Assembly (NCBI GenBank): GCA_025594325.1
Contig: JANHCV010000001.1
Location: forward strand, 2,852,001-2,916,000
Direction of reading: 5' to 3'
DNA: 64,000 bases
Source of the DNA: Blastocladiella emersonii ATCC 22665
Taxonomy: Eukaryota > Fungi > Blastocladiomycota
In this document: piece by piece, positions 1 through 64,000 of the stretch
How the letters are laid out: each line of letters begins with the position of its first letter
Numbering within the stretch: the first letter of the stretch is position 1
The notes under the pieces: generated by a model
Databases searched by the model: none
The model's input: only the letters and a program-made list of their open reading frames with translations
What the model was told of the DNA's origin: nothing
Made by a program: the position numbers and the translations under genes

Positions 1-69
1 CGTGAACTGCGCATTGTTGGGCAGCTTGCCCGGGATGGGCCCGTTCGGGACCTGGTTGGTGGTCGACAT
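1..69 (-). CDS. 5' end of a gene running off the left edge (MSTTNQVPNGPIPGKLPNNAQFT...); possibly HAM1-like/DUF4449-type protein
   Basis: ATG at 69 in GCC-ATG context with GC3-biased codons; GKLPNNAQ resembles the G-x-x-P-x-N-x-Q motif of fungal HAM1-like N-termini. Only 23 codons visible. Confidence 0.35.
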   Translation of the reverse strand, partial: MSTTNQVPNGPIPGKLPNNAQFT

Positions 70-389
70 GGCGGCGAGAAGCGCCTGGCGAGAGTAGTGG
101 CGGCGGTGGCGTTCGCAGCGCTAAGGGTCGCGATGGGAAGGTCGGGAAGGGCAGATGCTGTTGTTGTTGTTGCTGCTAGTCTAGCTCGACAATGAAGGAG
201 CTTATCGAGAGTGCATGGAAGGGCGAGGGGAGAAGGGAGAGCAGAAGGCGGCGAGGTCGCTGTTCAAGAGGGCGAGAGCGCGTGGGGCTTGCAACTGACC
301 AGCTGCGGTAAAGTGTCTCCCAGCCACCCAGTCCCTGATCGAGACCCTATAGAACACACTACGTAATTTATCGAGGTACGAGGATAATG

Positions 390-1395
390 TTACATAAAGT
401 CGTCCTCGTCAAAGTCCTTGTTGGTGGTCATGGCGTCCTCCTCGAACAGCGAGTCGTAGGAGGACTGGGCCTTCTTGTTCTTCCACTCCTGCTTCTGCCG
501 CTCCTCCTCGACGCGCTACAGGGCGGGGAGCAATGGTTAGAGTTGCACGAAGCCGTTCGGAAGGGTAGAGGGAGGGAACGTACGCGCTTGCGCTCCTCGG
601 CCTTGACCTCGGCGCGCTTGGCCTTCTCGTACTCGAGCTTCTCCTGGGCGAGGTCGGGGTTGCGCTCGACCTTGGTCTTGTTGAGGCGGTTGATGATCTC
701 GTTGCTGCGGGTCTGGACGTAGACGCGCTTGACGAGCTTGTTCGAGTGGAAGGACACGGCGCCCGTGGCCATGTCGCCCGTCTTCTTGAGGTTCGACGCG
801 GGCTACTCGACAAGTCATGGTGAGCGATGGCCTCATGCTACTCGAAAAGCGACCGTACCGTGTAGATGATGGTCTGGTTGTCCTTCTTGTTGCCCTCGAT
901 ACTGTTGGCCTTGGTCAGCTGGCCGAGCTCCTGCAGCAGGACCTCGGGAATGTCGTCCCACGAGGTGCAGTAGACGTGGTCGTCGACGGGCGCCGCCTCG
1001 TTCTTGGGCGGCGTGTAGAACTTGCCCTTGCGGCCGGCCGGCGCGGACGGAGCCGCGGCCTCCTCGGGAGCGGGCGCGGGGACCACCTTGCACGGCTGCA
1101 GGCGCAGGTAGATGTGGGCACTCGACAGCTTGTCGACGTGGAACCACACGTCCGAGTCCCACGAGTGCTTGATGAGCTCCTCGTCTAGTCGCACGGGGAC
1201 TCGGTGAGCTCGTGCCGCGGCCGCCCACTGACCGCAACAAACGTACTCTCAAACTTGTCCCGGCCCATGTAGATGATGGCTGGGGGCTCCACGACTAGGA
1301 GGGCGGGGAAGGTCCTCAGTCAGCCGAGGTCGGTCGCATGCCGCCATTTCATGAGATACATGTTGCTTACCGTTCGAGGTAAAGTAGAGGACCAT
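390..1395 (-). CDS. CCDC25: CCDC25/Jlp2-like NFACT-R (DUF814) coiled-coil protein, multi-exon
   Basis: Spliced translation MVLYFTS...[38 protein letters not shown]...KANSIEGNK...EIINRLNKTKVERNPDL...DEDDFM* matches the CCDC25 family along its length. Confidence 0.93.
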
Positions 1396-2226
1396 TTTGA
1401 CGCAGTTGCACCAAGTCAAGGCGTTGCGCTCTATTCGCAGCGAGGAGCAGGAGAGCGGAGAAGTTGCCGATGGCCAGCGAGCAGAGGAAAGCGGCTGCAG
1501 ATCGTGGCGTGAATGCACGTGAGGTCTGAGCCACGCGATCCACGACGCGTCTCCCGCCTGGCGACCCCGGCGGAGCGCTCCCCCGTATCAGCCTGCTTGT
1601 TACCGGGTGCAGTCGCGCCAGTCGCACGCCAGCGCCGTGCACCCGAGACCATGACGGATCGTGACCAGCTCCCGGTAACAAGTCGCCGCCGCGGCGGGTG
1701 GGCGACGAACAAGCAAGGGTCACCCGGGCTCGCGCGTGATTGGGCCCTTTTGTGTGTGTGCGCGCGCTCTGGCAGGCGGCCGGAAGGTGGATCACCCTTG
1801 TGTACGGGCGCAGGCGAGCGGGACGGAGGAGGCCGTGCTCGCGAGCACGCGTTGGGCGCGAGTCCCCCCGCCGCTTTCCAATTTTTGTTTTTGAACTTGT
1901 GGGGGCGCGCCGGCGGAACCTGCCTGTTTGTGGAGTAGGCGTCCTTTCCCCACGCGTCGCGTCGCGTCGCGCGCGCGTGGCCCCTTCCCCTCTTGACCCT
2001 CGCGCACCCGCCGCCGCGGCCTGCCCTCGCCCCTTCGACCTCGCTCTCCTCCCCCTCCCTCTCTCTTGTACCACCTCGTCGCAGCGCTGGTCGCTGCTCT
2101 CCTCCCTCCTCCTTCTCATCTCATCTCTCCATTTTGTTGTTCTCGTTCTCGTTCGGCGCGGCATCACCCCCACACGCATCCATCCCCACTCCATCTATAC
2201 ACGATTCCCCACACACCTGCACCACG

Positions 2227-3344
2227 ATGCGCGCCTCGAACGTCCTTGCCGTTACCCTCTCCGTCCTCCTCGTGGCCTTTGCCACGCTCGCGAACAGCGC
2301 GCCCGTCACCGTGCCGCTGTCCCCGGTGCCCGCGCCCGTGCCCGAGCTCACCAAGCGCGAGCCTTCGATGCGCATCGTGTACGTGTCCTGCTCTCACGCG
2401 CGCTTCGACGCTCGCGACCCGCCGTGTCATGTCGGCCTGGCCGCGCGTGCGCAACTGGCGCTGATCGCGACCATGATGCCTCGGCGGCCGCGCGACGCGT
2501 CGCGGTTTGATTGTTTCCGCTTGTTCGCCTCGACTGACCCGACCACGCGCGCGCGTTCCCCGCTTGTAGCCGCCGCATCGTGCGCGTGACGCGTACCGTG
2601 ACCGTGACGGCGCGTGCGACGGCGACGGCGACCAACCCGCCGCGCGGTCAGGTCGACGCGATCGTGACGGAGCGGCCGACGGCCACGGCGACGGTCACGA
2701 CGTCGCGCGGCGGCTACTACGTGCCCGAGCCGACGCCGACGCCGCCTGCGGCGGACCCGATCGTGCTGCCGCCGATCCCGTCCAACGTCGCGATCCCGCT
2801 CGGCGGGCCCACGGCCGCGAGTGTCGATATCTCGTACGCCATGGTCGCGGCCGTCAACGCGGTCCGCGCGGCGGCTGGGCTGCCCGCGTACTCGGTCGAC
2901 AAGTACGTTCCCTCCTCAGCCTCGCTACCCGCCGATTCGAACGACCACTTACTCAGCTTCGCGAGAGTAGGAAACTCGCCGAGTCGTGCAACGGGCACTC
3001 GCTGGACCAGGCCAAGAACAACTTCATGGGCCACAACGGGTCGACCGGGTCGAACCCGGCGTCGCGCGCCTCGGCCGAGAACTACGACTGGACCTTCATT
3101 GCCGAGAACGTCGCCGAGGGCCAGAACTCGCTCAAGCAGGTCATGAACGACTGGATGAACTCGCCCGGTACACTCTCTCTCTCCCATGCGCTCGTCGTCG
3201 ATGGCCATGGACTGACCACCGTCCCGCGATCTAGGCCACAAGGCGAACATCCTCTCGGCCAAGGCCCAGGACTTTGCCGCGGCCGTCGCCCGGTCCGCGT
3301 CCGGCACCTACTACTGGACCCAGTGCTTCGGCGTCGGCCAGTAG
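2227..3344 (+). CDS. Secreted CAP/SCP-domain protein (signal peptide, Thr/Pro-rich linker, CAP domain)
   Basis: Hydrophobic signal MRASNVLAVTLSVLLVAFATLANS; C-terminal VNAVRAAAGLP...MGHNGSTGS...AENVAEGQ...WMNSPGHKANILS...YWTQCFG; introns near 2378-2569, 2903-2969, 3168-3233. Confidence 0.88.
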
Positions 3345-3676
3345 ACGGCGGGATCGCGCCTCGCTCATCGACTCGGGGCATCGTCAAGTCGCTCATCAAC
3401 CGGTTCGGGCATACCCACCACCAGTCGCACGACGTGGCCACCAAGCTGCCGCGACCCACCCGCAACACATTTCCCTCCCTCCCCTCACCATCACACCTTG
3501 CACTCATCCGAACCTCCTCCATCGCATCGCAACAACCAACAAACATGGCATCCACCCACTCCATCTCATCTGCTCGCTCGCTCGCTCGTCCCCTTAGCCG
3601 TCTAATACACGAGCTCTCTCTCAAAAACAGTCGAAGTATCACATTTGTATATCAGTCAGCCCTCCTCCTCGCTCGC

Positions 3677-5407
3677 TCAGTACTTGTCCCACCCGACCTC
3701 GGCGAGGCGGTCGACCTTGACGAGGACCTCGCGCTCCATGCGGTCCTGGTACGCGATCATCTTGTTGCGGTAGTACGCGGAGTGAGCGCCGAGCATGCGG
3801 ACGGCGAGGAGGCCGGCGTTGGTGCTGTTGTTGATGGCGACGGTAGCGACGGGCACGCCGCGCGGCATCTGGACAATCGAGTAGAGCGAGTCCTGGCCGT
3901 CGAGCACCTTGAGTGCGACGGGCACGCCGATGACGGGGAGCGGCGTGATGGCCGCGACCATACCGGGCAGGTGCGCGGCGCCGCCGGCGCCCGCGATGAT
4001 CACCTGGATCCCGCGCCGGTGCGCGGCGCGCGCGTAGTCGACCATGCGCTGCGGCGTGCGGTGCGCCGACACCACCGTCAGCTCGAACGGCACGTCAAAG
4101 TCCTGCAGGAACTGCGCCGCCGCCTTCATGACGGGCAGGTCGCTGTCGCTGCCCATGATGATGCCGACGAGCGGCGCGGCCGCCTTGAGCGCCGACGGAA
4201 GCAGCGCCGACGCGGCTGCGGGGTCGGCGGACGCGTCGATGCCCTCGTCCGCGGCGAGGAGCTTGCCCATGTGCAGCTGCAGCTCCGGAAACGTGGGCGC
4301 GACCACGGTGATGTGGCCCATCTTGCGGTCGGGCTTGCACCCGGCCTTGCCGTAGAGGTGGACCGTTGCGCCGGGGATGGCCGAGGCGGCGCGCGCCGAG
4401 CGCAGCGTCAGGTCGAGGTCGCCCGAGGGCCGGTGGCCGAGGATGTTGAACATGGCGGCGTACGGGACCTTGAGGTCGGGCGACCCGATGGGCATGCCGG
4501 CGAGGACGCGCACGTGGTTCTCGAACTGGGACGTGTTGCACGCCTCGATCGAGTAGTGGCCCGAGTTGTGCGGGCGCGGGGCGAGCTCGTTGAGGAGGAT
4601 CTCGCCCGACTGCAGGTAGAACATCTCAACGCCAAAGATGCCGGCGCCCGTGAACGACGCCACGGCCTGCTTGGCGACGTCGGCCGCGCGCTCGGCGAGC
4701 GTGCCGTCGATCTGCGCGGGGGCCACCACCACGTGGCAGATGTTGCGCGTGTGGACCGTCTCGACGGTCGGGTACGGGACCACGGTGCCGTCGGCGGCGC
4801 GGACGACCATGACGGCGAGCTCGCGGACAAACGGCACCCACTTCTCGGCGTACAGCGCGTCTGCGGCGCCCTTGGGGTTGAGCAGGGCAAATGCGCGGTC
4901 CACGTCGTCGGCCGACTTGACGACGCAGTTACCGCGGCCGTCGTAGGCGAGGCGGCGCGTCTTGAGCATGAGCGGGAACCCCCACTTGTCGCCGAGGGCG
5001 CGCAGCGCGGGCACGTCGGCGACGGCGGCAAACTCGGAGACGGGGACGCCCGCGGCCGCGAGGTGCTGCTTCTGGGCAAACTTGTCCTGGATGGTGCGGA
5101 TCGTCGCGGGCGTCGGGTACACGGCGATGCCCGTGTCGCGCACGAGCTCGTCGAGGACCGCCGTGTCGACGTGCTCGATCTCGACCGTCAGCACGTCGAG
5201 CTTCTGGGCGCGCACGAACGCGCGGATGTCGTCGGCGCGCGCAAAGCTGCCGCTCGCGACCTGCACGTCGCCGCCGAGCAGCTGCTTGGCGGGCGTCGCG
5301 GGACCCTCGTCCAGGCACACCATCGACACGTTGAGGCGGTGCGCGGCCTCGACCAGCATGCGGCCGAGCTGCCCGCCGCCGAGAACACCGATGCGTCGCG
5401 AGTCCAT
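3677..5407 (-). CDS. ADE2: Phosphoribosylaminoimidazole carboxylase (fused PurK+PurE), intronless
   Basis: [21 protein letters not shown]-grasp ([12 protein letters not shown]), then [14 protein letters not shown]...SAHRTP...[11 protein letters not shown] PurE domain. Confidence 0.97.
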
Positions 5408-5731
5408 GGCTGGTTGGGTGGTTGATACAGAGCAATGAAGCGGATATGATCGTTGAGGGAGAGGGGGCGAGGAGGCGCTCGGCGATGGGCGATGATGATG
5501 GCGGCAGCGCGGTCGGCCGGCGAAGGTCGCGACGAGCCGGAGGAACGCGTGCTGGATAGGCGGGACGCGCCGGGACGCGCCGCGCTCCGCCTCGGGAGTT
5601 TGCGGAGCGAGTTCCGCGTCACATGACCGCGCGATCGGCACGCGTCACACGTCGCGCCTTTGCGCAGGGGTGCTGCTTTGCGCTTCGAGCCTCCTCTGCC
5701 GCCCGCCCCCGCTGCCGCGACGAACCCGACA

Positions 5732-7008
5732 ATGAAAGCAAATGCAAAGAGCAAGAAGACGGCTCACGATAACCTGCAGCACGGTGCTGAGGAGCCTCGC
5801 CGCCCGACGCAGCCGCTCGGGTACGGCGTTGGCCGTGTCGTTGCTCCGGTCGCCATCGCGGCTGACCACTCGCTGCGTTGGTTAGCGACAAGAAGAAGCG
5901 CGGGTCGAGGCCCACCCTCGCCCCGCTCCCCAACTCGCCCTCGTCCCCGCTCGCAACACCACCTGCCGCAGCCTTCCTTCCGCAGTCACCGTTCAGTCCG
6001 GGCATGATCCCCATGTTGACTGCTCCCGCGGCGTCCGCGGCGCCTATGTTCCACTACCCGACGTACGCCATCCCCGCCTTCTACCCGGCCCCACCGCAAA
6101 TGGCGTTTGGCTGGGCGCCGGGCGCCGCACCGTCACCGTTCTTTGCCATGTCGCCCACGACCGCACCGATCCCCGCCGTGCCCGCGGCTCCGACGCGACG
6201 CGAGGCGAGCCCGGTGCAGTCCACGTCGGCCGCGTCGCTCGAGTCTGAACCACTCGGCTCGATTCTCGAGAGCGACGACGAGGACGGGAGCGAGGACGAC
6301 GAGCCTTCGCCGCCGCCGCGGCGGTCCAGGACCGTGACCATCGCGCCCGACGCGCCGAGCGCCGGGGTCGTCGCAGTCGCCGGCACCATGATCGGCGACC
6401 TGGTCCGTGACCTCGCCGTCGTCGAGATGGCCGAGGCCAAGCTGCGGTACGCCTCATCCGCCCACACTCCCGCTCTCTCGCTCACCCACCCAACCCGCCC
6501 ACACAGCGCACTCAACACGGCCAAACGCTTCGCCACCGTGCCCGCACCAACCTCAACCGGCGCGCCCGTCCGCCCTTCGCCGCGCGACCCGGTCGCAGGC
6601 GCCGCCGCCAAACTCCTCGGCGAGGTCGTGGTCGCCGAGACGGGCCAGCTGGTGCGCACCGCGATCCGTGAGGCCGTGGTCGAGCACCTGCACCGCGACG
6701 CGGTGCGGCGCATTGTCGACGAGATGGTCGAGGACGAGATGCGCGCGCTCGTTGTACGCGCGCTGCGGCCGAGTACCGCCCTGGACGAGCCCGCAGGCGC
6801 CGCCGCAGAAGATGATGAGGAGGCGGACCTGTGGCGCAACCCCGACGACCTCGCGGCCGCGGTGCGGCACCGTGCGGGCCTGGTCTTGCGCGCCATGGTC
6901 GTCGACGAGCTGCTGGCCCCGCTCGCGGTGAGGCGCGAGGTGTCGGCGCACGCGGCCATGGTCGCGCTCGTCGTCGACACGCTGCTGTCGGGGATCGCGC
7001 ACGAGTAG
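5732..7008 (+). CDS. Hypothetical protein (Pro-rich N-half, helical acidic C-half), about 2 introns
   Basis: ATG 5732, GTACG donors near 5821 and 6447, GC3-biased frame to TAG 7008; no recognisable family motif. Confidence 0.6.
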
Positions 7009-7092
7009 GGTGGAGGGGTAATGACTAAAATTCACCACACAATATGTACAAAAGAAACTACTACTTGCGCGCGCGTACGCGGGCCGGGTCGC

Positions 7093-9878
7093 TCAGTGCT
7101 GGTGGTGCAGCAGGTTCTTGACCGCGGCCTCGATCTTGGTCAGCGGCCCGTTGCTCCCGCCGCTCGCGCCGCTGCTGGACGCACCGCTGCTCGACGACAC
7201 GCTGGACCGATGGTGGCTCGACGACGACCCGTACGAGTGCGAGTGCGAATGCCGTGGTAGACTGTCGCGGTCGTCGCGCGAGGACGCCCGCGATACTGCG
7301 CGCGACGACGCGGGCGACTCGCCCGGCGAGCTGGCCACGGACGAGGCCGCGCCGCCCGTCGGGATCGGCACGCCAAAGTAGCCGCCGTCGTGATCGCCGC
7401 CGTTGGGCGTCGGCGGGATCCGGTCGATCGAGTGGCCCGAGTCCTTGAGCGGCGCGTGCTTGTTCCCCGCCGCCGCGAGCGCACCGCCGACCGGCGATAT
7501 TGGTGACGCCGACGCCAAGGCGGCAGGGTCCGAGGACGCGGGTGGTGTTGCGGGCGGGGCGGATCCCGATCCTGGCACAGCGGGCGGGTTCTCGGTCGGC
7601 GGCGTGGTGGGCTTGGAGCTGCGGCCGAGCGACCGGCTCGCGCTGGGCGGCAGCTCGGGCGCGCGCACGATGCCGAGGACCGTGTGGTGGACGTGCTTCT
7701 TGTCGGCGCGCGTCTTGGCCTCCTTAACCGCCGTGGCGGGGTCCGCCTCGACGTCACTCTCCTCTGCGGACGAGGCGGCCTCGTGGCAGTCACGGATCGA
7801 CTTGAACCACGGGTGCTGGACCACGTCCTGGACCGTGGCGCGGCGGCGCGGGTTCGGGTCGAGGATCCAGTACAGCAGCTCGCGGCACGGGCCGGGCAGG
7901 CGGTCGATGGCCTCGTAGCCCATGGGGCCCTTGGGCCGCGGCGCGAGGCCGGGCTTGCCGTCCGCGTCGGGCGGCGGCGCGTGCTTGGCCTCGTAGCTGC
8001 GCCAGACGCCGACGTACGTCGCGTAGTTGGGGTCGTCGGGCGTCGCATGGCGCCACGGGATGCCGTGGTATGTCATGGCGTAGAAGATGATGCCGCATGC
8101 CCTAGTGTGCGCTCAGTGTGAGTGGTCGGACGAGGATGGGCACGCGTAACGGAAGGGCGCGTACCAGACGTCGAGTTCGCGGGCGTCGTAGCGCGGCTCG
8201 GTAAAGACCTCGGGCGCAATGTACGGCGCTACAAGTCGAGTTGAGGCGGGTGAGACACGCGCGAGTACGTGTATAGGCGAGGACAGCGTACCAGAACCGC
8301 AGATGCCCTCGGACAGGTGCGGGCGCGACTCCCAGCACATCTTGAAGACCTCGGACACGCCAAAGTCGGTAATCTTGAGGCGGCCCGACTCGTCGAGCAG
8401 GAGGTTCTGGCGTAGCGGGTCGAGTCAGCTAACAATTGCGGAAGCCGTAGCCAAAAGAGCAGACGCACCTCGGGCTTGAGGTCGCGGTGGGCGACGCCGT
8501 TCTGGTGAAGGTACTCGACGCCGGAGAGCAGCTGCTTGAAGCAGCAGTTGATCTCGTCGGTCGACATGCGGCCGCCCTGGATGACGGAGAAGAGGTCGCC
8601 GCCGGGGCAGTACTCCATGACCTCGCACCAGTGGTGGTGCTCGTCCTGGATCAGGTCGAGGGTCTGCACGACGTTGACGTGGTGGAGCGACGACGAGATG
8701 CAGAACTCGGCCGTCACTTTCTTGATGTAGTCGCGCTCCGACTCGTGCTTGCGGCGGCGGCGGAACTCCTTGATGGCGTAGCACTGGTCGCCGTCCTTGC
8801 CCGTGGCCGAGCCGGCGGCAGCAGCCACAGCAGCGGCCGCAGCGTCGGCCCCAGCGAGCGGGAGGTGCTCGGCCGACGAAGCCGCCGACGACGCGCCCGA
8901 CGACACGGCGGTGGGCCCGGTGAGCGAGTGGCCCGAGGGCGACTTGGCGCCGGGCGCGGGCGACCCGCGCGGCTTGTGGGCGATGCGGACGACGGCGGTG
9001 GCGCCCTTGCCGATGCACCCCTTTTCACACTTGCCGTACTTTTCGGTGAAGGGGTGGGGCGAGCCGCGGGCGTCGGAGCCGAGGAGCATGGACGCGATGG
9101 ACGCAGCGACGCCGCCGCCGCCTTCATGATGGCTGCCCGACTTACCGCCGCCCTCGCCGTGGTGCCCGCCGCTGAGCTTGGGCGAGGGCGGCGATCCGCC
9201 GGCGGCGCTCGCCGAGCCGCGCGATGCGGGCGACAGCGAGCGTGCGATGCGCAGGGCGCCGTTGCTGAGGACCTCGCGGAACGACTGGCGGCGGCGGTTG
9301 GAGGGCGGCGAGGGCGACGACGGGAGGCCGGGCCCCGCGTGCGCGGCGGGCGGCGGCAGGAGCAGCGGGTTATCGCGCTCCATGGCGGGCAAGCCGGCGG
9401 GCGACGCGACGGGCGAGGGGAAGGGGCTCGGACCGGGCGAGGACGAGGAGGCGGCGCCACCGCCGGCCGATGAGGCGGACGAGGACCGGACGCGCGACGG
9501 GGCCAGGGCGCCCGCGACGGCCACGGCGACGGCCGAGGTGGGCTGGCCGTGCGCGCTGGCGTGCAGCAGGTGCGACGGCTGGGCCTGGTGCTGCGGGTGC
9601 GGTTGGTGGGCCGGGGTGCCGTGCGGGTGCGGGTGGTGGTGGTCGGGCCCGTTCATCAGGCGCTGCAGAAACGACTTGCGGCGCGCGACGGGCGGCGACT
9701 CGCCTGACGGCGACGACGCGGCGGCGGCAGGGCCGGGGTTGCTCGACGTCGAGGACGCGGAGCCCGTGCGGGCGGGCGGGGTCGGCGACGGGACCGTGAT
9801 GGCGATGGCCGGCGACGGGGCGTGCGAGTCGTCGGGGCGCGGCCGTGCGGGCGCCATGCTCGGGAACGGCGTGGTCAT
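7093..9878 (-). CDS. HAL-family (Sat4/Hrk1/Ptk2-like) Ser/Thr protein kinase
   Basis: [82 protein letters not shown]; three short introns at 8.1-8.5 kb. Confidence 0.92.
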
Positions 9879-10733
9879 GGCGCGGTTGATGCGTTGAGTT
9901 GCGTTGGGTCGGGTTGATTGCGTTGCAGGGACGAGTGGGGACGATGGGCAGGAAATGGTGGGGGAGGAGAGATGGGACCGGCCGTGGTGTGCGCAGCAGG
10001 GGTGCGGCGCGTCGCAGTTGAATCACCGGCGTCCACTTCGATGCGACCGTCTCGACGGTGAAATCGAGGGCTCGATGCTTTCGTTGCTGCGAGGGTGGAC
10101 GACGACGAAAGGGTCGCTCGATCGTTCGCTCGCGAACCTTAATGCAGGCCATGCAACTCAGCGACCGTGGAGACGGGGCGCGTGCCGACGCGTCGGCGCC
10201 CACGTGGCCCGCGCAGCAAGCCGCCACGGCCCTCTGTCTCGCGGCCGGGCTGTCTCGCACCTCGCGCTCCCGCGGGCCGGCCACCACGCTCCACGGCAGA
10301 GCGATCGGCGCCCATTCTCGCCGTCTCTGACGGCCGCACTCGTCGTTGCACCAAGTCTCGCCGTGAAGGGTAGAGGGTGCCCGTGCCAGGATTAGCATCG
10401 GGTTTGTCGCGGCCAGCGGTGAGGCTCAGCGGTGCCGCTTCAGTTGTTCATTTTGAACGCCACTCCTCTCTCGCCTTCGACCGCATCGACGTTGCTTATT
10501 CCCTTCTCCTCTCTCGCATCGGAGAACAAACGAACCGACTTCTTGTCTTACTCGAGCCCAGGGTTGTGCAACCGCCGTCGCTCGCTCCGTCCGTCGCTGC
10601 CCCCAATCGGAACCTGGCGCGCGCGTGAGCATCGCTGCGAGAAGACAAGCACCCATCGGTCATCGCATCCGCTCACGACCACCGCCACCGCCACTCTACA
10701 CTCTATCTCTCTCCCCTCCCCTACCCCCTGCCC

Positions 10734-13700
10734 ATGTTCTGCGCACCCGGCTCGTCCACGTCCGGCTCGGCTGCACGCAACAGTCAAAGCAGCAGCAGCA
10801 CCTCCGGCACCAGCTCGTCCAGCAGCAGCGGCAGCAAGGGTGGCGTCATGAAGAAGCTCTTCTCGCGCGGGAAAAAGTCCAAGCCGTCGTCCTCGTCGCC
10901 GCTGTCGCCGTCGGCCCCCGGGTCCTTCGACTCGCTGGCCGGCTCCGGCTCGGCGCCCGACCCGGACGCGGACTCGTTCGCCGACTCGAACCCGACCACG
11001 GCCTCGCACTCCAAGGCCTCGTCCATGTACTCGAGCCGCCCCTCGTCGCCCCCGCCCGCCGCCAACAACGCCGCCTACTTCCCGCTCGCCCTGCCCTCGG
11101 GCGCCGCCCCCGCCGCCGAGCCGGCCCCGGCACCCGTCGCCAAGTCGAACAGCAACGACGAGTTCGGGCTCGGCCTCTTCGACGACGTGCTCGCCCGCTT
11201 CGATGCGCTGAACCGCGGCTTCGACTCGGGCCCCTCGGCGCCGCCGCCCGCGCCCAAGCCCGTGTCGCTCGCGGCGCCCGCCAACCCGCCACGCACCGTG
11301 TCCAAGCCCTCGCTCGGTACGGCTCTGCATCTCTTGACCCTCCCCACCTCGTGTCCCTCTCCGCTCGGCAACCCGCGACACGGCTGGCGTCGGCCCGGCA
11401 CCAACCAGCGCGCTCGGGCGTGTGCAACGGACGGCATCGCCACGCCGACGCCCGCGCACCCGCGTGAGCGAGGCAGGGCGTACGCCGATCCCGTCCCGTT
11501 TCGGCAAGGGACATGCTCTGCCCTTGTGTCGAGCTCGCCACCGGCACCGGACCCGATCGCCCGTGCTCGCCACGCGCTCGCCCTCGCGCCCGCCCCAAAC
11601 CCGTCCCGGCGCGCCGGCCCCGCCGCGCCAGTGGTCTCCGCCGCGGCGCCCTTGGCGCGTCGCTCATGGTGTTTTTGGCCCGCCGCCGACGCCATGCGCG
11701 CTCGATACAGCGCGCGGGCGAGCTTATTCTGGCCCCGGCGCCCCGCTGTCCGCTGTGCGAGCTGAGCCACACGCCGTGCGCCAGCCCGTGTTGCTCGTCC
11801 CCAGACGCCCGATTCTGACTTCGCACCCGCGATTCCGCTGACGTGTAGGCCCCGCGCCCGCCGCATCGTCCATCTACTCGTCGTTTGCCGGAACCACGAG
11901 TGCTTCGTCGTCGAGTGCGGCGCCAACCCGGTCCGCGACGACCGCCGCGCCCTCGCTCGGCGGCGGCGACCTCGGCGCCGACTTCGCGCTCAACCTCGGC
12001 CTGCTGCGCCAGTTCGTCAACACGTCCGGCATCGAGACGGCCCCGGCCGCGCCGTCGGCGTCCACGTCGGCGTACAACACGTATGCGTCGCCCAAGCCGT
12101 CGGCGCCCGCTGCGCCATCGCGGTCCGCCACGGCGCCCTCGACCACCTTCTACTCGCAGCACTACATGTCGCCGCTGACGTCGTCGGGGATCCACGGCGC
12201 GTCGTCAGCTTCGACGGCGCCGCAGGACGAGACGCTCAAGCCCGACACGTCGGCGCAGCTGCCGTCCGACGAGGACTCGGCGTCCGACGACGACGATGAC
12301 GACGACATCTCGACGGCGTCGAGCGACAGCGACGGCCACCGGTACGGCGCCGGCGGCAACCCGGCGCCCGCGCGCCCCTCGGGCCGCCCGCTCACCCAGC
12401 AGGACGCCAAGATTCACGGCTACCTCAAGTCGATGCGCGCCAACGTCGCCGCCGACGCCCTCGCGCGCGAGCGCGAGAAGTCGCTCGGCAAGCACGGCGC
12501 GAACCGGTTCGGCGGCGCGCCCGCCTCGTCGTCGTCGCGCCACCACGGCCACCCGCACCCGCACACGCACGGCGGCTACCCTCCAGCTGCTGGCGCGCGC
12601 TCCGTCGGCCACGGGAACGCGTACCTCGCGCCCGGCCGCTTCGCCGCGTCGGACCGCAGCGCCGACAGCGACGACGACGACCGCGTGCTGGGCTCGATCC
12701 ACCCGGCGGCTGCCGCGGCCGCCGCCGCCGCCATGCACCGTCCCGGGTCCGCGCCGCCCGTGCACATGCCCCCGGGCACGCACCACCCGATCCACTCGGC
12801 CGGCGCGCCCGGCGCGTACCCGTACCGTGCAGCCGCGGGCCCGCCGGGTGCTGGCGGACCCCCGCCGTACGCCATGGCGCCGCCGTACGCGTCGCCGCCC
12901 GTGTCGCGCACCGGGTCGCCGCAGCCGTACGCGTCGGACCACGGGTCGCATGCCGGCGGCAGCAGCGGTAAGAAGAAGGGGAAGAAGGGGTCGTCGGGCA
13001 AGTCGAGCAAGTCCAAGTCGGCCGCTTCCTCGTCCTCGGGCGGCAAGACCAAGCGCCGCTCGCAGCTCGCGTCCTCGGAGACGGCCTACTCGGATGCTGA
13101 GGAGGAGGCGGCCGCCGAGGAGCAGCACGACGACGCCCACGGGACCGACGGCGAGGTCGCCGCCGCCAAAAAGTCGTCCAAGAAGAAGAAGCGCACCTCG
13201 ACCGCGTCCAAGGGCGCCGACGAGGCCGACGCGCGCAAGTCCAAGCGCAAGAGCAAGGCCGCAGCCGCGGCCGCGACGACCGACGGCGAGCACGACGAGG
13301 ACGAGGACGGCGCCAAGTCGTCCAAGAAGAAGGGGAAGAGCAGCAGCAGCGGCAAGTCGAAGAAGGCCAAGAAAACCACCACCGGCAGCAGCTCGCGCGG
13401 GTCCAAGCGCCGCTCGCACTCTGCCGCCGAGGAGTCGGACGCCGAGCAGCATGACGCGCACCGGTCCGTAGCCGACGAGGAGGACGACGACCAGCCGCTG
13501 GCCGCTGTCGCGAGCGGCAGCTCCGGCAAGAAGAAGTCGTCGTCATCGTCCGGCAAGAGCAACAAAAAGGACAAGGAGAAGAAGCGCAAGTCGACGGCGG
13601 CGCCGTCGCCACCACCACGGAGCGACGAGGACGACAGCGACATGTCGAGCGACGCGTCGGACAGCGACGGCGGCGACAGCGACGCCTCCTCGTCGTACGC

Positions 13701-13911
13701 GTCCGAGGGCCGCAGCTCGACGCGCTCGTCGCGCAGCGGCGGGCCCCGCAACGGCCGCCGGTACCTCGGCCCGTCGCCCGCTGGTCCGGGCCCCGCCTAC
13801 TACCCGACCGAGGGGTACAACATGTACCCGCCGCCCAACAACAACGGGCCCCGCACCGCGCCGTCGGCGCCCTACGCCATGGCCCACGGGAACCACTCGG
13901 GCTACTTCTGA
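10734..13911 (+). CDS. Hypothetical low-complexity (Ser/Lys/Asp/Pro-rich) protein; start may be 10734 or about 10847
   Basis: Exon 1 (MKKLFSRGKKSK...) joins in frame over a 532-nt GT-AG intron (11317-11848) to the ORF ending TGA 13911; strong GC3 bias; no known domain seen. Confidence 0.6.
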
Positions 13912-14127
13912 GCGCTCACGGCTCGTGGCTCGGCGCTCGCGCGACCTTCTCCTCGTTCGATTAGTTTTGAATCTGCATCATTTGCCATTCCGCTCCCCCG
14001 TCTCCTCTTTCGCTCTCTAGAACTTCCCCCACAACCACCCGCGTCTGTAGATTATATTTGATAAAATGGGAATATTGCCTGAAAAACTGTCTCATCGCTC
14101 GAAAACTGTCTCACACGCGTCACGTGG

Positions 14128-14164
14128 CCGGTCAGCTGACCGGTCGACGCGTCGCGACGCGTCG
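14128..14164. promoter_or_regulatory. Adjacent perfect palindromes upstream of GPCR-1 (16-bp CCGGTCAGCTGACCGG; 20-bp CGACGCGTCGCGACGCGTCG with two ACGCGT cores)
   Basis: Read directly at 14128-14143 and 14145-14164; preceded by direct repeat AAAACTGTCTCA (14083, 14102). Regulatory role inferred only. Confidence 0.35.
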
Positions 14165-14563
14165 CAAACCGGTGGCTGCGAGACACGACTCGAGCCTCGC
14201 GGCCGTGGGAGAAGCCCTCACGCCCTTGTTCCCACGCCCTGTCCCTTACTCGTCTCCCCTTGAGCGCAGACACCAGGTGAACAAGGGCTTGGCGTGCGCG
14301 TTGCAAGGGAGACGCGGGAAGCGCGACTCTCTCTGCACACTCACAGTCTTCCTGACTTTGGGCACGGCGCAATCCGTGGACGAATGTGACTACCTGGGAG
14401 ACGGGGACCAAACCACGCGGGGGTGCCTGGTGATCGAAAAACGAGTGTCGCGGGGGGCTCGGCCAGACACAGACAACACTCGCAGCACCGCACCGGCCTC
14501 AACTCCCGCGAGACGTGTGTTTGCTCGCGGCACTTGATGCATCTCTCAGGACACAACATCAAC

Positions 14564-17549
14564 ATGCCGCTACCTCATGCCAGGCCGCACGCGGCTCACG
14601 GCCGTCGCCGTCAACCGTGGGCGCTCGTCGTGTCCGCGGCCGTGTTGCTCGCGCTCGCCGTGTCGTCGAGCCATGGCGCCAACTTCAAGATCGGTGTCAA
14701 CATGCCGTTCCTCACGCAGTGTACGCTCATCTCGGCTCTCTAAGCGCGCCGGAAACGCGCCATTGAACGCGTTGTCCGCCTGTGTAGCGCTCGGGACGTC
14801 GGTGACGCAGATCATCTCGTTCTTGCGCATGAACGAGGGCGATCTCTCGACCATCGACCCGTCGGGCACGCACACGTTCAGCCTGAGCTACTACGCGACC
14901 AACCAGACCACCATGAACGCCACACTGGCCATGCAGACCGCCATCTCCGACGGCGTCGTGGGCGTCGTCGGCGACTATAATTCCTTTACAACGATCCCTG
15001 CGGCCCTCGCCGGCGCGCGCACCTTCACGTGGGTCTGCTCGGGCGGCGCGACGTCGAGCACGCTCAGCGACAAGGCCAACTTCCCCTATTGTGCGTCTTT
15101 GCAGGCTTCCGGCGCTGTATCCCGTTGCTCACGACGACATTCCCGCGCGTGTAGTCTTCCGCACCATCTCCGACGATCCGTTCCAGGGCGTCATCATCGC
15201 CTACCTCGTCAAGCACTTTGGGTGGACCACGGCCAACATCATCAGCTCGAGCGACGCGTACGGCCAAAGTGTCGGCAATGCCTTCATCATGACGGCCCCG
15301 ACCCTCGGCATCACGCTGGCCGGCAACCAGGTCTTCCAGCCGGGCCAGACTGATTACACGGTGCTCCTCACGTCGATCCTCAACTCGGGCTCCCAGATCA
15401 TCGTGCTCTCCGCCCTCGCCGAGAACTGCCTGATGCTGCTGCGCCAAGCTCGGTACGGCTCTCGTTGGTCGAGCGAGTGCTCTCCCTTCCTCTGCTGACG
15501 ACGCTCGTCTTGTAGCACGCTTGGCATGATCGGCCCCGAGTGGGTGTGGATCGGGCCCGAGATCTGGGCCACCTACGCGGACCTCAGCCTGCAGCCCGGC
15601 GATATCGAGAACGTGAACGGCATGCTCTACGTGTTCCCGCGCGAGGACAGCTACAACGCCAAGTACAACGCGTCCGTCGCCCGCTGGCAGCAGGCGTACC
15701 CCGGCGTCGCTCCTGCCGCGTACTCGTTCCTGTACCAAGACTGCGTAACGGCCCTCGCCAAGGGTATCCTCACGACGGTCAACTCGGTCGGCCTCACCAA
15801 CTTCCAGAACCGCAACTACTACCCGAACCTCACCGCGTACTTCCTCAAGCCGTTCGAGGGCGTTTCGGGCGCCATTGAGTACGACAAGCGCGGCAACCGC
15901 ATCTCATACTTCACGGTGTTCAACTACTACGCGGGTGTGCGCTCGGTCGTGTACGAGGTGCAGCCGGACCTGTCGGTCGTCGCCAAGGCGCCCGTCAAGT
16001 TCTACTCGGGCACCTCGGTCGTGCCGCGCGACAAGCCGAGCCAGGTCCCGCTCGTCGCGACGTGGTCGTCGGCCGCCGGCACGGCTCTCGTGGTGCTCAA
16101 CGGCATCGCGATCGCCATCATCCTCGCTGCGAACGGCTACCTCTACCTGAACCGCGACGTGCCCTCGGTGAAGAACCTCTCGTTCCCCTTCCTCACGCTC
16201 ATCTGCTGGGGCTGCATCCTGGTCCTAGTCAGCAACCTGCTCAACCTCGGCGTCCCGAACTCGGCCACGTGCCAGGCGTCTCTGTGGATTTTCGTGTACG
16301 GGCTCGAGCTCGTCCTCGCGAGTAGCGCGGCCAAGGCGTACCGCGTGCGTAGCTTCCGCTCGTTTTCTCTTCCTCGATATCGCTCACACCCGACTCGCGC
16401 ATGTAGCTCTGGAGCATCTTCGACAACAAGGCCATGATCAGCGTCTCGCGCGTCGGCAACCGCTCGCTCATGCTCGGCGTGGCCAGCATCATGCTCGGGC
16501 AGACGGTCCTGCTCGCCATCTGGTCGGGCGCCGGCCCGCAGCAGGCGGCCCTCGTCTCGCAGCGTACCTACTACTACTACGAGTGCCGCAGCGCCAACGG
16601 CAGCTTCCACATCGGCCTCAGCGCGGCCACCATCGTATATAACTTTGCGCTGCTGTGCATCCTCACGGTCCTCGCGTACAAGGTACGTGACTATGGCCGA
16701 AAAACACCGCGCGACTCGCGTGCTCACATCGGACGTGTAGACCCGCAACATCTCGAGCAACTTCCGCGAGTCGTCGTGGCTCTTCTACGTCAGCCAGAAC
16801 ACGATGCTCTGCTCGATCGTGATCGCCATGTTCTCCTTCTTCGCGTTCGGCGAGGCGACCCTGATTGCGTTCGTCATCAAGCAGATCATGATCATCTACG
16901 CCGTCACCTTTGCATTCACAGCACTCGTCGGCCGCCTCGTCTTCGCCGTCTACGCCACGGCGGCGCGCCGCGGCGGCAACGCCAACAACGTCGAGTCGAT
17001 CGCCAAGGCCTCGACGACCAGCGGCACGGGCGTGGGCACCGCGTCCAGCGCCGGCATGAAGCTCTCGATGCACGAGACCAACGGCAAGGTGACGACGGTC
17101 CGCGGCGTCTACCCGGTCAAGAAGAACACGGGTACGAGGCGCGCTCGTCGTGCCGGGTGCCGGTCGTACCGTGCTGACGCGCTCGCTTCCGTGTAGGGAT
17201 CATGTCGACGTGGCACAGCCACAATGTGACGCTGCATGTCAGCGACGGGTACCTCACGCTGATCCCCGTCAACCACAACCCCGAGATGGGCGTGGTCCTG
17301 CGGCTGTCGTCGGCGACCTTCGACTCGAACCCGGCCGGCTTCAAGTTCTGCATGGAGGTCACAGCAAAGGGGAAGGGCTGGATTGTGCAGTTCCCGAGCG
17401 AAGAAGATCGCGAGAAGTGGACGTCGCTGATCGGCACCATTGCGACCGCGTCGTCGGGCAAGCGCGGCGGTAGCTCGCGGCAGTCGTCGGTGTCGCAGGC
17501 CACGGGCGCCGCGCTCGTCAGCCCGTCGCTCGGCCGCCGTGGTGGATAG
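14564..17549 (+). CDS. Class C GPCR 1 (signal peptide, Venus-flytrap domain, 7tm_3, C-terminal PH-like domain)
   Basis: ATSSTLSDKANFPYFFRTISDD..Q...FGW...SDAYG (ANF-receptor motifs); seven hydrophobic segments with C..SLW...AKAYR-LWSIF and TRNI..FRES; multi-exon. Confidence 0.9.
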
Positions 17550-17887
17550 ATTTCGTCGCAGATGGCGTTTGTAGTGTCTAAATTTCTAATGAAGCGTTTG
17601 ATTCCCTTCATTTCGACCGCTTGACGCGCCCCTCGCCGTTCGAGGCAAAACGCGATGACTTGGATGCGGCCACCGCCGCGGCCATCACCGATCATGGTCG
17701 TCGGCGGGCACAGTCATTGCTGGCCTTGAACGTCGCTGTCCATGGTCACTCGAGCAACACCTCGCTCTCAAATAGCCCCTAAAATGATTGTCATTGATCG
17801 CATCGGGTGCGAAGCATTAGTGGCAACGAGCGGGCGTCAGAGGACAGGAACGAACTTTCGACTCTATATTGTTAACACTCAAGCTTC

Positions 17888-20800
17888 TCAGGCCGTCGGA
17901 GTGCTCGACTGCGCACCGCTGCTCGAACTCGGCGCGCGCGGGAGGCCCTCGGCGCTCATCGGCGGCTTGAGGTTGTTCTGCGTCGGGCTCTTGGGCATCC
18001 CCGCGGCCGTGTTCGCGCCGCTGCCCGAGATGGTTGACGAGGCCGGGTTGGACACCGCGCCGAGCACGTCCTTCCACCGCTTGTAGTCTTTTTCGTCGTT
18101 GAACTTGACCAGCCACGACTTGTTCTGGGCAATGATCTCGACCGTGTTGGTGTGGCCGCGCGGCGACGGGTGGAACATGCCGACGCCAACGTCGAGCACC
18201 ACGCCCAGCGCTTGGCCGCCGGTCGCGGGCATCATGACGAGCGTGCCCTCGGTGTTGAAGAGCTGCAGCCGCATCGTGATCCACTGCGAGAAGAAGCCCG
18301 ACGCCTTGACCTGGCAGATGCCCTTGGCACTCCATGCGGGCTACACGATCGAGTCCGCGGTCAGTCTCAGCTCGGAATGCATGGCCGCCGTTGACGTACG
18401 CTGGCACCCGCCGCGGGCTTCATAGCCGACGCGCTGCCGCCCTTGTCCGTGTCGCTCTTGGAGCCGACGTGCTTGGTCTTGGACTTTTTGATCGTCGACT
18501 TGCGGACGTCAAAGATGAGGCTACAGATCGAAGCGGTCAGCGCACGGTTCGCATGACCGACGGACGCGATCACGTACCGCCCGACGAGCGCGACAAACGT
18601 AAAAGTAACGGCGCTGTAGATAATCGAGTGCTTGACGATGAACGCCGACAGCGCCGACGCGCCAAAGTCGAAGATAGCGAACGGCGCGACCACGACAGAC
18701 GACAGGAGAATGTTCTGCACCGTGTAAAGGATCCACTTACTCTCGTTGTACGAGCTCGTCACGTTGCGGGTCTACGAACCGGTCAGTCACGTCTCCCGCT
18801 GCTGCGCCACCCGCCCGCGCCACCCGCTGCGCCACCACTCGGCGCGATCGCGCCGCGAGACGGAGAATGAGAAAGAACGTACCGCCACGGCGAGGTAGAG
18901 GAAGATGATGAGGAAGAAGCCGTTGTAGACCATGGAGGCGGCGACCAGGCTGTTGGTGAAGCTGGTGGTCGAGCTACTGCAGATGGTGTAAAGGTAGGAG
19001 CGCGTCGAGATCAGGTGCGGCAGTGGCGGATCCACGGCAGACCACACGATGAGAATGATGATCTGGCCGGCCATGATCGCGCCCATGATGATGAACAGGA
19101 ACGAGTCCTGGATCCCGGTGGCCTTGATCTGCGAGCGGTTCTCGAAAATCACCCAAATCTACACGCAAACGAGTCAGGCGCAGCGCGAGTGCACGGCCAT
19201 AAGCGACGCGTACGCGGTACGTCTTGGCGATGCTGGCGCCGACCACGAGCTCGTAGCCGATGGCGAACAGCCAGGTGCTGGCCATGCACGAGCCCGCAGT
19301 TTGCTCGCCCATGGCCACGAGCGAGCTGACGAGGACGATGATGCACCCGAGGCCGATCAGCGACAGGAATCGGGCGCTCAGGTGCTTGACGAACGACACC
19401 TTGCGGTGCGCGAAGAGGTACGCGCCGGTCGCGACAATGTAGCCGATCAGAACGATGCCCGTGATGCCGAGGCCGAGACCCGAGGGCATCGTCCACAGCG
19501 CCGTCAGGACGTCCTGGTACTGCTTGTCGGACGGAGGGGTCGCCGAGCCGCCGTAGAACTTGTACGGCGCGGTCTGCTGGACCGTCAGGTTGGCGAAGAC
19601 GGTCGCCACCTCGACGTACTTGCCGTTCACCATGTTGTAGATCGAGAAGTCACTAAACGAGGATGGGCGCGAAACGGAAACGCGCGGGTGAGCATCGCGC
19701 GCAGGTGGGATGTATCGCAGCGAGAGACGTACGCGATCCGATCCCCAAACTGGTCGACGCGGAACACTCCCGAAGCGCCCTCGAAGTCGCGCATGAGCTC
19801 GTTCAGGACGAGGTCATAGCTACGGTTCTGGACCGATGCGGCGCCCTTAGATTGCGTGAGCTATTCAGCACGCGACGCGGCGGTGAGCGAGGAGGGTACT
19901 GCGGTTCTGCGCTCACACGTACCCCGACGATGCCGTGAGCCATGGCGAACGCGCAGTCGCGGTAGAGGTACGCGTAGGCCGGGATGCGGACGCCCGGGTA
20001 CGCGGCGTCCCACTTGGCCTGGAACGCCTTGGCGATCGCGTTGCCGCCCGACTCCTTGGCCATGACGTACATGATCCCGTTGGCGTACGTGTAGTCCTCG
20101 GGCGCGAGTCCGCCGAGGTCAAAGTACGCGGCGAACGTGTCGGCGCTCAGCTAAACACACGGCGTCAGTTCGGGTCGCCACGCGTCGCCTCTGGCGAGGG
20201 TGAACGCACCCACATCCACGTCGGGCCGACCATTCCGAGTCGCTTCGCGGTGCGCATGATCTGGACGCCGTCCACGGCCGTGGCCGCGACGAAGTTGACG
20301 GCCGTGCCGGTCGCCTTGAGGACCTCGAGCTGTTGGTCGAAGGTCGTCGAGCCGGGCGTAAACGTCACCGAGGCGGTCACGTTGATGGACAGGAGCGCGG
20401 CCTGGCGCGAGAGGCCCTCGCTCAGCGATTGGCCGTACTACATGAGAACGACGTGAGCGAAACGCGCGGGACTACGACGCCGAGCGACGTACGAAGTCCG
20501 AGGAAGCGATAATGTTGACACGGTTCCAGCCCATGACCTTGATAAAAGCAGCCATGGACGCGCCCTGCTGGTAGTCGTTGCCGATGGTGCGGAAGAAGAA
20601 GGGGAAGTCGGTGTCGCTCGAGAGCGTGACGGAGGTTGCTGACCCTGAGCACATCCAGACCTTAAAGAATTTCGTGCTGTACGCCTGCGGAATTGTGAGA
20701 CTACTGTAGTACTACATGACCGGGAACGGAGTGTGAGCTGACGCGTCGGAAAGCTGCAGAGACTGACGCACGTCGCCAACGATGCCCACGACGCTGTCGT

Positions 20801-21182
20801 TTAGCATCGTCCGGATCGCAACCGACGACGACACGGCGCCCGACAAAGACGTCGGGTTGTAGACGAGGGAGAAGGTGTGGTTCGTGACCGGATCAATGGT
20901 CATGAGGTCCGGCTCGATCAACCGGAACATCTTCTTGAGGCCCGAGATTGCCGTTCCAAACGCTGGATGCGTGAATCGCGTTAATCGTCAGCGCGCGCGG
21001 CAGTCGCCAATGGATTGTCGCGTACTCGGATCATCGAAGGGCAGGTTAACCGCGATCTTGAAGTTGGCGGCGATCGCGTGCTGGGCCATGGTCAGAAACA
21101 TGACGACGATAGCCACGACCATGGCCGAGGCCAGCCGACACGGCCGGCGTCGCGCGCGCTCATGGCGCTCATAGAGTTTCAT
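17888..21182 (-). CDS. Class C GPCR 2 (VFT + 7tm_3 + PH-like domain)
   Basis: ANFKIAVNLPF, CSGSATSVTLSSDTDFPFFFRTIGNDYQQG, MGWNRV, AKTYR-IWVIF, TRNV.SSYNESKW; reading frame intact across GT-AG introns checked. Confidence 0.9.
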
Positions 21183-21366
21183 GGTTTGACTGCAGCAAGT
21201 CTCGAAGAGCTTACTGCCTGATCAAACTGGATGCAAGGGGAGGGCGGAACACGTCGCCGGCACCGGCGTGGGTGGGCTGGACGCGACGCGAACCTGGAGG
21301 CCAGAGGTCACCACCCTTGTTCGCGGTGGGAGACATGAAAGGCGAGCGTTTTCAAGAATCAGCTGC

Positions 21367-21386
21367 GTGCGAGACGCGTCTCGCAC
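21367..21386. promoter_or_regulatory. Perfect 20-bp palindrome GTGCGAGACGCGTCTCGCAC in the short GPCR-3/GPCR-2 intergenic region
   Basis: Directly read; centred on ACGCGT, about 185 bp upstream of the GPCR-2 ATG. Confidence 0.35.
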
Positions 21387-21438
21387 AGCGTGTATTGAAG
21401 GGATAGCGGGCAACACCTGGCCCAATCAAAGAAATTCA

Positions 21439-24400
21439 TTAGTTGGTTGACGGGACGCGCTTGAGCGCCGTGCTGTCGTTCTTGAGCAGCGCGGCCTTGG
21501 ACGTGTAGCCGCTAGCGTTGGCGCGTGTCGGGCTCGAGGCCGATGCGTTGGAGATGGCGCCGAGCACGCCTGCCCAGCGCTTGTGCTCCTCGACGTCCGA
21601 GAACTGGACCATCCACGACTTGCCCTCGGCGATGACCTCGATGACGTGCTCGTAGCCGTTGGGCGCGGTGTGGAACCGACCAATGGCCACGTCGAGGACG
21701 ACGCCGAGAGCTAGCGTGCCGTCGTCAGGCATCATGACGAGGATGCCTTCCATCGGGTACAGCTGGACGCGCATCGTGCGCCACTGCGAGAGCAGGCCGG
21801 CGACCTGCATCACGGGGTACGTGCCTTTCGCCGACCACACGACCGAGTGGCCCGACGGCGACATCGGCTTGGCGGCCGAGCTGCCGCTCTTGCCGCTCTG
21901 CGAGGCCAGGGAGCTGCTGCTCAGCAGCTTGCTCGCGTCCTTGTTGCCGTTCACCTCGAGGGCGAGCCTAGAGTTGTGCGGTGGTCAGTTTGGACATCTA
22001 CAAAAGAGTCCGTGAGTTGTCGATCGTACCGCCCGACGAGCGCTACGAAGACAAATGTGACGGCCGAGAAGATGATGGAGTGCTTGACGATGAAGGCGGA
22101 GAGCGTCGAAGACGTGAAGTCGAAGGTGGCGAAGGGCGTGACGACGATCGAGGAGAGCATGATGTTCTGGCCCGAATACAGGATCGACTTGTGCTCGTTG
22201 AACACGCTGGGCACGTTGCGCGTCTACACGGGAGCATTCTGTCAGCGTTTGCGGGACAGCCGTACCATGTCTCGACGTACCGCGAAGCTGAAGTACAGGA
22301 AGATGACGAGGAAGATCGCGTTGTACGCGATGGACACGGAGACGATCGCGTTCTGGAAGCTGGGCGTGGGACTGTTGCACTGCGTGTAGATGTAGGTCTT
22401 GGCCGCGACGGTGATCGGGATGGGCGGCTCCGCGGCGCTCCAGATGACGAGGATCAGAATCTGACCGAGCATGATGAGGGTCACCATGGCGTAGAGGATC
22501 CGGTCGTTCAGGCCCGAGATCTTGATGGTCGAGCGGCTCTCGAACGTGGTCCACGTCTACACGTACATGTACATGGGAGCGGGCGTCAGTCCCGACCGCC
22601 GATGCGAGGGGCAGTGACCACGTACGCGGTACGTCTTGGCGACGCCGATGGCAATGACAAGATTCACGCCGATGCCGAACAGCCAGAGGCTCGCCATACA
22701 CGAACCCGCCGTCGGGATGCCCATCGACGCGATCGAGCTGAGGAGAACGAGTACGCAACCGAATGTGATGAGGAGCAGGAACTGCTTGCTGAGCGACGCG
22801 ACGAACGGCTTGTTGCGGTGGATCACGAAGATGTAGGCCGTGGTCGCGATGATGATGGCGAGGAGCGCGATGGCGGTCGCGCCGAGAGCGATGCCTGACG
22901 CGGTGGTCCACTGCGCGATGAGGACGGCCTGCGTGTACCGGTCCGAGGGAACCGTAGACTTTCCGTTGTAGAACTTGATGTCGGCGGCGCGCTCCACCGT
23001 CAGGTTGGCCCATACGACGTACGAGTCCACGACCTTGCCCTCGTACAGGTTCGAGATCACGAAGTCGCTACACGTCTCGAGTCAGCGATGGCAGAAGTCA
23101 AGGACAAACCAGGACAACGTACGCGACGCGGTCGCCGTATTTATCGACCTGGAACCTGCCCGACGCGCCTTCGAACTCGCGGACGAGGTCGTTCAGGAGA
23201 AGGTCGTAGTTACGACTCTGGACAACACTCGCGCCCTTGGAGCGCGCGAGCTACACGACGCAGAACATGAGCCGTGCGACTTCGAATGGTGCGGATCGTG
23301 CGCAATCGTGCCTTGATGACACCCTGGGCCATGGCGAAGACGCAGTCGCGGAACAGGTAGCCGTACGGCGGGACAGGGAGACCCGGGTACGCGCTGTCCC
23401 ACCGCGCCTTGAATGCCGTGGCGATCGGGTTGACGTTGACCTCCTTGGGCGACACGTAGAGCAGCCTAGTCGACGCAAGCACGTCGTCAAATAGGACTCG
23501 CTGCAGCGCTGCAGCGTTGAGCGTACCCGTTCGCGTTAGTGATGTCCGAGGGCTTGAGCGAGCCCATGCTGTAGTACGCGCTGAACGAGTCGGCGCTCAT
23601 CTACACGCAACTCGCCGCAGGTGAGCCGGTTGCAGTACGGCATCAGGAAGCCGTCGAGCGCGTACCCACACCCAGTCGGGCCCGATCATGCCGGCCGCCT
23701 TGGCCGCGCGCAGCACGTAGAGTCCGTCGAGCGAGGTGCCGGCGATGAAGTTGATCATGGTGCCCGTGTCCTTCATGGCGGCGAGCTGCATGTCGAAATT
23801 GGTCGAGTACGGCGTGTAGGTCACGCTCGACGTGACGTTGATCCCGAGGATATCGGCCTGTCGAGCGAGACCCGTAGACACTACAGAGACGGACGCGCGA
23901 GTGAGTTCACGGACACAGCTTCCGGACGCTACGTTCGAGACGCACGCGATTGCCCGTAGAAATCGGTCGCCGCAATGATGTTGATCCGAGTCCAGCCCAT
24001 GTGCTTGACAAAGGTCGCGATGGACGCGCCCTGCTGGTAGTCGTTGCCGATGGTGCGGAAGAAGTACGGGAAGTTGACGTCGCTCGACAGCGCGACGGAC
24101 GTGGCGGAACCCGAGCACATCCAAGTCTTGAAGTACTTGGACGTGTACGCTTGCGGGATGGTCATGGAGCTGTAGTACTACAACCGTGCGATCGCCGAGT
24201 GTGAGTGGGTCGGTGTCGTGACGCAGGTGCTCGAGCAGCGCGTACGTCGCCCACGATCCCCACGACGCCATCGTTGATGGTGGTCGACAGGGCGGCCGAC
24301 GTGCACTGGGCGGCCGAGAGCGAGGTCGGATTGTAGATGAGCGAGACCGAGTGGTTGGTAACGGGGTCAATCGCTGCGAGGTCCGGCTCGAACAACTTGA

Positions 24401-24596
24401 GCATGTTCTTGAGCCCCATGACCGCCGAGCCGAAGTTGGGATCCTCATAGGGCAGGTTGACGGCGATCTTGAAGTCGGCGGCGATCGCTCTCGAAGCCAG
24501 CGTCGCGAGGAGCACGAACGCGGCGACGAGCCACCGCAAGGGCATCAGCGGCGCGGCTGGCCGCGGCCTGGTTGGCGGCGAGCGCATTTGATTCAT
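21439..24596 (-). CDS. Class C GPCR 3 (VFT + 7tm_3 + PH-like domain)
   Basis: ADFKIAVNLPYEDP, CSGSATSVALSSDVNFPYFFRTIGNDYQQG, MGWTRI, AKTYR, TRNVPSVFNEHKSI; closest to GPCR 2 with shared intron positions. Confidence 0.9.
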
Positions 24597-24946
24597 TTGC
24601 TTGCGGTGATCTGATCCTAATTGCACCGAGAGACCAAGGACTACCTGGTCGGATCTGGTGCCGGGAGGGCCGAACGCCGGGCCGGGCGAGAGCGGCGCGT
24701 CGCGGGAAAACGCGTCATGTGATGGCGCGGCGCGTCGAGTTTCAGCCGCCCGGGTTTTCACCCACTGCGCTGGGGACGCGCTTTGTTCTCACATCTCGGG
24801 AGACGACCGAGGAGACGACCAACGACAACGAAGAGACAAAGAACGTTCAGGAACAAGGCACGAGTATTATTTTTAGTTTATGTGCAAGGTGAGCAAGCCA
24901 GGACGCCGCGCGACGCGAGGACCGAGAGGGGGGCGGGCGGGCACGC

Positions 24947-27412
24947 TTAGAACCGGTGGAGCTTGTTGGGCACCTCCTTGCCGGCGTAGTACTCGACCAC
25001 AGCCTTGGCCTTGGCGACGACGCCGTCGACCGTGATGCCGAACTTGGCGTACACCTGGGGCGCGGGGCCCGAGGCGCCGAAGGTGGTGAGGCCGACCGAC
25101 GCGTGCGCGTAGCGGTCCCAGCCGAACGTGCCGAGGGCCTCGACCGAGACGACGGGGACGCCGGCGCGGAACACGGTGCCGCGGTACTCGACCGACTGCT
25201 TCTCGAACAGCTCCCACGACGGCAGCGACACGACGCGCGCCGACACGCCCTGGGCGCGGAGCGCCTTGGCGGCATCGACGGCGAGCGACAGCTCGGTACC
25301 GGTGCCGACGAGCGTCACCTTGGCGTCGGCCGCCTCCTCGAGAACGTAGCCGCCCTTGAGCACGCCCTCGATGGACGAGCCCTGGAGGTGGGGCACATTC
25401 TGGCGCGACAGCGCGAGGACCGAGGGGGACTTGGTGGCGCGGAGCGCGGCGAGGTAGGCGCCCGAGACCTCGTTACCGTCGGCGGGGCGGAACACGAGCG
25501 TGTTGGGGGTGGCGCGGAGCGTGGCGAGGGTCTCCACGGGCTGGTGGGTCGGGCCGTCCTCGCCGAGACCAATCGAGTCGTGCGTCATGATGTACAGCAC
25601 CTGGTGGTGCGACAGGGCCGACAGGCGGGTGGCGCCGAGCGCGTACGAGATGAAGTTGAGGAACGTGGCGTTGAAGGGCACCAGGAAGCCGTAGGCGTGG
25701 AGGCCGTTGCTGATGGCGGCCATGGCGTGCTCGCGGACACCGAAGCGGATGTAGCGGCCGGCGTAGGTGCCGAGGCCCGTGGCGGGGGCCTGGAAGTCGT
25801 TGGCCGTCTTCCAGCGCGTGAGGTTGGAGCCGGTCAGATCGGCCGAACCGCCAATGAGCTCGGGAACATGCTCGGCGATCGCGTTGAGGACGTGCTCCGA
25901 CAGCTTGCGGGTGGCGACGGGCGCGTCGGCGGGCGTGTACTTGGGGAGGATCTCCTCGAGCTTGGGGTGGGGGAGACCGGCCTGGCGGCGCTCGAACTCG
26001 GCGGCGAGCTCGGGGAAGGCGGCCTTGTACTTGGCGAAGGTGGCATTCCACTCGGCCTCGGCGGCGGCGCCGCGGGTCTGGAAGGCCTTGTACAGGTCGT
26101 ACACCTCCTGGGGCACGTGGAACGTGGCCTCGGGGTTGAAGCCGAGCTTGGCCTTGAGCTGGGTGATGTCGGCGGCGCCGAGGGGAGCGCCGTGCACCTT
26201 GTCGGAGCCGGCCTTGGTCGAGCCGAAGCCGATCGTGGTGCGGATCTTGATGATGGTGGGCTTGTCGGTCACGGCCTTGGCGGCGGCGATGGCCTCGGCA
26301 ATCGCGTCGGGGCGGTCCGTGTCGCCGTCGGCGACGACGATCGTGTGCCAGCCGTACGACTCGAAGCGCTTGCACACGTCCTCGGTGAAGCCGACGTTGG
26401 TGTCGCCGTCGATGGTGACGTGGTTGTCGTCGTACAGGGCAATGAGCTTGCCGAGCTGCAGGTGGCCGGCGAGCGACGCGGCCTCGGAGGCGACACCCTC
26501 CTGGAGGCAGCCGTCGCCGAGGATCACGAACGTGTGGTTGTTGAACAGCTCGTAGCCGGGGCGGTTGAAGTGCGCGGCGAGGTGGGCCTCGGCGATGGCG
26601 AGACCGACGGCCGACGAGATACCCTGGCCGAGGGGGCCGGTCGTGAGCTCGATACCGGGGGTCCAGCCGGCCTCGGGGTGGCCGGGGGTCCTGGACGGCG
26701 GGGCGAGATGGTTAGCGTCGGTGTTGCGGACACGGATGTTGCGCAGGGAGGGAGGGAGTGGGTGATATCGGAGGCGATGCGGGCAGAGTCGGGCCGCTCC
26801 GAGCTGCTCCGACCGACGCAGGCAGCGGAGCAAACGCGCGCTCGCAAGCTCCAAAATGAACAAACGTTTCGGAATGCGAGCAACGCTACATCGAGCAGGT
26901 TGACGCGCGCAGCGGCCGCGAGAACAAGCTCTGGCGCGTTTCGGTCCTGCAGGTAGGCGGAGCAGTCCGGGACGGCCGACCCGGTGCTGCCCGCGCATGC
27001 AGGCAGGCTCGACCGCAGAACGCGGCCGGTGCACGGCCGGGTCGAACACGCGCGCGATCGCAAAGGAGAGAGGGAGAGGAAGGAGGGGAGAGCGCGAAGC
27101 AAGGCAAACGTACTTGGAGTCGAGCTGACGGAAGTTCTTGAGGTCGTCCATGGTCACGTCGTAACCGAGCAGGTGGAGCAGGATGTAGTGCAGGGCGCAG
27201 GCGTGGCCGTTGGACAGCACGAAGCGGTCGCGGTTGGCCCACTTGGGGTTGGCCGGGTTGGCCGTGACGAAGCGCGAGAAGACGGCGTGCGCCATGGGGG
27301 CACAGCCCATCGGGGCGCCCGGGTGGCCCGAGTTGGCCTTCTGCACCACGTCCGCGGCGAGGGTGCGGATCGTGTTGATCGCGAGCGCGTCCTGGGCGGT
27401 GAAGTTGGTCAT
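24947..27412 (-). CDS. TKL1: Transketolase
   Basis: AINTIRTLAADVVQKANSGHPGAPMG, RDRFVLSNGHAC, SK-TPGHPE (423-nt intron 26691-27113), GDGCLQEG, FGVREHAM, THDSIGLGEDGPTHQP. Confidence 0.97.
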   Translation of the reverse strand: MTNFTAQDALAINTIRTLAADVVQKANSGHPGAPMGCAPMAHAVFSRFVTANPANPKWANRDRFVLSNGHACALHYILLHLLGYDVTMDDLKNFRQLDSKYVCLASRSPLLPLPLSFAIARVFDPAVHRPRSAVEPACMRGQHRVGRPGLLRLPAGPKRARACSRGRCARQPARCSVARIPKRLFILELASARLLRCLRRSEQLGAARLCPHRLRYHPLPPSLRNIRVRNTDANHLAPPSRTPGHPEAGWTPGIELTTGPLGQGISSAVGLAIAEAHLAAHFNRPGYELFNNHTFVILGDGCLQEGVASEAASLAGHLQLGKLIALYDDNHVTIDGDTNVGFTEDVCKRFESYGWHTIVVADGDTDRPDAIAEAIAAAKAVTDKPTIIKIRTTIGFGSTKAGSDKVHGAPLGAADITQLKAKLGFNPEATFHVPQEVYDLYKAFQTRGAAAEAEWNATFAKYKAAFPELAAEFERRQAGLPHPKLEEILPKYTPADAPVATRKLSEHVLNAIAEHVPELIGGSADLTGSNLTRWKTANDFQAPATGLGTYAGRYIRFGVREHAMAAISNGLHAYGFLVPFNATFLNFISYALGATRLSALSHHQVLYIMTHDSIGLGEDGPTHQPVETLATLRATPNTLVFRPADGNEVSGAYLAALRATKSPSVLALSRQNVPHLQGSSIEGVLKGGYVLEEAADAKVTLVGTGTELSLAVDAAKALRAQGVSARVVSLPSWELFEKQSVEYRGTVFRAGVPVVSVEALGTFGWDRYAHASVGLTTFGASGPAPQVYAKFGITVDGVVAKAKAVVEYYAGKEVPNKLHRF

Positions 27413-27966
27413 ACTACGAGGGGGGCGGGCGAGGGGGGACGCAGGGTGAGCAGAGACGCGGGGACGAGAGGGCCTGCTGGGCCGGCGGCCATGAGCCCAC
27501 CGCCGCTGCCGTCGTCGTCGCCGGGGATGCTGTTGGGTTGCCAGAAGGTCGATCATGCTGTCGAGCGTGCTAAGTAGTGCTGGAGGGTGGCCGTCGCGTC
27601 CATGGCGTGCGGATTGGAGTCTCGAGGGCACGGTGATGCTGGCGACGACGGCGGCGGTTGCAGGCTCGGGCAGCGCGGCGCAGGGAATGCGCGCAGTCGC
27701 ATCGACGACGTACATGACAGAACTGGCAAAGAACCGGCACGAAAAGGGGAGGGGAGCGGGGGCGACGTCGCTTATGTAGGGTCCGGCTCGACGGTTGGGG
27801 GCTGGGGAGTTGCGCTCGATAACGCGCACAAACGTGGGAGACGGAACCGCTGAAAACTCGGCACGTGAGCCTGTTTTCGCGCTTTCATCAGTCTCCCCGC
27901 GTCTTAAGCGACCGAGTTAATCCATGCACTGCGCTTCTATTCACTCTGAACTCTGAACACGCCACA

Positions 27967-28671
27967 TCACTGGCGCGGGTAGTAGATCATGGTCCAGTTG
28001 CCGTAGCTCTTGGCGAGGCCGTTGTCGGAGGGCGGCAGCTCAGCGCGGCGCGCGTCGACCAGCTCGAAGCCGAGCTTCTCGTACCACCCGACGTTGATCT
28101 CGTCCTGCGTGTACAGGAAGACGCCCGACTTGCCCTCGAGCAGCTTGCGCACGATCCACTTGCCGAGACCGACGCCGCGCAGGGTCGGGCTCACGGTGAT
28201 GGCCTGGAGCAGCCACGGGCCGCCGTCAGCAAAGGCCGTGACACCGGCCCGCGCGAACGCCTCGTCGATGATCGGTCCAAGGGCACTGAACTGCCCCATG
28301 AGCGTCTTGAAGCGCGCGGCCGTGGGCGCGTGCGCCTCGGCCATCATCTTCCGCATGACCGTCTCGGTGTCGCCGGCGCCGTCCTGCTTCTTGGTCGCGG
28401 TGATGGCGCCGTGGCCGACGATGGCCTTGGTCGCGCGGTCGCGGACGAGGAAGCCGTGCGGCGTCAGCATGCGGACGCGCGGCCGCATAAAGCCCTTGAC
28501 GATTTCGCGGCGCTCGGCCGCATCCTCGGTCGCGGCGGCGGCCTGCCACAGCGGGTCCTGCGAGAAGCCGTCGCAGAGAAGCTCGAGGGCGGCCGCAAGC
28601 TCCTCGGACGTGGCCTGCGACGTGGGGATGGTCTCGTAAACTTCGTCAAGCGGGCGGCGTGGTGGGTTCAT
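27967..28671 (-). CDS. GNAT-family N-acetyltransferase, intronless (234 aa)
   Basis: Acetyl-CoA motif A ITVSPTLRGVGLGKWIV and motif B INVGWYEKLGF; N-terminal GFSQDP typical of puromycin-acetyltransferase-like fungal GNATs. Confidence 0.85.
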   Translation of the reverse strand: MNPPRRPLDEVYETIPTSQATSEELAAALELLCDGFSQDPLWQAAAATEDAAERREIVKGFMRPRVRMLTPHGFLVRDRATKAIVGHGAITATKKQDGAGDTETVMRKMMAEAHAPTAARFKTLMGQFSALGPIIDEAFARAGVTAFADGGPWLLQAITVSPTLRGVGLGKWIVRKLLEGKSGVFLYTQDEINVGWYEKLGFELVDARRAELPPSDNGLAKSYGNWTMIYYPRQ

Positions 28672-29799
28672 GGCTGTATCTGATGTTGCAAATGATTAGG
28701 TCGGTAGAGAGCGAAGTTTCGTGGCCGAGGTTGCGAGCTCAAAGAGTCGCCACCGCCGCATTTAGCCAAGGGGGATCAGTCAGCAGTAGTCCCCTGGTCA
28801 GCGGCGCCACGAGACTGGACGCGGAGACAGTCGGTCAGTCGCATCCGACGGCCGACCTCCGACACCCACCCGTCACGAGAGAGGGCGAGTCCCGCGCTGA
28901 ATCTGTCACTCAGTCCTCCGCCTCGCACAGTCGTGGGATGTAGATCGGCGGTGGCATGACGCGAGATACAAAAGGGCGCGAGACGCGAGGCGCGAGGCGC
29001 GAGACATTTGTCACGCCGGGCTCGCGTGACTCGAAGCGCGTGTCTCGCCTCGCGTCTCGTCTCCTTGCCGCCGCCTCCGACGCTTCGCGCAACGCAGCGT
29101 CCGGACACAGGAGATCGTCGGGCCGGGAGCAGGCCCAGAGAGTGGTGTGAGAACAGGAGAGAGAGAGGGTCGGCGTGGGGAAACTCTACCGCGTCGCGTC
29201 CATCGATGCTGCGAGAGCTCCCGGCCGAGCTCCTCTCCTCCTCCCGCGTCGGACCTCATCGTTCATCTAGCCCACACGCACGCTGCACGGCTCGCACTCC
29301 GCGCCACTGAATCGAGGCGTCCGAGCACCGTGAAATTTCTCTCGGAAACCGCCATCGACGGACGACTCCACGAGGGCCAGCCAGGGCCGACGCCACGCAC
29401 ACGCACCGCGGCCACCTCGGCCTCTCCATCTCTCGCCGGATTCGCCTGCATCTCCCTCGCAGCGCCTCGCCACTTGCTGCACTACCCGCACATCACCGAC
29501 CTCTCGAGCGAGTGCCCGCGCACACCGAGCACCGCCATCCCGAACGCATCGCGGTGATCCTGCGCGAGCCGCTGCCTTCCTCGCCACCCACCCCACGCCA
29601 AACCGTCGTCGCTACGCCACCGAGCGACTGCCACCCCGCACCTGCTGGGACCTCTACGCTCCCGCCCGAGCATCGCGCTACACCTCTCGCACACCTCGCG
29701 CAAGTCCGGTCCCTGCAGTCCGACCACCAGACCCGCTGTTCGACGCCACACGACTGCGTCTCGCCCACCCTCCCCCTCCCCTCAGCCAGCCCGACCGCC

Positions 29800-31489
29800 A
29801 TGTCGATTCTGACGTCCAAGCAGGGCGACGAGCTGTGCGTCTCCCTCATCGTCTCCTACCCGTCGTCGCGCCCGGCTCGGTGACTCGGATGCGGGGATGT
29901 GGGGCTCTGAGGGCGGTCTGGCCCCGCCACCCTTTCTTGCTCGCCATGCAGCCACTACGCCACTCGCATCCCGCGCTGCCACGACAGCACCATGTATCGA
30001 CACCATGAATATGCATCGACACCGTGTGGTGGCCGCCGTGGCGACCGGCGGACTCTGCGCCCCCTCGCACTCTCCCTCCCCCTCCGAGTCCGCCCTACAC
30101 CTCGCCGAGCCGCGAGCCAACCACAGTCCCGACTCGTGCCACTGACCGGACGACCGATCCACCGAACCCGCGTGTAGCCGGCGAGCCATCTTCGACTACC
30201 TCGTCGCCAACGGGCACGCCGAGACGGCCGCGTCGTTCCAGCGCGAGGCCGGTCTCGACGGCCTGAATCTCGAGCCGCAGCCAAAGTACAATGGGCTGCT
30301 GGAAAAAAAGTGGACGTCGGTGGTGCGCCTGCAGCGCAAGATCATGGAGCTCGAGTCCAAGCTCGGCCAGCTGACCGAGGAGCTGTCGGCGGGCCCCGCG
30401 CGCAACGCGGGCAAGGCCGCGGGCGACGTGCTGCCGCGCACGCCCGAGCGGTTCACGCTGCAGGGCCACCGCATGCCCATCACCAGCGTCGCGTTCCACC
30501 CGACGTACGCGGTGCTCGCGACCGCGTCCGAGGACTCGGAGATCAAGCTGTGGGACTACGAGTCGGGCGACTACGAGCGCGCCCTCAAGGGCCACACCAA
30601 GGCCGTGTCCTTCATCACCTTCGACCCCAAGGGCGCCATCCTGGCCTCGTGCTCGGCCGACCTCAGCATCAAGCTGTGGGACGTGACCAACGACTACAAG
30701 AACTTCAAGACCCTGTACGGCCACGACCACAGCGTCTCCAGCGTCGTGTTCCTGCCCAACAACGTGCTCGCCTCGGCCAGCCGCGACAAGACCATCAAGC
30801 TGTGGGACCTGTCCAACGGCTACTGCACCAAGACCTTTGTCGGCCACGCCGACTGGGTCCGCATGATCGCCGTGTCCGAGGACGGCAAGCTGCTCGCCTC
30901 GTGCTCCAATGACCAGACGGCGCGCGTGTGGGACCTCGCCACGGGCGAGACCAAGGTCGAGATGCGCGGCCACGAGCACGTCCTCGAGTGCGTCGCCTTT
31001 GTCCCCGTCGCCGCCTACCCCTTCATTCGCGAGCTCCTCGCCGCCAACGCTGACGGCCAGCCCGCTGGGTCCTCGGCCGCAAGCGCCGCCGTCGCCGCCA
31101 AGAAGTCGGGCGACGCACCAGGGCAGTACGTGATCACGGGCAGCCGCGACAAGGAGATCAAGCTGTGGGACCAGTCTGGGCAGTGCCTGCACACCTTCGT
31201 ACGTTTGACACTCTCTCCCGATTCTGCTCCCGCTCGGCGCTGACCTCTCGACGTGTAGCGCGGACACGACAACTGGATCCGGTCCATCATCTTCCACCCG
31301 TCGGGCAAGTACCTGCTGTCGGCGAGCGACGACAAAACGGTCAAGAGCTGGGACCTCAAGACGGGCCGGTGCGTCAAGACGCTCGAGGCGCACGGCCACT
31401 TTGTCACGTCGCTGGCATGGTCGGGCATTTCGCCCGTCGTTGCCACGGGGTCCGTCGAGAACACGGTCAAGGTGTGGGACTGCAAGTAA
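29800..31489 (+). CDS. PAC1: LIS1/NudF/Pac1 dynein regulator (LisH, coiled coil, WD40)
   Basis: [20 protein letters not shown]...[33 protein letters not shown], repeated GH...WD units; introns 29835-30177 and about 31199-31258. Confidence 0.96.
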
Positions 31490-31908
31490 CTGGCGGCCTT
31501 GCTCTCGCTCGCCGTCGTCCTCCCCTCCCTACCTCCCTCGTGTCGCCTCTATCTCCGCCCTCGCCTATCCTCCCTCCCCTCCCTCCCCACTCCCTGATTT
31601 TTGGCTCGTGTCCGATGACTCGCTCGACGAGGCCGGCCCGCGGCCGCCCGCCTTCTGCCCGCCCCTCGCTCGAGTCTTCTGGCATACACATACCCTTCTC
31701 CAGCAACTCCTCCCGCCCACCCATCGCTCACTTGATAGGGTCCTTGTTCGTCGCCATACTTCGCCCTCCCCATCAACCCCCGCCATCTCCTTGCCCTTCA
31801 TGTTGTGCCCATTGACGTTTCCTAGATGATCTATACTCAAAGAGATCCATGTACAAAATCTATCGGGCGCCGATCCCTCGTGTCGGCCAAGCGAAGGATA
31901 AGTTGTGA

Positions 31909-31910
<2 letters not shown>

Positions 31911-31940
<30 letters not shown>
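31911..31940. repeat. Hexanucleotide microsatellite (GACCAC)x5
   Basis: Five perfect tandem units read directly. Confidence 0.9.
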
Positions 31941-32199
31941 AGCTGGCGGACGGCAGGTGGTCGCTGGTCGCTGGCCTGGTCGCTGGCTCCGCTGCTCGTC
32001 CGTTCTGCCCCACCCTCGTCAGTTGGAACCTCGCAGCAACCACGACTCCCTGCAACGTAACCTACGGAGCTCCGAGCCCTTGCTTGCATTATTTATTTGC
32101 CCGTCGCGCCCGAGCCTCGCGCAAGAGTCCAACGCGAGTGACGACGTCCGCCTCGCCTCACTCGACCACTGAGTCCCTGCACCCACCAAAACCGACAAC

Positions 32200-33422
32200 A
32201 TGGCGACCGGGCGTGCTAGCAGCACCGCCAAGAAGCCGACCTCTGCCTCCGGCGGCAGCGGCGGCAAGGCCTCGGCCTCTGCTGGCAAGTCGTCCGCCGC
32301 CGCTTCCTCGAGCAAGGCGTCGTCTTCGTCCAGCAAGATTCCCGCCGCGAGCAAGGCGTCTTCCGCCAAGGCGCCCGCTGCCAAGGCACCGGCCCCTCCG
32401 AGCGACGACGACGAGGAGGAGGAGAGCGACGAGGATGAAACGTTCGAGGTCGAGGAGATCGTGAACCACAAGAAGCAGAAGAACGTACGATTGCCGCGTC
32501 GCTGCACGTCAAGCCTGCTGCGCGGAACTGGACACCCGCTCACCCTTGCACGGCGCGTGTAGGGCAAGATTCTGTTCTACCTCAAGTGGAAGGGGTTCTC
32601 GGACGACGACAACACGTGGGAGCTCGAGGACCAGCTGTACGCCTACTCTGCTTCCGCTCAACCCGCTACACTCGCTGACTCCGGCCGTTCGTCCTCTGTA
32701 GCGACTGCCCGGACCTCGTGAAGGCGTACCTCGAGAAGAACGGCCTCGACTCCAAGGGCAACCCGATCGCCAAGGCGCCGGCGGCAAAGTCCACCACCGC
32801 CCCTCCGCGCAAGCGGGCCGCCTCCGCCGCCGACTCGCCGAGCATGGCCTCGGAGTCGAACCCCAAGCGCCAGAAGACGACGACGGCATCGTCCGAGGGT
32901 GCCGCGCCATCCCCGGTCTCGACCGCGGCGTCCTCCTCCAAGTCCTCGGCCGCATCTGCATCGACGCTGCTCAAGAAGCGGCCCGCAGCCGTCCCGCGCA
33001 ACAGCACGCCGTCCGAGCCCGAGGCGGTGCCCGCGGTGGCGTCGGCGGCCGAGTCGGCGGGCGGCGAGGCCGAGCCCCGCGTCATCGACCTGGACGAGAA
33101 CGAGCAGTCGTGGGAGCACCGGATCGCGCACGTGGCGACGCTCGAGCTGCCGCAGGATAAGGAGGGCCTGCTGCTGGTGCAGGAGCACATCAACACCGTG
33201 GAAGAGGCCAACTCGGACCCGTCGCTCAACGACCACGAGCGCCACGAGCTCATCAGCCAGGGCGGCAAGAAACTGCACAACGCGCTCTCGGTCCACATGA
33301 TGCTCAAGACCGGCGAGCTCGCCATCGCGCCCATGACCGTCGCGCGCAAAAAGGCGCCCCAGAAGCTCATCGAGTTCCTGCTCGACCGCATCAAGTTCAC
33401 CAGCGGCGACTTGGAGGTCTGA
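32200..33422 (+). CDS. SWI6: HP1/Swi6-like chromo + chromoshadow domain protein
   Basis: Acidic patch then FEVEEIVNHK..-FYLKWKGFSDDDNTWE..L-DCPDLV (aromatic cage F/W/F); C-terminal SWE....APQKLIEFLLDRIKF chromoshadow-like; 2 introns. Confidence 0.85.
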
Positions 33423-33510
33423 GTGGACCGGGTCGCCTGCCGTCGTCGTGTCGCGTGCTGCCGTTGCCGTCCGGGAGATGTAATCAAACAAACAACCTTG
33501 TTCTTTTTTA

Positions 33511-33540
33511 GGGCCCGTTTGGTTCAGATCAGGTGGATCA
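33511..33540 (+). repeat. Left TIR (33511-33525) and subterminal motif ATCAGGTGGATCA (33528-33540)
   Basis: Exact inverted match to 35940-35954 and 35919-35931. Confidence 0.95.
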
Positions 33541-33725
33541 GCTGAAAAAGTTGCCACGTTTCACCTCACCCCGTTCATCTCAGCGGCCGTGCGAACCAAA
33601 CGCCCCGCTGGATGAACGCCCCCCCCCCCCCCGCAATAAAATCTTTCCCACCTCTTTGCAGCCGCGCTTATTGCAACGAATCAACACCTAACCTCACGCA
33701 TCGTGTTCTCGAGCCCTCAAACAAC

Positions 33726-35042
33726 ATGGGCAAGGGATACAACCGCAAGCTGCGCGGCCTAATGCTCACAGCCGCCCTCGCTCTCCTGCGACGTCTCGCT
33801 GCTCGCAACGAGCGCCGCTCGTGGGAGCCTATCCGCACGTCCACGCTTCCGGCGAGTCGTGGGTTCAAGAGCTGCTGACGTGCAACAGCGAAACGCGTTT
33901 TTCGGAAATCGCCCGTATGCCCCGCAAGACCTTCAAGGCCATCTGCCGCCTGTTCCGCGACCGTGGCCTTCTCGCCGACGGCCGCGAGCTGTCCGTCGAG
34001 GCGCGCTTCATGGTTTTTCTTGTCATGGCTGGCGAGGGCAGCACCAACCGCAACCTCAGGGAGCGGTTCCAAATCTCTGGCGAGACCGCGTCCAGGGTTC
34101 TGAAGCAAGTGCTCGACGCTCTGTACCGCCTGATGCCCGAGTTCATTGTCCAGCCGTCCGATTCTACGCCCGTGCATGAGCGCATCGCCCACGACCCAAA
34201 ATACGCTCCGTTCCAGAACGCGGTCGGCGCGCTTGACGGAACGCACATCCCGTTTGTTGTGCCCACTAAGCTTCACGACTCGTTCCGAAACCGCAAGGGG
34301 ACCATATCCTCAAATGTCCTCGCTGCCTGCGACTTTGACTTGAACTTCACCTACATTCTCGCAGGGTGGGAGGGCAAGGCGCACAACTCGCGCGTGCTCT
34401 TGGACGCCTTCGCCCGTGGGTTCAAGATCCCCGCCGGCCGCTTCTACCTCGCCGACGGCGGCTACGCAAACCGCACGTCCATCATCGTGCCCTTCCGCGG
34501 TACCCGCTATCATCTTCGCGAGTTTGCCCGCGGCAAGGATGGGTACGTTCTCACTGCCATGACCATCACGTTGGCGCCATCTCATCCGCTTCATCAACGT
34601 ACGTAGAGTTAAGAACCGCGAGGAGCTTTTCAATCTGCGTCACGCGTCGCTCCGCAACTCTGTTGAGCGTATCTTTGGCGTGCTCAAGAAGCGGTTCCGC
34701 GTCCTCTCGATTGGCGCGGCCTACCCAATCAAGACTCAAGTCAAGCTTGTGTACGCGCTCTGCACGCTGCACAACATGATCAACAAGTGGAACCAAGGCG
34801 GCGACGCCTTCTTTCGCGACGCCGAGACGGAGCTCCGGCGCGCGCGGGACGCGGCGCGTGAGGCGCGTGTGCGTGGGCGCGAGCCCCTGAACGACGAGAA
34901 CGAGGAGGACGACGAGGCCGCTGTCCTCGAGGCCTCGCTGGACGGAGCTCGTCAGCGCGGTATCTCGCTTCGGAACCGCATCGCAAATGTTCTTTGGACC
35001 GAGTACAGGCGCGTCATGGCCGCTCGTGGGACCCGTCTTTGA
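33726..35042 (+). pseudogene. Harbinger DDE transposase (DDE_Tnp_4) with a 1-nt frameshift near 33848
   Basis: GALDGTHI (D), YLADGGY (D), FNLRHASLRNSVERIFGVLKKRF (E) after intron 34543-34606; N-terminal EPIRTSTL and SGESWVQELL lie in frames offset by -1. Confidence 0.85.
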
Positions 35043-35355
35043 AGGCGCGAAATAATTGTTGTACCCGCATGCATGCTGTAATATACTGATTTGTCAAGTA
35101 CTATAATGTTATATAAGCGATTCTAGATGATTTGACGCGTCGCTGAGGTCAGAACGCATCGGTGGAGACGCGTCGATCAATCACGTGACGTGTGAGACAC
35201 TTTGCGAACCACGCGTTTCTCAACGAGTCGCGTCATTTTCGAGCGAAGGGTAACGATTGAAGATACGATGGACACAAAGCCAGATGTATTGGACACAAAT
35301 GGGCGAGAACAAGGCCAGGAAGCAACGCGAGGGGAGGGGGACATGTGCGAGTGAG

Positions 35356-35820
35356 CTACTGAATGAAAATCTCGAGGATGCGCTTGCGCTTCGATTCGGA
35401 CACGGCCATGACGCGAAGCGCTTGATCCTCGGTCAGGCGGGTGGCGACGTCGATCTGGTACTCTTCATTGTCGTTGTACGCGTCCTGGACCCATTCAAGT
35501 GCGGCGGTCAGGACGGGCTTGGAGTCGGCGGTCGCGACGCTCTGGAACACCTCCTTGATGCCCATGAGGAATTCCGAGTCCGAGAGGCGACGCGAGCTGC
35601 TGTCCGAAGTGCGGCTGCGCTTGCTGGCGGGGGCCGCGTCGTCTTGACCATCGACACCTTCCACGTCACCAGACTCCTTGCCGTCCTGCTCGAGGTGCGA
35701 GTACTCGCCGGTGGTGGTCGAGCCGCCCCACGAAGGAAAACAGCGTTTATATAGGCCGGGAAGCACAGCCTGAAGGTTTCGGGGGCGAGCAGACGGGCAA
35801 TTCAGCGACGAGGGTTCCAT
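35356..35820 (-). CDS. Harbinger ORF2 remnant (C-terminal part of Myb/SANT-like accessory protein)
   Basis: 154-aa ORF convergent with the transposase inside the TIRs; LYKRCFPSWGGSTTTGEY resembles the end of Myb/SANT-like domains; domain body absent. Confidence 0.6.
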   Translation of the reverse strand: MEPSSLNCPSARPRNLQAVLPGLYKRCFPSWGGSTTTGEYSHLEQDGKESGDVEGVDGQDDAAPASKRSRTSDSSSRRLSDSEFLMGIKEVFQSVATADSKPVLTAALEWVQDAYNDNEEYQIDVATRLTEDQALRVMAVSESKRKRILEIFIQ

Positions 35821-35918
35821 TCAGCTCATCCGGGGGTCGACCCAAACGCCGCGATGAACGCGACGGGGTGAAAATGCCACGTTTCAGCTGGGTGAACACC
35901 GGACCGTGTAAAATCGAT

Positions 35919-35954
35919 TGATCCACCTGATTCACCCCGGAACCAAACGGGCCC
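35919..35954 (-). repeat. Right subterminal motif and right TIR of the Harbinger element
   Basis: TGATCCACCTGAT (35919-35931) and GAACCAAACGGGCCC (35940-35954) followed by TTA. Confidence 0.95.
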
Positions 35955-35971
35955 TTATTCACTCTCACGTC

Positions 35972-38900
35972 TCACACCACCGCGTCCCGCACAAGCTCAA
36001 CGGGTACACTCAGCGTCACTGCGACCTCGAGCGCGCCGCTGCTCCCGTGCGGCAGCAACGTCACGGTCCCATGGCCAATTCGCGACACCATCTGAAGCAG
36101 CGCCGCGAACGTGAGGTGCACGTTGCCGAAGCCGGACCCGCGCGACCCGAGCGTCAAGTCGAGCGTGCTCCCGTTCCCGCCGCCCGCCCCGTCGGCCGAG
36201 TGCGCGTGCCACGCACGTTGGTCGCAGATCTGCTGCAGCGACTGCGGCATCTCGGGCGCGACGCGGCTCAGCGTCGACTTGAGCGTGATCTCGGCGCGGT
36301 ACCCTTGCGCTGGCGGCGGCGGAGGTTGGCGGCGCGAGGGAAGCGACGTGGACGAGGTGTTGCGCAGGCGGCGGTACAACCCGCCAGCCGCTGCGCCGGC
36401 CGGACTGCTGCTTGGATCAGCGTCAGCGGTGGTGGCCGTAATGGACGCGACGGCCGACACGAGCCAGCGCGCGTGCGGCAGCGCGAGGCCGATGCTGACC
36501 TCGACCGTCTTGGTGACCACGTCGCGGATCAGCTTGGCCACGGCCGCGGATGGGGCGAACGTGGACCCGGCTGCGGTGGCCGCGGCGGGAGGCAACAGCT
36601 GCACGTCGACGAGCACATGTAGGTCCTTGTTGCCGACCTTGCGCTGCCTGCCCGCGAGCGCCGCGGCGATGGCCGCGCGCAGGACCGCGTCGAGCGGCTC
36701 CCGGCCCGCACTCACCGCCGCTGCGGGCTCGCCGGTCCGCGGGAGCACCACGTCCGAGAACTCGGCCACGTCGCCGAGCACGTCGACCATATGCTGCGCG
36801 GCCTCGCACGCGTCGTCGAGTTCGGCGGGCTGCCCGGCGGCGACGAGCGCCGCGTTGCCCGCGACGAGGTCCGCGAGCATCGCGCGCGCGGGCTCGTACA
36901 CGCTGCCGACCACGAACTCGAGCAGGTTGCGCCGCGCCTGCGCCGAACTCGTGGCCGCGCGCTCGAGGGCCGCGGCCTTGCGCATGAACTCGGCGCGTTC
37001 AGAGATATCGTGGAACAGGAGCACCTGCGCGAGCCGGCGGCGCTGCGGACGCGTGCGAGCGGGCGCGGCGGCAGTGGGTGGTGGTGGTGGGTCGATGAAG
37101 GTGGCCGCGGAGCTTGCGAGCGTCGACTCGGCCGAGTCGTCAACCACGCTGACCGAGAGCTGCACGACGAGCGTCGACCCGTCGCGGCGTCGGATCACGC
37201 CCTCGCGGGTGCCCGGCTCGAGCGTCGGCGGGCGCAGCAGCGTCGATGGCGAGGTCGACTTGGACGTGGTCGCCGTGGACGAGGAACCACCGCTCCCGCT
37301 CCTCGATACCGACACGCCGTCTTCGTCGAGCTCACCCGGGGCGCTCTCGCGCGGCGCTGCCGCCGGCGCCTCGGACTCGTCCGACTCGAGGACCAGCCCG
37401 ACGTGCGCGCGGTCGAGATCGTCCATGTCGTACCCCGTCGCCTCGAGGGCCGCGTCGTTGGCGCCCATGATGGTGCCGTGAGCGTCGAGCAGGAGCATCG
37501 CGTCGGGAATTGCCTGTGTGATGGCCTTGGAGTAGTCCTGGAGCGTGCCGAGCAGGCGCTCCTGGGCGCGCACCTCGCGGAGCATCTGCTGCGACGCGAG
37601 GACGCGCTTGAGGCCGTGGCGTACGAGCTCGGCGGCCACGACAAAGACGGCGAGCACGACGCCGAACAGGACCCACGGCCACACGGTGCTGAACCGGCGC
37701 CGGTACGTGCGCGTCGGGATGCACTCGACGCGCCACGGGTCGAGGCCGGTGGCGGCAAACGACAGCTGGTAGATCTCGGACTGGTCGAGCGGCTGCGGCT
37801 TGGCCGGGCTGAACGTGTACGCGGGCGCAGCGAGGCCCGGGTAGTAGATGCGCAGGCCGAACGCGTTGGGCTCGACCTCGTCCTTGGACCGGATCGTGCC
37901 CAAGATCGCGCCCGTGAACAGGTCGTGCAAGTCGAGGCCGATGGTCACCAGCCAGCTCGTGCCCGGCGTGGTGGCCGTCGGTTCCCGCTTCGACACGGGC
38001 AGGCAGAGGAAGATGCCGAGCGCGTTCGTGTCGACGAAGCGCAGCGGCTCGCTCACTTGGAGGGTGCCCGTGGCCAGGGCGGCCATGGACGGCCCGCGAC
38101 GCAGCGGGTCGGAGAGGAAGTTGAGCCCGAGCAGTCGCGACGGCGACGTGTCGTTCCAGTATCTACAAGGTCCCCACTCTCGTGAGTGCGATGATGGCTC
38201 ACGTCCGTGGCGGCGAAGACGTACACGAACGTGGCCACAACCGACTGCTGGTCGCCGGCCGACAGGTTGCCCGGGCTCGGCCACACGCGCTGATTGTACC
38301 GCGCCTCGTACGCCGGCAGCTGGTCGTTGTCGATGACGCTGGCGAGGCAGAAGTTGTAGAAGAGGCTCGGATCGAACGACGACCGGTTGCCGAACGCGTA
38401 CACGGCCTCTACGTTCGTTCGTTCGTAGCATCAGTCCCGGTCAGCGAACCCGTGGAAATGAGAGTCACACGCACCATTCGTCAGCTCGGGGGTCGCGAAC
38501 GCGAACGCGGCGAGGTTACGCAGGTACTGCACGGACCGCACGGCGAACACGGCCTGAAGCGACTGGACCGTGATCTGGCACGACGTGGTAAAGTCGTGCA
38601 GGAAGGTGCGCCGCTCGACGGACCGGAACCACAAGCAGAGTCCCAGCGCGGCGGCTACACGCATGTGATCGAGCAGGATCAGCGCTTATCGGCTCTCCTC
38701 GCCGCAAGCGAGAGCAGTAGCGTACCGAACCCGACGAGGAACACGAGTCCAGCGCCAACGAGCGGGATCAGGCGCACCGAGCGCACGCGCAGCCCGCTCG
38801 CGCCCACCATGCGGCGGAGCAGCCGGTCGAGCTTGGTGTCCCACCCGTCGAGGCTCGCGTGCGCGCTCTGGATCCGAACGTGGCCGCCGGGCGGTCGCCC

Positions 38901-39290
38901 ATGGCCATCACCGCCTTGACTGCGGCCGCGACCACTGCCGTCGCGGCCGTCGGCCCCACTCGCGGCGTCTGCCCCGGGGCCAAACTCGGACGCGTGCGGG
39001 AACGGCCACAGGTCGAGGTTGCGGAACAGCGTGTGCGAGGTCTCGGCGCTGTCTGCTCGCGCATGGCCGTGCCCGTGCGCTGCTGCTGCTGGGGCTGCGG
39101 CGCACGGGAGCAGCAGCGGGCCGCGCGACGATGCGGAGCTGGTGGCCGAGTCCGGGTTCTCGGCGGTCAGGAACCGATCAAGGCCGATCGGCGCCGGCTG
39201 CCTTGGCGGCGGCGGCGCGTGGTCGGAGCGTCCACCGTCATCTGCTTCATCTCGGGCGACCGCGCGAGCGGGGCGGTCTGCGGTGTCCAT
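35972..39290 (-). CDS. CHASE-PAS membrane sensor with degenerate (pseudo) histidine kinase module
   Basis: TM1 LIPLVGAGLVFLVGFAAALGLCLWF; CHASE-like LLGLNFLSDPLRR..MAALATGTLQVSEPLRFV...GIFLCLPV; TM2 VWPWVLFGVVLAVFVVAA; PAS AIPDAMLLLDAHGTIMGANDAA...FHDISER; DHp/HATPase-like remnant; 3 short introns at 38.1-38.8 kb. Confidence 0.75.
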
Positions 39291-39610
39291 GGCTGGTTGT
39301 GCGTGCTTCTCTCGTCGGGGAACCGCTCACACTGATCAGCCGGCGAGAGCAGGCGTCGCCGGCGGGGCCGCCCAGGCGCCGGGTGCCTCGGGCCGCAGGC
39401 GCTGCGCTCTCGAGCGGGCGGGCGCGTTTCGATTTCGATCGCGAGGCCTGTTCCTGATGAGCACGCAAACCGCGGGCGAGCGGTGAGTAACCAAGAAAAT
39501 GTATACACGATGAGACGGCGATGCCTCACCGCCGCCGTCTCCCACCCGCGATCGCGCGGCTCGTCGCTTCGCGTCGCGTTTCACCGCGTCACATCACCAT
39601 CACCACCCCA

Positions 39611-40763
39611 TCAGTGCTTGAACTCGAGCAGGAACTTCTTGCCGATGAACCCAGCGAGCCCGCCCGCGACCTTGGGGAGCACGGCCTTCTCGGCGTCGGC
39701 GAGCGAGCCCGAGGCGGGGACCGGGAGCCGCTCGACGGCGGGGCTGCGGACCTTGCCAGCGCGCACGAGGGCGACGAGCGCGTTGTTCATCTCGCGTTTC
39801 GCGTCGACCGTCGACTCGCGGTCCCACTGCGCGACCCAGAACCCGCGGATGCGCACGTCCTTGAACAGGCCGAGCCCGAGGTCGACCGTGGCCTCGGCGT
39901 TGCCCGACAGGTAGCCGTACGTGACGAGGGTGCCACGGTACCCGAGCGTGTCGAGGAGCGCCTTGGCGGCGGCGCCGCCGCCCACGGCGTTGAGGGCGAG
40001 CTGCGTGCCCTTGGGTGCGTGCTGCTTGACGTACTCGGCGAGCTCGTTGGTCCCGTCGCGCACCACAGCCGTGGCGCCGAGCGCGCGCAGCTCGGCCGCG
40101 AGCGCGTCGAACTCGGGCCGGTCGCGCACAATGTTGATGGTCTTGAGCCCAAACTCGCGCGCCATCTGGATCACGTACTTGCCGACGAGCGAGTTGGCCG
40201 CGTTCTGCACCACGTAGTCGCCCGGCTGCAGGTCCGCGTAGTCCTTGAGCATGCGGTACGCCGTCGGCAGGTTGATGTACAGCGCCGACGCGTCTTCGAG
40301 CGACAGCTTGTTCGCGTCGCCCGCCGCGTGCACGACGAATACGTTGGCCGCGTCGACGACCGCCTCGGCCGCCCACGTCGCGAACCCGCCCTTGTACGGG
40401 ATCACCCAGTCGCCGACCTTGGCCGTGGTCACGCCGGACCCGACGGCCACCACCTCGGCCACGCCCTCGTAGCCCGGGATCAGCACCTTGGCGCCCGCCG
40501 CGTCCGCCAGCGTCGACTCGGCCAACGGGACCGGGTACACGCCCAACACGCCGTAGAGGTCACTCGGGTTCACGGGCGCTGCGAGGATGCGCACACGGAC
40601 CTGCGACTCGCCGAGCGTCGACGGCACCGCGACCTGGCCGACGCTACACCGGTGATGGGAGGTGCGTGAGATCGTGGCCTCGCGCGCCGGATCGGCACGG
40701 TGCATACCGCAGAACCTGCGTCGGGTCGCCCTTGGCGGTGATGTAGAAGGCGTTGGTGGACAT
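39611..40763 (-). CDS. ETR1: Etr1/MECR-like trans-2-enoyl-thioester reductase (MDR family)
   Basis: GDPTQVL, AAPVNPSDL.GVLGVYP, PGYEGVAEV, NLPTAYRML, VVQNAANSLVG, LVTYG, GFW; one intron near 40645-40707. Confidence 0.88.
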
Positions 40764-41042
40764 GATGTTACGTTTTCGTGGTTCGAGCTAGGAGAGCGAG
40801 GATGGGAAGCGGCCGCGCGCGGACTTTGAGCGCAACGCGTCGCCGGGTCGGCTCCGATCACGTAAACGCGTTCGCGCGCCTCGCTCGGACAAACTCGCCG
40901 CTGACACAGCGCAGGACTCGCATGGCGCCATCATGACGTGCGTTCGTGTAGTGTAGTTCTTGTATACGTGCAAAAAAGGGGCGGGCGGGGGTGATACGAA
41001 GTGGGGGGTAACGATGACGGCGCGACGACGGCCGTCGTTCCT

Positions 41043-43350
41043 CTAGTACTTGGGCCGTGGACTCGCGACGCGGCGGATCCCACTGCCACTCATGCCCATG
41101 GACGAGGACGGCGTCTTGGGCCGCGGCAGTCCGGAGCCTGACGCGTTGGACGCGGCGGTGCCCGGGCGCGGGATGCCCGACGGCGAGAGGCCGCGGAGGT
41201 GCGACCCGCCGCCACCGATCGACAGGGACCCGCTAGCGGTCGAGCCCGTGGACGGCGACCGGCCGCGCGACGCGGCGGCGCTGCCGGGTGGGACGAGGCG
41301 GGACTGGCCCGCGGTGGCGCCCGCCGACGTGAGACCGGGACGCGGCGACGGCGCGCGCAGGCCGCTCGGCGGCGTGATCCCCGAGCCGGCGCCCGGGATG
41401 GGTGTCCGGGACCGCGACGCGCTGCGTCGGCCGGACCCCGACGCGCTCGACACCGAGAGCGAGCTGCTGCTGGGCGAGGCGGTGAGGAGCGAGTCGTACG
41501 AGCCGGTGGCCGTCGGGGTCTTGGGCCGCTGCAAGCCCGACGTCGGCGTCTTTGGCCGCGGCAGCGCGGACGTGGGCGTCTTGGGCCGCGGGAGCCCCGT
41601 GGGCGTAGCGGGGAGCGGGATCCGCGGCGGGCCGCCGTTGGCGGGGCTGCCCGGGTAGTTGTGCCCCGTGGTGCTGTACGTGTGGTGCTGGTACTGGATC
41701 GGGACGGGCGGCGGCGTCGACTCGGGGACGTACTGCGCGGGCATCGGGCCGTCGCCGCCCGCGCCCGTGAGGCTGTCCTCGGACATGATGGAGAAGGGGC
41801 GCGCCGGCGGCGGCGCGGCAGCGGCGTGCGGCGTCGGGACGCGCGAGATGGGCATGGGCTCGAGGTCGCCGTCCTCGGTGCGCGGGGCGCGGCGGGTGCT
41901 CGGGATCCCCGGCGCCGACGGGCTGCGCGACCGCGCGCGGCTGGCGGACCGCGGGAGACCGAGCGAGCTGGTGCTCGAGCTCGCGGGCAGGCGCGACCGC
42001 GACGCGCTGCGCGAGGGCTTGGGCAGGCTCGACGAGGCGCGCGAGCCGGCCGAGACCTCGGACGAGATGGACGTGCGGCGGCTACCGGGGCCCGACGCCG
42101 GGAGCGGGACGTGCGACGCGGGGAGGGACGCGGGCGACGGCGGGTGGTGCAGGTACGCGAGGCCGTTGGTCGGGGTCGGGGTGGCGGTGCCCGAGCCCTC
42201 GTCCGACGCGGCAACGGACGCGTTGGCGGACGAGGCGGGCATGCCGGCCGAGGCTTCCCGCTCGCGGTCGGCACGCACCTTGGCGGCGGCGCGCGCGTTC
42301 TCGAGCAGGCTGTTCATGAGGGCGAGTTCCGACTTATTGGCCTCGCGTGCGGTGGCGGTGACGGCCGAGACCGAGCCGGGCGCTGGGCTGCCGGCGGGAC
42401 GCGCGGCGATCGAGGCGGCAGCCGACGCGGCCGAGGCGGCGGCGAGGGCAGCCGACTGGGCAGCACTCAGGTGCGAGTCGGGTGCAGACGCGGCAATGGG
42501 CGCGCTGGTAGCCGTAGCGTTGGCGAGCGGGTTGGGCTCCTCGTCGGCGGGCGTGGTGAGGGGCGACATCTCGGCGAGCCCCTCGAGCGGCGGCTCCTGG
42601 TCGAGGAACATGATGCCGCGGCGGTTCTTGGCGCGGGTCTTTGACTTCTCCAGCTGCTCGAGGTCGACCTTCATGTCGGTGAGCGACAGCGGGCGCAGAT
42701 CGAGGGTCATGTCCGTGAGGCTCTCGCCGAAGCCGTCGGCGCCGAGCAGATGGCTGAGGCGGATCGAGTTGTGTTTGCTCGAGGGCACGGACCCGTTGGA
42801 CGACGACGCCGACACGGCCGTGGTCGGGGTGGTCGGGGTCATGGGCGGCGGCGGGATCGGGTGGAAGTAGGCGGAGCCGTCGGGCTCGGCGGCGCCCGCG
42901 TCCGCGTCCTCCTGCTGCAGCCAGTGCAGGACCGCGTCGTCGGGCTGCTTGCTAGCGGCGCCGCCCGAGTCGGACAGGTCGCCGTCCGGGTTGTCGAGGG
43001 CGGTCGACCCGCCGTCGGTCCACAGGCTCAGGCGCGCGAGGCCGGCCGCGTCGGCGGCGGCGCTCAGCGAGGTCGAGTCGGGGGCGCCGGCGCCCGCGGC
43101 GGTGGGTGGCGTGTACAGCCTACGCGGGGGATGGTGGTTGGTCCATGTCATGACAGGCGCGGAGACAGAACGCAGACGCGTACCAGTCGTCCAGGTTACC
43201 GTCATCTTGGGCGGCGAGATCGGCGAGATCAAAGACGGACCCGCGGTTGTTCTCCATGAGTTCGGCGAGCGAGCGGCCGGCCAACGTCTTCTTGGCGGCG
43301 CCAGCGGGCGGAGCGCCAGTCGGCGTGCCGTCAGCAGCGGTCGTCATCAT
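41043..43350 (-). CDS. Hypothetical disordered Ser/Pro/Arg-rich protein with PRPKTP repeats
   Basis: Exon 1 (MMTTAADG...NLDDW) splices near 43120-43182 into the long ORF ending TAG 41043; strong GC3 bias. Confidence 0.7.
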
Positions 43351-43977
43351 GTTCACAGCGTCGAGGGTCGGCTGCAGCGATGGGTGGAAGCAAGCGCGCG
43401 CTCACCGGCAACGGGCGGGGAAGAGGACTAGTGGCTCGAGAGGGGGGCGTTGCACGCTTCACGGCAGCGGCAGTCTATGTCGATCTCGTTGCGTTTGAGT
43501 TTGTGGTGGTTCCCGTCGCCGGAGCCGATGGCGAGAGCAGCGAACGAGGACACATCGGCAGGACCGACGGTGGCGGCAGCCGCTGCTGGTGGCGGAGCAG
43601 GCGGAGCGCCACACTTGCCCGACCCTGCACGTGACGCAATGTCGGGAGTCGGGGGCGCCCGGGTCAGGTGGCTGCGACGCGCGACGCGTCGCTCTTCGCC
43701 TCCGCGGGCCTGCGCGCAGCGGCGGCGGCGATCGTTCCCAAAATGAACCGCGCAGCACACGTTTCTGACTCGCTGCACCGCCATCGGGACCGCGCACGCA
43801 CTCGCGCGCGCACATGTTATTCCTCGCACGCGCGCGGAGGCGCGGCTCCCGCGCCACACCCGTCCCGGCCCGCGACCGCGGCCACCCTCCCCCCTCTTAA
43901 GACCGCCGCGCCCCGAAGACGCCCACAACTCGCTCCACTACCAGCTCGCTTGCGCAACCACCTGCACCACCACCGCC

Positions 43978-44844
43978 ATGACCATGAACTCGCTCCGCAT
44001 CTCGGCCCACGCCTCGGCCGTCTCGTCGGCCGCCTCGTCCATTGCCGACCTCGCCGCCACCGACGACTACGCGTGGGAGTGCCTCAGCGTCGGGTCCTCG
44101 GCCGCCACCGACGACGCGTGGGACGTGCTCTCGCTCCCCGCCACGGGCGCCTCGTCGCTCGCCCCGTCCGACGACGAGGACGAGGGCGATGAGGATGAGG
44201 ATGAGGATGACGGCGACGACGAGCCCACGTCGCGCAGCGTGCACGGCGACGTGCTCTCGGATCCAACCGCGACTGCTGCGCGCTCGGTCTCGTCCCTTGA
44301 GCCCGAAACCGACCCGGCGCACGCGCTGCTGCCCGTCTCGCTCGCCCCGACGGCCTCGGACCTCGGCGACGCCGCGTCGTCATCGCCTGCAACCGCTACC
44401 CCAACCACTGCGCTGCCGCCATCGCGCATCCCGCCGCCAACCGCCGCCATGCTCGCCGACGCGTCGCCGATCCCGGGCGTCAACCGCTCGCTGCGCCGCC
44501 TGCACGCACGGTGCAACGGCCGGTGCCCGCTCGTCGCCGCCGGCCAGCCGTGCGCCTACTGCCTCGCCGTTGCCCGACGCGCCCTGCTCGCCGTCCCGCT
44601 CCCGCACCACCACCCGGTCCTGATGCAGGCACTCGACGCCAACGGATCCTCGATCCCGACGACGGCGGGTTCGGGTCTCGGTGGATTCGCGAGAACCGCG
44701 CCGCTCCCGCCCAAGAAGCCCAACGGCGTCGCTTCGGCCGCCGCGGCTGCCGTTGCCGCGCGCACCGGCGGCCTCACGGGCCCGATGCACCGCCCGCGCA
44801 AGCTCGCCGCTGCCATCAGCGTCCGCGGCGGCGGCGCGCGCTGA
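43978..44844 (+). CDS. Hypothetical 288-aa protein with tandem acidic W-x-x-L motifs and a Cys cluster
   Basis: Intronless GC3-biased ORF with ACC-ATG start, followed by AT-rich 3' region. Confidence 0.7.
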   Translation: MTMNSLRISAHASAVSSAASSIADLAATDDYAWECLSVGSSAATDDAWDVLSLPATGASSLAPSDDEDEGDEDEDEDDGDDEPTSRSVHGDVLSDPTATAARSVSSLEPETDPAHALLPVSLAPTASDLGDAASSSPATATPTTALPPSRIPPPTAAMLADASPIPGVNRSLRRLHARCNGRCPLVAAGQPCAYCLAVARRALLAVPLPHHHPVLMQALDANGSSIPTTAGSGLGGFARTAPLPPKKPNGVASAAAAAVAARTGGLTGPMHRPRKLAAAISVRGGGAR

Positions 44845-44983
44845 TCTCCCGCCGCCCTGCCCGGCGGGAGCAGACTCTCAAGAGAAACCCGAGAAAAACC
44901 CATCATGTAAATCTATATCCCAAACTCTTTCCTGCCCCTCGCTCGAGAAATACAACAAAACGACTTGCGCACGCGTCCCTCGT

Positions 44984-47900
44984 CTACCCGTGCCCCATGT
45001 CGCGCAGGTTCATTCGGCTTGACCGCCGCATCGACGCAGCCGCCGTGTTCCCGCCCGCGCCGCCCTGCCCGCGCCGCCCGCCGAGCGAGCCCGGGAGCAT
45101 GGGGGGCGCGACAGACACGCGGCGCCGGTCCGCGCTGCCAGGCACGCCGAGCCCGCCGCTGTTGCGCGCTGACGGGTTGCCGCCCGCGCCGCCTCCACCC
45201 GCGAGCAGCCCTCCGGGCCCGCCACCGGGCGTGACCATGGACCCCGTTGGCGACATCCCCGCCTCGAGCCCGGCCATCAGCCCGCTCTGTCCACCCGGCG
45301 CGCCTCCGTGGCCATGGCCTCCGCCCGCACCGCCGCCGCCGCCGCCCGCCATGTTGGCCAGGCTCCCGCCGCCGCCCACGAGGTCGCGGCGGGACCCGTA
45401 CCCGCCGTTCCCGCTGCCGCCGAGGCTCTCGACCGACGACCGCCCGTGATGCCCGCCGCCGCCGCCGCCGCCGTGGTGGCCGTGGTGCGACCCGCGCAGT
45501 GCGGTCGGCGACGTGTACCCGTTGGTCACCACGACCTGCACGCCGTCGGCCTCGGCCTGCGCCCGCACGTCGTCCGGGATCGCGAACGCCGGGTTGCCCC
45601 GGAACAGGTTCTGGATCCGCTGCGCTACGCTCAGGTCGATGCTGCGCGACGTGGCTCGGTTGAGTGTCGCGGGCGGTGGCGGTGCGGACGGCTGCGGCGG
45701 GGGGGCCGGGCTCGATTTAGGCGTTGCTGGCCGCGGCGTGATAGGGAGCGGGATCGCGGCTACGTCGAGAGTTTGAGGGTCAGTTACTTGACTCGACAGA
45801 GAGTGCGCGCCGTGCGACGTACCAGCGAGGCACACCCAGACGGGGACACTCATCCCACTCTCCTGCTCTGGCCCGAGCAGCGACACGGCGAGCCAGTAGC
45901 TGCCGCCGACGTCGAGCCGCTCGAGGAGGTACTCGGACGGCATGTTGGGCGTGACGGGGACGAACGGGCACACGACCGTGAGGTCGCTGAGGTCGTGCGT
46001 GCGCGCCATGAACAGCTTGTACCCGGTACACGGCGGGACGTGGTCGTCGGGCCGGTGCGACGAGTACAGCAGGCACCGCACCGTGGTCGGCGACAGGATG
46101 ATGCACTGCGGCGCGGGCGGGATCGGGAGCAGGTCCTCGAGACACACGGGCTCGCTGTACCGGCTCGTCTCGCTCCACCCGGCCGCGTTGCCCGCGGCCA
46201 CCGCGAACACGTAGCTTTGCCCGACCTCGAGCGACTCGACCACGGCGCTCGCTGGGTGGCCCGCCACCTCGACCGAACGCACCTGGTCCGCCTGCGTCAC
46301 GTCGTGGTACCACACGCGGTACCGCGACACGCTCGACTGGCCCGTCATGGGCGGCGATGGAAGCGCGACCTGCACGCTCGACGCGCCGAACCGCTTGACC
46401 TGCGGCGCCGCCGGCCGCCCCGGCGGGAAGTCGAGGACTACGGGACCCGCCGTGCCCGACCGCGGCGACTCGCCGAGCTCGTTGACGAGCGACGCCGCGA
46501 ACCAGTGCTTGACCGCGAGCTCCGGGTTCTTGAACGTGTGTGTCACGGTGCGTGGTGGCGAAGGCGGCGCCGGCTGCCCGTCTGCCGTGGGCGCAGCGGG
46601 CGTGGCCGGCGCGGGCAGCGCGAGTTCCGCGGCGAGGTAAAAGGTTGATCCGTTCAGCGACTGGTACAGCCGCACGGTCCGCGGCACGGTGCCGCCGGAC
46701 CCGGGGACAGGCGCGGCCACGGTGACCGTGATGCTCGACGCCTGCGGCGTGCACTGGAACGAGACGGTCGGCGCGGCCGGCGTCGACGGGAGAACGTCTA
46801 CATGCATTACTTGTCAGCTCCGGACGGCGATCCATGGTCGTGATTGCGCATACCGACGAAAACCGTCTCGTGGTCGCTCGGCTCGGACGCAAACTCGCTC
46901 GAGAAGGCCACGGCGCGGAGGAAGCAGAACCGGCCGACGGGCAGGTTGTCGACGACCATGTCGAGTGGCTTGCCCGGCTCGACGTTGAAGACGCGCGCGT
47001 GCGACATGTCCTCGCGCGCGCTGCACGATAGCTGGACGCGGTCGTAGTGGCACGTCGCCGTCAAGGGCGGCAGCGCGAGGCGCACGCGGATCGAGTGCGC
47101 CGATACTACCGAGGCCTGTGGTTTCGGTGGCCGGGGAAGCGCGGCTACGGGGAGGAGGCGAGTGAGATGGTGGTCATGGACGTGAGGGGTAGGAGTACAC
47201 ACCAAGAATGTCCTGCCGCCGCTTGAGCTCGCGCGCCTCGAGCTGGCGCTTCTGGCACACCTTGCACGGATCGGGCTTGCGGTGCAGCGCGTTGTACTTG
47301 TAGATGGACAACGACGCAAGGTCGCGGTCGCGCTCCTACACTCGCAGGCGAGGTGATGAGCCCGCTGATCACTCGGGTAACACGACAAGTCTCCGTACCC
47401 GCAGGGAGTTCTCTTGCATCTCGATCTTGTCCTTGAACAGCTGGTTCTCGTTCTCGAGCGCGCGGATCTTCATGCGGAGGTTGAGGCTCTCGGTCACAAA
47501 GTTCTTCTCGAGCAGGTCGCACTTGTGCCGCATTTCCTACTCGCGGCGACGATGGTGAGTTGACGGAGTCCATGCAAACCGGGTTACGTTCAAGCGAGGG
47601 TACCGTGCAGATCTCCTCCTGCTCGGCCTTGCCGTTGCGGCACTGGTCGATCTCGGCCTGGAGCTCGGCGCGCATCTGCAGGTCCTGCTGCTCGACGAGC
47701 GACTGGAGGTGCGCGTTCATCTGCTTGGCCTGGTCGAGCTGCTCGGCGAGGAGCCGGATGCGCCGGTCCTGCGTGCCCTGGAACGCGTAGCTATCCTTGA
47801 GCTTGTTCTTTACCGCCGCGACGACGATTAGTCCCCGGCCCACTCGACGCACGAACCGAGCAAGCACGCGTACCTTGAGCCCCTGCACCTCCTCGCGCAG

Positions 47901-48266
47901 CCCGCGGATGATCCGCGGCGCATCCTCGTTCTTGGCCTCGAGCTCGGCGAGCTCGCGCTGGTGCCGGCGCTCGATCTGCTTGAGCACCGCGTTCTCCTCG
48001 CGCACCTTGAGGTACTTGAGCTCGCGCTCCTTGAGCACGCCCTTGACGCGCTCGTGCTCGTGCCACAGCGCCGTCTCGGTGATGTCCAGGTGCTTGCCCG
48101 ACGCCGCCGTGTGCGTGAACGGCGGTGTCGGCAGCGTCGTCTGCTTGGGCGACGCGGGGCCGGCGCCCGTCGCGCCAGAGTTCTTTTTCGCGGCCGAGGG
48201 GTGGGCAGAAGTGCCCGTTCCGCCGCCCGAGTATATCTTGGTCCGTTGCTGCTTGAGGTCCATCAT
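44984..48266 (-). CDS. Lebercilin-domain protein fused to four fibronectin type III domains
   Basis: Coiled coil EENAVLKQIERRHQRELAEL...LRERDRDLASLSIYKYN (lebercilin-like); splices in frame (QDIL-AALPRPPKP; TVFV-DVLPSTP) to four P..P...Y..L..G..Y.F.V.A.N..G.S-type FN3 units. Confidence 0.8.
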
Positions 48267-48555
48267 GGTCGTTGATCGGCAGCGGCCACGGCGGCGCACT
48301 TGGGTTCGCGTTGCATGTAATTCCGGGTCGGATGAGCACGTGTTACATTTTGCACCGAGTGTGACGATGGTGCGTAGCGCGAAAGGGGTCGCGCGCGCGC
48401 AGAACGCGAAACGCGTCAAGGGGGGTGCGAGACACGCTGCGAGACGTCACGTGTTTTCTGCTCGCGTCAAGCGCGTCTCGCGTCTTGGCCGCGCGAGCGA
48501 TCAACGCCTTCGCGTCAGAGACCACTTCCCTGTCACCAGTGAAGTAAACGAAACC
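48267..48555. promoter_or_regulatory. Putative bidirectional promoter between the lebercilin-FN3 gene and CFAP100
   Basis: Divergent ATGs 290 bp apart; contains CGCGAAA (48378, 48405) and ACGCGT (48411). Confidence 0.5.
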
Positions 48556-50683
48556 ATGGCCGATGTAAGCTCAAACTCAATGCAACAACTCGTCACTGCG
48601 CCGCGCTGACCCGCGCGATGGACCCCGCGTAGGCAACCCTCGCAACGTTCCGGCCACCAGGCGGCGGCAGCGGGCCCGACATCAAGGTCCGGCTGCCCGA
48701 CATTCCGTCCGGCGCGGCGCACGTCCGCGGCGGTCCGAGCCCCGCGGGCGCGCACATGCGGTCGAGTAGCGCCAGCACGGGCGGCCGCCGCAGCGTGCTC
48801 AAGGACAACCCGTTCCGCATGCCCGACGACGAGGAGGTGTTCTCGCTCCGCGGATCGCCGTCGCCGGGTGGCGGCGCGTCCGTAGCGGTACGTCGTGCGC
48901 GCGCGTGTCTCCACGGCCCAACTGACGTGTGACCGATCGTAGGGCGACGTCGGACAGGAGCCCAAGAAACAGCGACCGAGCCTGTACGAGCCCAAGGCGG
49001 CGAACCGGCGCAACTTCAAGGCGCTGCTGGACGAGGAGGATGCCGAGAACGCCAAGCTGTTCGAGAAGCTGCAGGCGAAAAAGGACGCGGACGCGATGCT
49101 CATCAGCCAGCAGTCCAAGGACCGCCAGCTCGGCAAGGAGAACCTGCACGATTTCGTGGCCAAGAAGCGCGAGATGTTCCTCCTGCAGTTTGCGCTCGGC
49201 GTGAAAAAGGACGAGATCAAGAAGCTTGAGCACATTGCCCAGGCCGAGGAGCAGAAGCTGCTCGACGACGAGCGCAGCCTCGAGGAGGACGCGGCCAAGT
49301 TCGACGCGTTCCTCAAGGAGAACGACAAGAACTCGGTCGAGGCCATCAAGCGGTACGTCACTGGCCCGCCGTCACCTCGTTCTGGGCGTAACTCACGCCC
49401 GGATCCCCCTATCGTGTAGCGCCGAAGCTGAGACCAAGGCCAAGCTCGAGAAGGTGGCCGAGATCAAGAAGCTGAACATGCAGATCATGACGATCCGGTC
49501 GGAAATGTCCAAGAACGAGGACCAGCTCAAGGACTACCAGCGGTATCGCCAGTTTCTCGAGAAGCTGACGCCGCCCGAGTGGCTCGCGCAGCACCAGAAG
49601 CAGCGCGCGACCAAGAAGAAGGCCGTCGAGGAGGTCGGGAGTACGTGTTCCTCGCTCGTCATCGGGGTCTTGCTCAAGGACTGACCCGCGTCACCGTCCC
49701 GTAGAGCGCGAAAAGTCGTCGCGCAAGCCCGCGCTGGCCAAGGGCAAGGTGCAGTTTGGTCGGCGCAACGACAACAGCTCGACGAGCGACGAGCCGACGG
49801 TGCACATCCACGAGGTGGGCGGGTCCGACGACGAGGGGTCCGACGACGAGGACGAGGAGGTGCCGCCGCTCTACTTCAACAGCCCGCAGCAGCTGCTCGA
49901 CATCTTCTCGGAGCTCGAGGAAAACAACCTCGCGCTGATCCAGAACTGCCAGGAGACGGAAGAGACGCTCGAGGAGCTCAAGCTCAAGATCCAGGAGACG
50001 GAGCAGCGCATGGACCAGGAGACGGAGAGCCTGCGCCAGCAGATCGATTTCCTCAAGTCGGCCATCTCCAAGGAGGAGGACAAGGCGCGGCAGCTCGAGG
50101 AAAAGGCCAAGTTCGTCGCCGCAGTGGTTCGCTGCAGCTCGAACACTCGTCTCACCGATCGCGTCCCATGTGTAGGTTCTTCACGTCGTCACTCAGCGAG
50201 GCGGACCAGGAGCGGATCCTGGCCGAGCTCAACACCAAGGTCAAGGAGGTGTACCGGCGGTGCCTGGGCGAGGGCGACACCAACATCTCGACGCTGCAGA
50301 TGCTGACGGCGGTCGAGAACCGGCTCGAGCAGCTGTTCGAGGCCATCGAGCTGATGCCGCCCGAGAAGGTCGAGAAGGCCGAGCGACTCAAAGACAAGGA
50401 GCGGCGCCAGCGCATGCGCGAGGAGAAGATGGACGTGCAGCGGATTCAGCAGGAGGAGCGGATCCAGCGCGCGCTCGAGCGGGCAAGGGCGCCCGTCAAG
50501 AAGAAGGTACTGTGTGATCGCTGACCGTGATCGTTGCGCGATCGCCCACTGACTGAAGCCTCGCGGCTCGTGTAGACTGGGAAACCCGTCGTGTTCCGGT
50601 CGGCGCCGCCACAAAAGAAGAAGAAGCGGACGCAGGACAACAAGAACAAGGAGGAGGAGGACCTCGCCTATTACTGGGAATGA
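48556..50683 (+). CDS. CFAP100: Cilia- and flagella-associated protein 100 (CCDC37, DUF4200)
   Basis: NPFRMPDDEEVF, ENLHDFVAKKREMFLLQFALGVKKDEI..LEEDAAKFDAFLKENDKNSVEAIKR-AE.ETK, LYFNSPQQLLDIFSELEENNL, TGKPVVFRSAPP, EEEDLAYYW. Confidence 0.93.
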
Positions 50684-51088
50684 CCTGCCCGATCGATCCT
50701 GTATACATTTTCACCCGTTATTCGCCATCGCGGCCCGAGATGACGCGAGTCTCCCACGACGTGATTGTTATCAGCGGTGGTGTGGTCATGGGAGTCGGAC
50801 CGCCTTTGGGAGCGCGCGAGGTGACGACACGCCCCACGCGTGAGACACGCGCGCGTGATCTCATGCGGCGCGACGCGCCTCGCAGCTGCGCCGCACCACG
50901 GGGTCCCCCGCCGCGTCGTCGTTCGCTGTTCGCTGACTCCATCGCTTCGCGTTCTCCCCATCACCTCGCCCTCGCAGCGATACCCATGAAATCTGCGCCG
51001 TGAACGAAGCGACACTCTCGGCAATCGCTTCATCTGTCCGAATTTGTGACGGCCCACCATCCAACCAACCACCTGCACTCGACCAGCC

Positions 51089-52370
51089 ATGACGATTCCG
51101 CAGTGCATCAGGTCCGGCTGCGTTCAGGACTGAGTGTGCTGTCCACCGCTCACTGACGGCCACGGCTCTCCAGCGACGACATTGAGTTTGTCAACTCGTC
51201 CAAGATTCACAAGTACCCGATTCGGTCAACGATCCAGCACTGGTACGCCTCGATGCGACGCGGTGACACTCGCTCTCCGCGGCTCGAGCTCATCGTCGAG
51301 CGGGTGTAGGCAGCTGCGCGACCTCATCTCGTGTCCATCATCCCGTAAGGAGGTGCTCTACGTCTCTGGCAACAATGTCAACCTGTACAACACGGAGAGC
51401 CGCAGCTCGCTGACGGTGCTCAAGGACCTGAGCTTCCCGCCAACGTGCATGACCACCGGGTACGCCCTCGCCTCCGCCGTCGCTGTCGCGTGGCCGCCGC
51501 CATCGCGGGCTAACCACGTCGCTGTCCCTTGTAGTCTCGGTTACCTCGTCGTGGGCGGGCAGCGGTCGCAGCTCATGGTCCGGCAGCTCGCGTCCAACTG
51601 GTACGCGCACCAGTCGGTCGGCGGGTGCATCAACAACGCCATGGTCGTCGCGCAGCACGCCGGCCAGACGCGGTTGCTCGTGTGCAACAACGACGAGTCC
51701 ATCAAGGTGTTCAACCTGCCGTCCATGCAGCGCGTCACGAGCATCACGCTGCCGACCGCCGTTAACTACGGTACGCTCTCGCCCAGAATCCCGTGAAACT
51801 CCCGCTCGCATCTCACACCCGCGTTCGCCTGTAGCCGCCGCGAGCCCAGACGGCAAGAAGGTGGTGGCCGTGGGCGACACGAACCAGGTGTTCCTGTTCG
51901 ACGTGACGGCCAACGGGTCGTACCAGCGGACGGGCACGCTGACGGCGCCGGGCAGCTCGTCGGGGTTCAGCTGTGCGTGGAACACGGGGTCCGACAAGTT
52001 CGCGATTGCGTCGCAGGACGGGCTCGTGCTCGTGTGGGACGAGCGGTCGACGACGCCCATGGCCTCGTTCGCGACGCGCGCGCACCCGACCGACAAGGGC
52101 GCGGCGCGGTGCGTCAAGTTCTCGCCCGGGTCGTCGATTGACCTGCTCGCCTTCTCGGAGCACGTCAGCAACGTGCACGTCGTCGACGCGCGCACCTTCA
52201 ACTCGCGCCAGATCGTCCGCGTCGCCCCGCCCCACGTTGAGCAGCACATCTCGGGCCTCGCCTTCACGCCCGACGCCCGGTCGCTGTTTGTCGGGATGGA
52301 GGCTAACCTCGTCGAGCTCGAGGTCAATACCAAGCTGCGCCGGTCGTTCCCCGCGGGAGCCATCCTGTGA
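51089..52370 (+). CDS. DUF2415-type WD40-repeat protein
   Basis: IQHW-QLRDLIS, CNND.SIKVF, AVNY, VAVGDT, FSCAW, FAIASQDG, GAARCVKFS, LLAFSEH, HISGLAF; multi-exon. Confidence 0.85.
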
Positions 52371-52507
52371 TGATGCGCGGGCGAGTCTTCGTTGCTGGCG
52401 ACGTCGACGAGTGTTACATGATCCAATCAGTCAATACCACTTCTTTCACCTCAGCTCCATACACGGCGACGATGGTGCGAATGAGAAGGATCTATCAGGT
52501 CCACCAA

Positions 52508-53341
52508 CTACCGGTACACCTCGTCGAACGGCCAGGTATCGGCAAAGCACGAGTTCCAGACCTCGGCGACGGCCTCCTCGGCGACGCCGGGCGCGCTGCA
52601 GTGCGGGTTGGACCGGAGCGAGAGGATGGCGCGGCGCTTGACGCACGCCTGCTGCTGCTTGGACACGCCCCAGTTGCCGCGCATCACCTCGTTGGAGAAG
52701 GTGCAGTCGCCCGACAGGTTCGCGGCGCGGATCTCGGTGCACGCGTGGTGCAGGCAGTTGGACCAGTCGAGCTTGGCACGGCAGTGGTCGAGCGCGTGGA
52801 TCAGCTCGTGCGCGAGCGTCTCCTCGAGGTGCGACTTGGACATGAGCTGGTTCTCGCACAGGACGACCTAGACGAGGTACGCTTGGTGTCAGCTTTCACT
52901 CCGGTACTACAACCAACCAAGCCTAAAACGTACGCCGTGCTCGGGACTGAACCCGCCGGACCGCGTGGGGTCGCACGGCTGGCAGATCATGTGCTGGCGC
53001 GAGAACCCGCACCCGGCGGCCTCGAGGTGCTGGGTCAGGAACCGGATCAGCGGGCTGTGGCGGAGCAGGTCGTTCTTCCACTTCTCGCAGGTGCGGAACT
53101 GGTCGTCGGCGAGCTGCGCCGCGCGCTCGGCCGCGACCTCGGCGCGCTCGGCGTCCGAGAGACCGAGCCCCGTCATGCGCGTCAGCCGCTTGTGCCACCG
53201 CGAGAAGAGGGCGTCGCCCTCGGACGTGCCGGTCGCGGAACCGGTGATCGTGGTCGGCGCGGTGCCAGCCGACTCGCGCGGATCGTTGGCGGTAGTCGTC
53301 GCGGCGGGCGTTGCCCTTGGTGGCGGCGTGGTTGAGTCCAT
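52508..53341 (-). CDS. ATP23: Mitochondrial intermembrane-space metalloprotease Atp23 (copy 1, canonical)
   Basis: CEKWKNDLL..SPLIRFL, C.PCDPTRSGGFSPEHG-VVLCEN, ETLAHELIHALDHC (HExxH), ACTEIRAANLSGDC, CFADTWPFDEVY; one intron. Confidence 0.95.
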
Positions 53342-53472
53342 GGTGCGATTCATTCAAGGGTGATCAAGGGAGAGAGAGAGCTGATGGCGCAGTTCGGCCG
53401 CGAAGTTGACGACGACCACCCATCATGTGACAAAATCGGATACATTTCGGACCTCACCCTCTCATACAGTAC

Positions 53473-54064
53473 TTACAGCGACTTGCCCATGAACTTGCGC
53501 TTGGCAAAGGCCATCCACCACTTGCTGGGCTTGGCGTTATCCTCGGCGTAGAGCTTGTCGACGAGGCGGGTGAAGAGCTCGGTGCGCAGCTGCTGGAGGT
53601 AGGCCTTCATGTTGTCGGCGTCGGCGCGGGTCGCGGGGGCGGCGTAGAGGGCGTTGAGCGGGAACGAGCCCTCGCCGGGGATGGCAAAGGGGCCGACAGC
53701 GAGCGCGTAGAGCAGCTTGTTTGCGGCGTCGCGCGTCGTGGCCGGCGTCAGCTTGCCGAGGCACTCGGACGTGAACAGGATCAGGTAGATGAGCACGCGG
53801 TCGGCGGGGCCCTGGATCTCAAAGTTGCGGAACAGCGAGTTGGCGCGGAACAGGTCCAGCGCCTCGTCGACGATGTCGTCGGCGGCCGGGTCCGCGGCCA
53901 CGGGCGCGAATCCGCGCGTCTTGGCCTTGAGCGGCAGCACGGCCATGTTGCCGACCTGCGGCACGTCCTCGATGGCGTTGAAGGACGAGTGGTAGACCTG
54001 GGAGGAGGAGGTGCGTGAGCGGTCGGTCCACGCGGGAGTTGTTGGGGGTGCGGCGTACGGGCAT
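53473..54064 (-). CDS. ARPC3: Arp2/3 complex subunit 3 (p21-Arc)
   Basis: MP-VYHSSF (intron after codon 2), GNMAVLPL, DIVDEALDLFRANSLFRNFEIQGPADRVLIYL, KPSKWWMAFAKRKFMGKSL. Confidence 0.96.
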
Positions 54065-54079
54065 GGTCGAGGAGGAGGA

Positions 54080-54289
54080 TCAGAAGTAGGCGTAGCCGAC
54101 GTAGAGCAGCGACAGGGCGAGGAAGAAGCCGACGAAAGCCGAGGGGCGGAGCAGGGCGACGCAGACGAGGGCGGCGCCGAGAGCGAGGCGGACGAGGACG
54201 GGGTGGGCGGCGGCGAGCGAGGAGCCGAGCGCGAGGGCGGCTGATGCGGGGTCTTCCGAGTCGAGGTCGGCCGGTTCAAAGAAGTCCAT
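54080..54289 (-). CDS. Small (69 aa) hydrophobic ORF immediately upstream of ARPC3
   Basis: MDFFEPADLDSEDPASAALALGSSLAAAHPVLVRLALGAALVCVALLRPSAFVGFFLALSLLYVGYAYF*; host-like GC3 codon usage; TGA 15 nt before the ARPC3 ATG. Confidence 0.65.
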   Translation of the reverse strand: MDFFEPADLDSEDPASAALALGSSLAAAHPVLVRLALGAALVCVALLRPSAFVGFFLALSLLYVGYAYF

Positions 54290-54642
54290 TCGTTCGCGAG
54301 GAGAGGGGGAGCAGAGCGGAGAGCGAGCGATCGGCGCGACGGGCGAGCGCCACACGAACCTCGACGCGAAGTCGCCGGCGCGTGAGCGACGCGTCGAGCC
54401 CATCGGCCGCGACCGTGTCTCTCGCCTGCTTGCCCGCGCCCTTCACAACGACGCGCCGCTCTCTCGACGGCACAGCCAACTCGCTGCATCGCAGTCGCTC
54501 CCTACTGCTCAAGGGTGGGTCATGCATCTCGCGCCGACGCGCGCTACGGCACCATGGATCGATCGCTCGCTGGCCGGCGGAGCTAATGGACTCGACCCGG
54601 CCCGGCCCCGTCGCGTCTAGACACCCCACACCAACAACAACC

Positions 54643-55039
54643 ATGAAGGCGTTCATCAGCGAGACCAAGACGGCGCTGCTCAACGTCACGTCGGTGGCCG
54701 GCATCATCTTCATGGTTCGCAGCCCTTGGCCAGCAGATCACGGGCGAGTCGGTGAGCTGACCCGCATCGCACGCCCGGTGTAGGTGCTCCTCGGCGCCTT
54801 CCTCGACGCGGGCGCGCCGACGCTGACGCAGGGCCACAACGCGCCGTCCAACCCGCACTTTGTCGCGTCGTCGTGCTACACGGCCGCCGCCATCTACGCC
54901 GGCCTGCTGGTCTTTGGCCTGAGCCAAGTACACTTCACGTTCGCTGTTCTGATCACCGTCTACGGCGTGCTTACTCGACCTGTCCGTGCTGCTGTAGAGC
55001 TACCTGCACAAGCGGAACCCATCGACGCAGCACTTCTAA
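54643..55039 (+). CDS. RNASEK: V-ATPase subunit f (RNASEK-like), 3 exons
   Basis: Spliced MKAFISETKTALLNVTSVAGIIFM-VLLGAFLDAG...NAPSNPHFVASSCYTAAAIYAGLLVFGLSQ-SYLHKR has the two-TM layout and motifs of yeast Ypr170w-b/RNASEK. Confidence 0.8.
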
Positions 55040-55318
55040 GGCGTCGTCGTGCTCCCGACCGACCTGTCCCTCGCCACCCCGTCAACTACCCTCGCTTCTC
55101 AATGGCCTCGATACGATGAATGATGTTCCTACGACATGTACATACAAAACCTCTCGAAAATTCGGTCTCCGCGAGTGCCAGCGGTCACGGGCGCCTCCTG
55201 CCGGCGCGCGGCGCTCACGCCCCGCCGCTCGACTCTGCCCCCTTAAGACGCGGCGTTCACCCTTCCCCTCCCCTCTCCGCCCAGCACCAAACCCCCGACC
55301 CCCTGCAACGTAAACACC

Positions 55319-55890
55319 ATGTCACTTGCCGCACTCGAGAAGAAGATCGAGACCGAGATCGCCGCCTTCAACGCCCTACAGAAGGGTATGCATGCCCGCG
55401 CCGTGCCGTGCGGCACCCGCGCCCGCGACGAGCGCTGACCACCCAACGGCACACGTCCAGACTACTCGACGGTCGTTTCGAGCCGCCAGACGCTCGAGTC
55501 GCAGCTCAAGGAGAACGAGCTCGTGCAAAAGGAGTTTGAGCTGCTCGACGACGAGGCCACCGTCTACAAGCTGATCGGGCCCGTGCTCGTCAAGCAGGAG
55601 CAGCCCGAGGCCAAGGCTAACGTCGCCAAGCGCCTCGAGTTCATTCGCGGCGAGATGTACGTCGACACAACTCCGGGAGTGTGCGCAACCCGAGCTGACC
55701 CGCCTCCTTGTTCGCACAGCACCCGCGCGGAAAAGAAGATCAAGGAGCTCAACGAGAAGATGGAGAAGACCAAGATGGAGGTCCGTCCCCTCTCCCGTAC
55801 TCCGCGACGAACCAGCACTCACGGCTCTTTTGCGTGTAGATCATGGGCCTCCAGGTGCAGGCGCAGAAGCTCAAGGGCGGCTCCGCATAA
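55319..55890 (+). CDS. PFDN6: Prefoldin subunit 6
   Basis: RQTLESQLKENELVQKEFELLDDEATVYKLIGPVLVKQEQPEAKANVAKRLEFI; 3 introns. Confidence 0.95.
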
Positions 55891-56020
55891 GCCCGTACGA
55901 GAACGTGTGTGTGTTGGATGTATTTGAATACGGACGGGTTCCTGCAACGCGAAGGACGAGAACACCCTCAAATCAACCGAGATCTAGGTATGCTGAGCGG
56001 GATACGACATGCGCGCGCGC

Positions 56021-57889
56021 TCATACGCGCGCGTACAACAACGCCTTGCCGCCTGCGGCAGTGCCCGCGCCGCCCTCCGCGCCCGCCCCTGTTGGTGCAG
56101 AGGCCACATCGACGACCACGGCCGTCACGACCGTCACGTCGTCGAGCTTGCCGCCCGAGTAGACGCGGCCCGACAGCGAGCTCGCGGCGCGCGCGAAGGG
56201 CGACTGGCGGCGGTGGTTCATGGCGTACTCGCGGCCCTGGATCGCGAGGGCGCGCGCGAGCCGCGTGACGCGCGCGGCCAGCTCGTCGCGGCCGGCGGAC
56301 GTGGTCGCCGGCCAGTGCGGGTGGTGCGCCGTGAGCTCGCGCTGCACCGTGTACACGATATCGGAGGTGAAGGCGTTGTCGAAGAGGCCGTCGGTCGCGA
56401 CAATGACCACGTCGCCGGCGTGCAGCTGGTGCTCGGCGACCTGGGCGTCGGCGGGCGAGTCGGCAATGTTGCCGCGCACGCCGTCCGGGCTGACGCTGAG
56501 CTGGAACGGCGCGTTGAAGTAGTGCTGCTGCTCGGGCGACCGGTACACGGCGCCGCGCCCGCCGTCGCCGACGATCAGGTACCCCGAGTCGCCGAGGTTG
56601 GCCGTGCGCAGGAGCCCCGTGCGCTGGTCAAACGACAGCACGGCGGCCGTCGCGCTGCCGGCCGTCACGGCGCGCTGCTCGAGGAGCCGCGCGTACGCCG
56701 CGGACAGCACGCCGCGCGGCTCGGGTGCCTTGGCGGCGTCTGCGTCAGCGGCGCGGTCCGCGGCCCACCGGCAGTTGCGCATCAGCTCCCACGCGAACAG
56801 CGACGGGTCGACGCCGAGATCGGCCCACCCGCCGACGCCGTCGGCCACGCCGAACACCGAGTAGGGCCCGCGCGACCACGTGAAGAAAGCGTCCTCGCCG
56901 CAGTCGACGGGCCGCGGCAGCGACATCTGGTACGCGGCGCGGTCCGAGGCCGGGTTGAAGCACCCGACGTCGTCCTCCTCGGGCGCCTGCGGCTTGGCGG
57001 GGACGCGCGCGTCGGCGGACGGCCGCTTCGGGCGCGCAGCGGCGCCCAGGACCAGGTCAAACGGATCGGCGAGCGCGGTCGCGGGTTCCGGCTCCGAGTG
57101 CACCGCTGGAGACTCGGGGATGGGCGGGAGGTCGTCAACCGCCGGCGGGGCAGTCGCAGCGACGGTGGACATGGCGCGCGCGCCGAGCGGGGCCGTGGGC
57201 GAGTTGGCGTAGGCGATGCCGGTCGGGCCCGAGTAGTACCCGTACGCGGCGTGGCCATGGATCCCGGACCCGTGCGGCCCGCCGTGGTGATGCGCGGGGC
57301 CAAAGGCGAACCCCGTCGCGGCATCGGTCCCGCCCATGCCGGGCACCGCGGCGCCATCGGCGAACCCGTCCGACAGGATGCCGGCGGGCGCGGGCGTGTT
57401 CTTGGCGTGGACGCTCGCGTTGCCCGACGACGACGAGCCGTTGCCGTTCGACCCGCCGGACCCGGTCCCCGAGCCGGTGGGCCCGGATCCGTGGTGCGCC
57501 GAGTGGGCGTGCGGCGACGAGGCGGTGGTGGTGACGGCGGGCGCGTCGGCCGACGTCAGCAGGTGCTGCTGGTGATGATGGTGGTGGTGATGCGGCTTCC
57601 CGACGCCGGGCGCGGCCGAGGCCGCCATGGACGCGGCGGCGTCAGGCCCGCCGGCCAGCGCGTGCGCGGCGCGCGACGGCGGGCGCGGAATCGGCGACGA
57701 CGCGGACCCCGCGCTGCTCGCGGCAGCGGCACGCGCAGCACGCGCGACCAGGCGGCGCGCCGCCGAGGTGCCGGGCGCCGGCGCGGGGGCGAGCACGGCC
57801 GCGGCCGAGGCGGACAGCGGGCGCTGGGCCGCGGCGCGAAGGCGGACGAGGTGCGGGAGCTGCGCCGTGCGCTGCAGGACGCGCGACAT
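56021..57889 (-). CDS. PTC7: PP2C phosphatase Ptc7-like with mitochondrial-type presequence, intronless
   Basis: CGEDAFF, FGVADGVGGW...GVDPS, GSATA, ANLGDSGY, QQHYFNAPFQL, DVVIVATDGLFDN, GGKLDDVTV; Arg/Ala-rich N-terminus. Confidence 0.94.
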   Translation of the reverse strand: MSRVLQRTAQLPHLVRLRAAAQRPLSASAAAVLAPAPAPGTSAARRLVARAARAAAASSAGSASSPIPRPPSRAAHALAGGPDAAASMAASAAPGVGKPHHHHHHHQQHLLTSADAPAVTTTASSPHAHSAHHGSGPTGSGTGSGGSNGNGSSSSGNASVHAKNTPAPAGILSDGFADGAAVPGMGGTDAATGFAFGPAHHHGGPHGSGIHGHAAYGYYSGPTGIAYANSPTAPLGARAMSTVAATAPPAVDDLPPIPESPAVHSEPEPATALADPFDLVLGAAARPKRPSADARVPAKPQAPEEDDVGCFNPASDRAAYQMSLPRPVDCGEDAFFTWSRGPYSVFGVADGVGGWADLGVDPSLFAWELMRNCRWAADRAADADAAKAPEPRGVLSAAYARLLEQRAVTAGSATAAVLSFDQRTGLLRTANLGDSGYLIVGDGGRGAVYRSPEQQHYFNAPFQLSVSPDGVRGNIADSPADAQVAEHQLHAGDVVIVATDGLFDNAFTSDIVYTVQRELTAHHPHWPATTSAGRDELAARVTRLARALAIQGREYAMNHRRQSPFARAASSLSGRVYSGGKLDDVTVVTAVVVDVASAPTGAGAEGGAGTAAGGKALLYARV

Positions 57890-58280
57890 GGCGGTGGTAG
57901 GTGCGGCAGTAGCTCAGCCGGTGGTGGTGATGGAGTGAGACGGGGGAGTCGAGGAGCGGCGAGCGCAGGGCAGGCCGAGTCGCGGAGTCGCGCGCAGCGG
58001 CGGCGGGTCGAGTGCGGGAGCGCGCCGCACACTGGGCGGGAAGAGTTGGCAGCGAGTGCGGCGACCGTGTGCCGTGCAATTGCCGCAAGTTGTGCAGCGG
58101 GAATCGGGGCAGGGTAGGCGTAATGGTCGATGAGGGAGGCGAAGGGATGGCAGGGCGCGCGCGACTCAGAGTTCCGCTCCGACCTTTTCCGGAGCACGCG
58201 GCGGCGCAGCGCGTGGGCGCGGGCAGGGATCGACCATCGAATTCTAATGAAATCAAGTGTATTCCTAGACTCCCCAGAAC

Positions 58281-59050
58281 CTACTCGGCGAGCGGGTCGG
58301 TGCCCTCGAACGGGCGGCGGTCGGCCACGCACGCGTCAAACACCTGGGCCACGGCAGCCTCGGCCTGCCCGTGGCAGTGCGGGTTGTGCCGCGTCGCGAG
58401 CGTTGCGCGCCGCCGGATGCACTCCTGCGCGCGGCGGTCCTACACGCTGTCAGTGAGGGCCCCATCATCATCCCGGAATGAGACGAGCAACGCACCAGCT
58501 GCTGGCCGCGCAGGGCAAAGTTGCCGCGCGTCACCTCGCGCACAAAGCCGCAGTCGCCCGACAGGTTGGCGGCGCGCACCTCGGTGCAGGCAAAGTGCTT
58601 GCAGTCCATCCAGTTGTACCGGAACACGCAGTGGTCGTAGGCGTGCACCAGCTCGTGCACCAGCGTCTCGCGCAGGTGGTCCTTGGAGATGACCTGGTTC
58701 GCGCACAGCAGGATCCCAAAGTCGGCCCCGAACCCGCCCGACGCCACGGGCAAGCACGGCAGGCACCGTATGTGTCGGTCTGCGTCGAACGGGCACCCGT
58801 ACGCCCGCAGCGCCTCGGCCAGCCGCCGCGCCTTGGGATCGTCGGCCAGCACCTCGCGCTTCCACCGCTCGCACTGCGCCTGCTGCGCCGCCGCCAGCCG
58901 TGCCGCCATCTGCTCTTCGCGCGTCTTAGGCGGGCTCGCCTGCGGCAGGATCGGATTTGGCGGCAGCATGCTGCTGTTGTCCGTGGTCGAAGTCGCGGGT
59001 GGAGGACTCGGATCCGCCCCGCTACACTCGGCCACCACCGACGAAAACAT
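58281..59050 (-). CDS. ATP23: Atp23-like metalloprotease (copy 2, divergent; start 59050 or 59086)
   Basis: CERWK, CLPC..ASGGFG..FGILLCAN, ETLVHELVHAYDHC (HExxH), ACTEVRAANLSGDC, -ECIRRRA, CVADRRPFE; one intron near 58444-58494. Confidence 0.88.
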
Positions 59051-59258
59051 GCGATAGATCCATTGCGGCAAGTTAGGCTGATTCATGTGTGTGCCATGGT
59101 GGTGATCTCGCCCCTGGGGGCGAGAGAGAGCTTGATTGAGGGCGGCAAGGACGGACTCCGCCACGGTCGGCGACCATGGTCGCTCACTTCGCGCGGTCCC
59201 CACGCTCTCCCGCTTCAACGACGACCAAACGCAAGCTGATGAAATCCTGAGCCACGCC

Positions 59259-62200
59259 ATGGCGCTCTCCGGCCGGCCCTCGCGCAAGGTCCTGTGGTCG
59301 CCGCACGGCGACCCGCGCGTGCTCGTCGCGTCGCACGACATCCGGCTGTACGAGTGGGACGACGCCGACGCCCTGTTCCGCCACGTCGCCGTCCTCGCCG
59401 ACCCCGTCCTGCAGAACTGGCGCTGCATCGCCTGGTCGCCCGACCCCTCCACGCCCGACGTCGTCGGCCTCGGCCTCGGCAACGGCAAGATCCTGCTCTC
59501 GCGCATCCGCCCCGGCGACGGCATGATGGCCCCCGCCGCCTACCACCCGCACCCGCACCACCACCATCACCACCATCACCAGTACCAGTACCAGCAGCCG
59601 CAGTACGCGCCGTCCGACGCCTCGGCGTTCGGCGCCTACGGCTACGCGTCGTCCGCGTCGGCCTCGTACGCGCCCAACACGTACCTCGCCGAGCTCGCGC
59701 CGCGCCAGCCGCGCGCGTGCCACGCCCTCGACTTCAACTCGCACGACCCGGCCCTGCTCGCCGCCGGCTACGAGAAGACCCGCAACGAGCACTGCCTCAT
59801 GGTCTGGGACGTCGAGACCCAGTCGTCGCACAGTCCCGCCCACTCCACCTTCCCCAACGCCGCCAATGACGGCCTGCCGCCGCCGCAGCGCGCCTCGGGC
59901 ACCCACGACCCGGCAAGTATCCTCGGCAGCGCAAGCAACTACCCGATCCACTACCCGGGCGCCGCCGCTGCCGTCGCCGCCTTCTCGGCCGCAGCGCTCA
60001 CCCATACTCGTCATCTCAGCGGGAGCGAGCGCCGGCTCGGTCTTGTGCGTGACAACAGCTTCAGCAAGGGGCTCGGGTCCATGGGCATGGGAACCGACGA
60101 TCTCGCCTCGACTCGTGGTATGCTCGCCCGGTGCCGCTCGAAGCGTATCCATACTCACACACGTCTTCGGTCTGCTAGTCGAATCGCGCCCGATCCCACC
60201 TGTCGTCTCCACCTACCAGAGCTCCAACGCGGGCGTCCCGATGCGCTTCTCAGGCATCGGCGGCGCCGCGGCCCCCTCGACGCTCGGCAACGGCGGCGCC
60301 GGCGGTCCGGGCACCTCGCGCACGCCCGCATCCACCGCCACGCCGCTGTACCAGTTCGGCGCGTCCGAGTCGGTCTCGGCGCTGTCGTGGCTGCACGACC
60401 ACAACCGGCTGATCGCCGCGGGCATGGGCCTCAAGTGGCTGCGCATCTTCGACCTGCGCGCCGAGTCGTCGAGCGGGCCTGTCCTCGCCTACGGCACCCG
60501 CGCCGTGTTCGGCGTCACTGCCGACCCCTTCAACCCACGCCGCTTCGCGTCCTACTCGGACGACTGCGTCATCAAGGTCTGGGATATTCGCCGCCCCGGC
60601 GAGGCGATGCTCACTATCCCGCCCGCGCCCGCTGTCTCGGGGCTGGGTCTTGCTGGATCGACCACGTCGGCGGCGGCGAGCGCTGCTGCTGCGGCGGCCG
60701 CCGCTGCGACCTCGTCCGTCTCGCACATCCTCTTCTCGCCCAGCCGCGCCGGCCTGCTCGGCGCCGTGTACCGCGACCAGCCCGGGATCAAGATGTTTGA
60801 GATCATCGACCAGCCCACCTCGCTGTCGGCCGAACCCACCGACACCGCCGTACCCCCACGGACCACGGCGACTCCGCTAGGCGGTGCCGCCGAGTACGCG
60901 ACCCCGACTTCGTCCTCGGTCCAGCGCGCCGCCGCCGCCGGCACCACCAACGCGGGCAGCTCCTCGCTCGCGATGCAGCTCCCGCTCGACGAGGGCCTGT
61001 GCGTGCAGCGCACGCGGACCGTCGGGACCACCATGGCGGGCTCGTTCGACTTTGTCCCGACGGGCAACAAGTCGCACTGCCAGGTCGTGCTCCTCGCGCG
61101 GTCAGCGCCGCTCGGCACCGTCGGCCCCGCAGCCAGCGCAGCGGGCGGCACGTCGGGCGCCAACGGGCCGAGTCCGCCGGGACCCATTGGCGGCGGCGGC
61201 GGGCCCAACGCCATGGTCATGGCGGGCGGTCCCGCGGCCGGTGCCACGGCAACCGCTGCCGCCGCGCTCGCGGCCGCGGCGACCGAGTTCAAGCTCGAGC
61301 TGCTGACGCTGCACAACACGCCGCAGGCCGCGTGGAACCCGAACGGGAGCCTCGCGGCGGCCGCGGGGACCACCATCACGTTCGAGACGCCCGGCAACGA
61401 GGACGTGACGGCGACGATGCGGCGGCGCGCCATGGCCGGGTACGCCATGAACGCGGCCGTGAACCAGACGGTTGTCGCGGACGTGCCGCCGCTGCGCGCG
61501 CTGTGGACGTGGATTGCGCGCATGGAGCAGCTCACGGCCGCGCAGCGCGTGTTGATTGGTGGGCTCGATTTCTCGTACCTCGGGATCCAGCGGATCCTCC
61601 AGGGGCTCACGGCGAACGGGTCGCGCGCGGAAACGGAAAAGGACTCGTTCACGCGCGCGTTTACCAGCCCGCAGCGGCGGCTCGCGCTCTCGTTCTGCGG
61701 CTGGTTCGGCCGCGACGAGGTCGAGGGCGAGCTGCTCCGGCTCGAGGCCGCGGGGCAATACGAGAAGGCCGCGCTCTGGGCGTTCCTGTACGGCGATCTC
61801 GGGCGCACCATCCAGTCGTTGCTCGCGAGCAAGGGTACGCTCGTCCCGTCCCTTCGACGCGGTACCGAACTAACCATTGATTGAACATTTAGACGAGAAA
61901 CTGCACCTCGTCAGCGCGGTCCTCGCCGGGTACATCAAGGAGGCGCGGCCCGAGTGGGTGCACCTGTGCCGCAGCCTGTCGCAGGAGCTGACGCGGCCCG
62001 AGCTGCGCGCCATGTTCACGTACCTCAGCACGTCCGACTGGTCGGCCGTCATGTACGAGGACCTCGAGCCGCACGAGAAGCTGCTAGTCGCGCTACGGTA
62101 CTTTGACGACGCGCAGCTGCTCGACTACACGGACACGGCGGCCGACGTGGCGGTGCGCGAGGGCGACCTGCAGGGGATCCTGTTCACGGGGCTCTCGCCC

Positions 62201-63091
62201 GAGGGCGTCGAACTGTTCGTCCGCTACGTCGACAACACGGCCGACTTCCAGACCGCCGCCGTCGCGCTCTCGTTCGCGATCCCGCGCCGGTTCAAGGACC
62301 CGCGCGTCCAGGTCTGGGTCGACGAGTACCGCGACTTCCTCGACCGCCAGCAGCTGTTCCACGTGCGCGCGCACTTCGACATTGCCGCGACGCGCGCCGC
62401 CGGGCCCGAGAACGCAGACATCGCGCCGCAGATCCACGTCCGGTGCAACTTCTGCAACCAGAGCATCGCCCAGTCCGTGTTCCTCCCCGGGATCAAGGAC
62501 CGCGACGGCCGACGCGTCACGCTCCAGGCTAGCGGCGGCGTCGGCCCGGGCGGCGGCGGTGGGGGACCCGGCGGGCCCGGCGGGTCCGCGGCGAACCCGC
62601 GGCTCAAGGCCACCGCGTGCCCGAACTGCCGCAAGGCGCTCCCGCGATGCGCGCTGTGTCTGCTCAGCATGGGCACGCCGCTCGACTCGCGCCGCGGCGG
62701 CGCTGGCGCTACCCTCGCTGCTCTCGTGGGCGCGGGCGGCAGCGTCGTCGGCGGGAACCTCGGCGCTGGCGCGAGCCCGCGGTTCGGCCACGGCCACGGC
62801 GGGCACCACGCGCACCTGCACGGTGGTCACTTCAACCCGCTCAGCCCGTCACCCGTGCCCTCGCCCATGACGCCGTCGGGCGTGCTTGGCGGCAGCACAA
62901 ACGCGGGAGCTGTGGCGGCGGCGGCACCCGCGGCGGGAGCAGGGCCGGGTGCAATCGCAGGGTTCGAGTCGTGGTTTACGTGGTGCCAGACGTGTCGCCA
63001 TGGTGGGCATGCGGGGCATATCATGCAGTGGTTCGCCAAGCACACGCGGTGTCCCGTCGCCGACTGCGACTGTCGCTGTTTGATGTTGTAG
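59259..63091 (+). CDS. MIOS: GATOR2/SEACAT subunit MIOS/Sea4
   Basis: N-terminal WD40s (WSP..P, LAAGYEK.RNEHCL.VWD, LAAGMGLKWLRIFDLR), C-terminal HVRCNFC...CPNCRKALPRCALC...WFTWCQTCRHGGHAGH..WF..H..CPV.DC.C.C; introns near 60119-60179 and 61835-61891. Confidence 0.95.
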
Positions 63092-63307
63092 CGAGAAACA
63101 AGAGATACACGTTCATATCGCGATCGTTCCGTCTGCTCTCATCGGAGGTGAGCTTCACGGCCGCAACGGGGAGCTGAGCCACAACCCGCTGCGCCACTGC
63201 GCGAGGATGAACAACGCGACCGACCGCTTGGAGCAGAGCAGACTAGAGATTCGAAGAAAAGAGGGTACATATCAACTGACACGCATAAATAAAGCACACG
63301 ACGAGGC

Positions 63308-64000
63308 CTAGTTGATCCTCGCCTTCGGGTCCCTGGACATGAACGCGCGGTAAACCTTCTCCGAGCTGGCCCTGCCGACCTTGTCGATCCGCGTGAGCAG
63401 GAGCGGCGCGCCCGCGGGGTCGGCCTCGTACGCCGCGTAGAGCGACATGACCGTTGGGTACACGCCCACGATTTTCCCCGCCGTGGCCTCCGTGATGCCC
63501 TTGATCTCGGCGAGTCCGTTGCGGAAGCTCTCGGTCGGCGTCTTGCCCTTCTTGCTCGTCACGTCGACGCACACGGTCTCCTGGTCCGTCTCCGCGGGAG
63601 GCCGGATGCTACACGGCGACGACGAGTCAGTCTGCGTGGATCAAGCGCGAGAAAGGAGTGCAAAGCGTACTGGTACGGGCGGCGGCCAACCTCGCACGTG
63701 AACCGGGCGAGGTACTCGAGCGTCTCCTTGCGCGAGTGCGTGTGCAGAACCTTGATGCCGTACGCGAGGACCCAGTCGTTGATGAGGTCGGGCACGCGCT
63801 GCCAGCCGAGCGCGTCGGGGATCTCGGTCGCGCCGTGGTAGTGCGGGTTGGTGGGGTTGCTGTTGTTGATGGCCACCCGGTTCGACTTGTGCTCCTTGTG
63901 GCGACGCTCCTTGAGCCACGCGTCGAGGTTCTCGACGAGAACGATGCACTTGGCGGTGCGGCGGTACTCAGCGAGCATGTGCGGCACCGCACCGCGCGGG
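63308..64000 (-). CDS. EME1: Eme1/Mms4-like non-catalytic subunit of Mus81 endonuclease (3' part; 5' end outside window)
   Basis: ERCC4-like segment (CIVLVENL...IKVLHT.SRKETLEYLARFT.EV..RPY) then HhH region KKGKTPTESF..GLAEIKGITE..A.KIV..YPT..SL..AY. Confidence 0.75.

Follow-up and report, generated by a model that had tools for sequence, protein, structure and literature searches.

A CHASE-PAS receptor of Blastocladiella emersonii with a predicted pseudo-histidine-kinase output module and no receiver domain

A gene that joins an extracellular CHASE domain and a cytoplasmic PAS domain to a C-terminal module in which no kinase domain can be recognised raises the question of whether its product is a histidine kinase, the relic of one, or a receptor that signals by other means. 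H9P43_001073 of Blastocladiella emersonii ATCC 22665 is such a gene. It is spliced, lies on the minus strand of the window, i.e., the stretch of 64,000 nucleotides that was analysed here (Table 1), and its product is ordered as TM, CHASE, TM, PAS and a C-terminal module of 360 residues. In early-diverging fungi, CHASE-domain hybrid histidine kinases have been described as cytokinin-receptor homologues (Herivaux et al. 2017, PMC5285503). A search of the literature for receptors of the type considered here returned none for Blastocladiella.

The three introns read from the DNA are the same as those of the GenBank model P0001, and the last exon (38162-35972) consists of a single open frame of 2.2 kb, joined in frame at the splice junctions. 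The exons were scanned singly, and whole-protein scans were done on the database entry P0001. In its 5' part, the GenBank model removes one extra small intron and uses a different start. The reading frame ends at a TGA (35974-35972), and a Harbinger transposon starts 14 bp beyond it. The GenBank model splices out the SVPVELVRDAVV tail and fuses the gene to ORF2 of the transposon; this 3' end was judged less likely, since the removed tail is conserved among the paralogues, which end likewise.

Table 1. Features of H9P43_001073, with positions in the window and the basis of each assignment
Feature	Position	Strand	Basis
Whole gene (5' limit and start codon putative)	35972..39290	-	ORFs, sequence; 100% match to GenBank model P0001
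5' coding part, encoding a cytoplasmic N-terminus of low complexity and TM1	38726..39290	-	hydropathy peak from P0001 residue 123
Intron (GTACGC...TAG)	38655..38725	-	DNA reading; junction as in P0001
Exon encoding the last part of TM1 and the N-terminal helix of the extracellular CHASE region	38475..38654	-	AHK4 sensor alignment begins here
Intron (GTGCGT...TAG)	38409..38474	-	DNA reading, P0001
Exon: middle of CHASE	38225..38408	-	DNA reading, P0001, Pfam
Intron (GTACGT...TAG)	38163..38224	-	DNA reading, P0001
Start of last exon: C-terminal half of CHASE and membrane-proximal extracellular part	37685..38162	-	Pfam CHASE on exon, E 2.4e-7
TM2	37622..37684	-	hydropathy, paralogue comparison
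Cytoplasmic PAS with long low-complexity insert inside	37001..37555	-	Pfam PAS_8, PAS, PAS_9; FixL PAS alignment
DHp-like helical hairpin (model helices 18-72, 80-99)	36758..37003	-	AF2 model; kinase DHp matches
Gly codon at phospho-accepting His position	36905..36907	-	alignments
His in DHp helix 2, invariant in 16/16 receiver-less members	36791..36793	-	family alignment
CA-like domain of the Bergerat alpha/beta fold, lacking the N, G1 and G2 boxes	35987..36712	-	VIA-align, hhalign residue map, Pfam at E 10
Family signature in ATP-lid/G2 region (LDLTLGSRGSGFGNV.LTFAAL...R.G.G), kept from Blastocladiella to Allomyces	36068..36163	-	family alignment
Native C-terminal tail (SVPVELVRDAVV), then stop	35975..36010	-	sequence, paralogue alignment

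The sensor half had been read as TM-CHASE-TM-PAS by the first-pass annotation, and this order was borne out by Pfam matches above the cut-offs and by hydropathy peaks on both sides of CHASE. CHASE (PF03924) covers residues 220-351 of P0001 (38.3 bits against a cut-off of 25, E 1.5e-9) and is flanked by two hydrophobic 19-mers starting at residues 123 and 419. The PAS domain scores 24.0 for PAS_8 (cut-off 21.8) and 23.5 for PAS (cut-off 22.6), and its C-terminal end, LFHDIS, is the usual PAS-to-kinase junction. Conservation across the paralogues is highest in the stretch formed by TM2 and the juxtamembrane helix. Among solved structures, the sensor domain of Arabidopsis AHK4 is the best sequence match, at a weak E of 0.016; membership in the CHASE family does not by itself specify a ligand.

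Since Pfam remained blank on the C-terminal module even at E 10, its kinase ancestry was tested through profiles and fold. A profile of the family matches ZraS (E 3e-4), a GacS-type kinase and KdpD in the PDB, with E values from 3e-4 to 4e-3 and with matches covering both the H-box and the G2 region; hhalign against four canonical B. emersonii kinases gave E 6e-5 over 249 columns at a moderate probability (65%). The AF2 model of the module (pLDDT 76, pTM 0.68) has a DHp plus CA topology. With this model, Foldseek returned GacS (4.8e-9), followed by the kinase-related modules of phytochrome A/B, RetS and DivL, and VIA-align returned the kinase modules of GacS, RetS, DivL, plant phytochrome and ETR1 at Z 12-13. 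For the CA domain of ETR1, 138 of 150 residues are aligned (Z 12.5, rmsd 3.5); the CA domains of PhoQ, ThkA and VanS reach Z 11-12, that of PhoQ with an rmsd of 2.7-2.9. Judged from profiles and the predicted structure, the module is derived from a histidine kinase and consists of a DHp-like and a CA-like part.

The DHp-like part is modelled as an antiparallel two-helix hairpin, which aligns with the DHp domains of GacS, ZraS, RetS and DivL. The H-box His of HisKA/DHp domains is replaced by Gly: LLEFVVGSVYEP aligns with the H-box of the canonical B. emersonii kinases (hhalign) and also with the H-boxes of His-bearing relatives, and both alignments place this Gly opposite the His, as had been read from the sequence at the outset. 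HisKA gave no Pfam match in the module even at E 10. Helix 2 of the hairpin carries a His of its own, which occurs in some receiver-bearing relatives as well.

The CA-like domain is an alpha/beta sandwich of the Bergerat type in the model. Its ATP-binding boxes are lost. In the hhalign map, Lys and Val take the places of the N-box Asn, the DxGxG of the G1 box is replaced by R-V-A-P-E and the GTGLGL of the G2 box by N-V-H-L-T-F. The N-box Asn is missing from all 27 aligned family members, and HATPase_c was matched in none of 14 members scanned with Pfam at E 10. The map agrees with the initial claim that the N-box Asn and the G1 box are gone; a GSGFG motif had furthermore been taken for a remnant of the G2 box, and here the loss of the box stands while the motif has to be reassigned, as it precedes the true G2 position by a short distance and belongs to the ATP-lid region.

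The product also lacks the C-terminal receiver that defines a hybrid histidine kinase. Response_reg gave no Pfam match in H9P43_001073 even at E 10, and a genome-wide scan for receivers (PF00072) found none on contig C1 nor near any of the ten family loci. The absence of a receiver before the stop codon, already remarked upon in the first-pass annotation, extends to the surroundings of the locus. It was considered whether a receiver had been cut off by the Harbinger element. This was rejected because the stop falls at the same place in every paralogue and in the Catenaria orthologues, and no receiver follows downstream.

Seven intact paralogues with 39-52% identity are present in B. emersonii, all of them with Gly at the His site (7/7), and two further copies in the genome look broken. 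In a profile search over 1.84 billion proteins, receiver-less homologues were found in Catenaria anguillulae, Allomyces macrogynus, A. javanicus and A. arbusculus. A word-based search with the C-terminal module and the sensor half returned B. emersonii proteins only, as low-complexity words filled its candidate list, and thus the full profile search was required to find the kin in Catenaria and Allomyces. The receiver-less members form one clan (support 99/97), inside which the branching follows genus. The residue at the His site varies between G, Q, R, S and N, with a single canonical His, in the Catenaria member P0008; the loss first noticed in one gene hence recurs in nearly all of the Catenaria and Allomyces kin. 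Invariant in the clan are the helix-2 His and a Gly-rich lid motif (SRGS.FGN), and H9P43_001073 retains 24 of the 24 clan-conserved residues. Between the closer pairs of paralogues, the DHp-like part has a dN/dS of 0.17-0.32 and the CA-like part one of 0.28-0.66. For H9P43_001073 against its nearest paralogues, the ratio is 0.36-0.97, with synonymous sites near saturation and a strongly GC-biased codon usage, so that selection on this copy is shown mainly by the retention of the motifs. With the kinase fold kept in the model, the catalytic residues gone and conservation between species, the family belongs to the class of pseudo-histidine kinases, of which it is a new fungal variant.

H9P43_001073 shares the TM-CHASE-TM sensor in Blastocladiomycota with the CHASE hybrid kinases of early-diverging fungi (PMC5285503). 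These were described as full hybrids, whereas H9P43_001073 is without phospho-His, ATP boxes and receiver, and it has a PAS domain between membrane and transmitter. There are also receiver-bearing CHASE-PAS proteins (the C15 cluster and the C4 tandem pair of B. emersonii, and Sorochytrium), which have the same plan of CHASE, PAS, DHp and pseudo-CA, can be aligned end to end with H9P43_001073 and have likewise lost the N-box Asn. They differ in that their H-box His is kept (Arg in two of them) and their receiver is intact, and in the tree they are not part of the receiver-less clan.

The loss of His, ATP boxes and receiver in a module with a predicted DHp plus CA fold fits a pseudokinase sensor rather than a phosphorelay enzyme, as had been proposed from the sequence alone. 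As the family spans the sampled genera of the Blastocladiomycota despite the loss of the motifs, the receptor probably signals via binding of a partner and not by passing on phosphate. By analogy with better known systems, we regard it as fairly likely that H9P43_001073 encodes a dimeric CHASE-PAS receptor whose pseudo-kinase output is read by a protein partner and tunes a phosphorelay. The product would be a dimeric type-I membrane receptor with the CHASE domain extracellular between two TM helices and the PAS domain in the cytoplasm, followed by an output module that arose from a histidine-kinase transmitter and would have lost canonical ATP binding and canonical His phosphorylation, along with having no receiver. 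Binding of a small ligand would shift TM2, the juxtamembrane helix and the PAS domain, and this shift could alter the conformation of the DHp-like bundle and the pseudo-CA domain, which in turn may be read by the partner. The likeliest partners would be the His- and receiver-bearing CHASE-PAS relatives or the small set of canonical hybrid kinases in the same cell; the genome of B. emersonii holds both canonical hybrid kinases and one HPt. In this manner, the receptor might tune the single HPt phosphorelay while carrying no phosphate itself, comparable to the action of RetS on GacS and of DivL on CckA.

DivL (PMC4211667) and RetS (PMC8498467) have a kinase fold without normal autophosphorylation and signal by binding two-component proteins, which is the mode proposed here, and they are the top structural matches of the module. 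They differ in being bacterial, in their other sensor domains and in the larger number of CA motifs retained, and no evolutionary link to H9P43_001073 exists past the shared superfamily.

A second precedent comes from plants. Subfamily-2 ethylene receptors (ERS2 type) and phytochromes combine a sensor with a degenerate, His-less kinase module, some of them without receiver, and their output proceeds via protein-protein contacts; plant ethylene receptors hold and regulate the kinase CTR1. The modules of both are high structural matches to that of H9P43_001073, with different sensors (an ethylene-binding TM domain plus GAF, and a bilin photosensor, respectively) and an independent origin. The receptor might accordingly be a scaffold for an effector outside the two-component systems, e.g., a Ser/Thr kinase, and have no link to a phosphorelay. 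This rather unlikely alternative is supported by the structural comparison, in which the catalytic domain of ETR1 and the kinase-related modules of phytochromes rank among the best matches, by the established precedent of the subfamily-2 receptors, and by the observation that the most conserved element is the lid loop on the surface and not the catalytic pocket. However, the likeness to the ETR1 CA domain is one of shared fold only, no candidate effector was identified, and His- and receiver-bearing relatives with the same DHp co-exist with the family, a fact that speaks for cross-talk within it.

The conserved residues would also be compatible with a phosphotransfer protein that is phosphorylated in trans on the helix-2 His, or on the canonical His in Catenaria P0008, and acts like an HPt or as a phosphate sink. 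All 16 receiver-less members have the helix-2 His, as do some receiver-bearing relatives, a Gly-rich motif is conserved at the location of the ATP lid, and one Catenaria member retains a His at the canonical site. Against this stand the complete loss of the ATP-binding residues and the position of the helix-2 His, which, going by the helix boundaries of the model, would lie about four helical turns nearer to the hairpin loop than the canonical site; moreover, an invariant buried His may be merely structural, and to our knowledge no DHp domain with its acceptor on helix 2 has been described. We therefore consider phosphotransfer improbable. Even less credence is given to the idea that the helix-2 His and the SRGS.FGN lid motif form a new active or binding site gained on the old fold; if this were true, the site might, for example, serve for phosphotransfer in the manner of an HPt or bind a nucleotide or phosphate in a non-canonical pocket, and the fungi would possess a signalling chemistry, gated by CHASE, that no described two-component step resembles.

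That the gene is a non-functional relic, i.e., a decaying duplicate or a receptor whose receiver was severed by the adjoining transposon, is hardly credible: two broken copies in the family and a dN/dS that is high in places would suit it, but no stop interrupts the 2.2 kb of the last exon, splicing preserves the reading frame, paralogues and Catenaria orthologues share the receiver-less end and not one clan-conserved residue is missing.

In early-diverging fungi, cytokinin sensing by hybrid kinases has been discussed for the CHASE receptors. A recognisable ATP-binding domain is absent from every CHASE receptor of B. emersonii found in these searches, and one clan, common to B. emersonii, Catenaria and Allomyces, has dropped the His and the receiver as well. 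Proposals of hormone sensing in these fungi therefore need another biochemical model for these receptors, in which the receptor binds a partner or drains phosphate and does not act as a kinase. For zoospore signalling, B. emersonii is a tractable model, and the family offers a eukaryotic system for ligand signalling through pseudo-histidine kinases. Surveys based on kinase domains are expected to miss these receptors, because Pfam shows CHASE and PAS alone. The proteins of the family carry the label 'hypothetical' or 'PAS domain S-box protein'.

The protein of the gene, which lies in GC-rich eukaryotic DNA, is 100% identical to the GenBank protein of H9P43_001073 (P0001) from Blastocladiella emersonii ATCC 22665, and the three junctions placed from the DNA agree exactly with it. 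Whole-protein scans were run on the database entry P0001 and exons were searched individually from the window DNA. On P0001 the CHASE domain scores 38.3 bits (E 1.5e-9; Pfam cut-off 25), PAS_8 and PAS both exceed their Pfam cut-offs, and two hydrophobic 19-mers, with first residues 123 and 419, bracket the CHASE region. Of the solved structures, the Arabidopsis AHK4 sensor domain comes closest in sequence, though weakly (E 0.016), ahead of FixL-type PAS domains. Therefore, the TM-CHASE-TM-PAS layout proposed in the first-pass annotation is correct.

Table. Positions of the features discussed (window coordinates, or contig coordinates of the B. emersonii genome, G000, where a contig C is named)
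Feature	Position	Strand	Details
Intron 1	38725-38655	minus	donor GTACGC, acceptor TAG; placed from DNA
Intron 2	38474-38409	minus	donor GTGCGT, acceptor TAG; placed from DNA
Intron 3	38224-38163	minus	donor GTACGT, acceptor TAG; placed from DNA
Last exon	38162-35972	minus	single open frame, ~730 codons
Stop codon TGA	35974-35972	minus	end of frame
Phospho-His	36907-36905	minus	Gly; hhalign map
Two N-box Asn			Lys and Val; hhalign map
G1 box DxGxG			R-V-A-P-E; hhalign map
G2 box GTGLGL			N-V-H-L-T-F; hhalign map
His on DHp helix 2	36793-36791	minus
Antisense open frames	36111-38185	plus	456-520 aa
Paralogue L003	C18:1068262-1070028
Paralogue L004	C18:1153843-1155615
Paralogue L005	C15:1078061-1080208
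Paralogue L006	C15:1210885-1213032
Broken-looking locus L013	C15:1618167-1620306
Broken-looking locus L014	C11:2214649-2216579
Receiver-bearing CHASE-PAS genes	C15 2.573-2.600 Mb; C4; C15, C11, C19		tandem cluster; tandem pair; singles
HPt and neighbouring genes (L011, L016)	C15:2572873-2600000

Pfam gives no match on the last 360 residues of the protein, even at E 10. Four independent lines (alignment, profile, hhalign and AlphaFold fold) show that this C-terminal module is by origin a histidine-kinase transmitter. It can be aligned end to end with remoter relatives in the same genome that retain HisKA matches and receivers, and the profile of that alignment finds the solved kinases ZraS (3.2e-4), a GacS-type kinase (2.8e-3) and KdpD (3.7e-3) with matches covering the H-box as well as the G2 region. 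With hhalign, the module matches four canonical B. emersonii kinases over 249 columns (E 6.1e-5, probability 65%). In the AlphaFold model (pLDDT 76, pTM 0.68) a hairpin of helices leads into an alpha/beta sandwich. The top Foldseek hit of the model is GacS (4.8e-9); next come the kinase-related modules of the plant phytochromes A and B, and then RetS, ZraS, DivL and HK853. VIA-align gives Z 12-13 for the module; its CA-like part alone aligns with 138/150 residues of the ETR1 catalytic domain, and with the CA domains of PhoQ, ThkA and VanS at an rmsd of about 3 Å.

Residue correspondences were taken from the hhalign map against the canonical kinases. They bear out the earlier reading that Gly occupies the place of the phospho-acceptor His and that the N-box Asn and the G1 box are missing. 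The Gly-rich GSRGSGFG, which had been taken for a G2-like remnant, lies instead in the ATP-lid region directly upstream of G2, and no G2 box is retained. The absence of a REC domain also holds, as the frame closes at the TGA and none of the 22 receiver matches found genome-wide lies on this contig or close to any paralogue. A Harbinger transposon starts about 14 bp past the stop codon; that it cut off a receiver was rejected, because the entire clan of receiver-less CHASE-PAS proteins lacks one. Over 35356-36010 (minus strand), the GenBank model H9P43_001073 has an intron begin with the 12 final codons and carries instead 115 residues from the second ORF of the adjoining Harbinger element. The dropped tail (V-P-x-x-V-R...stop) is common to the paralogues, and the fusion is therefore read as probably an annotation artefact, i.e., a chimeric model.

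With the last exon as query, 9 further loci (43-52% identity) were found in the genome, of which 7 are open and aligned, two of these being an identical pair; all aligned paralogues carry Gly at the His position and share the same end point. When the seven open copies were built into a profile and compared with 1.84 billion representatives, 18 matches reached E <= 1e-30, and the best 20 matches, these 18 among them, are all Blastocladiomycota or metagenome proteins (named organisms: Catenaria anguillulae, Allomyces macrogynus, A. javanicus, A. arbusculus and Sorochytrium milnesiophthora). By Pfam, those from Catenaria and Allomyces have CHASE and/or PAS alone, with no receiver at their end; those from Sorochytrium retain HisKA and receiver. 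A maximum-likelihood tree built from 26 rows and 458 columns sets all receiver-less proteins apart by a branch of 99/97 support; within this clan Blastocladiella is sister to Catenaria, Allomyces lies outside both, and the seven copies of B. emersonii group together as a separate expansion. CHASE hybrid kinases of Catenaria and Allomyces were already published (PMC5285503); no paper was found on the receiver-less, His-less clan or on such receptors in Blastocladiella.

The search for orthologues with the same His loss, as the first-pass annotation had suggested, thus found receiver-less kin. At the canonical site they carry Gly (B. emersonii, 7/7), His (Catenaria P0008), Gln (Catenaria P0009 and P0019), Arg, Gln, Gln, Ser and Arg (five Allomyces proteins) and Asn (metagenome P0017), so that this position is free to vary in the clan. 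P0008 (ORZ37743.1), the sole member with the canonical His, is nested among His-less kin; its His was either kept through several independent losses elsewhere or regained by reversion. By contrast, a His on DHp helix 2 is invariant in 16/16 clan members, and the lid motif L-D/E-L-x-L-G-S-R-G-S-x-F-G-N shows almost no variation between genera. Nei-Gojobori comparisons of more closely related paralogues give a dN/dS of 0.17-0.32 for the DHp-like part and of 0.28-0.66 for the CA-like part; the values of the gene against its nearest kin (0.36-0.97) are unreliable because synonymous sites are near saturation and GC bias is strong.

The other B. emersonii CHASE-PAS genes retain a receiver and the His, with Arg in its place in two. 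The N-box Asn is absent from all of them, and HATPase_c matched neither these nor any other CHASE gene found in the genome. Canonical kinases with intact boxes are present elsewhere. HPt is matched just once in the genome, ~350 bp away from where a gene of CHASE-PAS-His-receiver type has its 3' end, at the margin of the tandem cluster.

The gene thus combines a sensor of ligand-binding type and a PAS domain with a conserved module that has the shape of a kinase but neither the canonical His nor an ATP site nor a receiver; the mechanism beyond these parts is what we infer. The receptor would probably signal through contacts at its DHp-like bundle and at the conserved surface of the lid, following the precedents of RetS-GacS and DivL-CckA (PMC8498467, PMC4211667), and the likeliest partners would be the related His- and receiver-bearing receptors or canonical kinases that feed into the single HPt. 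A rival to such contact signaling is that the receptor serves another enzyme as a scaffold, in the manner of ethylene receptors; phosphotransfer via the invariant His on DHp helix 2 is a second rival. A dead gene is unlikely; all 24 clan-conserved residues (conserved in >=14/16 members) are retained.

Two family loci, near 1.618 Mb on C15 (L013) and near 2.215 Mb on C11 (L014, split into separate fragments in GenBank), look broken, with frame shifts within the CA-like part, and are probably pseudogenes or assembly errors. The inverted, virtually identical receiver-less paralogues L005 and L006, with 130 kb between them, point to a recent segmental duplication. The inverted pair L003 and L004, with 85 kb between them, is identical in the CHASE, PAS and DHp-like parts and diverged in the CA-like part (dS 0.27, dN/dS 0.31), which suggests recent gene conversion across the 5' two-thirds. 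Finally, the antisense frames overlapping the gene are high in Arg, Ala, Gly and Pro and were rejected as genes, being the usual by-product of coding DNA rich in GC3.
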